DNA of 48,369 nucleotides from Nitrospirota bacterium (GTDB lineage Bacteria; Nitrospirota; Nitrospiria; Nitrospirales; Nitrospiraceae): assembly GCA_023248295.1 (NCBI GenBank), contig JAHFEU010000003.1, forward strand, positions 1-48,369. Reading direction: 5' to 3'. Shown in pieces: positions 1 to 48,369 of this stretch. Made by a program: the position numbers and the translations under genes. The notes beneath the pieces are model-generated. The model saw nothing but the letters and a program-made list of their open reading frames with translations, had not been told where the DNA came from and did not search any database. The number at the start of each line of letters is the position of its first letter. Positions within the stretch are counted from its first letter, which is position 1.

Positions 1-203
1 ACGGACAAGGACGTGCCCGCTGGTGTGAACGAGCGGGCCTTGAGATCAACAGCGACAGCGAGCGGGGAGAAGGTGTGGGGAGAACAGCAGGGCTCTGTCG
101 ATGCGCGCTGTTTGACGATTAGTCACACCATCCGCCGCGCCCTGGTATCCCTCCCCTCACTCCACGCTGCCGGGGTTTGAGAAAAGGTCTGCAAGTCTGA
201 GAG

Positions 204-232
204 TTGACACGATTCTCTGCAAGACGTAGCTG
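204..232 (+). promoter_or_regulatory. sigma70-like promoter candidate (TTGACA-17 nt-TAGCTG)
   Basis: Perfect -35 TTGACA at 204-209, 17-nt spacer, weak -10 TAGCTG at 227-232. It is the first of two similar GAGAG(C)TTGACAC units 61 nt apart in a 660-nt region with no ORF-track ORF. Confidence 0.2.
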
Positions 233-264
233 TCCCTGTTTCTGGTCCGACCAATTTAGAGAGC

Positions 265-293
265 TTGACACACCGTCCCCCACCGTATAGCAT
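265..293 (+). promoter_or_regulatory. sigma70-like promoter candidate (TTGACA-17 nt-TAGCAT)
   Basis: Perfect -35 TTGACA at 265-270, 17-nt spacer, -10 TAGCAT at 288-293 (TATAGCAT context). No ORF follows for about 170 nt. Confidence 0.3.
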
Positions 294-463
294 CGCGCCT
301 GCCGGTCTAAGCTCCCCTGACTGTCCTACTCTCGCGCGTCCTGATTCCTTCCTGCGCGACTGATTCCTCAGTCTCCGCCGCTTCTGGGTTCGAGAGGTAT
401 CTCTACACGTGAGTCAGTTGAGGCCTGTCGCGCGCTGCGGTCAATCAGTAAAGAGGAGATGTC

Positions 464-592
464 ATGATTTCAAAGTGGGGCCTGCTCAGGCACCATTTTC
501 CGTTCGATATACTCGAGAGCCGAAAAATAATTCCAGGGTCTGTTTCGCTGTTCTGGGCACCGCAAAGAAGTGATTGGGACGTCGAATTTTAG
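464..592 (+). CDS. candidate small ORF (42 aa, MISKWGLLRHHFPFDILESRKIIPGSVSLFWAPQRSDWDVEF), no recognisable family
   Basis: ATG at 464 is preceded by AAGAGGAG with its 3' end 5 nt upstream. It is below the ORF-track size cutoff and has no homology signal I can recognise. Confidence 0.2.
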   Translation: MISKWGLLRHHFPFDILESRKIIPGSVSLFWAPQRSDWDVEF

Positions 593-667
593 TGGGTGGC
601 TGCCTTTTCAAACCTGGCGGCTGGTGTTCGTGAAATCAAGAAAAGGGGCTAAGGGAAGGAAGGGACT

Positions 668-2506
668 ATGAGGACTCGTCAATTGTGGTCCACGTGCGGG
701 ATTCTAGTCGCAACTGTTGCGCTCGCCTCCTGTACGAAGGAACAAATGGAGCAACTCCTGCAAAATACTACCCAAGCCATGGTCTCAGGAGGGTGCCCGC
801 CGGGAGCCGGCCCCGTGAGCCCGGCGCCCGAGTTCTGTCTGTATGTGACCGAACTGCGCGTCGTGAATCGTAACACCGAAGCGAATGTCAGTGCAACGAT
901 TGTGAACCGAACCGGCCGAAGGCTCTACCTTACAATGGTAAGTCAGCCGTTTCTCACCGACAGCAGTGGAACGAAATGGGCTAATAGCAATGTCACCGGA
1001 ATCGGCGGTACTCCATTATCATTGGAACCTAACGTTGATTCACAGAGTGCATTTTCATTTAACCGCAGTGGGAGTGGGCAGGCTCCTGCTGACTTGACCT
1101 TCTCAATGCGCGGAGAGGTCGCGATCCTCAAAGTAGATTCTCGCGGCGAGGTTATTCCCGGCCGCCATCAGCCAACTGTCCGTGGGTTCAACTTCTCGGG
1201 CATTCGCCAGGGGCAACAACAGCCGGCGCAACCGGCCGGAGCAAGTGGGCCTCAAGGCTCGACTTCCCTAGAGCAGCAGTCCAAGGAGCAAAAGCAACTC
1301 GGAACCACCCCGAAGAATGAGTCTGCGAACACAGGCAATACCACGCCAGCATCAAGTCCGGGAGGGAGTTTCGTGCCGCTGAAGGCCGCTGATTTCCCGG
1401 AGCGAGGCCAATCGCTTCTCAATCAGCAAGTAGAGCTCTCGGGGAACTTCTACTCACCAATCCTCGTGAACCCCAAAAGCGACTTCTCCCGGGGGCTCAT
1501 CAGCAATCCGAGCGTCGACCCTCGCCGTATGGATGCGAAGGCGGTTACGGTCGTCTTCGACTTGGTAGACAAGCAAACGATCAGTTGGATGGCACGAAAT
1601 ATGTGTCGGGAAGTCTGTAAGAATGTGTTCGTCCGGGGGCGCCTTGTGACGCGAAAGGGTCATCGTCAGCCAGTGCTTGAAATGACCCAAATTTCCTTTG
1701 AGTCGGTCGCAGGGGCCGAAGCTGGAGGTTCAGCCGAAGCGAAGCTGATTGCGGCTCAGGATCGATACGGAACTGCCAAAGCGGTATTGCCTTCTGGGGC
1801 GATCCCCACAGAGGAAGGCTGGAAAGGTTGGGCCGACCGTATTCCATCCACCGCTCCCGGCTACGATGCCGCCAGAGGCATGTGGAAAAGCATGATCGAC
1901 CATTCAGACTACCAGAGACAAGCCGCGTGGGATCAAGAACGAGCCATTGTCCGAGGGCCAGACAGACCAGCGGACTTTGAAACCTATTACCGAGGGGTTC
2001 GAGATACCGGGTTGTCGGATCTGTTCAAACCGGTTCATTACCAAGACCGCACGACGGTCTGGCCACGTGTTGCACTCATCGTGGAGGAAAGACCCCAAAA
2101 AGGCGGCATCATCGCCGACGAATATAACCGCGGGGGCAAGACCACCTCGGACCGTTGCTGGCGCTTGCGTGCGAAGGTGTGGACTGGCCCGGCTCGAAGC
2201 GAAGACATTGCCCCGTTCAATTGGTGCTTGAGCGAGATGCGCTATAACATTGGCTACGCTGGCGTTGCTAGATGGGGAATGTCGCCGACATCGAATATGG
2301 CACGCATCCAAGCTAACACTGGCAGCAAACGAACTACTGGCCCCAATCCGCCGGGTACACCGCTTCCTCAACCCTTATACATGTTTCAGTTCAGCTATGA
2401 CACCATTATGGTTGGCAATGTGCTCCTAGACATGGGTTTTAGCTTCCATGTTCCCGACGGACGTGTCTGGTTGATCGATGAGTCAGTTACCATGCAACAG
2501 GGTTGA
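668..2506 (+). CDS. hypothetical lipoprotein (612 aa) with a Gln/Pro/Ser/Thr-rich linker
   Basis: Long ORF with GGAAGGAAGGG upstream of the ATG. N-terminal signal peptide with lipobox (VALASC). Low-complexity linker QGQQQPAQPAGASGPQG...NTGNTTPASSPGG separates an N-terminal beta-rich region from a ~330-aa C-terminal region of no family I recognise. Confidence 0.8.
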   Translation: MRTRQLWSTCGILVATVALASCTKEQMEQLLQNTTQAMVSGGCPPGAGPVSPAPEFCLYVTELRVVNRNTEANVSATIVNRTGRRLYLTMVSQPFLTDSSGTKWANSNVTGIGGTPLSLEPNVDSQSAFSFNRSGSGQAPADLTFSMRGEVAILKVDSRGEVIPGRHQPTVRGFNFSGIRQGQQQPAQPAGASGPQGSTSLEQQSKEQKQLGTTPKNESANTGNTTPASSPGGSFVPLKAADFPERGQSLLNQQVELSGNFYSPILVNPKSDFSRGLISNPSVDPRRMDAKAVTVVFDLVDKQTISWMARNMCREVCKNVFVRGRLVTRKGHRQPVLEMTQISFESVAGAEAGGSAEAKLIAAQDRYGTAKAVLPSGAIPTEEGWKGWADRIPSTAPGYDAARGMWKSMIDHSDYQRQAAWDQERAIVRGPDRPADFETYYRGVRDTGLSDLFKPVHYQDRTTVWPRVALIVEERPQKGGIIADEYNRGGKTTSDRCWRLRAKVWTGPARSEDIAPFNWCLSEMRYNIGYAGVARWGMSPTSNMARIQANTGSKRTTGPNPPGTPLPQPLYMFQFSYDTIMVGNVLLDMGFSFHVPDGRVWLIDESVTMQQG

Positions 2507-2572
2507 CCTCCTTCTGAAAAACCAGACAACGGAGACCCGCGTCGTTAATCTGACTCTACCAAGGCGGTTCCC

Positions 2573-2875
2573 ATGGTATCAAAGTTTGTGAATTGGACGC
2601 TTCATGTTGGACTAGTCGGCGTGCTTCTGCTTGCACTCCCCCTGCTGTCCCTTCCCATGATCGACACCTCAGTGCTTCACGCTGCTGAACCTCTCGACAT
2701 CAACACGGCCACCGCCGACCAACTGAAGGCCCTGCATGGCATTGGCTATGCTAAATCAAGGAAGATCATCGAGGGCCGTCCGTACACGCGGAAGGATGAG
2801 CTGGTCCAGAAGAAGGTCATCCCACAGACCACGTACGACAAGATCAAGGATCAGATAGTGGCGAAAGAGAAGTAA
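2573..2875 (+). CDS. ComEA-like helix-hairpin-helix DNA-binding protein with N-terminal signal/anchor
   Basis: Hydrophobic N-terminus, then LDINTATADQLKALHGIGYAKSRKIIEGRPY, the typical ComEA/HhH_3 motif (INTA..eL..LpGIG...A..Ii..R). Confidence 0.75.
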   Translation: MVSKFVNWTLHVGLVGVLLLALPLLSLPMIDTSVLHAAEPLDINTATADQLKALHGIGYAKSRKIIEGRPYTRKDELVQKKVIPQTTYDKIKDQIVAKEK

Positions 2876-3128
2876 TTGATTTGTATTTAGAATCAGCTGA
2901 AATTAAATGTTTGTATTTCCTCATGTCGATTCCGCAAAAGACACTCGAGATTAACTAATTATAGGAATAATGTACTCCCCCACCTAATTTTGGATCAAGC
3001 AGGCACAGCAGCAAAAGCCGAATCTTTAGAGGCAGAGAAACGGGGCCAGCTCAGACACCATTTGTCGTTGGATGTGCCAGTCGTGGCCTCGGGGCAACTA
3101 ACATTCTCAAATAAGTAAGGAGGAATTC

Positions 3129-3536
3129 ATGATTCATGTACTGCTCATCGCCGTATTGAGTCTTGCGGGCTGCTATTCATCGGGAAACGCTAGCATCAAG
3201 AACCAAGAGTTGATCGCTCAGGTGCAGATGGGGAAATCCACCAAAGAGGATGTGCGACGGCTATTCGGAGAACCGGACAGCGTCACCAGAACCTCGTCCC
3301 AAGTGGCCAGTGCGGGAAATCCCTCGCAAATGGTCATGATCGTCGAATGGTGGTCGTACACCCATGCCAGCGCCCAGACGGATGCCAAGAGTTTTATTCC
3401 CTTTGTTGGTTGGTTTCTCGGCGGCTCCACGTATGAGTCAGACTACTTCCAAGTGGGATACGACACCAAAGGAGTGGTGCAACATATTACCTCTGGCGCC
3501 TCCAAAGGCAAAAGCGGCCTGCTAAGCTCTCAATAA
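3129..3536 (+). CDS. small lipoprotein, SmpA/OmlA (BamE)-like
   Basis: Strong SD (TAAGGAGGAATTC ATG). Lipobox LSLAGC. MGKSTKEDVRRLFGEPDSV resembles the BamE/SmpA_OmlA signature (G.tk.eV...lG.Pd). Confidence 0.7.
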   Translation: MIHVLLIAVLSLAGCYSSGNASIKNQELIAQVQMGKSTKEDVRRLFGEPDSVTRTSSQVASAGNPSQMVMIVEWWSYTHASAQTDAKSFIPFVGWFLGGSTYESDYFQVGYDTKGVVQHITSGASKGKSGLLSSQ

Positions 3537-3597
3537 GAGGGAGACAAGACAGATCTATAAGGGATTTAAGGGGACAGGGTTGCGTGGGGCCATAGGG

Positions 3598-3713
3598 TGG
3601 AGCCAGGGCTTGCAATCACACATCTCACCTTTCACTCACGTTCTTCTTCCTACTATTTCTCCCTGCAGAGGGCGGCCTGGTTGTTCCTCCACTTCGCGCA
3701 TCGACCGATCACC
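3598..3713. repeat. cassette-boundary repeat, copy A (~116 nt)
   Basis: Shares long exact strings with copy B: cttgcaatcacacatctc (18 nt), gcagagggcggcctgg (16 nt) and the right-end motif cgcgcatcgaccgatcacc. Lies on the low-coordinate side of the ParE-like cassette. Confidence 0.7.
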
Positions 3714-3776
3714 TTCTGAGGTGAGGGGTCCGTGAGCACCAAGGGCATGCTGACTGCCTACCCCATCACTAATCTT

Positions 3777-4004
3777 TCATTCACGGCCCACCCAGTACAT
3801 GGGCCGGCGTTTCAGATTCATCACCGCAAGCACTCGCAGCTTGTCCTGTTTGATGGAATACAGGAGGGCGTAGGGGAATCGGGGAACGAGTCGGCGTCGT
3901 ATCGCCCCGAGGATCAACTGACCCGCCTCAGGATATTCAAGGATGGCTACGGAAGACCTCTCCGGCAGAGCACCTAGAGTCCGGGGTCGTATCCATTTCC
4001 GCAT
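3777..4004 (-). CDS. ParE/RelE-family toxin, apparently N-terminally truncated (possible pseudogene)
   Basis: C-terminal two thirds match the ParE-type pattern (ILEYPEAG...IRRRLVPRFPYALLYSIKQDKLRVLAVMNLKRRPMYW). The longest ORF overlaps the antitoxin gene by 68 nt. The usual ~35-aa N-terminal helix pair is missing. Confidence 0.6.
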   Translation of the reverse strand: MRKWIRPRTLGALPERSSVAILEYPEAGQLILGAIRRRLVPRFPYALLYSIKQDKLRVLAVMNLKRRPMYWVGRE

Positions 4005-4149
4005 CCCGCCGCTGGGCTTCTTCCGCCCAAAGCCGAGCGTTCTCCGCTTCGGAGAGGTTCTCCAGGCTCTCGAGCAGCTTCCCGGCCAAACGAGCCCGCG
4101 CTTTCGGATCGAGTCTCAGCGCTTCAGTCTCGAGTTCCTCAATACTCAT
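3937..4149 (-). CDS. putative addiction-module antitoxin (TIGR02574-like component)
   Basis: MSIEELETEALRLDPKARARLAGKLLESLE...WAEEAQRRDAEMD...GEVF matches the characteristic pattern of this antitoxin family. It lies directly upstream of the ParE-like ORF. Confidence 0.75.
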   Translation of the reverse strand: MSIEELETEALRLDPKARARLAGKLLESLENLSEAENARLWAEEAQRRDAEMDTTPDSRCSAGEVFRSHP

Positions 4150-4208
4150 GGGGGCATTCTACACCAAACTGGATTGCTGAAGCACGGAGAACCTGCGCCT
4201 CGTAGAGC

Positions 4209-4316
4209 GTGGCCAGGCCTTGCAATCACACATCTCGCCTGCTCGTCACTCCTTCTTCCTCCTGCTTCCCTCGGCAGAGGGCGGCCTGGGTGATCCCAAC
4301 TGCGCGCGTCATCACC
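4209..4316. repeat. cassette-boundary repeat, copy B (~108 nt)
   Basis: Near-collinear match to copy A (see copy A). Right end is aactgcgcgcgtcatcacc. Lies between the ParE-like and RelE-like cassettes. Confidence 0.7.
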
Positions 4317-4394
4317 CGTTTGCACTTGAAGGACAATGGGGATCGCGGCTTCGCATGGTCTCCTCGTAGCGGGCAGGAGGGCAGTCAAGAATCA

Positions 4395-4511
4395 GGGCCA
4401 GGTCTTGCAAGGGAAGAGAGGGGTCAGACCCTTTAAATTCCGCACCGGCATGGAGTGCCTGCGCCAGACCGCTGAAGTTCGAAATCTTCGTTCGGGTTGG
4501 ATTGCAAGACC
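4395..4511. repeat. partial repeat left-arm motif plus an inverted copy (ggtcttgcaa / ttgcaagacc)
   Basis: gggccaggtcttgcaa at 4395-4410 repeats the left end of copies A/B. The 10-nt core ggtcttgcaa (4401-4410) recurs inverted at 4502-4511. Confidence 0.4.
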
Positions 4512-4595
4512 AAACACCGCTTCCCGCGCGTGCCCAGTACGCCCGGCGTGTTCGGCGATTCTCTGTCATGACCAAGACACAGACGGTCCCGGTTC

Positions 4596-4892
4596 CTACA
4601 TGTGATGCCAAAGGGCTACAGATCCCGGTAGACCTCCGATCGGTGTTGGACACGGTAGATCTTTAATCATCCGGTCAGAGGGGGAGTGCCAGTACAGGAT
4701 ACGGTAGTCCGAATGTCGAAGTCGGCATAGGCCGGACAGATCGTCAGGCATGTTCTGCAGCCGATGATGGATAATGTGAGGTGCATTCTCTTTGAGCCAC
4801 TTGATCCGACGAAGGATACCTGTCCGGACGTCCGGGGAAAGATGTTCAAGATCAGTTTCGGCGGCGGGCAGGACTACAATTTGATATTCCAA
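4596..4892 (-). CDS. RelE/ParE-family toxin with apparent 3' frameshift (possible pseudogene)
   Basis: N-terminal 80 aa are RelE-like (LSPDVRTGILRRIKWLKENA...LSGLCRLRHSDYRILYW). The canonical C-terminus KIYRVQHRSEVYRDL-stop is encoded in a different frame (stop at 4616-4618), after an A-run at 4662-4664. Confidence 0.75.
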   Translation of the reverse strand: MEYQIVVLPAAETDLEHLSPDVRTGILRRIKWLKENAPHIIHHRLQNMPDDLSGLCRLRHSDYRILYWHSPSDRMIKDLPCPTPIGGLPGSVALWHHM

Positions 4893-5080
4893 CGGCGGGC
4901 AACCTCATCCAACGACTTCCCCCTTCCTGCCAAGTCTTCCCCCTTTCGAATCTGACGCAGGCTCTTGACCAGTTTGGGATTCTGGCTGAGGAGCCAGTCC
5001 TCCAGCTCATCCTTGCTGTCTGCCGTTTCCCAGACTGTTCTTGGGATTTCGATAGTGGCCTTCGCGGTGGACCTTCGCAT
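4874..5080 (-). CDS. putative antitoxin of the RelE-like toxin
   Basis: 68-aa ORF immediately upstream of the toxin gene and overlapping it by 19 nt. DELEDWLLSQNPKLVKSLRQ...GKSLDEV resembles small antitoxins paired with RelE/ParE toxins. Confidence 0.6.
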   Translation of the reverse strand: MRRSTAKATIEIPRTVWETADSKDELEDWLLSQNPKLVKSLRQIRKGEDLAGRGKSLDEVARRWNIKL

Positions 5081-5180
5081 ACGGTCTCCTCCGTCTCTAA
5101 TCTGAGATCATCATACATGAATTCCCTGTGCCCGTCATCCTGTACAGCGCTCAAAGATTGCGGGCGAAGAAGAGAAGCTA

Positions 5181-5273
5181 GGGCCCTGGTCTTGCCATCC
5201 AACATCGAGACACAATCCCTCCCTTCCTCCACGTTGGCTGAGGCATTCCATTCATAACTGCGCGCATCGGCAC
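5181..5273. repeat. cassette-boundary repeat, copy C (diverged, ~93 nt)
   Basis: Keeps both ends of the A/B unit (gggccctggtcttgcca... and ...aactgcgcgcatcggcac) with a diverged centre. Lies between the RelE-like and VapBC cassettes. Confidence 0.5.
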
Positions 5274-5453
5274 TGAGTCCCGTGAAGCGCACCTCGTGAA
5301 GCGTATCTCGTTCTGAAATTCGGACGCTTCACGAACGACGAAGAACGCTGAAGGTTTGCGCGGTGCGCGAGCATAAAGGGCATGCACGCTGCCCTAGCCT
5401 CTTCACCGCTGCGAATACCACGGATAGCCTTAGTGACAGGATAGAAGCGGTCT

Positions 5454-5870
5454 CTATCTATTGCGGAGCAACGCGATAAACCCTTCCTGCTCAAAATGCC
5501 GATCTGTCGTCAGCGCCTCTCTCAGACGGCGCTCACGCATGAGCAGCATCGAACCGCAGTCGGTCAGGCTATATCCCTTATCGGGTCTGGCTTTGTAGAA
5601 GGCGAGACTTCGGCTGAATGTGCGTCGGCTATGAGGAATCACTGTGACCTGGGAATTCTTCAGAATGGTCTCTACCGTTTCGACTGCGGCGGCACGGACA
5701 AGGGGCGCTTTGTCGGCCAAGGCGTTGAGGAACTCGGTGAGGACTGCCTCCGTTGTGAAGAGGCGGCAGTTGCCCAACGCAGAAGACACTTCAACAGCCT
5801 TGACGTGGTATTGATCGAATGAATTGGTCAGGGCGATCCAGTAGGATGTGTCTGCGAAGAGACGTTTCAC
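5454..5870 (-). CDS. vapC: PIN-domain ribonuclease toxin VapC
   Basis: LFADTSYWIAL at the N-terminus plus acidic residues in the expected PIN positions (D7, TTEAVLTEF, SLTDC, TTDRHF). ATGA overlap with the upstream small ORF. Confidence 0.85.
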   Translation of the reverse strand: MKRLFADTSYWIALTNSFDQYHVKAVEVSSALGNCRLFTTEAVLTEFLNALADKAPLVRAAAVETVETILKNSQVTVIPHSRRTFSRSLAFYKARPDKGYSLTDCGSMLLMRERRLREALTTDRHFEQEGFIALLRNR

Positions 5871-6073
5871 GTCTCGCTGCTGCCATAGAGGTAGCGGTCG
5901 TGACGGGCCGCAAGATCCGTGGGCAGTTTGTGGAGGTCAGGCTCAGGAATAGATCGGGCAATGCGCAGCACCTCCTCCCACACCGGGCGAGACTTTCTTA
6001 TCTTGAGACGGCGGCGCCCTTGGCGGCTACGTTTGGAGGATGATCTAGGATGCACAGAAGATCGTGTGCTCAT
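5867..6073 (-). CDS. vapB: putative VapB-type antitoxin
   Basis: 68-aa ORF overlapping vapC by 4 nt. Assigned by position and size; the sequence itself is not diagnostic. Confidence 0.55.
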   Translation of the reverse strand: MSTRSSVHPRSSSKRSRQGRRRLKIRKSRPVWEEVLRIARSIPEPDLHKLPTDLAARHDRYLYGSSET

Positions 6074-6120
6074 GATCGTTGCAATTATAGCGGGAAATTC
6101 CTGCCTTGTCTAAAGGTAGT

Positions 6121-6167
6121 GTTGTTGATCTCCCACTGCGCGCATCCACCGAGCACCGGCCGCCTTG
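6121..6167. repeat. cassette-boundary repeat, copy D (right-arm fragment abutting a left-arm-like start)
   Basis: tgttgatctcccactgcgcgcatccaccgagcacc matches the right end of copy A (tggttgttcctccacttcgcgcatcgaccgatcacc). It is followed directly by ggccgccttgaa, resembling the unit's left end. Lies between vapB and the methyltransferase gene. Confidence 0.5.
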
Positions 6168-6263
6168 AACGGAAAGACCGTCACGCGTGACTGGGAATGC
6201 CGACTAAAGACTTCGGTCTTCATCTCATTACTCGTCACTCGTTACCCGTTACTCGTCACGCTT

Positions 6264-7745
6264 CTAGCGCTGCGAATACCAACGAAACCCTTTGGTCTCC
6301 TGATAGGACGCCCGGGGAGTGCCGCCCGGCTTCTCCAGGAGCAGGACCTTGAAGTCCCACAGCCCGAACCACGCCGGATCGATCAGCTCATGATAATGGC
6401 ATCCCAGCAGCTTCGGTAGCATGTCTCCCAGGACCTTCAGGAGTTCTCCCTCCGTGTAGGCCCGGATGGCGAACGGCTTGCCGATGGCCGCACACACCCG
6501 TTGAATGGCATAGGCCGCCCCGGTACAGAGCAGCCGCGTGTCGGGCCGCAGCCCGAAAAACCTGGGCAACTCCACGTAGCGTTCCTGAAATCCCAGCCAG
6601 CGCGCGGCATGCCGGAGGTGGGTGTATTGGACCTCGTACTCGGTATGCCCGGGCAGCTTGACGGGAGAGGGCCACCCATCTTCGATGCCGAACTCAATCA
6701 GCACGGCGCGGCCGCCCGGCTTCAGCACCCGCCACAACTCCGCCAGAAAGCGCACGGGGCCGAGGTTGAAGATGAACTCCGAAGGCAGGTTGCCCTCCAA
6801 GGGCAATCTGAGGCGACGGATCCAATCTACCGCCTCCTGGTGTAAGGGCGTGGCGCCTCGGTTGGACGTCACTTCTTCCCGGCTCAATTGCACCGGCGTC
6901 ATGTCGGCCAGATTTTCGTTGTCAATGACCAGGTCCACGCTGGCGTCCCGCAAGGGCCACCATTCCGCGTTGGCCTGCATCCCGCCGCTCCTCCATCCCG
7001 CCTCCTGCGCCAGCGCCAATTGCGACTCCAGAAACGGCTTGGCCAAGTCCAGAAAGAGGTAGCGGATGCCTTGCCGTTCGAAGGGCAACAGCTCCTTCGC
7101 CATCTCGCGCGCCACGTAGCCCAACCCGGCCCCCACCTCGACGAGGTACCGTGGCTTGGGAGTCCACCAGCCAAGCCGGCGAAGGTGCTTGGCCAGCAGC
7201 CGCCCATAGGTCGAGCCCTGCAGGGCGTCGCAGGGTTCACGAAACAGATGGGACACCGTGGTTTCGACCGTGTCGAAGTGGCCCTCTCGCTTCGTGATTT
7301 CGCGGACGTGAAAGGCCGAGAGCTCCGCTTCTCCCTCAAACCCGTGCCGGCCCGACCATCCTTCACGGATCTGCTGCAGCAGCAGATCCCATTTGGCTCC
7401 ATGCCGATCCGCCGTCGGTGGCTCCATCCCGAAATAACACAGGGAATACCGGGGCAGCGACCATCGTTCGAGGTGCCATCGGCCGGTTTCCCCGTCGGGT
7501 CCGCAGACCCACTTGCCGAACTTCTGAAGCAGCACGCCCACGCTCGCCTGACCATCAATGGCGGCCAGGAGTTCTGCCCCCACCCGGTTCAGGCGAATGA
7601 GCGGCAACTCATCATCGAGCGGGGTTACCCACCACTCATCGGGCGCGTGCTGATAGACCACCATATCCGGCATCCGCCAAGCCCGGAGCGCGAGCACCTC
7701 GTCGGTCAGTTCGAGCGGCGCCTGTGGGACGGTGGTGAGTTTCAT
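6264..7745 (-). CDS. class I SAM-dependent methyltransferase (493 aa) with a PqqD-like N-terminal segment and MidA/DUF185-like motifs
   Basis: SAM motif I LVEVGAGLGYVAREM. DLVIDNENLADMTPV is reminiscent of the MidA/NDUFAF7 NEffDAlPV motif. The N-terminal LIRLNRVGAELLAAIDGQASVGVLLQKFG is PqqD/RRE-like. ATGA overlap with the upstream gene. Confidence 0.85.
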   Translation of the reverse strand: MKLTTVPQAPLELTDEVLALRAWRMPDMVVYQHAPDEWWVTPLDDELPLIRLNRVGAELLAAIDGQASVGVLLQKFGKWVCGPDGETGRWHLERWSLPRYSLCYFGMEPPTADRHGAKWDLLLQQIREGWSGRHGFEGEAELSAFHVREITKREGHFDTVETTVSHLFREPCDALQGSTYGRLLAKHLRRLGWWTPKPRYLVEVGAGLGYVAREMAKELLPFERQGIRYLFLDLAKPFLESQLALAQEAGWRSGGMQANAEWWPLRDASVDLVIDNENLADMTPVQLSREEVTSNRGATPLHQEAVDWIRRLRLPLEGNLPSEFIFNLGPVRFLAELWRVLKPGGRAVLIEFGIEDGWPSPVKLPGHTEYEVQYTHLRHAARWLGFQERYVELPRFFGLRPDTRLLCTGAAYAIQRVCAAIGKPFAIRAYTEGELLKVLGDMLPKLLGCHYHELIDPAWFGLWDFKVLLLEKPGGTPRASYQETKGFRWYSQR

Positions 7746-8452
7746 GTCGTGGCCCGCTCCGGCCCGAAGATTTCCCGATGCAACCCCAACCAGAATCCAT
7801 GCCAGGCATCGGCCGTCTCCCGTGCCCCGGCCGCCACCTTTTCATAATCGCTCGACGTTCTCGCGGTGTGCTGCACCGCCTCGATCAGCCATGCGCCGTG
7901 ACACTCCTCTTCCTTCAAGTGCAGGGTGAAGAATTCTAAATCATCCTCCTGAAGCCACTCATATTTCTTGAGTCCTGGATACAGGTACTTGAATTCAGCG
8001 GCAGCCGTTTTTTCAACGGCCAGTTCGGCGCCCAGCGCCACCAGATAATCCGATTCGATAAACAGCCGCTGCAGGACCTGCATGTAAGTCTCCACCTCCG
8101 CGATCGGCTGCGTCCGATCCAACTCCGTCTCGCTCAGCCCAAGCGCATTGGCAAACCGGTCAAGCAACCTGATATGAGCGCGCTCGCTCCGGCCGCTTCC
8201 CAGTTCAGAATGCAACGTCTTGACCAATTCAATGCGCATCCCGACTTGATCCACCGGGGTCTTGTCGAGGAGCCCTTCCAGGAGCTTGACGAAATGCTTG
8301 CAGAAGTACCGATACTGCGTCAGGAAGGACTGCAACTGCCCACGCTGCACGTATTGGTCTCTGAACGCCTGAAAAAAGACGTTGGAATTGACCGGATGCT
8401 GTTCCAGCTCGGCAACCAGCGATTCCAGAACGCGATCACGGGTGGGGCACAT
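7742..8452 (-). CDS. heme-oxygenase-like fold 'iron-containing redox enzyme' family protein (putative diiron oxidase)
   Basis: Strings typical of the family (FLTQYRYFCKHF, LHSELGSG..AHIRLLDRFANALGL, GAELAVEKTAA, FFTLHLKEEECHG). Start set at ATG 8452 (MCPTRDRVLESL). The ORF-track start at 8563 is a GTG adding 37 Arg/Pro/Gly-rich residues. No clear SD for either start. Confidence 0.75.
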   Translation of the reverse strand: MCPTRDRVLESLVAELEQHPVNSNVFFQAFRDQYVQRGQLQSFLTQYRYFCKHFVKLLEGLLDKTPVDQVGMRIELVKTLHSELGSGRSERAHIRLLDRFANALGLSETELDRTQPIAEVETYMQVLQRLFIESDYLVALGAELAVEKTAAAEFKYLYPGLKKYEWLQEDDLEFFTLHLKEEECHGAWLIEAVQHTARTSSDYEKVAAGARETADAWHGFWLGLHREIFGPERATT

Positions 8453-8658
8453 GCCGCAAGGGTACACGAGGAGACTGGTCGAGGCAAGACGCCTGGCGGG
8501 GGGTCCCGCCGGGAGACCCTCAGCCGTTCGCCGACCGTTGGGTGCGAGGTGCCCCATCCCCACGGCGCCCGCGATTCCGAACCGGCTTATTGACGTCCCC
8601 TTCGCCGCATGCTACTGAAAGGCCTCTCATACGTCGCATTCTTTAGTGGAGGGCCATC

Positions 8659-9642
8659 ATGCGTTCTTCCTGCCGGGCACTTCCGTTCCTCGTCCTGAGC
8701 CTGTGCGCCGTGAATGTTCCCGCCCACGCCTTCATGATCACGGCGCCGGCCGGGGAGTCCCATCTGCGGTCCGGTCAAGAGGTTATGGCCACCGTAGACC
8801 TGGGGACCGAGATCGGGATGCTGCGGGTTCGGTACTATTGGTATCGTCAGGGCGAGGAACCCCTCGTGCTTCAGCAGGCGGGTCCTGCCCTCGTGGCCAC
8901 GGCCTCCTCAAGCCCACCTTACGGCGGGACCCTCACCGTGCCCATTGACGCCATCGGCAAGATGCGGCTGCTGGCGGTCGGGGAAGTGGCCAGGGGTCGG
9001 TTGGCCGGGCGGGAGGAGTTCGATGAAATCATCGTCCAGGTGGAGCCCACCGCGCCCTTGACGGCCATCGAATTCGAGGCGGAGAAGCCGTGGAGGCTGG
9101 GCACCATGGGGAAAATTCTTGAGGTGCCGGTCGTCGGGCAGTTCGCCGACCAGGTCACTCGGCGGATCGGAGGAGCGTCGGCAGGGAGCACCTATCAATC
9201 GTCAAACGAGCAGGTGATCAAGGTGTATCCCGACGGTCTCCTCCAGGTGGTCGGGAATGGGAAGGCCGCCCTCACCGTCACCAACCAGGGGAAGCAAGGA
9301 GTCCTCGAGGTGGTGGTCCGATCGGACGTGGAGCCCAATCGGCCACCGACCGCCCACGCGGGACCGGACCTGACCGTCAAAGGAGGAACCACGGTCTTGC
9401 TGAACGGGCTGAAGAGTACCGATCCTGATGGAGACCCCTTGAAGTACGAGTGGGCTCAGATCCGAGGGCATAAAGTCTCGCTCTTGGACCTGGACACTGC
9501 CAAGGCCACCTTCGTGGCGCCCAATGTCTCGACCAGGCGTCTCCTGCGGTTCAAGCTCCGAGTCACCGATATGAGAGGGCCCGATACGGTGAAAGGAGCC
9601 GATAGTTTTCCGGCGTTCGTAAACGTGTGGGTGGAGCCCTGA
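8659..9642 (+). CDS. secreted protein with Big_2-type Ig-like and PKD-like domains
   Basis: SD GGAGGG upstream of the ATG. Signal peptide (LVLSLCAVNVPAHA). STYQSSNEQVIKVYPDGLLQVVGNGKAALTVTNQG is Big_2-like. NRPPTAHAGPDLTVKGGTTVLLNGLKSTDPDGDPLKYEW is PKD/REJ-like. Confidence 0.85.
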   Translation: MRSSCRALPFLVLSLCAVNVPAHAFMITAPAGESHLRSGQEVMATVDLGTEIGMLRVRYYWYRQGEEPLVLQQAGPALVATASSSPPYGGTLTVPIDAIGKMRLLAVGEVARGRLAGREEFDEIIVQVEPTAPLTAIEFEAEKPWRLGTMGKILEVPVVGQFADQVTRRIGGASAGSTYQSSNEQVIKVYPDGLLQVVGNGKAALTVTNQGKQGVLEVVVRSDVEPNRPPTAHAGPDLTVKGGTTVLLNGLKSTDPDGDPLKYEWAQIRGHKVSLLDLDTAKATFVAPNVSTRRLLRFKLRVTDMRGPDTVKGADSFPAFVNVWVEP

Positions 9643-9644
9643 AA

Positions 9645-9672
9645 GAAGGAGCCGCCTCGAAGCGGCTCCTTC
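9645..9672. terminator. bidirectional hairpin terminator candidate between convergent genes
   Basis: Perfect 11-bp stem gaaggagccgc / gcggctccttc with a 6-nt loop, followed by cTTTcc on the plus strand and by TTCTTTC on the minus strand. Sits between 8659..9642 (+) and the peroxiredoxin gene (-). Confidence 0.55.
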
Positions 9673-9711
9673 CTTTCCCCCTCCTGATCCGTGTTAAATC
9701 GTGATAATCAA

Positions 9712-10347
9712 TTACCTGTTCGGCTGCGGCGTATAGCGCAGGTACGGCTTGACCGCTCGGTATCCCTTGGGGAATAGAGACTTGGCCTCGGCGTCGGTCA
9801 CGGCAGGCACGATGATGCAGTCCTCGCCCTCCTTCCAGTTCACCGGGGTCGCCACCTTGTATTTGGACGTGAGTTGCAGGGAGTCGACCACCCGCAGCAG
9901 CTCATCGAAGTTCCGGCCGCAGGAAGCGGGGTAGGTCAGCGTGAGCTTGATCTTTTTGTCCGGCCCGATGATGAAGACCGACCGCACGGTCATGTTGTCC
10001 AGGGCGTTGGGGTGGATCATGTCATAGAGCGTGGCCACCTTGCGCTCAGGGTCCGCAATCATAGGAAAATTCACATTGGCGTTCTGGGTTTCATTGATAT
10101 CCTTGATCCACCCCTTGTGAGCATCCAATGGATCCACGCTGATGGCGAGCACCTTGACATTGCGCTTTTTGAACTCGTTCGTAATCTTGGCCATGGCGCC
10201 CAGCTCGGTGGTGCAGACCGGCGTGAAGTCTTTCGGGTGAGAGAACAGGATCCCCCAACCACTCCCGAGCCATTCGTGGAAATTGACGGTCCCCTCAGTG
10301 GTTTCCGCGGTGAAATTCGGTGCCTCATCGCCTAATCGGAGTGCCAT
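9712..10347 (-). CDS. 1-Cys peroxiredoxin (Prx6-type)
   Basis: MALRLGDEAPNFTAETTEGTVNFHEWLG..ILFSHPKDFTPVCTTELG is the Prx6 signature. Start moved to ATG 10347 because of AAAGGAGA about 7 nt upstream. The ORF-track start adds 29 aa. Confidence 0.9.
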   Translation of the reverse strand: MALRLGDEAPNFTAETTEGTVNFHEWLGSGWGILFSHPKDFTPVCTTELGAMAKITNEFKKRNVKVLAISVDPLDAHKGWIKDINETQNANVNFPMIADPERKVATLYDMIHPNALDNMTVRSVFIIGPDKKIKLTLTYPASCGRNFDELLRVVDSLQLTSKYKVATPVNWKEGEDCIIVPAVTDAEAKSLFPKGYRAVKPYLRYTPQPNR

Positions 10348-10664
10348 CGGGTGTCTCCTTTCATCAAACTGGTTAATACGGTGAATGATCTCCTGGGGAG
10401 AGGTCTCCACTACGATACTGCTTTCCACGGCCAATGTTCAATAGGGGGGCCGGTCCGTCTTGACCGGAAGCGCCGCCTGTCCAGGCCCGCGCGAAATTGA
10501 CGGACCGTCTACGATCTTCATGCCAGAATCTGTGCCAATCACTTCAGTTTTCCAAGGCCTTAGGGAGCTTTGCGGAGTCGGGTTGCAAGGAGGAGCCGAT
10601 TCATGCTAGATGGATGCCACGCACCATGTCATCGGGCGCGGATCGCGACAGAGGAGGAGAGACG

Positions 10665-11048
10665 ATGGCCAAGAAGAAGAAACGAAAAACATCTGCAAAA
10701 CGGGCGGGACGAGCCTCCGCTGCACGAAAGCTGACTCGCAAAGGCAAGCGGAAGAAGACGGCAGCGACCCGGCGGGCGGCGCGCAGGAAACCGGCCGCCA
10801 GAAAAACGAAACGGAAAGCACCACGGCCCGCCATGCCGGCGGCCAAGGCTGTGCACGCAGGGCCGCAGAGGGCCGTCCGCGCAGGCGGACTCCCGCGCAC
10901 GCGGGAGGAACTGCCCGAGGACATTCTTCCAGAAGAGATGGAAGAAGACCTGCCGGAGGAGACACCCTTGGAAGACGAGGAGGCCGACTCGGACTTTTTT
11001 GAGAAGGCTGAAGAGACATCGGACGACGACGAGTTCCGCAAACCCTAA
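10665..11048 (+). CDS. charge-segregated low-complexity protein: Lys/Arg/Ala-rich histone-H1-like N-terminus and acidic C-terminus
   Basis: ATG 10665 is preceded by GAGGAGGAGAGACG. Product reads MAKKKKRKTSAKRAGRASAARKL...KTKRKAPRP, then ...EELPEDILPEEMEEDLPEETPLEDEEADSDFFEKAEETSDDDEF. Five overlapping ORFs here reflect biased composition. Confidence 0.65.
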   Translation: MAKKKKRKTSAKRAGRASAARKLTRKGKRKKTAATRRAARRKPAARKTKRKAPRPAMPAAKAVHAGPQRAVRAGGLPRTREELPEDILPEEMEEDLPEETPLEDEEADSDFFEKAEETSDDDEFRKP

Positions 11049-11120
11049 CGCCCTCAGGAGTGATGAGCCCAGGGAGGGTAGGGCGGCCGCCACTGACCCA
11101 ACCATTCGATTCCTGCCGCC

Positions 11121-11564
11121 ATGAGCCATTTCCTCTTTGTCAGCGGCGCGCTGCGAGAACGAGATTCGTTGGCCAGCGCCGAACTCCAACTCGCGCATGA
11201 ACTCTGGGGTCTCCGGACCGCGCTGATTCGAGATAATCTAGGAGCTTATCGCACGGACCAATCCTGTGGACTCGTGTACGTCCTCAAGATGGGCATCTGT
11301 GCCGGGTTCAAGATCGTGTCAGGGATTCTCCCGCCCGACAGTCTGGACCAGTTCGCGAGGGACGAGCTACGCGCCGAGACCCGGTACGGCTTTGTGCGGG
11401 TCACACCCCTGCAGACTTGGAGGACGACTGCCGAGGAAAGCCTGGCGCTGCTCCATATGGTGCTGGAAGTTCCCGATCAGACGGAACTCGCGCGTCGCCT
11501 GAACCTGGGGATGCACCGGCTGACCCAAGGCCAGTACGAGGCCCTCGTGAAGGGTTTGGGGTAA
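11121..11564 (+). CDS. hypothetical protein (147 aa)
   Basis: ORF with GC-rich third codon positions, no obvious SD and no recognisable family. The start is uncertain. Confidence 0.45.
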   Translation: MSHFLFVSGALRERDSLASAELQLAHELWGLRTALIRDNLGAYRTDQSCGLVYVLKMGICAGFKIVSGILPPDSLDQFARDELRAETRYGFVRVTPLQTWRTTAEESLALLHMVLEVPDQTELARRLNLGMHRLTQGQYEALVKGLG

Positions 11565-11585
11565 CCCCCCGCCCCCGCGTGTCCC

Positions 11586-12257
11586 TCACAGCCGCCGACC
11601 TGTCATCAGTTCGTACGCTTCGTCAATCGTCGCCACTTCTTTCACCGTGACGTTCAACTCCAGCGCCAGACCGGTGAGATTCCAGCGGGGATCGACGAGT
11701 TGCCCAGCGGGAATCAGGACGGTGCGGTAGCCCTCGCGCGCGGCGGCCCGGATCTTGTCCGGCACCGCACCGACCGGTCCAATGCGGCCATCGGGCTGGA
11801 ACGTGCCGGTCAATGCCACGCCGCGAAGAATCGGCTCCCCTTTCAGGACTGCAATAAACCCCACGGCCATCGCCGCTCCGGCGCTGGTCCCGTCTGTGCT
11901 GGTACGGGCGTAGGCGAGCCCCTGCACCGAGACTGTCCCGGTGTGTCGGACCGTGGGCGTGCGATCAACCGCATAGCGGAAGGCATGGGCCATCGAGTCC
12001 AAGAGAGCGTCTTGAAGACTGACGCCGGCATCGTGCCACCGGAGCGCGACGGGGTCGGGCTCTGGTTTCTGATCCCACATCACCATCATGACCTCAAACA
12101 CCCCGCGGTTGTTGGCCTGGATCGCCGCAAGGACGGGCACTTCAACGATATTCTCGGCCGTCGCCGGACCGGCCGCAAGGGCCAAGAAGGTCGCGGCTGC
12201 CCTGACGACGCCAAGGAGGGCCGTTCGGGAATCTGGCCGAGGCTCCGCGCTCATCAT
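11586..12257 (-). CDS. secreted Lon-protease-like S16 peptidase domain protein
   Basis: GTSAGAAMAVGFIAVLKGEPILRGVALTGTFQPDGRIGPVGAVPDKIRAAAREGYRTVLIP matches the Lon C-terminal proteolytic domain (Ser in G.SAG, Lys in DKI.AA). N-terminal signal-like LALAAGPATA. Start at the ATG ATG (12257/12254) just after AGGAGGTG. Confidence 0.8.
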   Translation of the reverse strand: MMSAEPRPDSRTALLGVVRAAATFLALAAGPATAENIVEVPVLAAIQANNRGVFEVMMVMWDQKPEPDPVALRWHDAGVSLQDALLDSMAHAFRYAVDRTPTVRHTGTVSVQGLAYARTSTDGTSAGAAMAVGFIAVLKGEPILRGVALTGTFQPDGRIGPVGAVPDKIRAAAREGYRTVLIPAGQLVDPRWNLTGLALELNVTVKEVATIDEAYELMTGRRL

Positions 12258-12372
12258 CACCTCCTGTCCATCGTGACGCTGTGTGAGAGGATTGTAAGAA
12301 GCGCGCCGGTCCTTGTAAAGCCCCGGCACGCGCGCCTTGCATTTTCACCGGCGTTCCGTATAACGTCCGGCT

Positions 12373-13482
12373 ATGACGCTCCTCGACCGATCGAGGCGTT
12401 CCGCGACGTGCCTTCTCCGACTCGTCCCGCTCCTGTTCCTTCTCATCCCTCTCCGCTTCGCGGAGTCGCGGGTCCCTGGTGACTGCGTGATGGAGCGTGC
12501 CCCGTCGGACCCCGCCGCTCCCTTCCTGCGGCACCTGGGGAAAGACTGCAGCGAGCGAGAGCGTGACACCCAGGCGGTCAGGGCCGGTGAACTCTTGACG
12601 GCGCTCAAGGAGGGCAACGGGGTCGATCTCTCTGGGGTGGTGATCACGGGGGATCTGATGCTGGATGAGCTGCCGCTCGTCGCCGTGGAGACCCTCGCCA
12701 TTCCCTCGCCACGGATCCAGGCCGCGATCCTGAAATCGCACGTGAAGAAGATCCGGGTGATTCCAGGGCCGATCTCGATCCGGAACTCGGTGATGCGCGG
12801 CATCCTGGCCACCAACGTGAAAGACGGGCTCCTGCTCGTAAAGGGACCGGTCACCATGACCGGCAGCACGTTCGAACGCGCGGTGGATTTGTCACGCACG
12901 GCCTTTCTCGGGCCGGTGGACTTCTCGGAGGCCATCCTCCTGCGCGAAGCCTTCTTCATCGAGGGGCTGTTCGATCAAGCGGCGCGTTTCGAGAAGACCG
13001 CCTTCGGGGTGCATTCGCGGTTCCACAAAGCGGTGTTCGCAGAGACCGTGACGTTTCATCGGGCCGGGTTCAACGGCCCCGCCGAGTTTATCCAGGTCTC
13101 GTTCGAAAAAGACGCCCGGTTCTCACAGACGTACTTCAAGATGGGCACCGGTTTTTCCGGCAGCCATTTCCACGGACCTCTCGACTTTTCCGAGGCGGTG
13201 TTCGACCGGGCCGCGTTCTTCATGTTTACCGTGTTCGACGGCGACGCGTATTTTCGCCGCACCACGTTTCGAGCCGAGGCCAACTTTACGGATGCCCAGT
13301 TTAAAGGAGTTGACGACTTCTCGAAGGTGCTCTTCAACGTCGAGCCTCGCTTCACCCGCACCAAGGTCAGCGGATCCCGGCCTTCCCCCGGCGGACTTCA
13401 GGACCCTCGGTTCCTGTATGGGATCGGGGCTGCCTTGCTGGTCTTCTCCGCTGTCTTCATTTTGATGCTACGAAGGCGCTAA
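12373..13482 (+). CDS. pentapeptide-repeat protein with N-terminal signal and C-terminal transmembrane anchor
   Basis: Long run of A(D/N)LXX-type pentapeptide repeats (FSEAILLREAFFIEGLFDQAARFEKTAFGVHSRFHKAVFAETVTFHRAGF...). Hydrophobic C-terminus IGAALLVFSAVFILML. Confidence 0.85.
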   Translation: MTLLDRSRRSATCLLRLVPLLFLLIPLRFAESRVPGDCVMERAPSDPAAPFLRHLGKDCSERERDTQAVRAGELLTALKEGNGVDLSGVVITGDLMLDELPLVAVETLAIPSPRIQAAILKSHVKKIRVIPGPISIRNSVMRGILATNVKDGLLLVKGPVTMTGSTFERAVDLSRTAFLGPVDFSEAILLREAFFIEGLFDQAARFEKTAFGVHSRFHKAVFAETVTFHRAGFNGPAEFIQVSFEKDARFSQTYFKMGTGFSGSHFHGPLDFSEAVFDRAAFFMFTVFDGDAYFRRTTFRAEANFTDAQFKGVDDFSKVLFNVEPRFTRTKVSGSRPSPGGLQDPRFLYGIGAALLVFSAVFILMLRRR

Positions 13483-13594
13483 CCCCGAAAGGGGCCCTCA
13501 CCCCCTATATATTGAATTTCACTTGCCTCCAGCCACACAGAATGGTATAAGGGCTCGGTTTCTTGCGCGGCGGGCGAAGGGCCGGGAGGGTTGC

Positions 13595-14356
13595 GTGGAG
13601 CAGATCGAGAGCCCGTATCAGGTGCGGCTCGACAAGTTTGAAGGGCCGTTGGATCTGCTCCTGTACCTCATCAAGAAGAACGAGATCAATATCTGCGACA
13701 TCCCGATTGCGCTCATCGCGCAACAGTATCTGGAGTATCTGAGCCTGATGAAGTCGCTGAACCTCACGGTGGCCGGCGAGTTCCTGGTGATGGCGGCGAC
13801 GCTGGTGCAGATCAAATCCCGGATGTTGCTCCCGGACGATCAGGCTGAGACCGACGAAGAAGATGGTCCGGACCCGCGCGATGAACTGGTTCGGCGGCTG
13901 CTGGAATACAAGCGGTACAAGGAGGCCGCGCGCCGACTCGATGACAGGGAACGGGTGTGGAGGGAGGTCTTCGGGCGGAACGAACCGCCGACGGCGCCGA
14001 CCCCGTCCGGCGAGGCGTGGCTGGAGGAGATCACGCTGTTCGACCTGGTCGACGCGCTGCAGAGCGTGGTGGCGCGCATCCCGGATCAGCGGCTGCTCGA
14101 AATTACGCCGGACAACCTGACGGTCAAGGACAGGATGAACCTGATCATCGACGTACTGGACCGGAAGGAGTCGGTCACGTTCCTCTCACTGTTCGAGGAG
14201 CAGACTCATCGGCTGCTGATCATCGTGACGTTTTTGGCGCTGCTCGAGTTGATCCGGATCAAGCTGGTGCGTGTGTTTCAGGGTGAGGTCTTCGGCCCCA
14301 TCCTGGTGACACGGGCATTCTCCCCCATCATCGGGGAGGAACCGGACGGCCTCTAG
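13595..14356 (+). CDS. scpA: segregation and condensation protein A
   Basis: YQVRLDKFEGPLDLLLYLIKKNEINICDIPIALIAQQYLEYL is the ScpA signature. Start placed at GTG 13595 (GGGAGGG 4 nt upstream). The ORF-track TTG at 13523 adds 24 aa. Confidence 0.85.
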   Translation: MEQIESPYQVRLDKFEGPLDLLLYLIKKNEINICDIPIALIAQQYLEYLSLMKSLNLTVAGEFLVMAATLVQIKSRMLLPDDQAETDEEDGPDPRDELVRRLLEYKRYKEAARRLDDRERVWREVFGRNEPPTAPTPSGEAWLEEITLFDLVDALQSVVARIPDQRLLEITPDNLTVKDRMNLIIDVLDRKESVTFLSLFEEQTHRLLIIVTFLALLELIRIKLVRVFQGEVFGPILVTRAFSPIIGEEPDGL

Positions 14357-14365
14357 GAGGACGGG

Positions 14366-15091
14366 ATGAGCACAACAACCAATCCACCACAAGATTTTGC
14401 CGTGCAGGAAGACGCTCCCTCCGGACCGGTGCCGGCACAAGACGCGGCGACCCACGGGGCCGGCGATCCCGCCGCTGCGAACGGGAACGGAGACGATCGC
14501 ACGGCGGTCCTGGAAGAACGCGAGCTGAAGGCCCTTCTCGAAGCCTTGCTCTTCGTCTCGCACGAGCCGGTCGCCGCCGATCGGTTGGTGGCCGCGCTGG
14601 GGCACACGTCTCCACCCGAGGTGAGACAGGCGTTGCAGCACCTGGGGGAGGACTTCGACCGGGAGGGACGCGGCCTGCAGCTCGTCGAGGTGGCCGGCGG
14701 GTTCCAACTGGTCACCCGACCCGACTATGCGCCGTGGATCAAGCGGCTGGACCGAGCCAGGTCGGTCCCCAAACTCTCTCGCTCCGCGCTGGAGTCGCTC
14801 GCGATCATCGCGTATAAGCAACCGATCGTCCGGGCGGACATCGAGCAGATTCGAGGCGTGGAGACGTCGAGCGTCCTGCGGACGCTGCTTGAACGCAAGC
14901 TCGTGCGGCTGGTGGGTCGGAAGGACTCGCCCGGAAGGCCGATTCTGTACGGCACCACCAAGACGTTCTTGCAGCATTTCGGCCTGCGGGATCTCTCGGA
15001 ACTGCCTCCCTTGCACGAATTCAAGGAACTGGGCGAGTCGGAGCAGGCCTCCTTACCGGTCGAGGAAGACCCGGCCTCCTCGCTCCCTTGA
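14366..15091 (+). CDS. scpB: segregation and condensation protein B
   Basis: LEALLFVSHEPV...GGFQLVTRPDYAPWIKRL...LSRSALESLAIIAYKQPIVRADIEQIRGV...GRPILYGTT is the ScpB signature. Lies directly after scpA. Confidence 0.9.
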   Translation: MSTTTNPPQDFAVQEDAPSGPVPAQDAATHGAGDPAAANGNGDDRTAVLEERELKALLEALLFVSHEPVAADRLVAALGHTSPPEVRQALQHLGEDFDREGRGLQLVEVAGGFQLVTRPDYAPWIKRLDRARSVPKLSRSALESLAIIAYKQPIVRADIEQIRGVETSSVLRTLLERKLVRLVGRKDSPGRPILYGTTKTFLQHFGLRDLSELPPLHEFKELGESEQASLPVEEDPASSLP

Positions 15092-15135
15092 GCCGCCGCA
15101 TCTGTCCCGCGTCGTCTGGCCCTTCCGTCCGCCTC

Positions 15136-15165
15136 TTGTCCCGCAGGACGATCTCCGACTAGAAT
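15136..15165 (+). promoter_or_regulatory. sigma70-like promoter candidate (TTGTCC-18 nt-TAGAAT)
   Basis: Motifs at 15136-15141 and 15160-15165, about 35 nt upstream of the oxidoreductase start. Confidence 0.3.
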
Positions 15166-15198
15166 GACCCACTGGACGTGAGCAGGGTGGAAGGTCGC

Positions 15199-18057
15199 AT
15201 GGAACTGGTGTTACCCGGCAAGACGCACCCGGTGACCGCGGACTTGCGCCGGGCGATCGGGCCTGAGAAGGTCAAAGACGATTTTCCCACCCGGACCGCG
15301 TATGCGGTGGACGCCAGCATCTACAAGATCACGCCCCAGGCCGTTGTGGTGGCGGAGTCGGAGAGCGACATCCAGACCGTGGTGGACTATGCGGCCCGGA
15401 CCGGGGTGCCGGTCACGCCACGGGCGGCCGGCACCAACTTGACCGGCTCCGCGATCGGCTCCGGCATCATCCTGGACATTTCGCGCCTGAATCAGATCCT
15501 GGAACTGAACCAGGAAGAAAAATGGGCGCGCGTCCAGCCGGGGATCGTCTACGCCGAACTGAACAAGCGATTGGCATCGTCCAACCTGCTGTTCGGCCCC
15601 GACCCGTCCAGCGGCGACATGTGCAAGCTGGGCGGCATGCTGGGCAACAATTCCTCCGGGCCACACACCCTCCGGTACGGCTCGGTGAAGGATAACGTGC
15701 GCGCGGTCAGGCTGTACGTTGAGGCATGCGGCTGGCTGGACGCGCGTCCCTATGGCCTCGCCGATCCCGGGCTGGTGGACCTCCTGGCTGGATTCCCTCC
15801 GCTCCGAGACGTCTTAGCGCTGGTTCGGGAGCATGCGGCGCTCATCCGAGCCAGACGACCCGCCGTGAGCAAGAACAGTTGTGGGTACAATCTGTTCGGC
15901 CTGGTGGATGGGCTGGACCGGGCCGTGTTCGATCTCCCGAAGCTGTTCGTCGGCAGCGAGGGGACGCTCGGCGTGATCAGTGAGGCGACGGTTCGCTTGG
16001 TGGACCGTCCACAGGCCACCGCGACGGCCCTTCTCCACTTCCGTTCGTTGGACGAGGTGGGCGGCGCCGTGGTCGATCTGCTGACGCTGTCGCCAAGCGC
16101 CTTGGAGGTGATGGACCGCAATACCTTGGACCTGATCGGGCGCGCACAGCACGGGATTCCGCCCGACGCGGCGGCCACGCTCCTGGCCGAGTTCGATCAG
16201 GAGAGCGGGTCCCACGGCGTCGAGGAGAGCATCACGGCGCAGGCGGCGCGCATGACCGACCTGTGCCGCCGGTACCGCCTCGCGGCCGACCCGGTGGTGG
16301 CGTTTGATCGTGAACAACGCGAGGCGCTGTGGAAGGCGCGCAAAGCGCTGTATCCCACGCTCTACCGCTATGACCAGCGGAAGAAGCCGATCAACTACGT
16401 GGATGATGTGGTGGTGCGGGCCGAGCGGCTCAGCGAACTCATCCGGTATCTCGAGGAATTTTTTAGCGGGCAGCGGGTCCGGGTCGCCATCTTCGGCCAT
16501 ATCGGGAACGGCAATGCCCATATCGTCCCGCTCCTCGACGTGAACGACCCGGAAGACTTTGCCCGGATGGTGGAGGGATACCGGGAGATTCATCAGACGG
16601 TCCTCACGCGGTTTGGCGGCTCCATCTGCGGGGAACATGGGGACGGCCGGGTGCGCGCCGAGTTCGTCCGGCGCATGTTCGGCGAAGAGCTCTACGACCT
16701 GTTCGTGCGCGTGAAGCGAAGTCTGGACCCGGCCGGCGTGCTGAATCCCGGGGTAAAAATCAGCGACACCCCGTTCACCGCGCATATCGACTACACCCGC
16801 CTCTCCAAAGCCTGCGCGACCTGCGGGAAATGCAATTCGGTCTGTCCGGTGTACGACGTCTTCCAATCCGAGGACATGAGCTCACGGGGCTGGTTCGAGA
16901 TCGTCACCGCGAAGGACTATAGCTACCTGAATTCCCGGCGGGTGGTGGAAGCCTGTCTGAACTGCAAGTCCTGTCGGACCATCTGCCCGGCCGATGTGGA
17001 CGTCTCCGACCTGATCCTCAAGCGCCGCGCCGAGCACCCGAACCGCATGGCGGGGTACGTGTTCGCATTGCACGCGCGCCCGTGGCTGTTCGAACCCCTG
17101 CTCAAAGCGGCGGCCCGCACGCAGTGGCTCTGGGACCGGCCCCGGCCTCGGGCCTGGCTGGAATGGCTGACCCGCCCGCTCCTGCGCCGCATTGCCGACA
17201 CCGCCCGCATTCCGCGCGAGATGGTGCTCCCGCGCCTGGCGATCAGACACCTGCGCGACCGGTACCCGGAGTTGACGGAGCACGCCGGCTCCACCAACGG
17301 GAGGCGGGTCGCCTATTTCCATGGGTGCGCGGCCAACTACTTCGATGACGGCGTGGGCGACGCGGTCATTGCCGTCCTCCGACGGCATGGGGTCGAACCG
17401 GCGCTCCCGCCTCAGCGCTGCTCCGGGACCCCGATCCAGACCTACGGACATGTCGGCCTCGTCGCCGAAGGCGCCCGCGACAACCTCACCGCCTTGGCGC
17501 CGTACGAGACAGTGGTGACCGGCTGCGCGTCGTGCACGCTCATGCTCAAGGATTATCCCAAGCTCTTTGCAGGGCAGCCCGAACAGGAGGCCGCGGAACA
17601 CCTCGCCCGCCGCGTGAAACACATCGCCGAGTTTGTCGCCGAGTCGCCGCCGGTGAGGATGGAGCGGGACGGGACCACCGCCCCTGCGCTCAAGGTCACG
17701 TATCATTCCTCCTGCCACCTCCGAGCGGCGGGGGTCACGAAACAGCCACGCCAGGTCCTGGCGGCGCTGCCGGGCGTGGAGCTGATCGAGATGCAGGACG
17801 CCGACCGGTGCGCGGGGGGCGCCGGCACCTACATCCTGAAGGACTACGACACGGCGCTCAAAATTTTCGAGCGGAAGAGACAGGCGATTGACCAGAGCGG
17901 AGCGGACGTCGTGGCCACCAGCTGCCCCGCCTGCATGATCCAGCTCACCAACGGGCTGCGTGGCCGGGTGCGGGTCGCGCACATTGCGGAGCTGCTGCGT
18001 GACGCGTACACGGGGGCACGTCCACCGACGGAAGACCGCCGGGCGCCGGACCCATGA
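15199..18057 (+). CDS. YdiJ-like fusion oxidoreductase: FAD-linked oxidase (GlcD-like) plus 4Fe-4S dicluster and two CCG domains (GlcF-like)
   Basis: FAD_binding_4-type N-terminus (VVVAESESDIQTVVDYAARTGVPVTPRAAGTNLTGSAIG). Ferredoxin motifs CATCGKCNSVCP and CLNCKSCRTICP. CCG-type Cys motifs (YFHGCAANYF, TYHSSCHLR, RCAGGAGTY). Start at ATG 15199 (GGTGGAAGG upstream); GTG 15178 is an alternative. Confidence 0.9.
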   Translation: MELVLPGKTHPVTADLRRAIGPEKVKDDFPTRTAYAVDASIYKITPQAVVVAESESDIQTVVDYAARTGVPVTPRAAGTNLTGSAIGSGIILDISRLNQILELNQEEKWARVQPGIVYAELNKRLASSNLLFGPDPSSGDMCKLGGMLGNNSSGPHTLRYGSVKDNVRAVRLYVEACGWLDARPYGLADPGLVDLLAGFPPLRDVLALVREHAALIRARRPAVSKNSCGYNLFGLVDGLDRAVFDLPKLFVGSEGTLGVISEATVRLVDRPQATATALLHFRSLDEVGGAVVDLLTLSPSALEVMDRNTLDLIGRAQHGIPPDAAATLLAEFDQESGSHGVEESITAQAARMTDLCRRYRLAADPVVAFDREQREALWKARKALYPTLYRYDQRKKPINYVDDVVVRAERLSELIRYLEEFFSGQRVRVAIFGHIGNGNAHIVPLLDVNDPEDFARMVEGYREIHQTVLTRFGGSICGEHGDGRVRAEFVRRMFGEELYDLFVRVKRSLDPAGVLNPGVKISDTPFTAHIDYTRLSKACATCGKCNSVCPVYDVFQSEDMSSRGWFEIVTAKDYSYLNSRRVVEACLNCKSCRTICPADVDVSDLILKRRAEHPNRMAGYVFALHARPWLFEPLLKAAARTQWLWDRPRPRAWLEWLTRPLLRRIADTARIPREMVLPRLAIRHLRDRYPELTEHAGSTNGRRVAYFHGCAANYFDDGVGDAVIAVLRRHGVEPALPPQRCSGTPIQTYGHVGLVAEGARDNLTALAPYETVVTGCASCTLMLKDYPKLFAGQPEQEAAEHLARRVKHIAEFVAESPPVRMERDGTTAPALKVTYHSSCHLRAAGVTKQPRQVLAALPGVELIEMQDADRCAGGAGTYILKDYDTALKIFERKRQAIDQSGADVVATSCPACMIQLTNGLRGRVRVAHIAELLRDAYTGARPPTEDRRAPDP

Positions 18058-18380
18058 CATTCCGGAAGGCGGACTGGCTCTATGTGCTGGCGGCGGGACT
18101 GGTCGTGCTGGGCGTGTCGTTGCTGCCCTCGCCGCGCGACAGGAATCCGCCGATTCCCGGCGACCCGGACCATCGGGCCCTCGCAGCCGACATGGACTGT
18201 CTGCGCTGTCATGTCATCGGACAGAGTCGGCCGTTGCCTGACCGACATCCAAAGCGCCGGGACTGCGCGCGTTGTCACCGGCGGGCCCAATCGAACGACG
18301 CGGGGAGGGCAGCTCCGATCCAGGCTGCCTGGATCCTGACCGTCGCGGAGCAGGGGAGGGGAGCGCACACCTCATGGTGA
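18054..18380 (+). CDS. small membrane-anchored diheme c-type cytochrome (putative)
   Basis: ATGA overlap with the upstream oxidoreductase stop. One N-terminal TM helix (WLYVLAAGLVVLGVSLL). Two CXXCH heme-binding motifs (CLRCH, CARCH) 24 residues apart. Confidence 0.65.
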   Translation: MTFRKADWLYVLAAGLVVLGVSLLPSPRDRNPPIPGDPDHRALAADMDCLRCHVIGQSRPLPDRHPKRRDCARCHRRAQSNDAGRAAPIQAAWILTVAEQGRGAHTSW

Positions 18381-18384
18381 CGGC

Positions 18385-18663
18385 ATGGTGACGGTGTTGC
18401 TGTTCGGGCAGACCTTGCTGCAGAGCGCGGAGGAGGCCGAGTTTCAATTCGAAGTGACCGGGCCAACGACCGTGAAGGGCCTACTGGAGGCGAATCGGAG
18501 CCGACTCGGCGGGGTGATCCAGTTCATGGGCACGGGCGAGCTGCTGGTCACCGTCAATCGCAAAGTCGGGACCCTGGACTCCCCCGTGCAGGACGGTGAC
18601 ACGGTCAAGCTCACGCACCAGTTCAACCCGACCTATGACGGCGCGGCGTGGCATAATCCATGA
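18385..18663 (+). CDS. MoaD/ThiS-like beta-grasp protein lacking the canonical C-terminal Gly-Gly
   Basis: VTVLLFGQTLLQSAEEAEFQFEV.GPTTVKGLLEAN...LLVTVNRKVGTLDSPVQDGDTVKL follows the MoaD pattern up to DGD.V. The tail is THQFNPTYDGAAWHNP instead of ..PPVSGG. Confidence 0.55.
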   Translation: MVTVLLFGQTLLQSAEEAEFQFEVTGPTTVKGLLEANRSRLGGVIQFMGTGELLVTVNRKVGTLDSPVQDGDTVKLTHQFNPTYDGAAWHNP

Positions 18664-18696
18664 GGCGCTACTGACGGTTCCCGCGGGCGGGCCCGA

Positions 18697-19665
18697 TCAA
18701 CTGGCGGGCGGGGGTGGTTCGGCGACGGCGCCCATCCGACGGTACTTCTCGTACCGTCGGGCGAGCAGCTCCGCCACCGGTAACTCCTCGAGCTGGCTGA
18801 GATGAGCGGACAGGACCTTGGCCGCGCGTTCAGCCATGCCGTGCGGGTCCCGGTGCGCGCCACCGACCGGCTCGGGAATGACCTCATCGATGACCCTCAG
18901 GTTCAGCAGATCATGCGCGGTCATCTTGAGCGCCGCGGCGGCCTCGGGAGCTTTCGCGGGATTGTTCCACAGGATGGCGGCACACCCCTCCGGAGAAATG
19001 ACCGAGTAGACCGCATGTTCTAACATCAGCACGCGGTCGGCCACGGCGAGCGCCAGGGCCCCACCGCTCCCTCCCTCGCCGATAACCACCGACACGATCG
19101 GGACCTTCAGCCTTGCCATCACCAGGAGATTGCGCGCGATGGCCTCGGCCTGCCCTCGCTCCTCCGCCCCGATCCCGGGATAGGCGCCCGGCGTATCGAT
19201 GAACGTCAGGAGAGGGCGCTTGAACTTCTCGGCCAGCTTCATCAGGCGCAACGCCTTCCGGTAGCCCTCGGGGTTCGGCATGCCGAAGTTGCGCTGCATC
19301 CGCTCCTTGAGGGTCTTGCCCTTCTGGTGGCCGATCACCATGACGGATCGCCCGTTGAATCGGGCCAGCCCGCCCACGATCGCCCGGTCGTCCCCGAAGG
19401 CGCGGTCACCGTGCAGCTCCACAAAGTCCCGGCACATGGCCCCCACGTAATCCAGCACCGACGGCCGCAGTGCATGCCGGGCCAGCTGGGTCCGCTGCCA
19501 GGGCGTCAACCGGCTGTACAACTCGATTTCGGTGTGGGCCAGACGGGTTTTCAGTTTGCGGATCTCGTCCTGGACCGACCCGCGCGTGGCCCCAGACCCG
19601 GTCAGCTTTTCGATCCGCTCCTCGATTTCCCGGATCGGCTGTTCAAACTCTAAATAGTCTCTCAT
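18697..19665 (-). CDS. accA: acetyl-CoA carboxylase carboxyltransferase subunit alpha
   Basis: MRDYLEFEQPIREIEERIEKL...TFIDTPGAYPGIGAEERGQAEAIARNL...VVIGEGGSGGALA are AccA signatures. Confidence 0.95.
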   Translation of the reverse strand: MRDYLEFEQPIREIEERIEKLTGSGATRGSVQDEIRKLKTRLAHTEIELYSRLTPWQRTQLARHALRPSVLDYVGAMCRDFVELHGDRAFGDDRAIVGGLARFNGRSVMVIGHQKGKTLKERMQRNFGMPNPEGYRKALRLMKLAEKFKRPLLTFIDTPGAYPGIGAEERGQAEAIARNLLVMARLKVPIVSVVIGEGGSGGALALAVADRVLMLEHAVYSVISPEGCAAILWNNPAKAPEAAAALKMTAHDLLNLRVIDEVIPEPVGGAHRDPHGMAERAAKVLSAHLSQLEELPVAELLARRYEKYRRMGAVAEPPPPAS

Positions 19666-19698
19666 CGCACTCCGATCATCCGACGATCATCTGGCCGC

Positions 19699-22600
19699 CT
19701 ACAACAAGGCGACGGCGCCTTTGCCGAGCACCTCTTCCACCTCGGCCACGAAGGTCGCAGTGGGCAACACCGTGAGATCGGGAAGAGGAGCCGTATCGGC
19801 TTCAAGATTGGAGGAGAGGTAGAACGTGAAGTAAATCGAGGCAGGGCCCGGGTACCGGCGCAGGACCTCCCGGAGCTCGGCCAGGCGGGCCGAGGTCATC
19901 GGACGGTCTTCGAACCGGATGTTCACCCGCGCCACGGCTCGAGCCTGCAACTCCGTGAGGGACTCGATACGGGTGCCTTTGAGCCGTGTCCCCTTTTCCG
20001 CCCGCTCCACTGTCCCGGTCACGCGAATCACGCTCTCCGGCACGATGAGCGCGCCGGCGGCCTTGTAGAGGTCCGGAAAGGCAATGACTTCCACCAGCCC
20101 ATGCATATCCTCAAGCTGAAAGTAGGCCATCCGGTCGCCCTTCTTGGTCATCATGGTCCGGATGCCGGTGATGATGCCGCAGAGTTTCACCTCTCTCCCA
20201 TCCCCCACCTCGGAGAGGCCCTCCGAGCTGGACGTGGCGAATTTTTGGATCGCGCCGGCATAGCGCGCGAGCGGGTGAGAACTGATATAGAAGCCGGTCA
20301 GCTCACGCTCGTACTTCAGCATCTGATCCTGGTCCCATTCCGGGAGATCCAGCAGCGCCGGGGCGGCCAGGTCCGCCGCCACGGCGCCCTCACCTCCCGT
20401 CTCGCCGAAGATGCTGGTCTGCCCGCACTCGCGCTCACGCTGGACCGCGGCCGCGTCGTCGAGCGTCTGGTCCAGCGCCGCGGCCAATTGGGCTCTGCGC
20501 GCCCCCGTGGAGTCGAACGCGCCGACCTTGATCAGGCCTTCCAGGACGCGTTTGTTGACCTTGCGCAGATCAATGCGCCGGCAGAAATCCGAGAACGAGC
20601 GGAACCGGCCGGTCTCATTCCGGGTCGCGATGATGGACTCGACCGCTCCCTCACCGACATTCTTGATGGCTGCGAGGCCGAAGCGGATGCCGTCTTCCAC
20701 GACCGTAAAGTCTTTCTGGCTCTCATTCACATCCGGCGGAAGCACGCGCAGGCCGAGGTCGCGGCATTCCGTGAAATAGCCGACCATCTTGTCGGCGTTC
20801 CCCATCTCGCTCGTCAGCAGCGCAGCGAGAAACTCGGTGGGAGCATGCGCCTTGAGATAGGCGGTCTGGTACGTCACCAGCGCGTACGCGGCGGAATGCG
20901 AGTTGTGAACGATCAAGCCGTCCGCGACGAAATTAGCGTCTTCTTCAACAGTAAGGTCGTACGTCTCCTGTTCCCCGCGAGCTTCGATGGCGACAATCCT
21001 ATCCCAGAAGATGTCCGACGTAGCGATGTCCTCAAGACGTTGACAGCCAAAGAAGGCGGCCAACCGCGCAAGAGTCGAACGATAAAACCCGCGTTTGACT
21101 CGCGATCCCTTTCCCAGAAATTCCTTCATGGACACACCGGATCGTGCTTCCAGCTCCTTCCAAGTCAATCCCCGTCGTCGGCGCTCCTCATCCACCCATC
21201 GACGGACTTCCGACGGAACCGTATCCTTACTCGTGAGCCCACGCGCTGTCGATCCTAGATGCTGAGCGAGCTGCTCGGCCTGTTTTTCACGCCCGAGGCA
21301 GTGAGAGAGGATCCTGTCGGCGAACGTCTCGATGGAGTGTTCGCCTAACAGGTGCACCGTGTACCCTGGGCGCAGTCCGCCTCGGTACTTAAACTGCTTG
21401 TGGTGGATCCTGCTGACAATGCCGAGCCGCAACAGGAGGGTTTGAACGTCTTGGGCAAGCCGGGCCGAAGAGGTTGCGTAGAATGGAACGGCCAGAGTCT
21501 CGTTGGCAATGAAGCCGTCGCCGGCCCAGAGTCGTCCGAGGAAGAGTTCAAGGTCCGCGTCCTGCACCCGGAAGAGGGAAGCCGGCACCCGCTTCTCAGG
21601 TGCACGGCACCCCAGAATCCCGAGATGCTCGGCCCAGCGGAATACTCCCGACAGGCGCCTCTCGGTACTCAGGCACGCACCAGGATTGGCAATCGAGGCG
21701 CCTCCTGTTTCTATATTCGGCGCGTTCCACGGCCTCATGCCTTTCTTGAACCGAGTATCTCGCCCTGTACTCAAACACACTTCCAGGCATCCGTTGGCTC
21801 GGGTGGTTGTGCGAGCTACCGTGTCCGCAAAGCAGGCTCCTGCACGGGCAAAATCCTGAACCAGAACGGTGCCGTTGCCGTAGAAATATAGGCACGTCGG
21901 GTGACAGGTATGGCCTTCCGACAGTAACCCCGCTAGCACGATTATTTCATGTTGTGGCCAGGCGTCGCCTTTTTTCACGGTCAGCCGTCTCGGAACAGCA
22001 ATGCGATCGCCCGGCCTCAGGTCCTCCAAGTTCCTCCAGCCAGTCAGGGTCAGGAATGGGTGATTGCCTGTCGTCGTGACGCGCTTCCCGAGCATCGTGC
22101 GCATCTCGAAGACGGGCTTTCGACCATTGGAAACCAGATCAACGACCGCCTGAGGATGTAACTTCTGATCTGGACCAAGCGCATGGACGGTAAACGGATG
22201 CGGGGCATCGAACAGCGCTCGAACCGTTGTCCATTCTCCCGTCATCGCGTCGAGAAGGGCGGTATCGCCCATCACGCATTTGTTGAACCCGTAGCCCGCG
22301 AAATAGGCCATCAGATCGAACAGCTTCTCGGCTTTCTTCTCGGAGAGGTGATTCTTCTTCGCGCCCTGAAGAAACAGCGCTTTCTGCTTGTCCATGTCCT
22401 CCGGTTTCTTCTTCCCCATCGCGCGCCGGAGCAGATCGGCTTGGCCTAACGAAAACCCGGCGAGGCGATTGGCGACCGCCATCACCTGTTCCTGGTACAC
22501 GATCACCCCGTAGGTCTCCTTGAGGATCGGCTCCAGCGCCGGTGGGTCATAGGAGATCTGGGAGGGATCACGCTTGCGCTTGATGAAGTCGTCCACCATG

Positions 22601-24576
22601 CCGCTTTCCAGCGGCCCGGGCCGGTAGAGCGCCAGGATCGCGATCAAGTCCTCGAAGCACTCCGGCTTGATCTTCACCAGAAGATTGCGCATGCCGGGAC
22701 TCTCAAGCTGGAAAATCCCCGTGGTGCGTCCGGACGTGAGCAGCCGATAGGTGGCCGGATCATCCAACGGGAGCCGGACGATGTCCAGGGGCTGATCCCG
22801 CTCGCCGGCTGCGGCCCCGCTCGCGCGGCGGGCATTGATGAGCCCGACGGCGTGATTGATCATGGTCAGTGTCTTCAGCCCCAGCAAGTCGAACTTGACC
22901 AGCCCGATTTTCTCGACGTCGCCCATCGGATATTGCGTGACGACTTCGTCGTTGGCGCCCTTGTACAGCGGCACATGATCCGTGAGGGGCTCCTGGGAAA
23001 TCACCACGCCGGCGGCGTGGGTGGAGGCATGCCGCGCCAGCCCCTCCAGCGCCCGCGCGACGGTCATCAGTTCGCCAATCTTCGGATCGGTCTCGGTCAC
23101 TTCCCGGAGGCGAGGTTCCTGCGCCAGCGCGTCTTCCAACGTGATGTTGAGTTGAGCCGGGACTAATTTCGCGACTCGGTCCACCTCCGCGTAGGGAATC
23201 TCCATCACGCGTCCCACGTCGCGAATCGCGGCCTTTGCGCCGAGCGTTCCGAACGTGATGATCTGGCAGACGTGATCCTCGCCGTACTTGTCGATCACGT
23301 AGTTGATCACCTCGGCGCGGCGGTCCATACAGAAATCCATGTCGATGTCCGGCATGGTGACCCGCTCGGGGTTCAGGAAGCGTTCGAACAGCAGGTGGTA
23401 CGCGAGCGGATCGATGTCGGTGATCCTGAGCGCATACGCCACCAGGCTGCCGGCCGCTGAGCCGCGGCCCGGTCCGACCGGGATGCCGCGTGAGCGCGCG
23501 AAGTTGATGATGTCCCAGACGATCAGGAAGTACCCCGCATAGCCCATCGTGATGATGACCGTGAGCTCTTCCCGCAGGCGCCCCTCATAAGCCTCGGCCG
23601 GCACCGTGCCGGGCCGCTCCCGCAAGCGGTCCGCCAGCCCCCGCGTGGCCAGCGTTTCCAGATAACTTTCCCGGGTGTATCCGTCAGGCACCCGGTATTG
23701 GGGGAGGTACGAGGTGTTAAACGCGAGCGTGAGATCGCAGTCCTCTGCGATCCGGCAGGTGTTGCGCACCGCCTCCGGGACCTCGGCGAACTCCGCCACC
23801 ATCTCGTCGGTGGATTTGACGTAGAGCTGGTCCGTGTCGAACCGGAGCCGGTTGGGATCGTTCAAGGTTTTGCCCGTCTGCAGACAGAGCATGACGTCGT
23901 GCGGGCGCGCGTCCTCCTTCTTCAGATAGTGGCAGTCGTTCGTGCCGGCCAGCGGAATACCGAGCCTCTTGTGGATCTCCATCAGCCCGCGATTCGCGAC
24001 GCGCTGCTGTTCCAGTCCGTTCGCCTGCACCTCGAGGTAGTACTGATCCTTCCCGAAGATGTCCCGATACTCCCCCGCCGCACGGACGGCCCCCTCCATA
24101 TCCTTCTGGCCGATGAGGTACGGGACCTCTCCGCTGAGGCAACCCGAGAGCGCGATCAAGCCGTCATGGTGCTGCTGCAGCAACTCCTTGTCGACCCGCG
24201 GCTTGTAATAGAACCCCTCGAGGTAGGCCTTACTCACCAGTTTGATGAGGTTCTGATACCCGACCCGACTCGAGGCCAACAAGATCAGGTGATAGTAATC
24301 ATTATGGGCGAGGTGCCCTTCCCGGTTCCGTCGGCTTCCGGGGGCCACGTACGCTTCACAGCCGATGATGGGCTTGATCCCCGCGGCTTTCGTCTTCTGG
24401 TAAAACTCGACGGCGCCGAACATGTTGCCGTGGTCCGTGATGGCGACCGCCGGCATGCCGAACGCCCGGACCTGCCGGATGAGCGGATCAATCTGAGTCG
24501 CCCCATCCAGGAGGCTGTACTGCGTGTGCAGATGGAGGTGAACGAATTGGGAAGGCAATGTGAGGAACCTCGGCAA
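19699..24576 (-). CDS. dnaE: DNA polymerase III alpha subunit, interrupted by an intein (1625-aa precursor, 1166-aa exteins)
   Basis: PHP domain start FVHLHLHTQYSLLDGA. Pol III alpha core motifs (GRGSAAGSLVAYALRITDIDP, PDIDMDF). The conserved GYGFNK|SHSAAYA motif is split by a 459-aa insertion. Confidence 0.95.
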   Translation of the reverse strand: MPRFLTLPSQFVHLHLHTQYSLLDGATQIDPLIRQVRAFGMPAVAITDHGNMFGAVEFYQKTKAAGIKPIIGCEAYVAPGSRRNREGHLAHNDYYHLILLASSRVGYQNLIKLVSKAYLEGFYYKPRVDKELLQQHHDGLIALSGCLSGEVPYLIGQKDMEGAVRAAGEYRDIFGKDQYYLEVQANGLEQQRVANRGLMEIHKRLGIPLAGTNDCHYLKKEDARPHDVMLCLQTGKTLNDPNRLRFDTDQLYVKSTDEMVAEFAEVPEAVRNTCRIAEDCDLTLAFNTSYLPQYRVPDGYTRESYLETLATRGLADRLRERPGTVPAEAYEGRLREELTVIITMGYAGYFLIVWDIINFARSRGIPVGPGRGSAAGSLVAYALRITDIDPLAYHLLFERFLNPERVTMPDIDMDFCMDRRAEVINYVIDKYGEDHVCQIITFGTLGAKAAIRDVGRVMEIPYAEVDRVAKLVPAQLNITLEDALAQEPRLREVTETDPKIGELMTVARALEGLARHASTHAAGVVISQEPLTDHVPLYKGANDEVVTQYPMGDVEKIGLVKFDLLGLKTLTMINHAVGLINARRASGAAAGERDQPLDIVRLPLDDPATYRLLTSGRTTGIFQLESPGMRNLLVKIKPECFEDLIAILALYRPGPLESGMVDDFIKRKRDPSQISYDPPALEPILKETYGVIVYQEQVMAVANRLAGFSLGQADLLRRAMGKKKPEDMDKQKALFLQGAKKNHLSEKKAEKLFDLMAYFAGYGFNKCVMGDTALLDAMTGEWTTVRALFDAPHPFTVHALGPDQKLHPQAVVDLVSNGRKPVFEMRTMLGKRVTTTGNHPFLTLTGWRNLEDLRPGDRIAVPRRLTVKKGDAWPQHEIIVLAGLLSEGHTCHPTCLYFYGNGTVLVQDFARAGACFADTVARTTTRANGCLEVCLSTGRDTRFKKGMRPWNAPNIETGGASIANPGACLSTERRLSGVFRWAEHLGILGCRAPEKRVPASLFRVQDADLELFLGRLWAGDGFIANETLAVPFYATSSARLAQDVQTLLLRLGIVSRIHHKQFKYRGGLRPGYTVHLLGEHSIETFADRILSHCLGREKQAEQLAQHLGSTARGLTSKDTVPSEVRRWVDEERRRRGLTWKELEARSGVSMKEFLGKGSRVKRGFYRSTLARLAAFFGCQRLEDIATSDIFWDRIVAIEARGEQETYDLTVEEDANFVADGLIVHNSHSAAYALVTYQTAYLKAHAPTEFLAALLTSEMGNADKMVGYFTECRDLGLRVLPPDVNESQKDFTVVEDGIRFGLAAIKNVGEGAVESIIATRNETGRFRSFSDFCRRIDLRKVNKRVLEGLIKVGAFDSTGARRAQLAAALDQTLDDAAAVQRERECGQTSIFGETGGEGAVAADLAAPALLDLPEWDQDQMLKYERELTGFYISSHPLARYAGAIQKFATSSSEGLSEVGDGREVKLCGIITGIRTMMTKKGDRMAYFQLEDMHGLVEVIAFPDLYKAAGALIVPESVIRVTGTVERAEKGTRLKGTRIESLTELQARAVARVNIRFEDRPMTSARLAELREVLRRYPGPASIYFTFYLSSNLEADTAPLPDLTVLPTATFVAEVEEVLGKGAVALL
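20902..22278 (-). mobile_element. DnaE intein (459 aa) with a LAGLIDADG homing-endonuclease domain
   Basis: Insertion starts with Cys (codon 22276-22278, residue 767: FNK|CVMGDTALLD) and ends with HN (Asn codon 20902-20904), followed by +1 Ser (LIVHN|SHSAAYA). Block B TTGNHPF is present. Two LAGLIDADG motifs (IIVLAGLLSEGH, LFLGRLWAGDGFI). Length is an exact multiple of three. Confidence 0.9.
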
Positions 24577-24705
24577 AAATTGTAATCGGACGCGTGGGCG
24601 ATGTCAACGAAAAGAGGGGAAGGAATCCCGTCGCCGATCAGGCCGGGCCGATGGCTCGTGAGGCACCATTAGGTAAAAGAGCCCACACTCAGCCTCCGCG
24701 CCGCC

Positions 24706-24734
24706 TTGAACTTCAGGGGCGCATCTGTTATTCT
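24706..24734 (+). promoter_or_regulatory. sigma70-like promoter candidate for purH (TTGAAC-17 nt-TATTCT)
   Basis: Motifs at 24706-24711 and 24729-24734 in the dnaE/purH divergent intergenic region. Confidence 0.3.
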
Positions 24735-24781
24735 GGCCCCTCGTTTTGAGCCGGAGGCGGCTCAGGAGTGAGGGCGGCAGG

Positions 24782-26332
24782 ATGGCCGGTCTGCAGCGGG
24801 CGTTGATCAGCGTCTCGAATAAAACGGGGGTCGTGGACCTGGCCCGAGGCCTGGTGGGGCTGGGCGCAGAAATCCTCTCCACCGGCGGCACCGCGAAGAC
24901 CTTGCGGGACGCCGGCATTCCGGTGACCGATGTGGCAGCCTACACCGGATCACCGGAAATCCTGGATGGTCGGGTCAAGACGCTGCACCCGAAGATCCAC
25001 GGAGGACTGCTCGGTCGCCGCGGCGATCCCAAGCACGCGGCCGAGATGCAACGGCACGGGATCGGCCCGATCGACGTGCTGGTGGTCAATCTCTATCCGT
25101 TCGAGGAGGCGATCTCGCGACCAGACTGCACGGTTGAGCACGCGATCGAGCACATCGACATCGGTGGCCCCTCGATGCTGCGCGCCGCCGCCAAAAATCA
25201 TGACGAGGTGCTCGTCCTTGTGGACCCGGCCGATTACACCCGCGCGCTGGACGCGCTCAAAGCCGGGACGGTGACGGCCGGGCTTCGGCGCGAACTGGCG
25301 ACGAAAGTCTTTCAGCATACGGCGCGCTACGACAGCCTGATCGCCGGCTACCTGGAACGACTCGACCCACGCGCCGGAAAGTTTCCGGCGGTGCTGTCGC
25401 TGCGCTATGACCGGGTCGATCTGCTGCGATACGGGGAGAATCCGCACCAGCAGGGCGCGTTCTATCGCGAGCCGGGGACGCGCGAGCCCTCCGTGTCGCG
25501 TGCGACCACCCTGCACGGCAAAGCCATGTCGTATAACAACTACCTCGACGCCAATGGGGCGTTGGAGCTGGTGAAGGAGTTCGCCGAGCCGGCCGCGGTG
25601 ATCGTCAAGCATACCAATCCCTGCGGGGTCGCCCTCGGCGCGAGTGTGGCGGACGCCTATGTCCGGGCGCGTGCGACCGATCCGGTGTCTGCCTTCGGCG
25701 GCGTGATCGCGTTCAATCGCCCGGTGGACCTCGCGGCGGCCCAGGAGCTGACGTCCACGTTCATCGAGGTGGTGGTGGCCCCCGAGTACACGGCGGACGC
25801 CCTGACGGAGTTGAAGCGGAAGAAGGATCTCCGGCTGCTGCAGGTCGGACCGCTCACCTCGGGGCTGCGCGAGGGGCTGGACCTGAAAAAAATCGTCGGT
25901 GGCCTGATCGTGCAGGATCGCGATCTGGGCATGCTCAAGGATCTTCGGACCCTTCCCGTGCCGACCAAACGACGTCCCACCGACGAGGAATACGCCGCCT
26001 GTGCGTTCGCCTGGAAGGTATGCAAACACGTGAAGTCCAACGCCATCGTGTATGCGCGAGAGGGGCAGACGATCGGGATCGGCGCGGGGCAGATGAGCCG
26101 GGTTGACTCGGTCAGGCTCGCCAGCACGAAAGCGGTGCTGCCGGTGAAGGGCTGCGTGATGGCGTCGGATGCCTTCTTTCCCTTCCGGGACGGTCTTGAC
26201 GCGGCGGCACAGGCCGGCATCACCGCGGTCATCCAGCCCGGCGGCTCGATCCGCGATCAGGAGGTCGTCACGGCTGCGGACGAGTATCAGATGGCGATGA
26301 TTCTGACCGGCATGCGGCATTTCCGCCATTGA
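24782..26332 (+). CDS. purH: bifunctional AICAR transformylase / IMP cyclohydrolase
   Basis: RALISVSNKTGVVDLARGL...GGTAKTL...VKTLHPKIHGG...VVVNLYPF and the C-terminal ...GGSIRD..VI.AA....AM..TGMRHFRH are PurH signatures. Start at ATG 24782; the ORF-track TTG at 24746 adds 12 aa. Confidence 0.95.
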   Translation: MAGLQRALISVSNKTGVVDLARGLVGLGAEILSTGGTAKTLRDAGIPVTDVAAYTGSPEILDGRVKTLHPKIHGGLLGRRGDPKHAAEMQRHGIGPIDVLVVNLYPFEEAISRPDCTVEHAIEHIDIGGPSMLRAAAKNHDEVLVLVDPADYTRALDALKAGTVTAGLRRELATKVFQHTARYDSLIAGYLERLDPRAGKFPAVLSLRYDRVDLLRYGENPHQQGAFYREPGTREPSVSRATTLHGKAMSYNNYLDANGALELVKEFAEPAAVIVKHTNPCGVALGASVADAYVRARATDPVSAFGGVIAFNRPVDLAAAQELTSTFIEVVVAPEYTADALTELKRKKDLRLLQVGPLTSGLREGLDLKKIVGGLIVQDRDLGMLKDLRTLPVPTKRRPTDEEYAACAFAWKVCKHVKSNAIVYAREGQTIGIGAGQMSRVDSVRLASTKAVLPVKGCVMASDAFFPFRDGLDAAAQAGITAVIQPGGSIRDQEVVTAADEYQMAMILTGMRHFRH

Positions 26333-26461
26333 TTGAGTGGGTGAACACGTCCCTTTCGTTGCGCCGGCCCCGCACGTGTGCGGTGGTTGGCGTCCCTCGC
26401 CGAACAGCCAGTGCGGGCGGGAGGCTCCTCAGTTCCTACCTGACTCTGAGAAGGGTTCTCG

Positions 26462-27739
26462 GTGAAAGTGTTGGTGATCGGCAGCGGAGGGCGCGAACAT
26501 GCCCTCGTTTGGAAGATCGCGCAAAGCCCGCGCGTCTCGGCCCTGTTCTGCGCGCCGGGGAACGCTGGGATCGAGCGGGTGGCGCGCTGCGTCCCGATCG
26601 CCGTGGAGGACATTGCGAGGCTCCGAGCCTTCGTGACGGCGGAAGGCATTGACCTGACGGTCGTCGGACCGGAAGGGCCGCTGGCGCTGGGCATCGTGGA
26701 CGAATTTCGCAAGGAGGACCTGAGGATTTTTGGCCCGACGCGCGGCGCGGCGCGTGTTGAATCCAGCAAAACGTTTGCGAAAGGTCTCATGGTCCGCCAT
26801 CAGATTCCCACGGCTGCGGCTCAGAGTTTTGACGGGCTGACGGCCGCCCTGGCCTATCTGGAGCGTCATCCGCTGCCGGCCGTGGTGAAAGCCGATGGGT
26901 TGGCGCAAGGCAAGGGCGTCGTCGTGGCCACGACACGGGACCAAGCCTACGAGGCCGCGACTGCCATGCTTGAGAAACGAGCCTTCGGCGAGGCGGGGCG
27001 CCGTATCGTCGTCGAACAGTTCCTCGACGGAGAGGAGTTCACGGTCATGGCGTTCACGGACGGGAAGACGGTGCTCCCGATGGTGCCGGCTCAAGATCAC
27101 AAGCGAGTCGGCGACGGGGACACGGGTCCCAACACCGGCGGGATGGGTGCCTATGCGCCGGCGCCGGTCGCAACCCCCGCGCTGCAACTGACGGTCATGC
27201 GAGACGTCCTCCAGCCCATCGTGCAGGCACTGTCCCGCTTGGGGAGCCCCTTCACGGGCGTGCTGTACGCCGGCCTCATGGTCGTGCGCGGGACGCCCTA
27301 TGTCTTGGAGTTCAATGCCCGATTTGGAGACCCGGAGACCCAGGTGGTCCTCCCCCTGTTGAAGACCGATCTCATCGACGTGATGGAGGCCGTGATCGCG
27401 CACCGCTTGGACCAACTGACGTTGGAATGGCACGCGCACACCGCGGTGTGCGTCGTGCTGACTGCGGCCGGCTACCCGGGCGCCTACGCAACGGGCGCGC
27501 CGATTCGAGGCTTGTCTCAGGAGCCTTCGTCCGAGGACACCCTCATCTTTCACGCCGGAACGAAGCGACAGGGGAACGACGTCGTCACCGCAGGCGGCCG
27601 GGTCTTGGGAGTGACCGGCATGGGCCCCAGCCTGGCCGTCGCCAGAGAGCGCGCGTACCGAGTCGCACGTGCGATTGCCTTCGATGGCTGTCATCTCCGG
27701 TCGGACATCGCCACCCGCGCGCTCCAATCGGTCAGCTGA
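26462..27739 (+). CDS. purD: phosphoribosylamine-glycine ligase
   Basis: (V)KVLVIGSGGREHALVWKIAQSP...VVKADGLAQGKGVVV...EFNARFGDPETQ are PurD signatures. GTG start. Confidence 0.95.
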   Translation: MKVLVIGSGGREHALVWKIAQSPRVSALFCAPGNAGIERVARCVPIAVEDIARLRAFVTAEGIDLTVVGPEGPLALGIVDEFRKEDLRIFGPTRGAARVESSKTFAKGLMVRHQIPTAAAQSFDGLTAALAYLERHPLPAVVKADGLAQGKGVVVATTRDQAYEAATAMLEKRAFGEAGRRIVVEQFLDGEEFTVMAFTDGKTVLPMVPAQDHKRVGDGDTGPNTGGMGAYAPAPVATPALQLTVMRDVLQPIVQALSRLGSPFTGVLYAGLMVVRGTPYVLEFNARFGDPETQVVLPLLKTDLIDVMEAVIAHRLDQLTLEWHAHTAVCVVLTAAGYPGAYATGAPIRGLSQEPSSEDTLIFHAGTKRQGNDVVTAGGRVLGVTGMGPSLAVARERAYRVARAIAFDGCHLRSDIATRALQSVS

Positions 27740-27783
27740 ACGCAGAGGACACACCGGTGGAAAAGATCGATTCGGGAGCAGCA

Positions 27784-28431
27784 ATGGCAACGATGCTGAC
27801 CGTGCGCGGTGAGCCATCCGATCGGATGGCGGAGCACGTCGCGCAGCTCGTTCGCCGCGGCGGACTCGTGGCCATCCCCACCGAAAGTTTCTACGCGTTA
27901 GGGGCGGCCGCCTTGGACGCCGCGGCCGTCCGTCGCGTGCGCGCGATCAAGGGACGGGCCGATGGGAAACCGATCCTCGTGGTGATCTCGGATCGGGCCC
28001 AACTGGATCCGCTGGTGGCTGAGATCACGCCGGCCGCGTCTCTGTTGATCACACAGTTCTGGCCGGGACCACTGACGATTATTTTCCCGGCTTCCCCGCT
28101 GCTGCCCGACGTGCTGACCGCGGGAACCGGCACAGTGGGGGTCCGGCAGACCGCCGACGCGGTCCTGGTCCGGTTGCTCCGTCAGACGGGGCCGTTGACC
28201 GGTACCAGCGCCAACCGTTCAGGGCAGCCGCCGGCGCGATCGGCTGAGGAAGTGCAAGCGAGCCTGGGATCCGAGCTGGACATGATCGTGGATGCCGGCC
28301 CGACATCGGGTGGCCCGCCGTCCACCATCATTGACGCCGTGGGGCCGATCCGGCTCTTGCGGGAAGGCCCGATTTCCCGTCAACAGATCGCCGCAGTCCT
28401 GGCTCAGTCGGGCATGAGCTTGGTGTCATAA
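27784..28431 (+). CDS. tsaC: L-threonylcarbamoyladenylate synthase (Sua5/YrdC/YciO family)
   Basis: GGLVAIPTESFYALGAAA...IKGR...KPILVVI...FWPGPLTII...GVR...TSANRSGQPP are YrdC-domain signatures. Start at ATG 27784 (GGGAG upstream). The ORF-track start at 27427 lies inside purD in another frame. Confidence 0.85.
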   Translation: MATMLTVRGEPSDRMAEHVAQLVRRGGLVAIPTESFYALGAAALDAAAVRRVRAIKGRADGKPILVVISDRAQLDPLVAEITPAASLLITQFWPGPLTIIFPASPLLPDVLTAGTGTVGVRQTADAVLVRLLRQTGPLTGTSANRSGQPPARSAEEVQASLGSELDMIVDAGPTSGGPPSTIIDAVGPIRLLREGPISRQQIAAVLAQSGMSLVS

Positions 28432-28520
28432 TCATCTCGGTGCAGAAGAGGCGGAGGCGAAGACTCGTTAGACAGCAGGGCGATCGTTCCGGCACAGTCG
28501 TCTAACAGGGAGGGAAGGGC

Positions 28521-28901
28521 ATGAGAAGGAAGCGGCTAGGCATGGTGCTGGGGTCGGTGATGTTGGCGGGGTCCATGGGGGTCGGGCTGAGTGGCTGTGA
28601 TTACTGGCCGCCGGCGCTCCAAGCTCAGATCGAGCAACTGCGGGCTGAGTCGCAAGGCTTCGCGGCTGAGCGTGCGAAGTTTGAGAGTCAACTCGCGCAA
28701 ACCGCCAGAATGAGGGATGAGCTGCAGGCCCGGGTCACTGAGCTCACGAATCAGAATCAGGCTCTCACCGGGAAGCTCACCGCGCTCGAGCAGGGCCTGG
28801 CAGCCGAGCGGGAGAAGGCCGCGAAGATGGGCAAACCGGCCGCAAAAGGCAGCGCAAAGGCCAAAGGCGGCAAGAAGCCTGTCGCCAAGAAGCGGCCGTA
28901 G
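28521..28901 (+). CDS. coiled-coil lipoprotein with Lys-rich C-terminus
   Basis: SD GGGAGGGAAGGGC before the ATG. Lipobox GLSGC. Heptad-like QAQIEQLRAE...LQARVTELTNQNQALTGKLTALEQGL. Tail KPAAKGSAKAKGGKKPVAKKRP. Confidence 0.75.
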   Translation: MRRKRLGMVLGSVMLAGSMGVGLSGCDYWPPALQAQIEQLRAESQGFAAERAKFESQLAQTARMRDELQARVTELTNQNQALTGKLTALEQGLAAEREKAAKMGKPAAKGSAKAKGGKKPVAKKRP

Positions 28902-28908
28902 CGCGTGA

Positions 28909-29298
28909 TCACGACTTTTTGGGGGATGAAGGGGAGGACGAGCCGGAGGGAGTAGCTGCGGTCGCCGGCGCGGGTCCGGGGCTGGACCCGGTCCCGGCAG
29001 GCGTCCCCGCTGATCCGGTCGCTGCGGGAGCGGGCGCGTCGCCCGGTTTGGCGGAATCAGCTCCTTTCTGGCCGTCGGCGGGTTTGTCCGCCGACTCCGC
29101 TTGCGCCGGCGGCTTGAGCTTGTCGGAGTAATCGGTCACATACCAGCCGCCCCCCTTGAACATGATGGCGGAGGGCGAGATCAGTTTGGTCACCGTCTTT
29201 CCACACCGGACGCAAGCCGACACCGGCGCATCGCTCATCTTTTGTCTCACCTCAAACCGGTGCTGGCAACTGGGACACAGGTATTCGTAAATCGGCAC
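28909..29298 (-). CDS. FmdB-family zinc-ribbon protein with Pro/Ala/Gly/Ser-rich tail
   Basis: MPIYEYLCPSCQHRFEVRQKMSD...CVRCG is the CxxC_CxxC_SSSS (FmdB) signature. Confidence 0.8.
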   Translation of the reverse strand: MPIYEYLCPSCQHRFEVRQKMSDAPVSACVRCGKTVTKLISPSAIMFKGGGWYVTDYSDKLKPPAQAESADKPADGQKGADSAKPGDAPAPAATGSAGTPAGTGSSPGPAPATAATPSGSSSPSSPKKS

Positions 29299-29308
29299 GT
29301 GCGACCTC

Positions 29309-30502
29309 TCAGGCCAACTTGTCGAGCGCGGCGTTCATCCGATCCACGCCTCGCCTGATCGCCTCCTCGCTTGTCGCGTAGGACAGCCGGAGGTGAGCGG
29401 GGCTTCCGAACGGCTCACCCGGCACGACCGCGACCCGCGCATCCTTCAGGAAATAATCGGCGAGGTCCGCGGCGGTGGAGATCTTGCCGCGATCACTCCG
29501 CCGACCGAACACGCCGGCCACGTTCGGGAAAGCGTAGAAGGCTCCCGCCGGCATGCGGCAACTGATTCCCGGCATCTCGTTCAGCCGCTCGACGATCAGC
29601 CGACGTCGACGATCGAATTCCGCCACCATCTGCCGGGTGAATGCGTCGCCGCCCCGGAGCGCGGCGACGGCAGCTTTCTGCGAGATCGAGGACGGATTCG
29701 ACGTGCTCTGGCTTTGAATGTTGGCCATGGCCGTGATGAGCTCTTTCGGCCCCGCGGCATACCCGATCCGCCACCCGGTCATCGCATACGCTTTCGACAC
29801 CCCGTTCACGACCACGGTGCGCGCGGCCACGTCCGGCCCCAACGCCGCGATACTGATGTGACGGGCGCCGTCGTAGATGATTTTCTCGTAGATCTCGTCG
29901 GAGACCACGATCAGGCCGTGCCGCAGCGCCACCTCCGCGATCGCTTCGAGCGTGGCGCGATCGTAGATCGCACCGGTGGGATTACACGGACTATTCACGA
30001 TGATGGCCTTGGTCCGCGGTGTGACACAGGATTCCAGCTTGGCCCGGTCGACCGCGTACCCCTCCGCCTCCCGCGTCTCCAGGAGTACCGGCGTGGCATC
30101 GTTGAGCAGGACCTGGTCTCGGTACGACACCCAGAACGGGGTGGGGATGATCACTTCATCGCCAGCTTCCAACAGGGCCTCGGCCACGTTGTATAACGAG
30201 TGCTTGGCGCCGCAGGAGACGAGAACCTGCGAGAGGTCATACCGCAGCCCCTGCTCGGCCTCCAGTTTCTCTGCGATCGCGCGTTTCAGCTCGTCAATGC
30301 CGGAGGAAGCGGTGTACTTGGTAAAGCCGCTCCGGATCGCCGCTTCCGCCTCAGCTTTCACCAGATCCGGCGTATCAAAATCCGGCTCCCCCGACGCGAA
30401 ATCGACCACGTCGATCCCCTGCGCAATCAACGCCTTGGCCGTGGCCATGAGGCTGAGGGTCGGGGAGGGGACAATCCGCCCCGCGCGGGCTGCCAGTTTC
30501 AT
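29309..30502 (-). CDS. pyridoxal-phosphate-dependent aminotransferase, class I (aspartate aminotransferase-like)
   Basis: DFASGEPDFDTP, NSPCNPTG and the Schiff-base lysine motif SKAYAMTGWRIGY. Confidence 0.9.
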   Translation of the reverse strand: MKLAARAGRIVPSPTLSLMATAKALIAQGIDVVDFASGEPDFDTPDLVKAEAEAAIRSGFTKYTASSGIDELKRAIAEKLEAEQGLRYDLSQVLVSCGAKHSLYNVAEALLEAGDEVIIPTPFWVSYRDQVLLNDATPVLLETREAEGYAVDRAKLESCVTPRTKAIIVNSPCNPTGAIYDRATLEAIAEVALRHGLIVVSDEIYEKIIYDGARHISIAALGPDVAARTVVVNGVSKAYAMTGWRIGYAAGPKELITAMANIQSQSTSNPSSISQKAAVAALRGGDAFTRQMVAEFDRRRRLIVERLNEMPGISCRMPAGAFYAFPNVAGVFGRRSDRGKISTAADLADYFLKDARVAVVPGEPFGSPAHLRLSYATSEEAIRRGVDRMNAALDKLA

Positions 30503-30987
30503 GGGTGGTGCCTCCGCAGCCGCTGGTGCAGGCGTTTCGCCACCTCGGGATGGACAAAATCTTTCACGGGGCCTCCCAGGCTGGCGACCTCCTTGATGAT
30601 GCTGGAGGTGAGATAGGAATACTCTTCTCTCGGCATGAAGAAGACCGATTCGACCGTTTGGTCCAGCCTCCGATTGATGAGGGCCATTTGGAATTCGTGC
30701 TCGAAGTCGGAGATAGCCCGCAGTCCCCGGATCACCGCCCGCGCGCCGCGCTGCCTGACGTACTGCACCAGGAGCCCCTCAAAGGGCTCGACCTCCACCT
30801 GCGCCAGGTCCTTGGTGGCCAGCTTCACCATCTCCACGCGCTCCGCCAAGTCAAACAGGGGGCTCTTGCCGAGGTTGGGCGCGACGGCAACGATCACCTT
30901 GTCGAAGACCCGGAGGCTCCGGGTGATGATATCGGTATGACCGTGGGTGATGGGATCGAACGTGCCGGGGTACACCCCTATGTTCAT
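30499..30987 (-). CDS. coaD: phosphopantetheine adenylyltransferase
   Basis: MNIGVYPGTFDPITHGHTDII...ISSS.IKEV are CoaD signatures. ATGA overlaps on both sides. Confidence 0.95.
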   Translation of the reverse strand: MNIGVYPGTFDPITHGHTDIITRSLRVFDKVIVAVAPNLGKSPLFDLAERVEMVKLATKDLAQVEVEPFEGLLVQYVRQRGARAVIRGLRAISDFEHEFQMALINRRLDQTVESVFFMPREEYSYLTSSIIKEVASLGGPVKDFVHPEVAKRLHQRLRRHHP

Positions 30988-31556
30988 GGGGAGGGGGTCC
31001 CCTTCACGTTGACCCCGAACACCGACAGGGTGGTGTCGCCATAGCCATATTCGCGCACGAGGGTCAGACGGCCAACCTGGGAGGGAAGTGGCAGTTTGGT
31101 GAACCGTTCGAGGATCACGGTCGATTCGGTCGTTATGATAGCAGCTTGATCCAGCGATGGCAACAATGTCGCCCCGGTGCCGGTGTGGTAGGGCGGGTCC
31201 GCAAACACAATATCATAAGGACCCCCCACCGGCTCCAGCCGTCGGAGGAAGACGCCTGCACGACAGGCCTGAATGTCCGCCGATCCTCCCAGCCCACACC
31301 GCTCCAGGTTGGCGCGTAGGACACGGAGGGCGGTCGGGTTCGATTCGACGAAGGTGACCCACCGGGCGCCACGGCTGAGCGCCTCGATCCCGATCGCCCC
31401 GGTTCCCGCGTAGAGATCCAGGAACCGCGCTCCCTCGACTCGGGGTCCCAGGATGGCAAACAATGCCTCCTTGACACGATCCGCGGTCGGACGCAAGCCA
31501 GCCCCTTTGGGTCCCGCAAGCCGACGTCCCTTCTGAAGCCCGGCAATGACGCGCAT
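30984..31556 (-). CDS. rsmD: 16S rRNA (guanine966-N2)-methyltransferase
   Basis: MRVIAGLQKGRRL....GLRPTADRVKEALF..LG, LDLYAGTGAIGIEALSRGA and DIVFADPPY. Start at ATG 31556 (GGGGAGG 5 nt upstream). The ORF-track start adds 32 aa. Confidence 0.85.
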   Translation of the reverse strand: MRVIAGLQKGRRLAGPKGAGLRPTADRVKEALFAILGPRVEGARFLDLYAGTGAIGIEALSRGARWVTFVESNPTALRVLRANLERCGLGGSADIQACRAGVFLRRLEPVGGPYDIVFADPPYHTGTGATLLPSLDQAAIITTESTVILERFTKLPLPSQVGRLTLVREYGYGDTTLSVFGVNVKGTPSP

Positions 31557-31711
31557 CGCGCCTCCCCTCACGCGCACAGTGGCTGGACTGTACCATACCG
31601 TTTTTTTGACGGTCAAGGTGGAGGAGGCTCGACGCGAGGGGTGACGATTCACTGCCCCGGCAGCGCTCCTGCGGGCGGACCGGACGCCCCTGGCCGGCCG
31701 TTGTAACAGCT

Positions 31712-31740
31712 TTGACGGGTCCGGAATTGGTAGGTATAAT
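31712..31740 (+). promoter_or_regulatory. near-consensus sigma70 promoter (TTGACG-17 nt-TATAAT) with no plus-strand ORF behind it
   Basis: -35 TTGACG at 31712-31717, exactly 17-nt spacer, perfect -10 TATAAT at 31735-31740. The next plus-strand gene (radC) is ~450 nt away, and a minus-strand ORF lies in between. Confidence 0.4.
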
Positions 31741-31743
31741 GCT

Positions 31744-31775
31744 CCCCCCTCATCGGCCTGGTCCTGTGAGGGGGG
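31744..31775. other. GC-rich hairpin (9-bp stem cccccctca / tgagggggg, 14-nt loop)
   Basis: Perfect complementarity, 31744-31752 with 31767-31775. Lies ~50 nt downstream of the minus-strand zinc-ribbon ORF and immediately after the plus-strand TATAAT box. Confidence 0.5.
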
Positions 31776-31826
31776 GTGACTGCAAGGGGAACGACGCAGC
31801 GCCCTGGATCCGACCGGATGAGAGGA

Positions 31827-32024
31827 CTAGCGAGCGGTGACCGTCTGGGCGTCAGGGGACGCGAGGCTCTTCCGCCTGTTCATCGCAATCGTTCGATCGA
31901 TGATCGAGCCACAGTTAATACACTTCCAGGCGTAGAAGATGAGGAAAAAGTCGGAGAACCTCTCCAACATCATCAAGCCCTTGCACTTCGGACATTCCAT
32001 GACTTCCTCCTGGGTGTCAGCCAT
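31827..32024 (-). CDS. small zinc-ribbon protein (65 aa, CxxC...CxxC)
   Basis: GGAG 9 nt upstream of ATG 32024. MECPKCKGLMMLERF....WKCINCGSIID gives two CxxC knuckles. Confidence 0.6.
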   Translation of the reverse strand: MADTQEEVMECPKCKGLMMLERFSDFFLIFYAWKCINCGSIIDRTIAMNRRKSLASPDAQTVTAR

Positions 32025-32189
32025 ATATAAACTCCGGTTCTGGGAGGAAGCAATTCCCGGACCATAGGGGTCATTTGCGTCATTTCAACAGGTTACACAT
32101 TCGCATGGCGAGGAGAACTCGCACAGGGCTGCGCAGGGGCTTCCAAAAACCGTCACCGTTCTGAGCGCTTCTGGACACAGAGGGCCATC

Positions 32190-32993
32190 TTGCCCAAGCA
32201 AGCCAAAGGAGGCGGCATCCATCGCTGGCCAGAGAGCGAGCGTCCTCGGGAACGGCTCTTCCGCGATGGGCCGGAGGCCCTGTCGGATGCGCAACTGCTG
32301 GCCATCCTGCTGCGCGTGGGTCGCCCGCAGGCCTCCGCGGTCCAGGTGGCCATGGAGCTCCTTCATCATCTGGACGGTCTCCACGGGATCGCCAACCGTG
32401 GACTGGGCGAACTCTGTGGAGTGCGGGGCGTCGGACTCGCCAAGGCGGCTCAACTGAAAGCGGCCCTCGAGCTCGGAAAGCGCGCCCTGACCACCCCGCT
32501 GTCGACGGGAACACGCATCGGGTCCAGTCGTGATCTGTTTGACTATTACTACCCGCGGTTGCGTGACCTCCGTCACGAAGTGTTTAAGATCATCTTGCTG
32601 GACGCGAAGCACGCCATCATCCGTGACGCCACCGTGTCGGAGGGGAGTCTGACCCTCAGCATCGTCCACCCCCGCGAGGTCTTCAACCTGGCCGTGCGCG
32701 AGTCAGCGGCCGCCGTGATCTTCCTGCACAACCATCCAAGCGGAGATCCCCAGCCGAGCAGTGAAGACCGGGCGTTGACCGCCCGATTGGTGGCGGCCGG
32801 GGAGGTCCTGGGGATTGGCGTCCTGGACCATCTGATCGTGGGAGACGGCCGCTATATCAGTTTTGCAGACCGGGGATGGCTGGACCCTGACCGCCGTGCC
32901 GCCTCGTGTCCGACCGAGGAGACCGGGGAGAGGATCCGGACCGCGTCGACCAGGGCTCCCCGCGCGGGTCACGCTCGGTCGAAAAAAGGCTGA
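32190..32993 (+). CDS. radC: RadC-family JAB-domain protein (UPF0758)
   Basis: ERPRERL...LSDAQLLAILLRVG......A..LL and the JAMM motif LHNHPSGDPQPSSED. The TTG start at 32190 is uncertain: AAAGGAGG at about 32205-32212 suggests a slightly later, possibly non-canonical start. Confidence 0.85.
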   Translation: MPKQAKGGGIHRWPESERPRERLFRDGPEALSDAQLLAILLRVGRPQASAVQVAMELLHHLDGLHGIANRGLGELCGVRGVGLAKAAQLKAALELGKRALTTPLSTGTRIGSSRDLFDYYYPRLRDLRHEVFKIILLDAKHAIIRDATVSEGSLTLSIVHPREVFNLAVRESAAAVIFLHNHPSGDPQPSSEDRALTARLVAAGEVLGIGVLDHLIVGDGRYISFADRGWLDPDRRAASCPTEETGERIRTASTRAPRAGHARSKKG

Positions 32994-33083
32994 GGGCGCA
33001 GCGGCCATTCGACCGAGCGGTGATTTGCCCGGTCGGTCGCGTTTTGGTATAAGCAACGAGCACCGGGGAGGACACCAGAGACC

Positions 33084-33797
33084 ATGGCGTTCGCACGACG
33101 TGGCAGGCTGGCTGCCAGCGGGACGCTGGTGCTGTGCGGTCTCTTCATGAGCGGCTCGCTGTTCCACGGAAGGCTGGCCGCCGCAGAGCGCGCCCCGGAT
33201 TCCCTGCCACCGCTCGGAAAAGGCGTGTTCCTGGTGGCCAGTCCCAATCTGAGCGATCCGAATTTCCGGCAGACGGTGGTGCTGATTTGCGAGTACGGTC
33301 CCGAGGGGACGCTCGGCCTGATCGTCAATCGGCCTACCGAATTTCTCCTCTCCGAGGCGTTGCCGAAGCTACCCGTGCTCAAGGGCACGTCGTACGTCCT
33401 CTTCCTGGGTGGACCAGTTCAACCGACCGGCATCCTCATGTTGTTTCGCGTCGGCGAGAAGCCGGCTGATACGCGACAAGTGTTGCAAGGGGTCTACCTG
33501 GGTGGAAACATGGAGACGCTGGAACGCGTCATCACGCAGCCCAAGCCGATTGAGACCTTCCGCGCCTATGCGGGGTACGCCGGCTGGGCCCCGGGCCAGC
33601 TCGAGTTCGAGATGGCGATAGGATCCTGGGCCACGGTGCAGGCCGACCCGGCCAGTATCTTTGAGAAAGACACGGTCAGTCTGTGGTCCGACATGCTCAA
33701 GGGGCTGAGTGCCCCGCGCGTGATCCATTCACGCCAGATCCGTGACGAATGGACCAGTCAGATCCTGCCTTCAGAGACCGGGGTCGGGCCATCATGA
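33084..33797 (+). CDS. YqgE/AlgH-family protein with an N-terminal signal-like extension
   Basis: GVFLVASPNLSDPNFRQTVVLICEYGPEGTLGLIVNRP and YAGYAGWAPGQLE.E are AlgH (UPF0301) signatures. About 45 extra N-terminal residues with RR and a hydrophobic core. Confidence 0.8.
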   Translation: MAFARRGRLAASGTLVLCGLFMSGSLFHGRLAAAERAPDSLPPLGKGVFLVASPNLSDPNFRQTVVLICEYGPEGTLGLIVNRPTEFLLSEALPKLPVLKGTSYVLFLGGPVQPTGILMLFRVGEKPADTRQVLQGVYLGGNMETLERVITQPKPIETFRAYAGYAGWAPGQLEFEMAIGSWATVQADPASIFEKDTVSLWSDMLKGLSAPRVIHSRQIRDEWTSQILPSETGVGPS

Positions 33798-33807
33798 GGT
33801 GGAATCC

Positions 33808-35907
33808 ATGAAACAGCCGAGAACGGAAACGATCCGGAACATTGCCCTCGTGTCCTATACGGGAGCGGGGAAAACCTCGCTGAGCGAAGCGCTCCTCTAC
33901 ACCGCTGGCGCCATCCCGGCCATGGGATCGGTGACGAGCGGGAACACGGTGTCTGATTCTGAGCCTGAAGAGATTCATCGCAAGATTTCCGTCAGCGCAG
34001 CCGTGCTGCACTGTGACTGGAAGGAGACCACGCTCAATCTGGTGGACACGCCCGGGGCGCTCAGCTTTCTGGGTGAGACCCAGACCGCCCTTCGCGCGGT
34101 GGATGGAGTCGTGATCGTTCTTGGTGCGTCCTCGGGAGTCAGGACCGAGCTGGAGAAGATCTGGAATACCATCAAAGAATTGAGACTGCCCTGCCTCCTG
34201 TTCGTGAACGAGCTGGACAAGGAACGGACCGCGTGGGAGCCGGTGCTCGAAGGGTGTGAGAAGGCGCTCGGGCTCAAAGGTCTGCCGGTCTCCATCCCGA
34301 TCGGACGGGAGTCACAGCTCGACGGTGTCGTGGACCTGGTCGGGCAGGTGGCCTACCGGCCTGCCAGGGAGGCGAACAAGGTCTTGCAAGCCTCCATCCC
34401 CGCAGAGCTGACAGGCCCTGCCGCCGAGGCCCGGAAGAAGCTGGTGGAGGGCGTCGCCGAAACGGATGATCAACTGGTGGAGAAATATTTAGCGGACGGC
34501 GACCTGTCGAGAGACGACATCATGCAGGGGCTGAAAGCAGGTGCCTTGGCGAGGTCAGTGGTCCCGGTGCTCTGCGGCTCAGCCACCCGCAATATCGGCA
34601 CCTCGGCGCTGCTGGACGCCCTGATCGCCTATCTGCCGTCGCCGCGGGACGCGGCGACGATCTCCCCCCTGGCAGGGGTGCACCCGCACACCGGTGATCC
34701 GGTCACGCGGCAACCCAGTCCGTCCGACCCGTTCTCCGGGTACGTGTTCAAAACCATCATCGATCCCTTCATGGGCCGTCTCACCTACGTCCGAGTCCTG
34801 TCGGGAACCCTGCAGGCTGATTCGGGTTTCTCTAACTCGACCAGGAAGCTCAAGGAGAAGGGGGGGCATCTGTTCCATATCCTGGGCAAGAAATACACCC
34901 AGGTGCCGACCCTGTGTGCCGGCGAAGTGGCCGCCATCGGGAAACTCAAGGACACGCAGACCGGCGATACGATCTGCGACGACCACTCGCCGATCCTCTA
35001 TCCGGGCCTCCAACTGGCCAAACCGGTCATGTCCTTCGCGCTGGAGCCGAAGTCCAAAGCCGACGTCGAGAAGGTCAGCTTGGGCTTGCATAAGCTGGTT
35101 GAAGAGGATCCCACCCTGGAGTTCGTCCGCAACCAGGAGACGAAGGAGATGATTCTGAGCGGCATGGGACAGCTGCACGTGGATGTCACCTTTGAGAAGC
35201 TGCGTCGCAAGTACGGGGCCGAGGTCACCATCCATACGCCGAAGGTTCCATATAAGGAGACCATCCGGAAGATGGCACAAGCGCAAGGGAAGTACAAAAA
35301 ACAGACGGGCGGACACGGGCAATACGGAGATTGCTGGCTCCAGCTCGATCCGTTGCCCCGGGGAGCGGGGTTTACGTTCGAAAACAAGGTCGTGGGCGGC
35401 GCCATCCCGCGGAATTTTATCCCCGCCGTGGAAAAGGGGGTGGTGGAGGCGCTGCACGAGGGCAGTCTGGCCGGGTTTCCCGTCGTCGACCTGCGTGTCA
35501 CGGTCTATGACGGGTCCTACCATACGGTGGACTCTTCAGAAATGTCCTTCAAGATCGCCGCCTCGTTGGGGTTCAAGAAAGCGATGGAAACGGCTCATCC
35601 GGTCTTGCTGGAGCCGGTGATGAGTGTGGAAGTCACGACGCCGGATGAGTTCGTTGGCGCGGTGATCGGGGATCTGAATTCCCGGCGAGGACGGATTCTC
35701 GGTGTGACCGCGAAAGGCAGCGCCCAGTCCATCAAGGCGGTGGTGCCGCTGGCCGAAATGTTGAAATACACTCCGTCGTTAAACTCGCTCACGGGCGGGC
35801 GTGGTACCTACGTCATGGAATTCTCCACCTATGAGGAGGTGCCACGGGAGCACGCGACGCGGGTCATCGAAGAACACAAGACCGCCAAACAAGCGGTGGC
35901 GCAGTGA
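33808..35907 (+). CDS. elongation factor G-like GTPase (EF-G paralog)
   Basis: IRNIALVSYTGAGKTSLSEALLY (P-loop), NLVDTPG, the five-domain EF-G length, and C-terminal motifs (LLEPVMSVEVTTPDEFVGAVIGDLNSRRGRI). Start at ATG 33808 (GAGGTGG upstream). Confidence 0.9.
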   Translation: MKQPRTETIRNIALVSYTGAGKTSLSEALLYTAGAIPAMGSVTSGNTVSDSEPEEIHRKISVSAAVLHCDWKETTLNLVDTPGALSFLGETQTALRAVDGVVIVLGASSGVRTELEKIWNTIKELRLPCLLFVNELDKERTAWEPVLEGCEKALGLKGLPVSIPIGRESQLDGVVDLVGQVAYRPAREANKVLQASIPAELTGPAAEARKKLVEGVAETDDQLVEKYLADGDLSRDDIMQGLKAGALARSVVPVLCGSATRNIGTSALLDALIAYLPSPRDAATISPLAGVHPHTGDPVTRQPSPSDPFSGYVFKTIIDPFMGRLTYVRVLSGTLQADSGFSNSTRKLKEKGGHLFHILGKKYTQVPTLCAGEVAAIGKLKDTQTGDTICDDHSPILYPGLQLAKPVMSFALEPKSKADVEKVSLGLHKLVEEDPTLEFVRNQETKEMILSGMGQLHVDVTFEKLRRKYGAEVTIHTPKVPYKETIRKMAQAQGKYKKQTGGHGQYGDCWLQLDPLPRGAGFTFENKVVGGAIPRNFIPAVEKGVVEALHEGSLAGFPVVDLRVTVYDGSYHTVDSSEMSFKIAASLGFKKAMETAHPVLLEPVMSVEVTTPDEFVGAVIGDLNSRRGRILGVTAKGSAQSIKAVVPLAEMLKYTPSLNSLTGGRGTYVMEFSTYEEVPREHATRVIEEHKTAKQAVAQ

Positions 35908-35915
35908 GCCCGCCG

Positions 35916-37301
35916 TTACTTCTCCGTGGTTTTCAGGACCACATAAAAGGCGCGGTTCTCCCTGAGCACGCGAAGCAGGATGGTCTCGCCCCGCTTCACC
36001 CGTGAGACCGCCGCCGTAAACTCGCTGACCGACGAGACCTCACTGCGGTTCACCTCTTTGATCAAGTCACCTTCCCGCAGCCCTTCCGCCTGGGCGATGC
36101 TGCCCTGGTCCACCTTGGCGATGAGCACCCCCTTGGCATCCTTCAGCTTGAACTTCTCGGCCAGCTCGACGCTCAGATTCTGGACATCGATCCCCAGCTT
36201 GACCTCCGACCGTGAGGGCGGAACCGACGCCACGATGGCGTTCTCGCGCCGCTCGCTCAACGCCACCGACAGGACCTGGCGCTTCCCGTCCCGCACCACC
36301 TCGATGTTGGTGGTCGCGCCGGGCTCCAACCCCGCGATCAGGCGGGACAAGAGGTTGGGGCTATCGACCGTTTTCCCATCCAGCTTCGTAATGATGTCAC
36401 CGGCCTTGATACCGGCTCGGGCCGCGGGATCGTTCTCGAACACCTCGTTCACCAAGACCCCCTCACCCTCGGTGACGCCGAACTTGGTGCCTAGATCAGC
36501 CGTCACCGGCTGAATGCCGACACCCAGCCACCCTCGGACGACCTTCCCGCGGGCCTGCAATTGCTGGATGACCTGCTTGGCCATGTTCGACGGGATGGCA
36601 AAGCCGATCCCCTGCGCGAAGTTGATGATCGCGGTGTTGATCCCGATGATTTGGCCCTGCATGTTGAACAGCGGCCCGCCGGAATTGCCCGGATTAATCG
36701 ACGCGTCCGTCTGGATGAAATTCTCATAGCGCGACAGGTTCATGTTCTCCCGACCGATCCCGCTGACCACCCCGAGCGTCACGGTCCGCTCAAGGCCGAA
36801 CGGGTTGCCCACCGCCAGCACCCACTGGCCGACTTTCACCGTCCCCGAGTCCCCGAAGCTCGCGTGGGGGAGGCTTCGATCGGTCGCGATTTTCAACAAC
36901 GCGACGTCCGTATCGGGGTCCTTGCCGATGACTTGTGCGATGAACTTGGTCTTGTCCGACAGACGCACCTCGACCTCATTGGCCTCGCCCACGACATGGT
37001 TGTTCGTGACGATATGCCCCTGCGGATCGATAATGACCCCGGAGCCGGAGCCAGGGGCATTGGGGGTCCGTTCGCGAGGCGCGTCCGTGGGCCGGCCGGG
37101 CCCCTGGATGGGGAACACGCTGACGACCGTGGGCTTGACCCGCTCCGCCAGCTCCGTGATGACCGACTGGACTTCTTCCAGCAAACGGAGCCCCCCCGGG
37201 TCCGCAGATTCCGACACGCCCACGGAGGAGATCGGGAACGGGCAGAACAACCACACCGCAACCCCCACGAAGACCAGCGCGGCTCGTGCTCCGATGCTCA
37301 T
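35916..37301 (-). CDS. htrA: HtrA/DegP-family periplasmic serine protease with two PDZ domains
   Basis: Catalytic triad contexts HIVTNNHVV, DTDVALLKI and GNSGGPLFN, plus two PDZ-like regions. Start at ATG 37301 (GGGGAGGGAGAAGG upstream) gives a signal peptide. Confidence 0.9.
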   Translation of the reverse strand: MSIGARAALVFVGVAVWLFCPFPISSVGVSESADPGGLRLLEEVQSVITELAERVKPTVVSVFPIQGPGRPTDAPRERTPNAPGSGSGVIIDPQGHIVTNNHVVGEANEVEVRLSDKTKFIAQVIGKDPDTDVALLKIATDRSLPHASFGDSGTVKVGQWVLAVGNPFGLERTVTLGVVSGIGRENMNLSRYENFIQTDASINPGNSGGPLFNMQGQIIGINTAIINFAQGIGFAIPSNMAKQVIQQLQARGKVVRGWLGVGIQPVTADLGTKFGVTEGEGVLVNEVFENDPAARAGIKAGDIITKLDGKTVDSPNLLSRLIAGLEPGATTNIEVVRDGKRQVLSVALSERRENAIVASVPPSRSEVKLGIDVQNLSVELAEKFKLKDAKGVLIAKVDQGSIAQAEGLREGDLIKEVNRSEVSSVSEFTAAVSRVKRGETILLRVLRENRAFYVVLKTTEK

Positions 37302-37375
37302 AGAACCTTCTCCCTCCCCAGGCTCCCGGAGGTGCTGCCTCCGGAACCAGTCACCACGGACCGGGCCGTTGCCGG

Positions 37376-38023
37376 TCATGCGGACGCGCGTTGCGGCACG
37401 ATGAACTGCGACACCACCGTCTTCAGTTCCGCCCGCGGGCCGACCAGGATCACGATGTCACCGGCACGCAGGACCAGCTGCTGGTTCACGGCCAAGAAGG
37501 ACGGACCTCGCAAGACCGCCACCACCCGGGTGGCCGGCGGGAGGGCCAGTTGGCTGACCGGCAGGCCGACGACCGAAGACCCCTGGGCTACCGAGATCCG
37601 CTCGAGCGTGGCGGCACGGACGGTCAGGTCCTGCTGAATCCTCAGCAGGTCCTCCCGCAACGTGTCCGCCTCAAGCTCCCGCACCAGCGCATCAATCTGC
37701 GTGAGTTCCTTCTTGAGCGTCCGCACCCGGGAGGCGGCCTCTGCCACCTGCGCCTCTGCTCCTTGTCGGTCACTGTCGCGCGCAGGGAGCCCACTCGCCT
37801 GAGCCAGGAGAATCGAGAGATATGCGCCCAGTTCTTGAAGAATGGACTCTCTCTGGTCAGACAGGGAGGCAGCCTGCCAGTGAAGTTTCAGGGTCTGCCC
37901 TTTGCGGTTCACACGCTCCGAGAGTCCGATGATGATCTCGCGTACCGTGTCGAGGTTGATGGAAACCTCTTTGCGGATTCTTTGTACAAACTCGGCGGTC
38001 ATAGAGTGGGCCAGGCCTGTCAC
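37376..38023 (-). CDS. coiled-coil protein with a C-terminal TrkA-C (RCK_C)-like domain
   Basis: C-terminus VAQGSSVVGLPVSQLALPPATRVVAVLRGPSFLAVNQQLVLRAGDIVILVG resembles TrkA-C. The N-terminal 150 aa are helical/coiled-coil-like. GTG start is uncertain. Confidence 0.6.
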   Translation of the reverse strand: MTGLAHSMTAEFVQRIRKEVSINLDTVREIIIGLSERVNRKGQTLKLHWQAASLSDQRESILQELGAYLSILLAQASGLPARDSDRQGAEAQVAEAASRVRTLKKELTQIDALVRELEADTLREDLLRIQQDLTVRAATLERISVAQGSSVVGLPVSQLALPPATRVVAVLRGPSFLAVNQQLVLRAGDIVILVGPRAELKTVVSQFIVPQRASA

Positions 38024-38252
38024 GTGATTGAAGTCAATGTCGGATAAGACCTATTATGTCAACTAATGCCCTTCACCTGCTTCCACCGTCCCCTTGACGT
38101 TTATAGCCCTCACCCTCCCAAAAAGCAATCTCAAGCCCTCCTCACACTTCCCATTATATTAGCATGTCAACATTCGACGCTTTCCTCGACACACTATCCG
38201 TTCCCGGCTAGGATGATTCCAATACACCATCACGAAGCGACTCACCCCTCTG

Positions 38253-38807
38253 ATGAACTGGAAGACGAACTGGACCCAACGGCTCACGAAAAGCACCCCT
38301 GCCTTGCTGCTCCTCTTCGTCGGGCTGGCCTTCACCAATCCATCCCTCACCAGGCTCCACGCCTCCATCTTGATTCCCCGAGCAGACCAGCTCGCGAGAG
38401 AGTGGGCCGAGGCCGACCGCCGCACCATCGAACAGGAGGCCGCGCGGGCGACGGCTAACTATACCGGGAACCGGACCGAGACCCCCGACCTGACCGCCCT
38501 CAGCCTGCTGAAAACCGTCCCCTATCTGCCCAGCTATCTGGACAGGACCAAGGAGACCGAGGGACAACCCTTTCTCGAGCGTCTCGCTTTGTGGAAGCAC
38601 CGGGCCCTGCTGCGCGTGGGCGAGGCGCATGACGCGACGGTGCAAGCCCTCCTCGCGAAGCTCGCCGGGCATACGACCCGGACGTCCTATGGCCTGCTCT
38701 CCATCTTCTCGACCTGCTACGAGGGGAACGCACGACGCTATGTCGCGCTGGCCGGTCTGTTTGTCGAACTCGCCGAGGAGCCGTGTGCGCCGGGAGGGAG
38801 CCACTGA
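38253..38807 (+). CDS. hypothetical membrane-anchored protein (possibly DUF4359-like)
   Basis: N-terminal TM (ALLLLFVGLAF) followed by TNPS. RTSYGLLSIFSTCY...ALAGLFVEL is reminiscent of DUF4359. Family assignment is from memory only. Confidence 0.5.
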   Translation: MNWKTNWTQRLTKSTPALLLLFVGLAFTNPSLTRLHASILIPRADQLAREWAEADRRTIEQEAARATANYTGNRTETPDLTALSLLKTVPYLPSYLDRTKETEGQPFLERLALWKHRALLRVGEAHDATVQALLAKLAGHTTRTSYGLLSIFSTCYEGNARRYVALAGLFVELAEEPCAPGGSH

Positions 38808-38831
38808 GCGAACAGGACCTCCGATCGAGGT

Positions 38832-39431
38832 CTACCGTCCGATCCTGGGTTCGATCCCCTGCCAAAGACGCAGGACATTGTCCTTATGCCGCAGGACGAT
38901 CATCGCCGCCACGACCAGCGAGAAGACCTGGAACATCCCACTCCGCTCCAGCAGCACGGCGCACAGCGGAAGCGCCGCGAACGCCGCCAGCGCCGCGCCG
39001 GACGAATAGCGCCACACGGCGGCCGTGACGACCCACACGAGCAGCATCACCCCTCCGATCGCCGGGTCCACCCCGGCGACCGCGCCGAGGGCGGTGGCGA
39101 CTCCCTTGCCCCCTCGAAAGCCGAGAAAAATGGAATGCACATGGCCGACGATCGGACACAAGGCCACCAGCAGGATCCAGGCTTCCTGGTCCAGGCTCTG
39201 ACTCGCGACCCAGCCGACCAGCCAGCCTTTCCCCGCATCCCCGGCCAGGGTCAGCAGTCCCGCCTTCGTGCCTGAGACCCGCAAGACATTGGTGAAGCCG
39301 ATGTTGCGACTCCCGGCGGTCCGGGGATCCACGGTGCCCAGACACTTGGCGACGACCACCCCGAAGGGGACGGAGCCGAGCAGGTAGCCCCCGGCGGCCA
39401 TCGCGGCCGGCAGCCAATCACTGAGCACCAT
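38832..39431 (-). CDS. plsY: glycerol-3-phosphate acyltransferase PlsY
   Basis: YLLGSVPFGVVVAK......DPRTAGSRNIGFTNVLR..G...G..TL.GD.GKG and F.GFRGGKGVAT are PlsY signatures. Confidence 0.9.
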   Translation of the reverse strand: MVLSDWLPAAMAAGGYLLGSVPFGVVVAKCLGTVDPRTAGSRNIGFTNVLRVSGTKAGLLTLAGDAGKGWLVGWVASQSLDQEAWILLVALCPIVGHVHSIFLGFRGGKGVATALGAVAGVDPAIGGVMLLVWVVTAAVWRYSSGAALAAFAALPLCAVLLERSGMFQVFSLVVAAMIVLRHKDNVLRLWQGIEPRIGR

Positions 39432-39458
39432 AAGGGAGATCCCGGCGCCGCGCGGAGG

Positions 39459-40079
39459 CTACAGCTCCTTGAGCGCCACCTGTCGCCAAAAGCTGAGGAG
39501 GTACCGGCCGCCTGAAATGAGCGCCAACGCCAACGCCGCATACAGCACCACCGTGCCCACGAGGTGGAGATTCCACGCCGCTGGCACAATCCCGTCTTCG
39601 AGGATGAGCAGGACGATCGCGACCACTTGCGCGACCATCTTGTACTTGCCGATCGTCTCCGCCGACAGGACGATGCCCTGCGAGGCGGCGATGGCGCGCA
39701 CCCCCGTGACCGCGACTTCCCGCGCGATGATGAGAATGGCCACCACCGCGGCCACTCGTTGAAACTGCACGAGGAGGATCAGTCCGGACAGGACCAGCAG
39801 CTTGTCCGCGATCGGGTCGAGCAGCCGCCCCAGCTTGGTCACCTGCGACCGCCGGCGGGCGAGATACCCATCCAACAGGTCGGTCACGGCGGCGATCACG
39901 AACACCACCGCGGCCGCCAGCGACCGACCCGGGGTCGGGGTCCAGAAGAGCAGGACAAAGACGGGGATCAACAAGATTCGGGAGAGCGTCAAGAGGTTGG
40001 GGAGATTCACGTTCGTGTCCCGGGCCTCCCACCCTGCCGCGATCGGTCCCATCTGCTTCACGCCCTCCGTGACCCGCAT
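39459..40079 (-). CDS. pgsA: CDP-diacylglycerol--glycerol-3-phosphate 3-phosphatidyltransferase
   Basis: NLPNLLTLSRILLIP and the CDP-alcohol phosphotransferase motif DLLDGYLARR....T.LGRLLDPIADK. ATG 40052 is an alternative start. Confidence 0.9.
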   Translation of the reverse strand: MRVTEGVKQMGPIAAGWEARDTNVNLPNLLTLSRILLIPVFVLLFWTPTPGRSLAAAVVFVIAAVTDLLDGYLARRRSQVTKLGRLLDPIADKLLVLSGLILLVQFQRVAAVVAILIIAREVAVTGVRAIAASQGIVLSAETIGKYKMVAQVVAIVLLILEDGIVPAAWNLHLVGTVVLYAALALALISGGRYLLSFWRQVALKEL

Positions 40080-40118
40080 CCCCCCCGCGCCTTTCAGGCC
40101 GACCCCTCGTTCGGGAGA

Positions 40119-41078
40119 TCAGACCACCCCGCTTTTCAGCAAATCATGCATGTGGATCACGCCGACCATCCGCCCCTGCTCATCGAGCACCACGAGTGAG
40201 GTAATGGAAAACTGTTCCATGATTTGAACGGCGCGGGCCGCCAGATCATCCGGGCCGATGGTCTTCGGTTTCTTGCTGGCCAGGTCTCTCGCCCGCGCCG
40301 TGGCCACATTGATCCCCTTTTCCAGAGCGCGCCGCAGATCGCCGTCCGTCACCACGCCCTGGAGCCGGCCTTGCGCGTTCACCACCGTGGTCATGCCGAG
40401 TTTCTTCGCGGTCATTTCCAGGATCGCGTCCCGGGCTGAGGCGCGCGGGTCCACGCGAGGAATGGCCTCTCCCTGATGCATGAGATCCCGCACTTTCAGC
40501 AGGAGCCGACGGCCCAGGATGCCGCCAGGATGAAACTGCGCGAAGTCTTCTTCCTTCAATCCGCGCTTTTCGAGCAGCGCGATCGCGAGGGCGTCGCCCA
40601 TGGCGAGCGCGGCCGTAGTGCTGGCGGTGGGGGCGAGTCCCATCGGACAGGCTTCCTCCTTCACCGACACATCCAAGACCACTTCGCTGTTCTTCGCCAG
40701 CGTGGACTGCATCCGCCCGGTCAACGCGATCACGGGAATACTCAACCGTTTCACGAACGGGAGCAGCTTGAGCACTTCTTCGGTCTCGCCGCTGTTGGAG
40801 ATCGCGATGAACACATCGCGGCGCGCCAGCATGCCCAGATCCCCGTGTACCCCCTCGGCCGGATGCACGAAAAACGCGGGCGTCCCGGTGCTGGCGAGGG
40901 TCGCGGCGATTTTTTGACCGATGAGGCCGGATTTCCCCATCCCCGACACCACCACCTTGCCGGTACAGCGGAACAGCAGATCCACCGCGTCGGTAAACCG
41001 ATGATCGAGCCGATCGACCAGCCCGGCGATGGCCCGCGCCTCGATTTCCAGGACACGCTTCCCCTGCGGGATGCTCAT
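40119..41078 (-). CDS. kdsD: arabinose-5-phosphate isomerase (KpsF/GutQ family; SIS + tandem CBS)
   Basis: [42 protein letters not shown] (SIS) and the C-terminal CBS pair. Confidence 0.9.
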
Positions 41079-41914
41079 AGGCCGGCCTCGGCTCCTTTCC
41101 CCGCCGCTCGGCAGATCTGCAGCAGCCGCTCCAGCAGCGGCTTCAGGTGATGGAGGGGGACCATGTTGGGACCGTCGGACAAGGCCCTGTCCGGATCCGG
41201 GTGCACCTCCATGAAGAAGCCGTCACAGCCTGCCGCCGCCGCGGCCGAGGCCAGCGGCGTGACGAACTCGCGCTGGCCTGCCGACCGGGTCCCCGCCCCG
41301 CCCGGCAACTGCACGCTGTGGGTGGCGTCGAACACGACCGGGTATCCCAAGCTCCGCATGATCGGCAGCGCGCGCATGTCCACCACGAGGTTGTTGTACC
41401 CGAACGACGACCCTCGCTCGGTCAACAGGATGCGCGAGGCGCCGCTCTCCTCCAGTTTCTTCACGACGTTCCCCATTTCCCACGGCGAGAGGAACTGCCC
41501 CTTTTTCACGTTCACCACTCGCCCGGTCTTGGCCGCCGCGACCAGCAGATCGGTCTGGCGACAGAGAAAGGCCGGAATTTGCAGGATGTCTGCGGCCTCG
41601 GCAGCCTGCGCGGCCTCCTCCGCAGTGTGAATATCGGTCAGCACCGGCACGCCCACCTGCTCTCGGACCTTGCGCAGCACCGCGAGGCCCGAGCGAATGC
41701 CCGGCCCGCGAAAGGAGCTGATCGAGCTGCGGTTCGCCTTATCGTAGGACGACTTGAACACGTAGGGAAAGCCGAGCGCGCGCGTGATCTCGGCGATGCG
41801 CTCAGCGGTCTCCAGCACGATCCGCTCGCTCTCGATCACACACGGACCCGCGATCAGGAAATGCGGATGGGATGCGCCGACTTTGAACGCACCGAGGTCA
41901 ATCTCGCGTGGCAT
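41075..41914 (-). CDS. kdsA: 3-deoxy-8-phosphooctulonate (KDO8P) synthase
   Basis: [11 protein letters not shown]...[17 protein letters not shown]...GL..L..V......PVLTDIH....A.......[14 protein letters not shown]....A.TG..VN.KKGQF are KdsA signatures. Start at ATG 41914 (AAGGA upstream); ATG 41947 is an alternative. Confidence 0.9.
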
Positions 41915-41995
41915 GCCCGATTCCTTCGTGCTTCGATTCGCCCGCATGATTACCTCTTCACATGAGAAGATTCAACAAAGCATGCTCACTCAGCA

Positions 41996-42070
41996 CGAAG
42001 TCCTGAGGGAATGAATTCGTCATTTCAAGCAAGGTCGAAGGATGACGAATTCATGACTCGAAGGACTTCG
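41996..42070. other. long interrupted hairpin in the pyrG-kdsA intergenic region
   Basis: Outer stem cgaagtcct (41996-42004) / aggacttcg (42062-42070). Inner perfect 13-bp stem atgaattcgtcat (42011-42023) / atgacgaattcat (42042-42054). 18-nt loop. No U-tract on either strand. Confidence 0.6.
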
Positions 42071-42090
42071 GCGACGCCCGTCTGGACCCC

Positions 42091-43695
<1,605 letters not shown>

Positions 43696-44496
43696 TCAGG
43701 CCTTTCCGCCGACCTCAACCTTCGCGGCGTCCTTTCCCCGGCGCGCAAGCCGCTGCAAGACCGCCGCCCCCGTGTCGAGATCCTCCCGGGTATCGATCCT
43801 GAGTGACGCATGGTCGGTTTCCCACACGCGGATGCGAATGCCGTGCTCCAGCGCCCGGAGCTGTTCCAGTTGTTCGGCCTCTTCGAGGGGCCCGGTGGGC
43901 AATTCCGCCAGCCGCAACAAGGTCTCGCGTGTGTAGATGTACATGCCGAGGTGCATGTACGGCAACCCGGTCTCTCGTCCACCGGCCTGGTGGTCCCGTC
44001 GGTGAGGAATGGGCTCGCGCGAAAAATAGAGCGCGTCACCGGCGCGGTCCGTCACGACCTTCACGACGGCCGGATTCCGCACGTCGTCCGGCGAGGTCAG
44101 TCTGCGCTTCAGCGTGCCCATGCCCGCCCCGCTCTCCAGAAACGGCGTGACCAAGTCGGCAATCAGCTCCGCGTGGAGGGGAATCTCGTCACCTTGGAGA
44201 TTCACCAGTGTCTGGCCCTCGACCTGTCGCGCCACCGCTGCCACCCGATCGGTCCCGGTCCGGAACGGCCCGGTGGTCATGACGACCGTTCCACCAAACC
44301 CCTTCACCGCCTCGGCGATGCGAGGATCGTCGGTGGCGACCAGCACCCGGCCGACGCCCCGCGAGGCCCGCGCGTGCTCGTAGACGTGCTGGATGAGCGG
44401 CTTGCCCAGCAGCATGGCCAGGGGCTTCCCCGGGAACCGCGACGACCCGAACCGCGCCGGAATCACAACCGTGACGGAGGCACTGCGACTAGGCAT
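43696..44496 (-). CDS. kdsB: 3-deoxy-manno-octulosonate cytidylyltransferase
   Basis: VIPARFGSSRFPGKPLAMLLGKPLIQHVYE......V.RV.VATDD..I are KdsB signatures. Confidence 0.9.
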   Translation of the reverse strand: MPSRSASVTVVIPARFGSSRFPGKPLAMLLGKPLIQHVYEHARASRGVGRVLVATDDPRIAEAVKGFGGTVVMTTGPFRTGTDRVAAVARQVEGQTLVNLQGDEIPLHAELIADLVTPFLESGAGMGTLKRRLTSPDDVRNPAVVKVVTDRAGDALYFSREPIPHRRDHQAGGRETGLPYMHLGMYIYTRETLLRLAELPTGPLEEAEQLEQLRALEHGIRIRVWETDHASLRIDTREDLDTGAAVLQRLARRGKDAAKVEVGGKA

Positions 44497-45553
44497 GCGT
44501 CAGCGCCTCCGAGAGCTGGCGCGCGGTCACCGTGGCGGTGCCGACCACCCCGACCACGATCCCGGCTGCGTGATTCGCGAGCACCGCCCCGTCCCGGATG
44601 GAGGCCCCGGTCGCCAGGGCAAGCGCCAGGGTGCCCACCACCGTGTCGCCGGCCCCGGTGACATCGTACACCTCACGCGCCACCGTCGGAATGTGCCATC
44701 TGGACCCATCGGATTCAAACAGGCTCATGCCCTTTTCCCCACGGGTGACCAGGACCGACTGGCAGCTCAACCGCTGTCGGATGATCTCGCCGGCTTCCTC
44801 GACGGCTTGGTCATCGTCCGCGTGCACGCCGGCGGCCTGCACGGCCTCCAGGTGGTTGGGCGTCACGACGGTGACCCCTTTATAATAGGGAAAATGCTCC
44901 ACTTTGGGATCCACGATAATCGGAATGCGCCGGAGCGCAGCCAGGCGGATGAGCCCCGCCATCAGCGCCGCAGTGACGACGCCTTTGGCATAATCCGAGA
45001 CGACCAGGCAGGAGATCTCCCGCAATCGCGACTCGACGTAGCGAAGAATGCGTTGCTGGAGCGCGGCGTTGATTTCCGCCCGGCGCTCCATGTCGAACCT
45101 GACCACTTGCTGATGGTGTGCGATGATGCGCGTCTTCCTGGTGGTGGGCCGATCCGGGTCGATGACCACGCCTCCCCGTCCCTGCCGACGCACCCCCAAC
45201 TCCTTCAACAACCGCCGCCCGCCCTCATCCGCCCCCACGACCCCGCAGATGTCCGCCCGTCCCCCGAGGGAATGGATATTATTGTAGACATTGGCCGCGC
45301 CCCCGAGCTGCAGCGACTCGGAATCGACCAGGACCACGGGGACCGGGGCCTCGGGAGAGATGCGGCTCACCTTGCCCCAGATGTAATGATCCAGGATCAG
45401 ATCACCCACGACCAGGACGCTCGCCTGGGGAAATCGCTCGAGATGTCGCTGCAACGACTGCAGCGGGGCGCGCGGCAGGCGCGTCGCGTCACCAGCCCGC
45501 TCCTTCGTGGACCCGTTGCGCCCTACTGAATGGCCTTGCCGAGTCGATCCCAT
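44489..45553 (-). CDS. D-glycero-beta-D-manno-heptose-7-phosphate kinase (RfaE domain I / PfkB family, monofunctional)
   Basis: VLVVGDLILDHYIWGKVSRISPEAPVPVV......LGGAANV and the C-terminal DVTGAGDTV. ATG 45553 (GAGGGTGG upstream) overlaps the lepB 3' end by 31 nt. A later TTG (MQRHLERF...) is an alternative start. Confidence 0.85.
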   Translation of the reverse strand: MGSTRQGHSVGRNGSTKERAGDATRLPRAPLQSLQRHLERFPQASVLVVGDLILDHYIWGKVSRISPEAPVPVVLVDSESLQLGGAANVYNNIHSLGGRADICGVVGADEGGRRLLKELGVRRQGRGGVVIDPDRPTTRKTRIIAHHQQVVRFDMERRAEINAALQQRILRYVESRLREISCLVVSDYAKGVVTAALMAGLIRLAALRRIPIIVDPKVEHFPYYKGVTVVTPNHLEAVQAAGVHADDDQAVEEAGEIIRQRLSCQSVLVTRGEKGMSLFESDGSRWHIPTVAREVYDVTGAGDTVVGTLALALATGASIRDGAVLANHAAGIVVGVVGTATVTARQLSEALTHA

Positions 45554-46290
45554 CGCACCCACCCTCGCCAGTCCCCCTGCCCGCTCCACGACCAGTAAAT
45601 CCGGAAGGCCTTTCCCCTGATCTTCTCGGCGCTGACGTACCCCCAAAATCGGCTGTCGAGACTCTGATCCCGGTTGTCACCCATCACAAAGAACATCCCT
45701 GCGGGGATGGTGACCGGACCAAAGTTATCCCGCGGGTTGATCGCGCCGTCAATGACCCCGGGGTCCACCCGTTGCGTATACCCGCGATCATCGAGCGGCG
45801 CCCCGTTCACGAAGACCGCCTTGTTACGGATTTCGACGGTATCGCCGGGCAGGCCCACCACGCGCTTGATGAAATCCTTGTCCTCGTCTTCAGGATACCG
45901 GAACACAATGATGTCCCCCCGCTGAGGCTGGCCGAACGACATCAGCGTTCTGGAGGTATAGCAGGTCACGGGCGGAAAGCCCATGCTGAACCGGCAAGCC
46001 CCCGGCCACTGCAGCCCATAGGAGAGTTTACTGACCAGGATATGATCCCCGATCAGCAGCGTCGGAATCATCGACCCCGATGGAATCTTGAAGGCCTGAA
46101 CCACGAAGATTCGGATCGCGAAGGCCAGCAGCATGGCCACGACGATCGCTTCCGCGTATTCGCGGAGAACTGATTTTCGACGAGCGACCGGGACCGCCAG
46201 GGACTCCGAGGTCGGCGGCGAGACGGCGTCCGCTGAAGATCCCCCCGCCTCCTCCAGACCCGGCTGGACCCCCTGTGGCTTCTGCTCCAT
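45523..46290 (-). CDS. lepB: signal peptidase I
   Basis: IPSGSMIPTLLIGDHILVSK, RGDIIVF and GDNRDQSLDSRFWG are LepB signatures. Start at ATG 46290, 2 nt after the lepA stop. The ORF-track start overlaps lepA. Confidence 0.9.
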   Translation of the reverse strand: MEQKPQGVQPGLEEAGGSSADAVSPPTSESLAVPVARRKSVLREYAEAIVVAMLLAFAIRIFVVQAFKIPSGSMIPTLLIGDHILVSKLSYGLQWPGACRFSMGFPPVTCYTSRTLMSFGQPQRGDIIVFRYPEDEDKDFIKRVVGLPGDTVEIRNKAVFVNGAPLDDRGYTQRVDPGVIDGAINPRDNFGPVTIPAGMFFVMGDNRDQSLDSRFWGYVSAEKIRGKAFRIYWSWSGQGDWRGWVRWDRLGKAIQ

Positions 46291-46292
46291 GG

Positions 46293-48110
46293 CTACTCGT
46301 CGGTCACCTTGAGAAGCGCCAGGAACGCCTCCTGGGGCACCTCGACACGACCCACCTGTTTCATCCGTTTCTTGCCTTCCTTCTGTTTCTCCCACAGCTT
46401 CCGCTTCCGGGTGATGTCCCCGCCATAACATTTGGCGGTAACGTTCTTCTTGAGCGCGCCGACCGTCTCACGAGCGATCACTTTATTCCCGATCGCCGCC
46501 TGGATGGCCACCTCGAACATCTGCTTCGGGATCACTTCCTTCATCCTTTCGGCGAGAAGCCGCCCTCTGAGGTGAGCCTTGTCCCGATGGGTGATGAAAG
46601 AGAGCGCGTCCACCGTCTCCCCGTTGAGCAACACGTCCAGCTTGACGAGGTCTGACTCCCGGTACCCGATCACTTCATAGTCCAGGGAGGCGTACCCCTG
46701 GGTCTTGGACTTCAGACGGTCATAGAAGTCCAGGATGACTTCGTTGAGCGGCAACTCGTAGGTGAGCATGACCCGGCTTGGGTCCAGGTACTGCAGTCCC
46801 ATCTGCACGCCCCGCCGCTCCTGGCAGAGCTGGAGAATATTGCCCACGTAGCGCTCGGGCGTGAGGATCGTGGCGTGAATGAAGGGTTCCTCAAACCGCT
46901 CGATCGTGGACTGCGGGGGAAGTTTCGACGGATTCTCGATGTGCACGGTCTCACCGGACGTCGTGAGGATCCGATAGACGACCGTGGGGGCCGTGGTGAT
47001 CAGGGTCAGCCCGTACTCCCGCTCGAGGCGCTCCTGAATGATCTCCATGTGCAACAAGCCCAGAAACCCGCACCGGAACCCGAATCCCAACGCCAGGGAC
47101 GTTTCCGGCTCATACACGAACGACGAGTCGTTCAAGCGGAGCTTCTGCAGCGCATCGCGCAGGTCTTCAAACTGGGCCGCATCCGTCGAGTACAACCCGC
47201 AGAAGACGAGCGGTTTCACCTCCTTATAGCCCGGGAAGGGAGAGGCCGTGGACCGAGCCGCGTCCGTGAGCGTATCTCCGATCTTCGTGTCAGCGACCTC
47301 TCTCATCCCCGCGCACACATACCCGACCTCGCCCGCCGCGAGCCCGTCGGTCTTCATCCGCTTCGGTGTAAACACGCCCACCTCGCCGACCTCGAAGACC
47401 CGATTATTCGACATCGCGCGAATCTTCATGCCAGGCCGGATCTGGCCATCGAACACGCGGGTCAGCACGATCACGCCCTGGTAATTGTCGAACCACGAAT
47501 CGAAGACCAGCGCTTTCAGCGGCTTGGCCGGATCGCCGGAGGGCGGAGGGATGCGCGCGATGATCGCCTCCAGCACGTCCCGGATTCCCCGGCCTTCCTT
47601 GGCGCTCACCGCCAAGGCGTCCTTGACATCCAGACCCAACACCTCCTGGATTTGCCGCTTGACGCCCTCGATGTCCGCGCTGGGCAGATCAATTTTATTG
47701 ATGACCGGCAGGATCACCAGGTGGTTGCTCACGGCGAGATGTGCGTTGGCGATCGTCTGCGCCTCCACACCCTGGCTCGCATCGACCAAGAGCAACGCGC
47801 CCTCGCAGGCGGCCAGGCTGCGAGAGACTTCATAGGTGAAGTCCACATGGCCAGGCGTATCGATCAGGTGCAGCGAGTAGGTCTGCCCATCGTTGGCCCG
47901 GTATCGGAGGGCGACCGTGTGGGCCTTGATCGTGATGCCCCGCTCACGCTCGAGGTCCATGGCATCGAGGATCTGGTCGCGGAACTCTCGGGCTGTGATG
48001 GCGCCCGTGGCTTCAAGAATCCGGTCAGCGAGGGTAGATTTCCCGTGATCGATGTGCGCGATAATACAAAAGTTCCGGATGTGAGTTTGCAAATCCCTGC
48101 TCTTCCTCAC
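46293..48110 (-). CDS. lepA: translation elongation factor 4
   Basis: [32 protein letters not shown] and the LepA-specific C-terminus ...QAAIG.K.IARET....[23 protein letters not shown] are present. Confidence 0.95.
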
Positions 48111-48215
48111 AAAATCGGTTCATTATAGTAACTCATCCGCACGTTGTCAAAGAGTTGTCAACGGGTCCACGCGCCATTATAATCCGCACACCCTGGCCGG
48201 TCTGCGAGGACTCAC

Positions 48216-48369
48216 GTGACGCGACGACTCCGTTCCCACGAGCTTGCCGAGTGGGATCGTATGCACCTGTGGCACCCGTTTACCCAAATGCAGGAATGGG
48301 AGCAGGAAAGCCCCCTGATCGTCGAGCGGGGCAAGGGTCCCTACCTCATCGACGGTCTCGGAAGGAAAT
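48216..48369 (+). CDS. bioA: adenosylmethionine-8-amino-7-oxononanoate aminotransferase, 5' fragment (runs off the window)
   Basis: Open-ended ORF not in the track. GTG 48216 has GAGGA 5 nt upstream. Translation VTRRLRSHELAEWDRMHLWHPFTQMQEWEQESPLIVERGKGPYLIDGLGRK shows the BioA N-terminal pattern (H.WHPFTQM....PL.I.RG.G..L.D..G). Confidence 0.6.
   Translation, partial: MTRRLRSHELAEWDRMHLWHPFTQMQEWEQESPLIVERGKGPYLIDGLGRK

Follow-up and report, generated by a model that had tools for sequence, protein, structure and literature searches.

A predicted heme-oxygenase-like dimetal enzyme and a remote MidA relative encoded by an ancestral operon in Nitrospiraceae

Two overlapping genes in a 48,369-nucleotide stretch of Nitrospirota DNA (the window) encode a predicted stand-alone heme-oxygenase-like dimetal O2-activating enzyme (HDO) of the CADD/BesC part of its superfamily and a putative class I SAM methyltransferase (MT). 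The HDO-MT operon is ancestral, with the HDO having been lost repeatedly and the MT retained. We tentatively favor, at a probability of about 0.45, a reading in which the MT modifies a peptide or protein made elsewhere and the HDO contributes an optional O2-dependent oxidation of that substrate or of the methylated product.

The gene pair

The two genes, their junction, and the adjacent intergenic region are located as follows.

7742..8452, minus strand: HDO gene, 236 aa, start ATG at 8452, stop TGA at 7744-7742
6264..7745, minus strand: MT gene, 493 aa, start ATG at 7745-7743
7742..7745, minus strand: ATGA stop/start overlap of the HDO and MT genes, read from the sequence
8453..8658, no strand assigned: divergent intergenic region from the HDO gene to the PKD/Ig-domain gene, taken from the ORF map

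The original prediction described two minus-strand genes joined by an ATGA overlap. Both open reading frames and the junction (...ACG ACA TGA AAC..., a 4-nt overlap) are present as it gave them, and every string that it quoted from the two proteins is found in its place. The overlap couples the translation of HDO and MT, and the pair constitutes a two-gene operon. With more than 100 full-length homologs each (57-94% identity), neither gene is a chance ORF. Initiation of the HDO at ATG 8452 yields a 236-aa protein that fits the N-termini and the 230-240 aa lengths of most homologs; the frame can be extended upstream to a GTG at 8563 by a stretch that is not conserved. The operon promoter presumably lies in 8453-8658, where a consensus scan revealed no sigma-70-like site.

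The HDO protein

The HDO matches Pfam PF14518 (Haem_oxygenas_2) with an E-value of 3.4e-27 and 95.8 bits (cut-off 28.9) over profile positions 2-177 of 177, and this is the single Pfam domain called besides a secondary match to TENA_THI-4. Homologs in Nitrospira are 57-94% identical. The nearest solved relatives by profile are the 4-aminobenzoate synthase 9pj4 (5e-15), BesC (7twa, 2.7e-12), and CADD (1rcw, 3e-8). The candidate metal ligands fall in three segments.

8174..8206, minus strand: ligand pair E83...H93 (ELGSGRSERAH) in the first core helix region, aligned with the Glu/His of BesC and 4-aminobenzoate synthase
8012..8026, minus strand: carboxylates E143 and E147 (ELAVE), both invariant
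7898..7921, minus strand: H178-x3-E182-x2-H185 (HLKEEECH), aligned with HxxxD/ExxH of 9pj4 and BesC

In an alignment of 22 homologs, E83, H93, E143, E147, H178, E182, and H185 are all invariant. Six of these seven ligand-type residues align with conserved His, Glu, or Asp of solved HDOs, including E147, which is matched to a conserved Glu of BesC (aDEt) and 9pj4 (fEsq). The seventh, E143, lies one helical turn before E147 and adds a carboxylate that has no counterpart in solved HDOs. The aligned positions of BesC and 4-aminobenzoate synthase are, as we take to be established, metal-binding, and the metal center predicted from these residues is probably diiron. The proposed assignment to the HDO-type “iron-containing redox enzymes” is thus upheld by the PF14518 score and by a ligand set that is complete and invariant.

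A metal-free TenA/thiaminase-II or PqqC-like protein in place of a dimetal oxidase, as suggested by the secondary PF03070 match (38.5 bits) and by homolog records titled “TenA family transcriptional regulator” or “PqqC”, is very improbable given the far higher PF14518 score, the invariance of an additional Glu and of all six canonical His/carboxylate positions, top PDB matches that are metal-dependent HDOs, and the absence of pqq genes nearby. A check for a metal-free TenA placement, which the original prediction had called for, therefore places the protein outside the TenA-like group, with all ligands present.

A role as a CADD-type 4-aminobenzoate synthase was considered and set aside on the basis of the family score and a Tyr-to-Phe change. 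The HDO scores 53.6 bits against the CADD model (NCBIfam TIGR04305; cut-off 200), which makes this role unlikely. The sacrificial tyrosine of CADD is Tyr27 of the Chlamydia protein, in the first helix; in the corresponding alignment “pFYiaW” of 9pj4 faces “vFFqaF” of the HDO, and F27 is invariant in the Nitrospira clade. Against the BesC equivalog model (NCBIfam NF042919) the score is 44.5 bits (cut-off 500).

The methyltransferase core

The 493-aa protein opens with a PqqD-like region, continues with a MidA/COG1565-like catalytic domain, and ends in a C-terminal extension. Full-length orthologs with at least 65% identity occur across Nitrospiraceae, and 459 representative clusters match it at E <=0.001. 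The catalytic domain contains four conserved segments.

7116..7148, minus strand: SAM motif I (YLVEVGAGLGY; G205, G207, G209), invariant across the wide family and at the start of the Methyltransf_11/25 alignments
7236..7310, minus strand: MT residues 146-170 with the signature H146...HFDxxETTxSH, conserved across 48 sequences
6891..6935, minus strand: MidA/COG1565-type motif DLVIDNENLADMTPV, N276-E277-x3-D281-x2-P284-V285, with N276, E277, and D281 invariant in the wide family
6633..6719, minus strand: post-motif region PGGRAVLIEFG...VKLPGHTEYE, with G345, E351, H367, and E369 invariant across 48 sequences

Motif I and the Pfam matches, which are to the class I families Methyltransf_11/25, predict a class I SAM methyltransferase, in agreement with the initial assignment. 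Within the signature of residues 146-170, F157, E161, and T163 do not vary over the 48 sequences, which include homologs of 25-40% identity, and at H146 and H166 conservation is at least 90%.

The relationship to MidA emerges from the family and not from the window protein on its own. PF02636 (Methyltransf_28) gives no match to the window MT at E <=1, and none is recorded for its Nitrospira orthologs, but it is matched by 42 of 47 distant homologs (best 5.4e-15). The family profile “visNEvIADlsvv” aligns with “vvgNEvLDAMPVRLV” of the COG1565 structure 4F3N (E = 1.6e-8), and farther along “itEYG” aligns with “fiDYG” of the same protein. When the AF2 model of the MT (pLDDT 73.6, pTM 0.73) is searched with Foldseek, MidA 5ZTZ and the COG1565 structures 4F3N and 4G67 rank 2, 4, and 11 and give the longest alignments (412-424 columns), at TM-scores of only 0.35-0.46 and ~16% identity, and generic class I methyltransferases reach similar E-values. 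Taken together, the MT core is distantly related to the MidA/NDUFAF7 (COG1565) protein methyltransferases; the MidA-type motif that had been read in the sequence stands by way of distant homologs and profiles, although direct Pfam recognition of the window protein is lacking. MidA is a protein arginine methyltransferase, and the name given to 5ZTZ by its depositors agrees.

Databases widely mislabel the MT as “UbiE”. An MpqE/UbiE-type quinone methyltransferase was rejected, with scores of 10-17 bits against cut-offs of 158-335 and coverage of ~20 residues. A large protein search using a mixed alignment that included the window sequence recovered Nitrospira orthologs and no further distant relatives.

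The N-terminal region of the methyltransferase

The PqqD/RRE fold is a winged helix in which three β-strands precede three helices, with a β3/α3 peptide groove. One region of the MT may be of this kind.

7509..7673, minus strand: candidate PqqD/RRE-like peptide-binding region, MT residues 25-79, including LIRLNRVGAELLAAIDGQASVGVLLQKFG, with weak profile matches

Alignment of the MT to four discrete PqqD proteins with hhalign places residues 25-75 in register (E = 0.0025, probability 12%). PqqD (PF05402) is matched by 5 of 15 orthologous N-termini, all below threshold (best 0.006), and by 5 of 47 distant homologs (best E = 7e-6); the N-terminus of the window protein has no match at E <=10. The model places strands at residues 28-34, 37-42, and 50-53 and helices at 54-62 and 69-79, and the PqqD alignment spans the β-strands and first two helices only. 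The third helix of a PqqD-type peptide groove is not evident in the models of the full-length protein or the isolated domain, and a Foldseek search with the latter, a poor model (pLDDT 59), returned no PqqD or RRE match. The N-terminus that the original prediction read as PqqD-like thus retains its sub-threshold matches and the 12% hhalign alignment but lacks a Foldseek match and the third helix, and its sequence may weakly resemble a PqqD-type peptide-recognition element.

Genomic context and evolution

The divergent gene upstream of the pair (8659-9642) encodes a PKD/Ig-domain protein, and a PIN toxin gene (5454-5870) lies downstream of the MT among short paired ORFs (3777-6073) that are read as toxin-antitoxin cassettes, the PIN gene being the one checked. 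In other Nitrospira, Ppx-GppA, a 107-aa gene, and RecG take the position downstream of the MT.

The MT occupies a fixed chromosomal site in all 86 sampled Nitrospiraceae loci, usually following a small cupredoxin gene. This cupredoxin is the commonest MT neighbor, and in most other lineages its gene is found upstream of the HDO or the MT; no cupredoxin homolog was found in the window. Downstream of the MT, tblastn gave a match at 6069-6191 (E = 0.045), which was considered as a cupredoxin gene remnant and rejected as chance because its frame is full of stop codons.

The HDO precedes the MT in 12 of 81 evaluable species, which are dispersed among deep branches on either side of the MT tree, and ~85% of species have the MT without it. 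Viewed from the other gene, ~51 of 64 evaluable HDO loci (~80%) carry the MT immediately downstream on the same strand, in lineages down to ~53% HDO identity, and gene order, strand, and close spacing or overlap persist even though the flanking genes differ. Distances of the two proteins correlate with r = 0.87 (Mantel 0/999), a value also expected for any two vertically inherited genes. The adjacency, which might have been fortuitous, is therefore not so: the MT follows the HDO in ~80% of HDO loci, and the proteins co-diverge. Physical linkage is not obligatory, since three or four lineages encode the HDO at a distance from the MT. The earlier notion of a module does not hold, as the pair is neither self-contained nor generally conserved.

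No conserved small ORF adjoins the pair in the window, and the gaps between the cupredoxin and the MT or HDO gene of 79 loci contain sporadic, non-conserved ORFs only. A precursor peptide, a radical SAM/SPASM maturase, a discrete PqqD, and a transporter are absent from the window and the 86 Nitrospiraceae loci, and the Nitrospira loci lack transporter, protease, and additional tailoring genes. The previous remark that no precursor-like ORF, transporter, or tailoring gene lies beside the pair thus extends from the window to the Nitrospira loci, and the operon does not form a biosynthetic cluster complete in itself.

Outside Nitrospira, three of four examined MT homologs reside in peptide-maturation cassettes with radical SAM/SPASM, PqqD, and ScmC-like genes, two of the three with ABC transporter genes, and one of these homologs is itself fused to a radical SAM/SPASM domain. 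The matches to SynChlorMet-like cassettes score below NCBIfam cut-offs. A large class of distant homologs adjoins a patatin gene, which is a non-RiPP context. An HD-GYP association was also considered: HD_5 occurs beside distant homologs and in one Nitrospira locus but is absent from the other Nitrospira loci, and the association was rejected.

Proposed function

In the reading that we favor, the MT would methylate a peptide or protein whose gene lies elsewhere; the N-terminal domain may hold this substrate, and the target may be a basic side chain, as it is for MidA. Methylation would be useful by itself, and wherever the HDO has been retained the diiron enzyme would add an optional O2-dependent oxidation of the MT substrate or its methylated product. 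An order in which the MT acts first and the HDO second, as in the original prediction's idea of a guanidino group that would be methylated and then oxidized, fits the asymmetric gene loss. The evidence counted for a peptide or protein substrate comprises the weak PqqD signals and the cassette contexts of the distant MT homologs. The narrower proposal that the HDO oxidizes a residue of a ribosomal peptide or protein that the MT recognizes and methylates, such as a methylated Arg or Lys side chain, is quite unlikely; we know of no HDO enzyme that acts in peptide or protein post-translational modification.

It is also conceivable, if somewhat unlikely, that the two proteins are functionally unrelated, the MT being a housekeeping MidA-like enzyme and the HDO having its own job (e.g., CADD-like cofactor or metabolite synthesis), with a promoter shared at an ancestral position. 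That most species make do with the MT and no HDO, that three or four lineages have an HDO with no MT beside it, and that the nearest solved HDO relatives include self-sufficient 4-aminobenzoate synthases would all agree with this. It sits poorly with an order, strand, and spacing kept to ~53% HDO identity and with the MT lying downstream in ~80% of HDO loci, and a CADD-like job is disfavored by the invariant Phe27 at the position of the sacrificial Tyr and by the CADD score of 53.6 against 200.

A two-step pathway to a small molecule, resembling SznE/SznF, in which the MT would methylate the nitrogen of a free amino acid or amine and the HDO would N-oxygenate or cleave it to a diffusible metabolite, is unlikely. 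The PqqD-like region would then be vestigial or otherwise used, in line with the weakness of its signal and with the lack of a nearby precursor peptide. The solved HDOs that match (BesC and CADD-type synthases) act on free amino acids or their own residues, and most structural class I matches of the MT are small-molecule enzymes (MitM, RebM, TleD); its long, motif-spanning matches, though, are to MidA/COG1565 only, its distant homologs lie within peptide-maturation cassettes, and the HDO is without the additional domains of SznF. Moreover, a first enzyme present in every sampled locus and a second one lost in ~85% of species do not resemble a fixed two-step route.

Implications

HDO enzymes are a fast-growing source of O2 chemistry that spans N-oxygenation, C-C cleavage, and self-sacrificial cofactor synthesis, and to our knowledge the substrates of all characterized members are free metabolites or residues of the enzyme itself. 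An HDO tied evolutionarily to a MidA-like MT with a possible peptide-binding domain would suggest a new substrate class, and action on a peptide or protein residue would, if true, be the first of its kind. Literature searches found no description of the HDO-MT pair, of an HDO that takes part in RiPP biosynthesis, or of a MidA-like methyltransferase fused to PqqD. Should the HDO indeed act on such a residue, most Nitrospira would keep the methyl mark only and some lineages would add an O2-dependent second mark. Nitrospiraceae are globally important nitrite oxidizers, and identifying the MT target would close a gap in what is known of Nitrospira core biology. Recurrent HDO loss amounts to a natural experiment, with genomes that have or lack it usable for substrate finding, and the pair is a lead for genome mining.

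Comparison with known systems

Like the MidA/NDUFAF7 proteins (5ZTZ, 4F3N, 4G67, 1ZKD), the MT combines a predicted class I fold and hhExGxGxG with an NE(f/v)xDAxPV-type motif followed by (E/D)YG. It differs from them in its ~110-aa extra N-terminal domain, the conserved HFDxxETTxSH, and the C-terminal extension, and no tie to complex I genes was seen.

The HDO resembles the CADD-type 4-aminobenzoate synthases (9pj4, 8va9, 1rcw/CT610) and BesC (7twa) in being a single-domain protein of about 230-260 aa from one Pfam family, and the E...H / E / HxxxE(D)xxH ligand layout is common to all of them. Unlike CADD and BesC, it has the extra invariant Glu143, a clade-specific QYxYFCKHFVKLLEGLL helix, and a methyltransferase as its operon partner.

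The PqqD/RRE-dependent SynChlorMet-like cassettes (ScmC, ScmD, ScmE) contain MT homologs of 30-37% identity; the Nitrospira loci differ in having no radical SAM, discrete PqqD, ABC transporter, or precursor-like ORF.

SznE and SznF of the streptozotocin pathway, with which the original prediction compared the pair, are an N-methyltransferase and an HDO N-oxygenase, and the pairing of an MT with an HDO enzyme recurs here. SznF is a multi-domain protein of a biosynthetic cluster, in which the HDO is joined by a cupin that completes the N-N bond chemistry. The comparison does not extend to these additional domains, as the present HDO is a single 236-aa domain; SznF is not found among its sequence matches, and no biosynthetic cluster genes surround the pair. 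The MT also differs from SznE in being MidA-like and in being kept without the HDO in most species. As an analogy only, the SznE/SznF parallel hints at N-methylation with subsequent oxidation of the nitrogen that carries the methyl group.

The gene pair and its surroundings

HDO and MT form an operon by structure. As originally predicted, they are two minus-strand ORFs, which the ORF map places at 7742-8563 (HDO, 236 aa from ATG 8452) and 6264-7745 (MT, 493 aa). An ATGA is common to the HDO stop (7744-7742) and the MT start (7745-7743), the junction reading ACG ACA TGA AAC. The peptide strings quoted from both proteins were all found at their computed coordinates, and the divergent gene upstream of HDO is that of a PKD/Ig-domain protein. 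The window derives from a Nitrospira (Nitrospiraceae) genome, and all named-organism close homologues of HDO and MT belong to Nitrospira, Nitrospiraceae, or Nitrospirota. The ORFs on the far side of MT are as follows:

3777-4004 with 3937-4149: short overlapping ORF pair, candidate toxin-antitoxin cassette by appearance
4596-4892 with 4874-5080: short overlapping ORF pair, candidate toxin-antitoxin cassette by appearance
5454-5870: PIN toxin gene (Pfam PIN), downstream of MT
5867-6073: 68-aa partner ORF upstream of the PIN toxin gene

This segment (3777-6073) fills the place that Ppx-GppA, a 107-aa coiled-coil-like gene, and RecG occupy in other Nitrospira, none of which was found anywhere in the 48-kb window. 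The remark that the pair sits at a border between accessory and core DNA is therefore correct.

Two further window proteins lack a Pfam match. The first (10497-11048, plus strand), which has a counterpart at L005:4592-5146 in a Nitrospiraceae comparison locus, is conserved and syntenic in many Nitrospira loci; its N-terminal half is rich in Lys, Ala, and Pro and resembles histone H1, and its C-terminal tail is strongly acidic. The second, a 612-aa ORF (668-2506, plus strand), has an N-terminus like that of a lipoprotein (..ALASC..) and matches nothing in Pfam at E up to 0.001.

The HDO protein

On its sequence, HDO is assigned to the heme-oxygenase-like diiron oxidase family with a full set of predicted ligands. 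Its best Pfam match, to PF14518 (Haem_oxygenas_2, “iron-containing redox enzyme”), spans the whole model and scores 95.8 bits (cut-off 28.9), followed by lower-scoring matches to DUF3865 and TENA_THI-4. Across 22 aligned homologues (55-89% identity), seven residues never vary: E83, H93, E143, E147, H178, E182, and H185. In HMMER alignments to solved family members, E83/H93, E147, and H178-x3-E182-x2-H185 fall on conserved His/Glu/Asp positions of BesC and 4-aminobenzoate synthase, which we take to be the metal ligands of those enzymes, while E143 is an extra carboxylate one turn before E147. The clade profile matches 4-aminobenzoate synthase 9pj4 (5e-15), BesC 7twa (2.7e-12), and CADD 1rcw and 8va9 (about 3e-8), with PqqC-like entries weaker. 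The PF14518 score, the invariant ligand-type residues, and these best matches to metal-binding structures essentially exclude a metal-free TenA-like protein, the outcome that would have overturned the original prediction.

The MT catalytic domain

MT is a SAM methyltransferase with remote MidA kinship. The models matched directly in Pfam and NCBIfam are all generic ones for class I methyltransferases, at residues 202-283 and about 333-353, with no match to PqqD or Methyltransf_28; the database label “UbiE” is supported by about 20 residues only and was discarded. HMMER, run exhaustively against 1.84 billion representative proteins (E up to 0.001), yields 459 matching clusters, of which the non-Nitrospira members share 25-40% identity over residues about 135-475 and have variable N-termini. 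PF02636 (MidA/NDUFAF7) is matched by 42 of 47 non-Nitrospira homologues (best 5.4e-15) and PqqD by five (best 7e-6); fusions to radical SAM/SPASM, HD, or GNAT domains occur as single examples each. Residues invariant across the family are F157, E161, T163, G205, G207, G209, Q242, N276, E277, D281, L341, G345, E351, H367, and E369.

The family profile aligns with the COG1565 structure 4F3N (1.6e-8, spanning 174 positions), placing “NEvIADl..v” opposite “NEvLDAMPV” and “EYG” opposite “DYG”, a pairing that confirms the suggested MidA-type NE motif. When the AF2 model (pLDDT 73.6) is compared with the PDB, MidA 5ZTZ and COG1565 4F3N/4G67 rank 2, 4, and 11 with the longest alignments, at low TM-scores (0.35-0.46) and among many generic methyltransferases with similar scores. 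We read MT as a remote, divergent MidA/COG1565 relative and not a regular member.

Two other parts of MT are conserved. The stretch that links the PqqD-like region to the catalytic domain (window 7437-7505 and 7257-7490; residues 81-103 and 86-163) is modeled at pLDDT below 50 and is rich in invariant residues (C81, G85, G88, W90, W95, C103, Y104, W119, D120, R127, E128, and W130), and the C-terminal extension carries invariant C407, C418, H450, and H452. These residues could form a metal site or a partner-binding site.

The PqqD-like N-terminus

Among Pfam families, PqqD ranks first for the MT N-termini, through sub-threshold matches in five of 15 sequences. A profile of 15 Nitrospira N-termini aligns with four discrete PqqD proteins at E = 0.0025 and a probability of only 12%, in the expected register (residues 25-75, LN-x-G-x4-h-x3-DG). 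The models show three β-strands followed by two helices. In RiPP recognition elements a third helix forms the peptide groove; such a helix is not evident in MT, and a Foldseek search with a poor model of the isolated N-domain matched nothing relevant. A 412-aa relative, P0242 (L177:4217-5455; 55% identity), is without the N-terminal domain. Its contig also has the pentapeptide-repeat gene typical of the Nitrospira neighborhood, and it may come from a divergent lineage of Nitrospirales, or its gene call may be truncated.

Synteny and evolution

The MT side was sampled through 80 species-representative loci (out of 421 encoding a relative) plus six others. The neighborhood is fixed: ScpB-ScpA-pentapeptide protein-(Lon_C)-147-aa protein ... 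MT ... Ppx-GppA-107-aa protein-RecG. The commonest upstream neighbor of MT is a secreted cupredoxin (about 125 aa) whose C...H...M motif resembles a type-1 copper site (79 fetched loci, same strand, median gap 145 nt; for example L005:5478-5855 and L002:7467-7850 among the Nitrospiraceae loci L001-L086). Where the cupredoxin and HDO are both present, the order is cupredoxin-HDO-MT; the cupredoxin is absent from the window, whose own lineage has lost it. Of 81 species that could be evaluated, only 12 have HDO directly upstream of MT. Among complete genomes, Nitrospira sp. Kam-Ns4a carries cupredoxin-HDO-MT, and N. moscoviensis, N. lenta, and Ca. N. bockiana carry cupredoxin-MT without HDO.

From the HDO side, 80 metagenome loci gave 64 evaluable ones. 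MT is immediately downstream on the same strand in about 51 of these, a count corrected for two loci with overlapping tblastn ranges, and the remaining 13 or so represent three or four lineages in which HDO has another location. Across 39 loci with both genes complete, pairwise distances of HDO and MT correlate at r = 0.87 (Mantel, 0 of 999). Together with the placement of MT directly behind most HDO genes, this shows that the adjacency is not fortuitous. In the MT tree, HDO-positive species occupy deep branches to either side of the midpoint root, intermixed with HDO-negative ones. Ancestral linkage with asymmetric loss is established, and it is explained most simply by an HDO-MT operon that was already present in the ancestor, was inherited vertically, and repeatedly lost HDO while MT was kept. 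A rival reading makes HDO and MT unrelated neighbors with a common promoter.

Contexts of distant MT homologues

Four non-Nitrospira MT homologues have a readable context. Three, on Omnitrophota and other metagenome contigs, have a discrete PqqD protein next to them, together with a radical SAM enzyme; an HD-GYP-type gene is nearby in all three, and two also have a ScmC-like protein, an ABC transporter, and an NTP_transf_5 protein. In one of them, the 841-aa Omnitrophota protein P0259 (L090:6001-8526), a radical SAM/SPASM maturase is naturally fused to a MidA-like methyltransferase that is a homologue of MT; its cassette has another radical SAM/SPASM gene, two PqqD genes, and ScmC-like, ABC transporter, NTP_transf_5, and signal peptidase I genes. 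The fourth homologue, from the roughly 600-aa class, overlaps with a patatin gene and has an M16 peptidase and a radical SAM gene close by. These contexts give circumstantial support for peptide-directed chemistry in the wider MT family. None of the cassette partners and no conserved small ORF was found in the Nitrospira loci.

Genes of c-di-GMP signaling recur near HDO or MT homologues (L004:1-5123; L118-L138, e.g., L130:4898-6133; L090, L092, L093, and L094). HD-GYP-type (HD_5) genes border on distant MT homologues as well as on one HDO-MT operon of Nitrospira, and a membrane GGDEF-like gene follows HDO in the lineage where HDO does not adjoin MT. If c-di-GMP genes are abundant in these genomes, the recurrence could be due to chance.

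Proposed function and comparison with known systems

What the original prediction described is real and now more sharply defined, and it is not a self-contained modification module. The MT reaction would be useful on its own. The substrate that MT methylates is most likely a peptide or protein whose gene lies elsewhere, and the methyl group may go onto a basic side chain, as with MidA. HDO, where retained, may add an optional, O2-dependent oxidation step that acts on this target or on the methylated product. The order “methylate, then oxidize” fits, short of proof, the observation that HDO rarely persists away from MT while MT commonly persists without HDO. A role for HDO itself in peptide or protein modification is rather unlikely. 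Another rival is a small-molecule route in the style of SznE/SznF, to be weighed with the lack of a conserved small ORF in Nitrospira on one side and the radical SAM/PqqD contexts of distant homologues on the other.

Both proteins fall in known superfamilies; their clades, the PqqD-like/MidA-like architecture, and the HDO-MT pairing are uncharacterized, and a literature search found no paper on any of them. Judged by sequence, HDO is the orthologue of no characterized enzyme. It scores 44.5 bits on the BesC model (cut-off 500) and 53.6 bits on the CADD family model (cut-off 200), and the position of the sacrificial tyrosine of CADD is taken by an invariant Phe27 in HDO. For the distant MT cassettes, the closest named system is SynChlorMet, with ScmE, ScmC, and ScmD as the best NCBIfam names, all below cut-offs.
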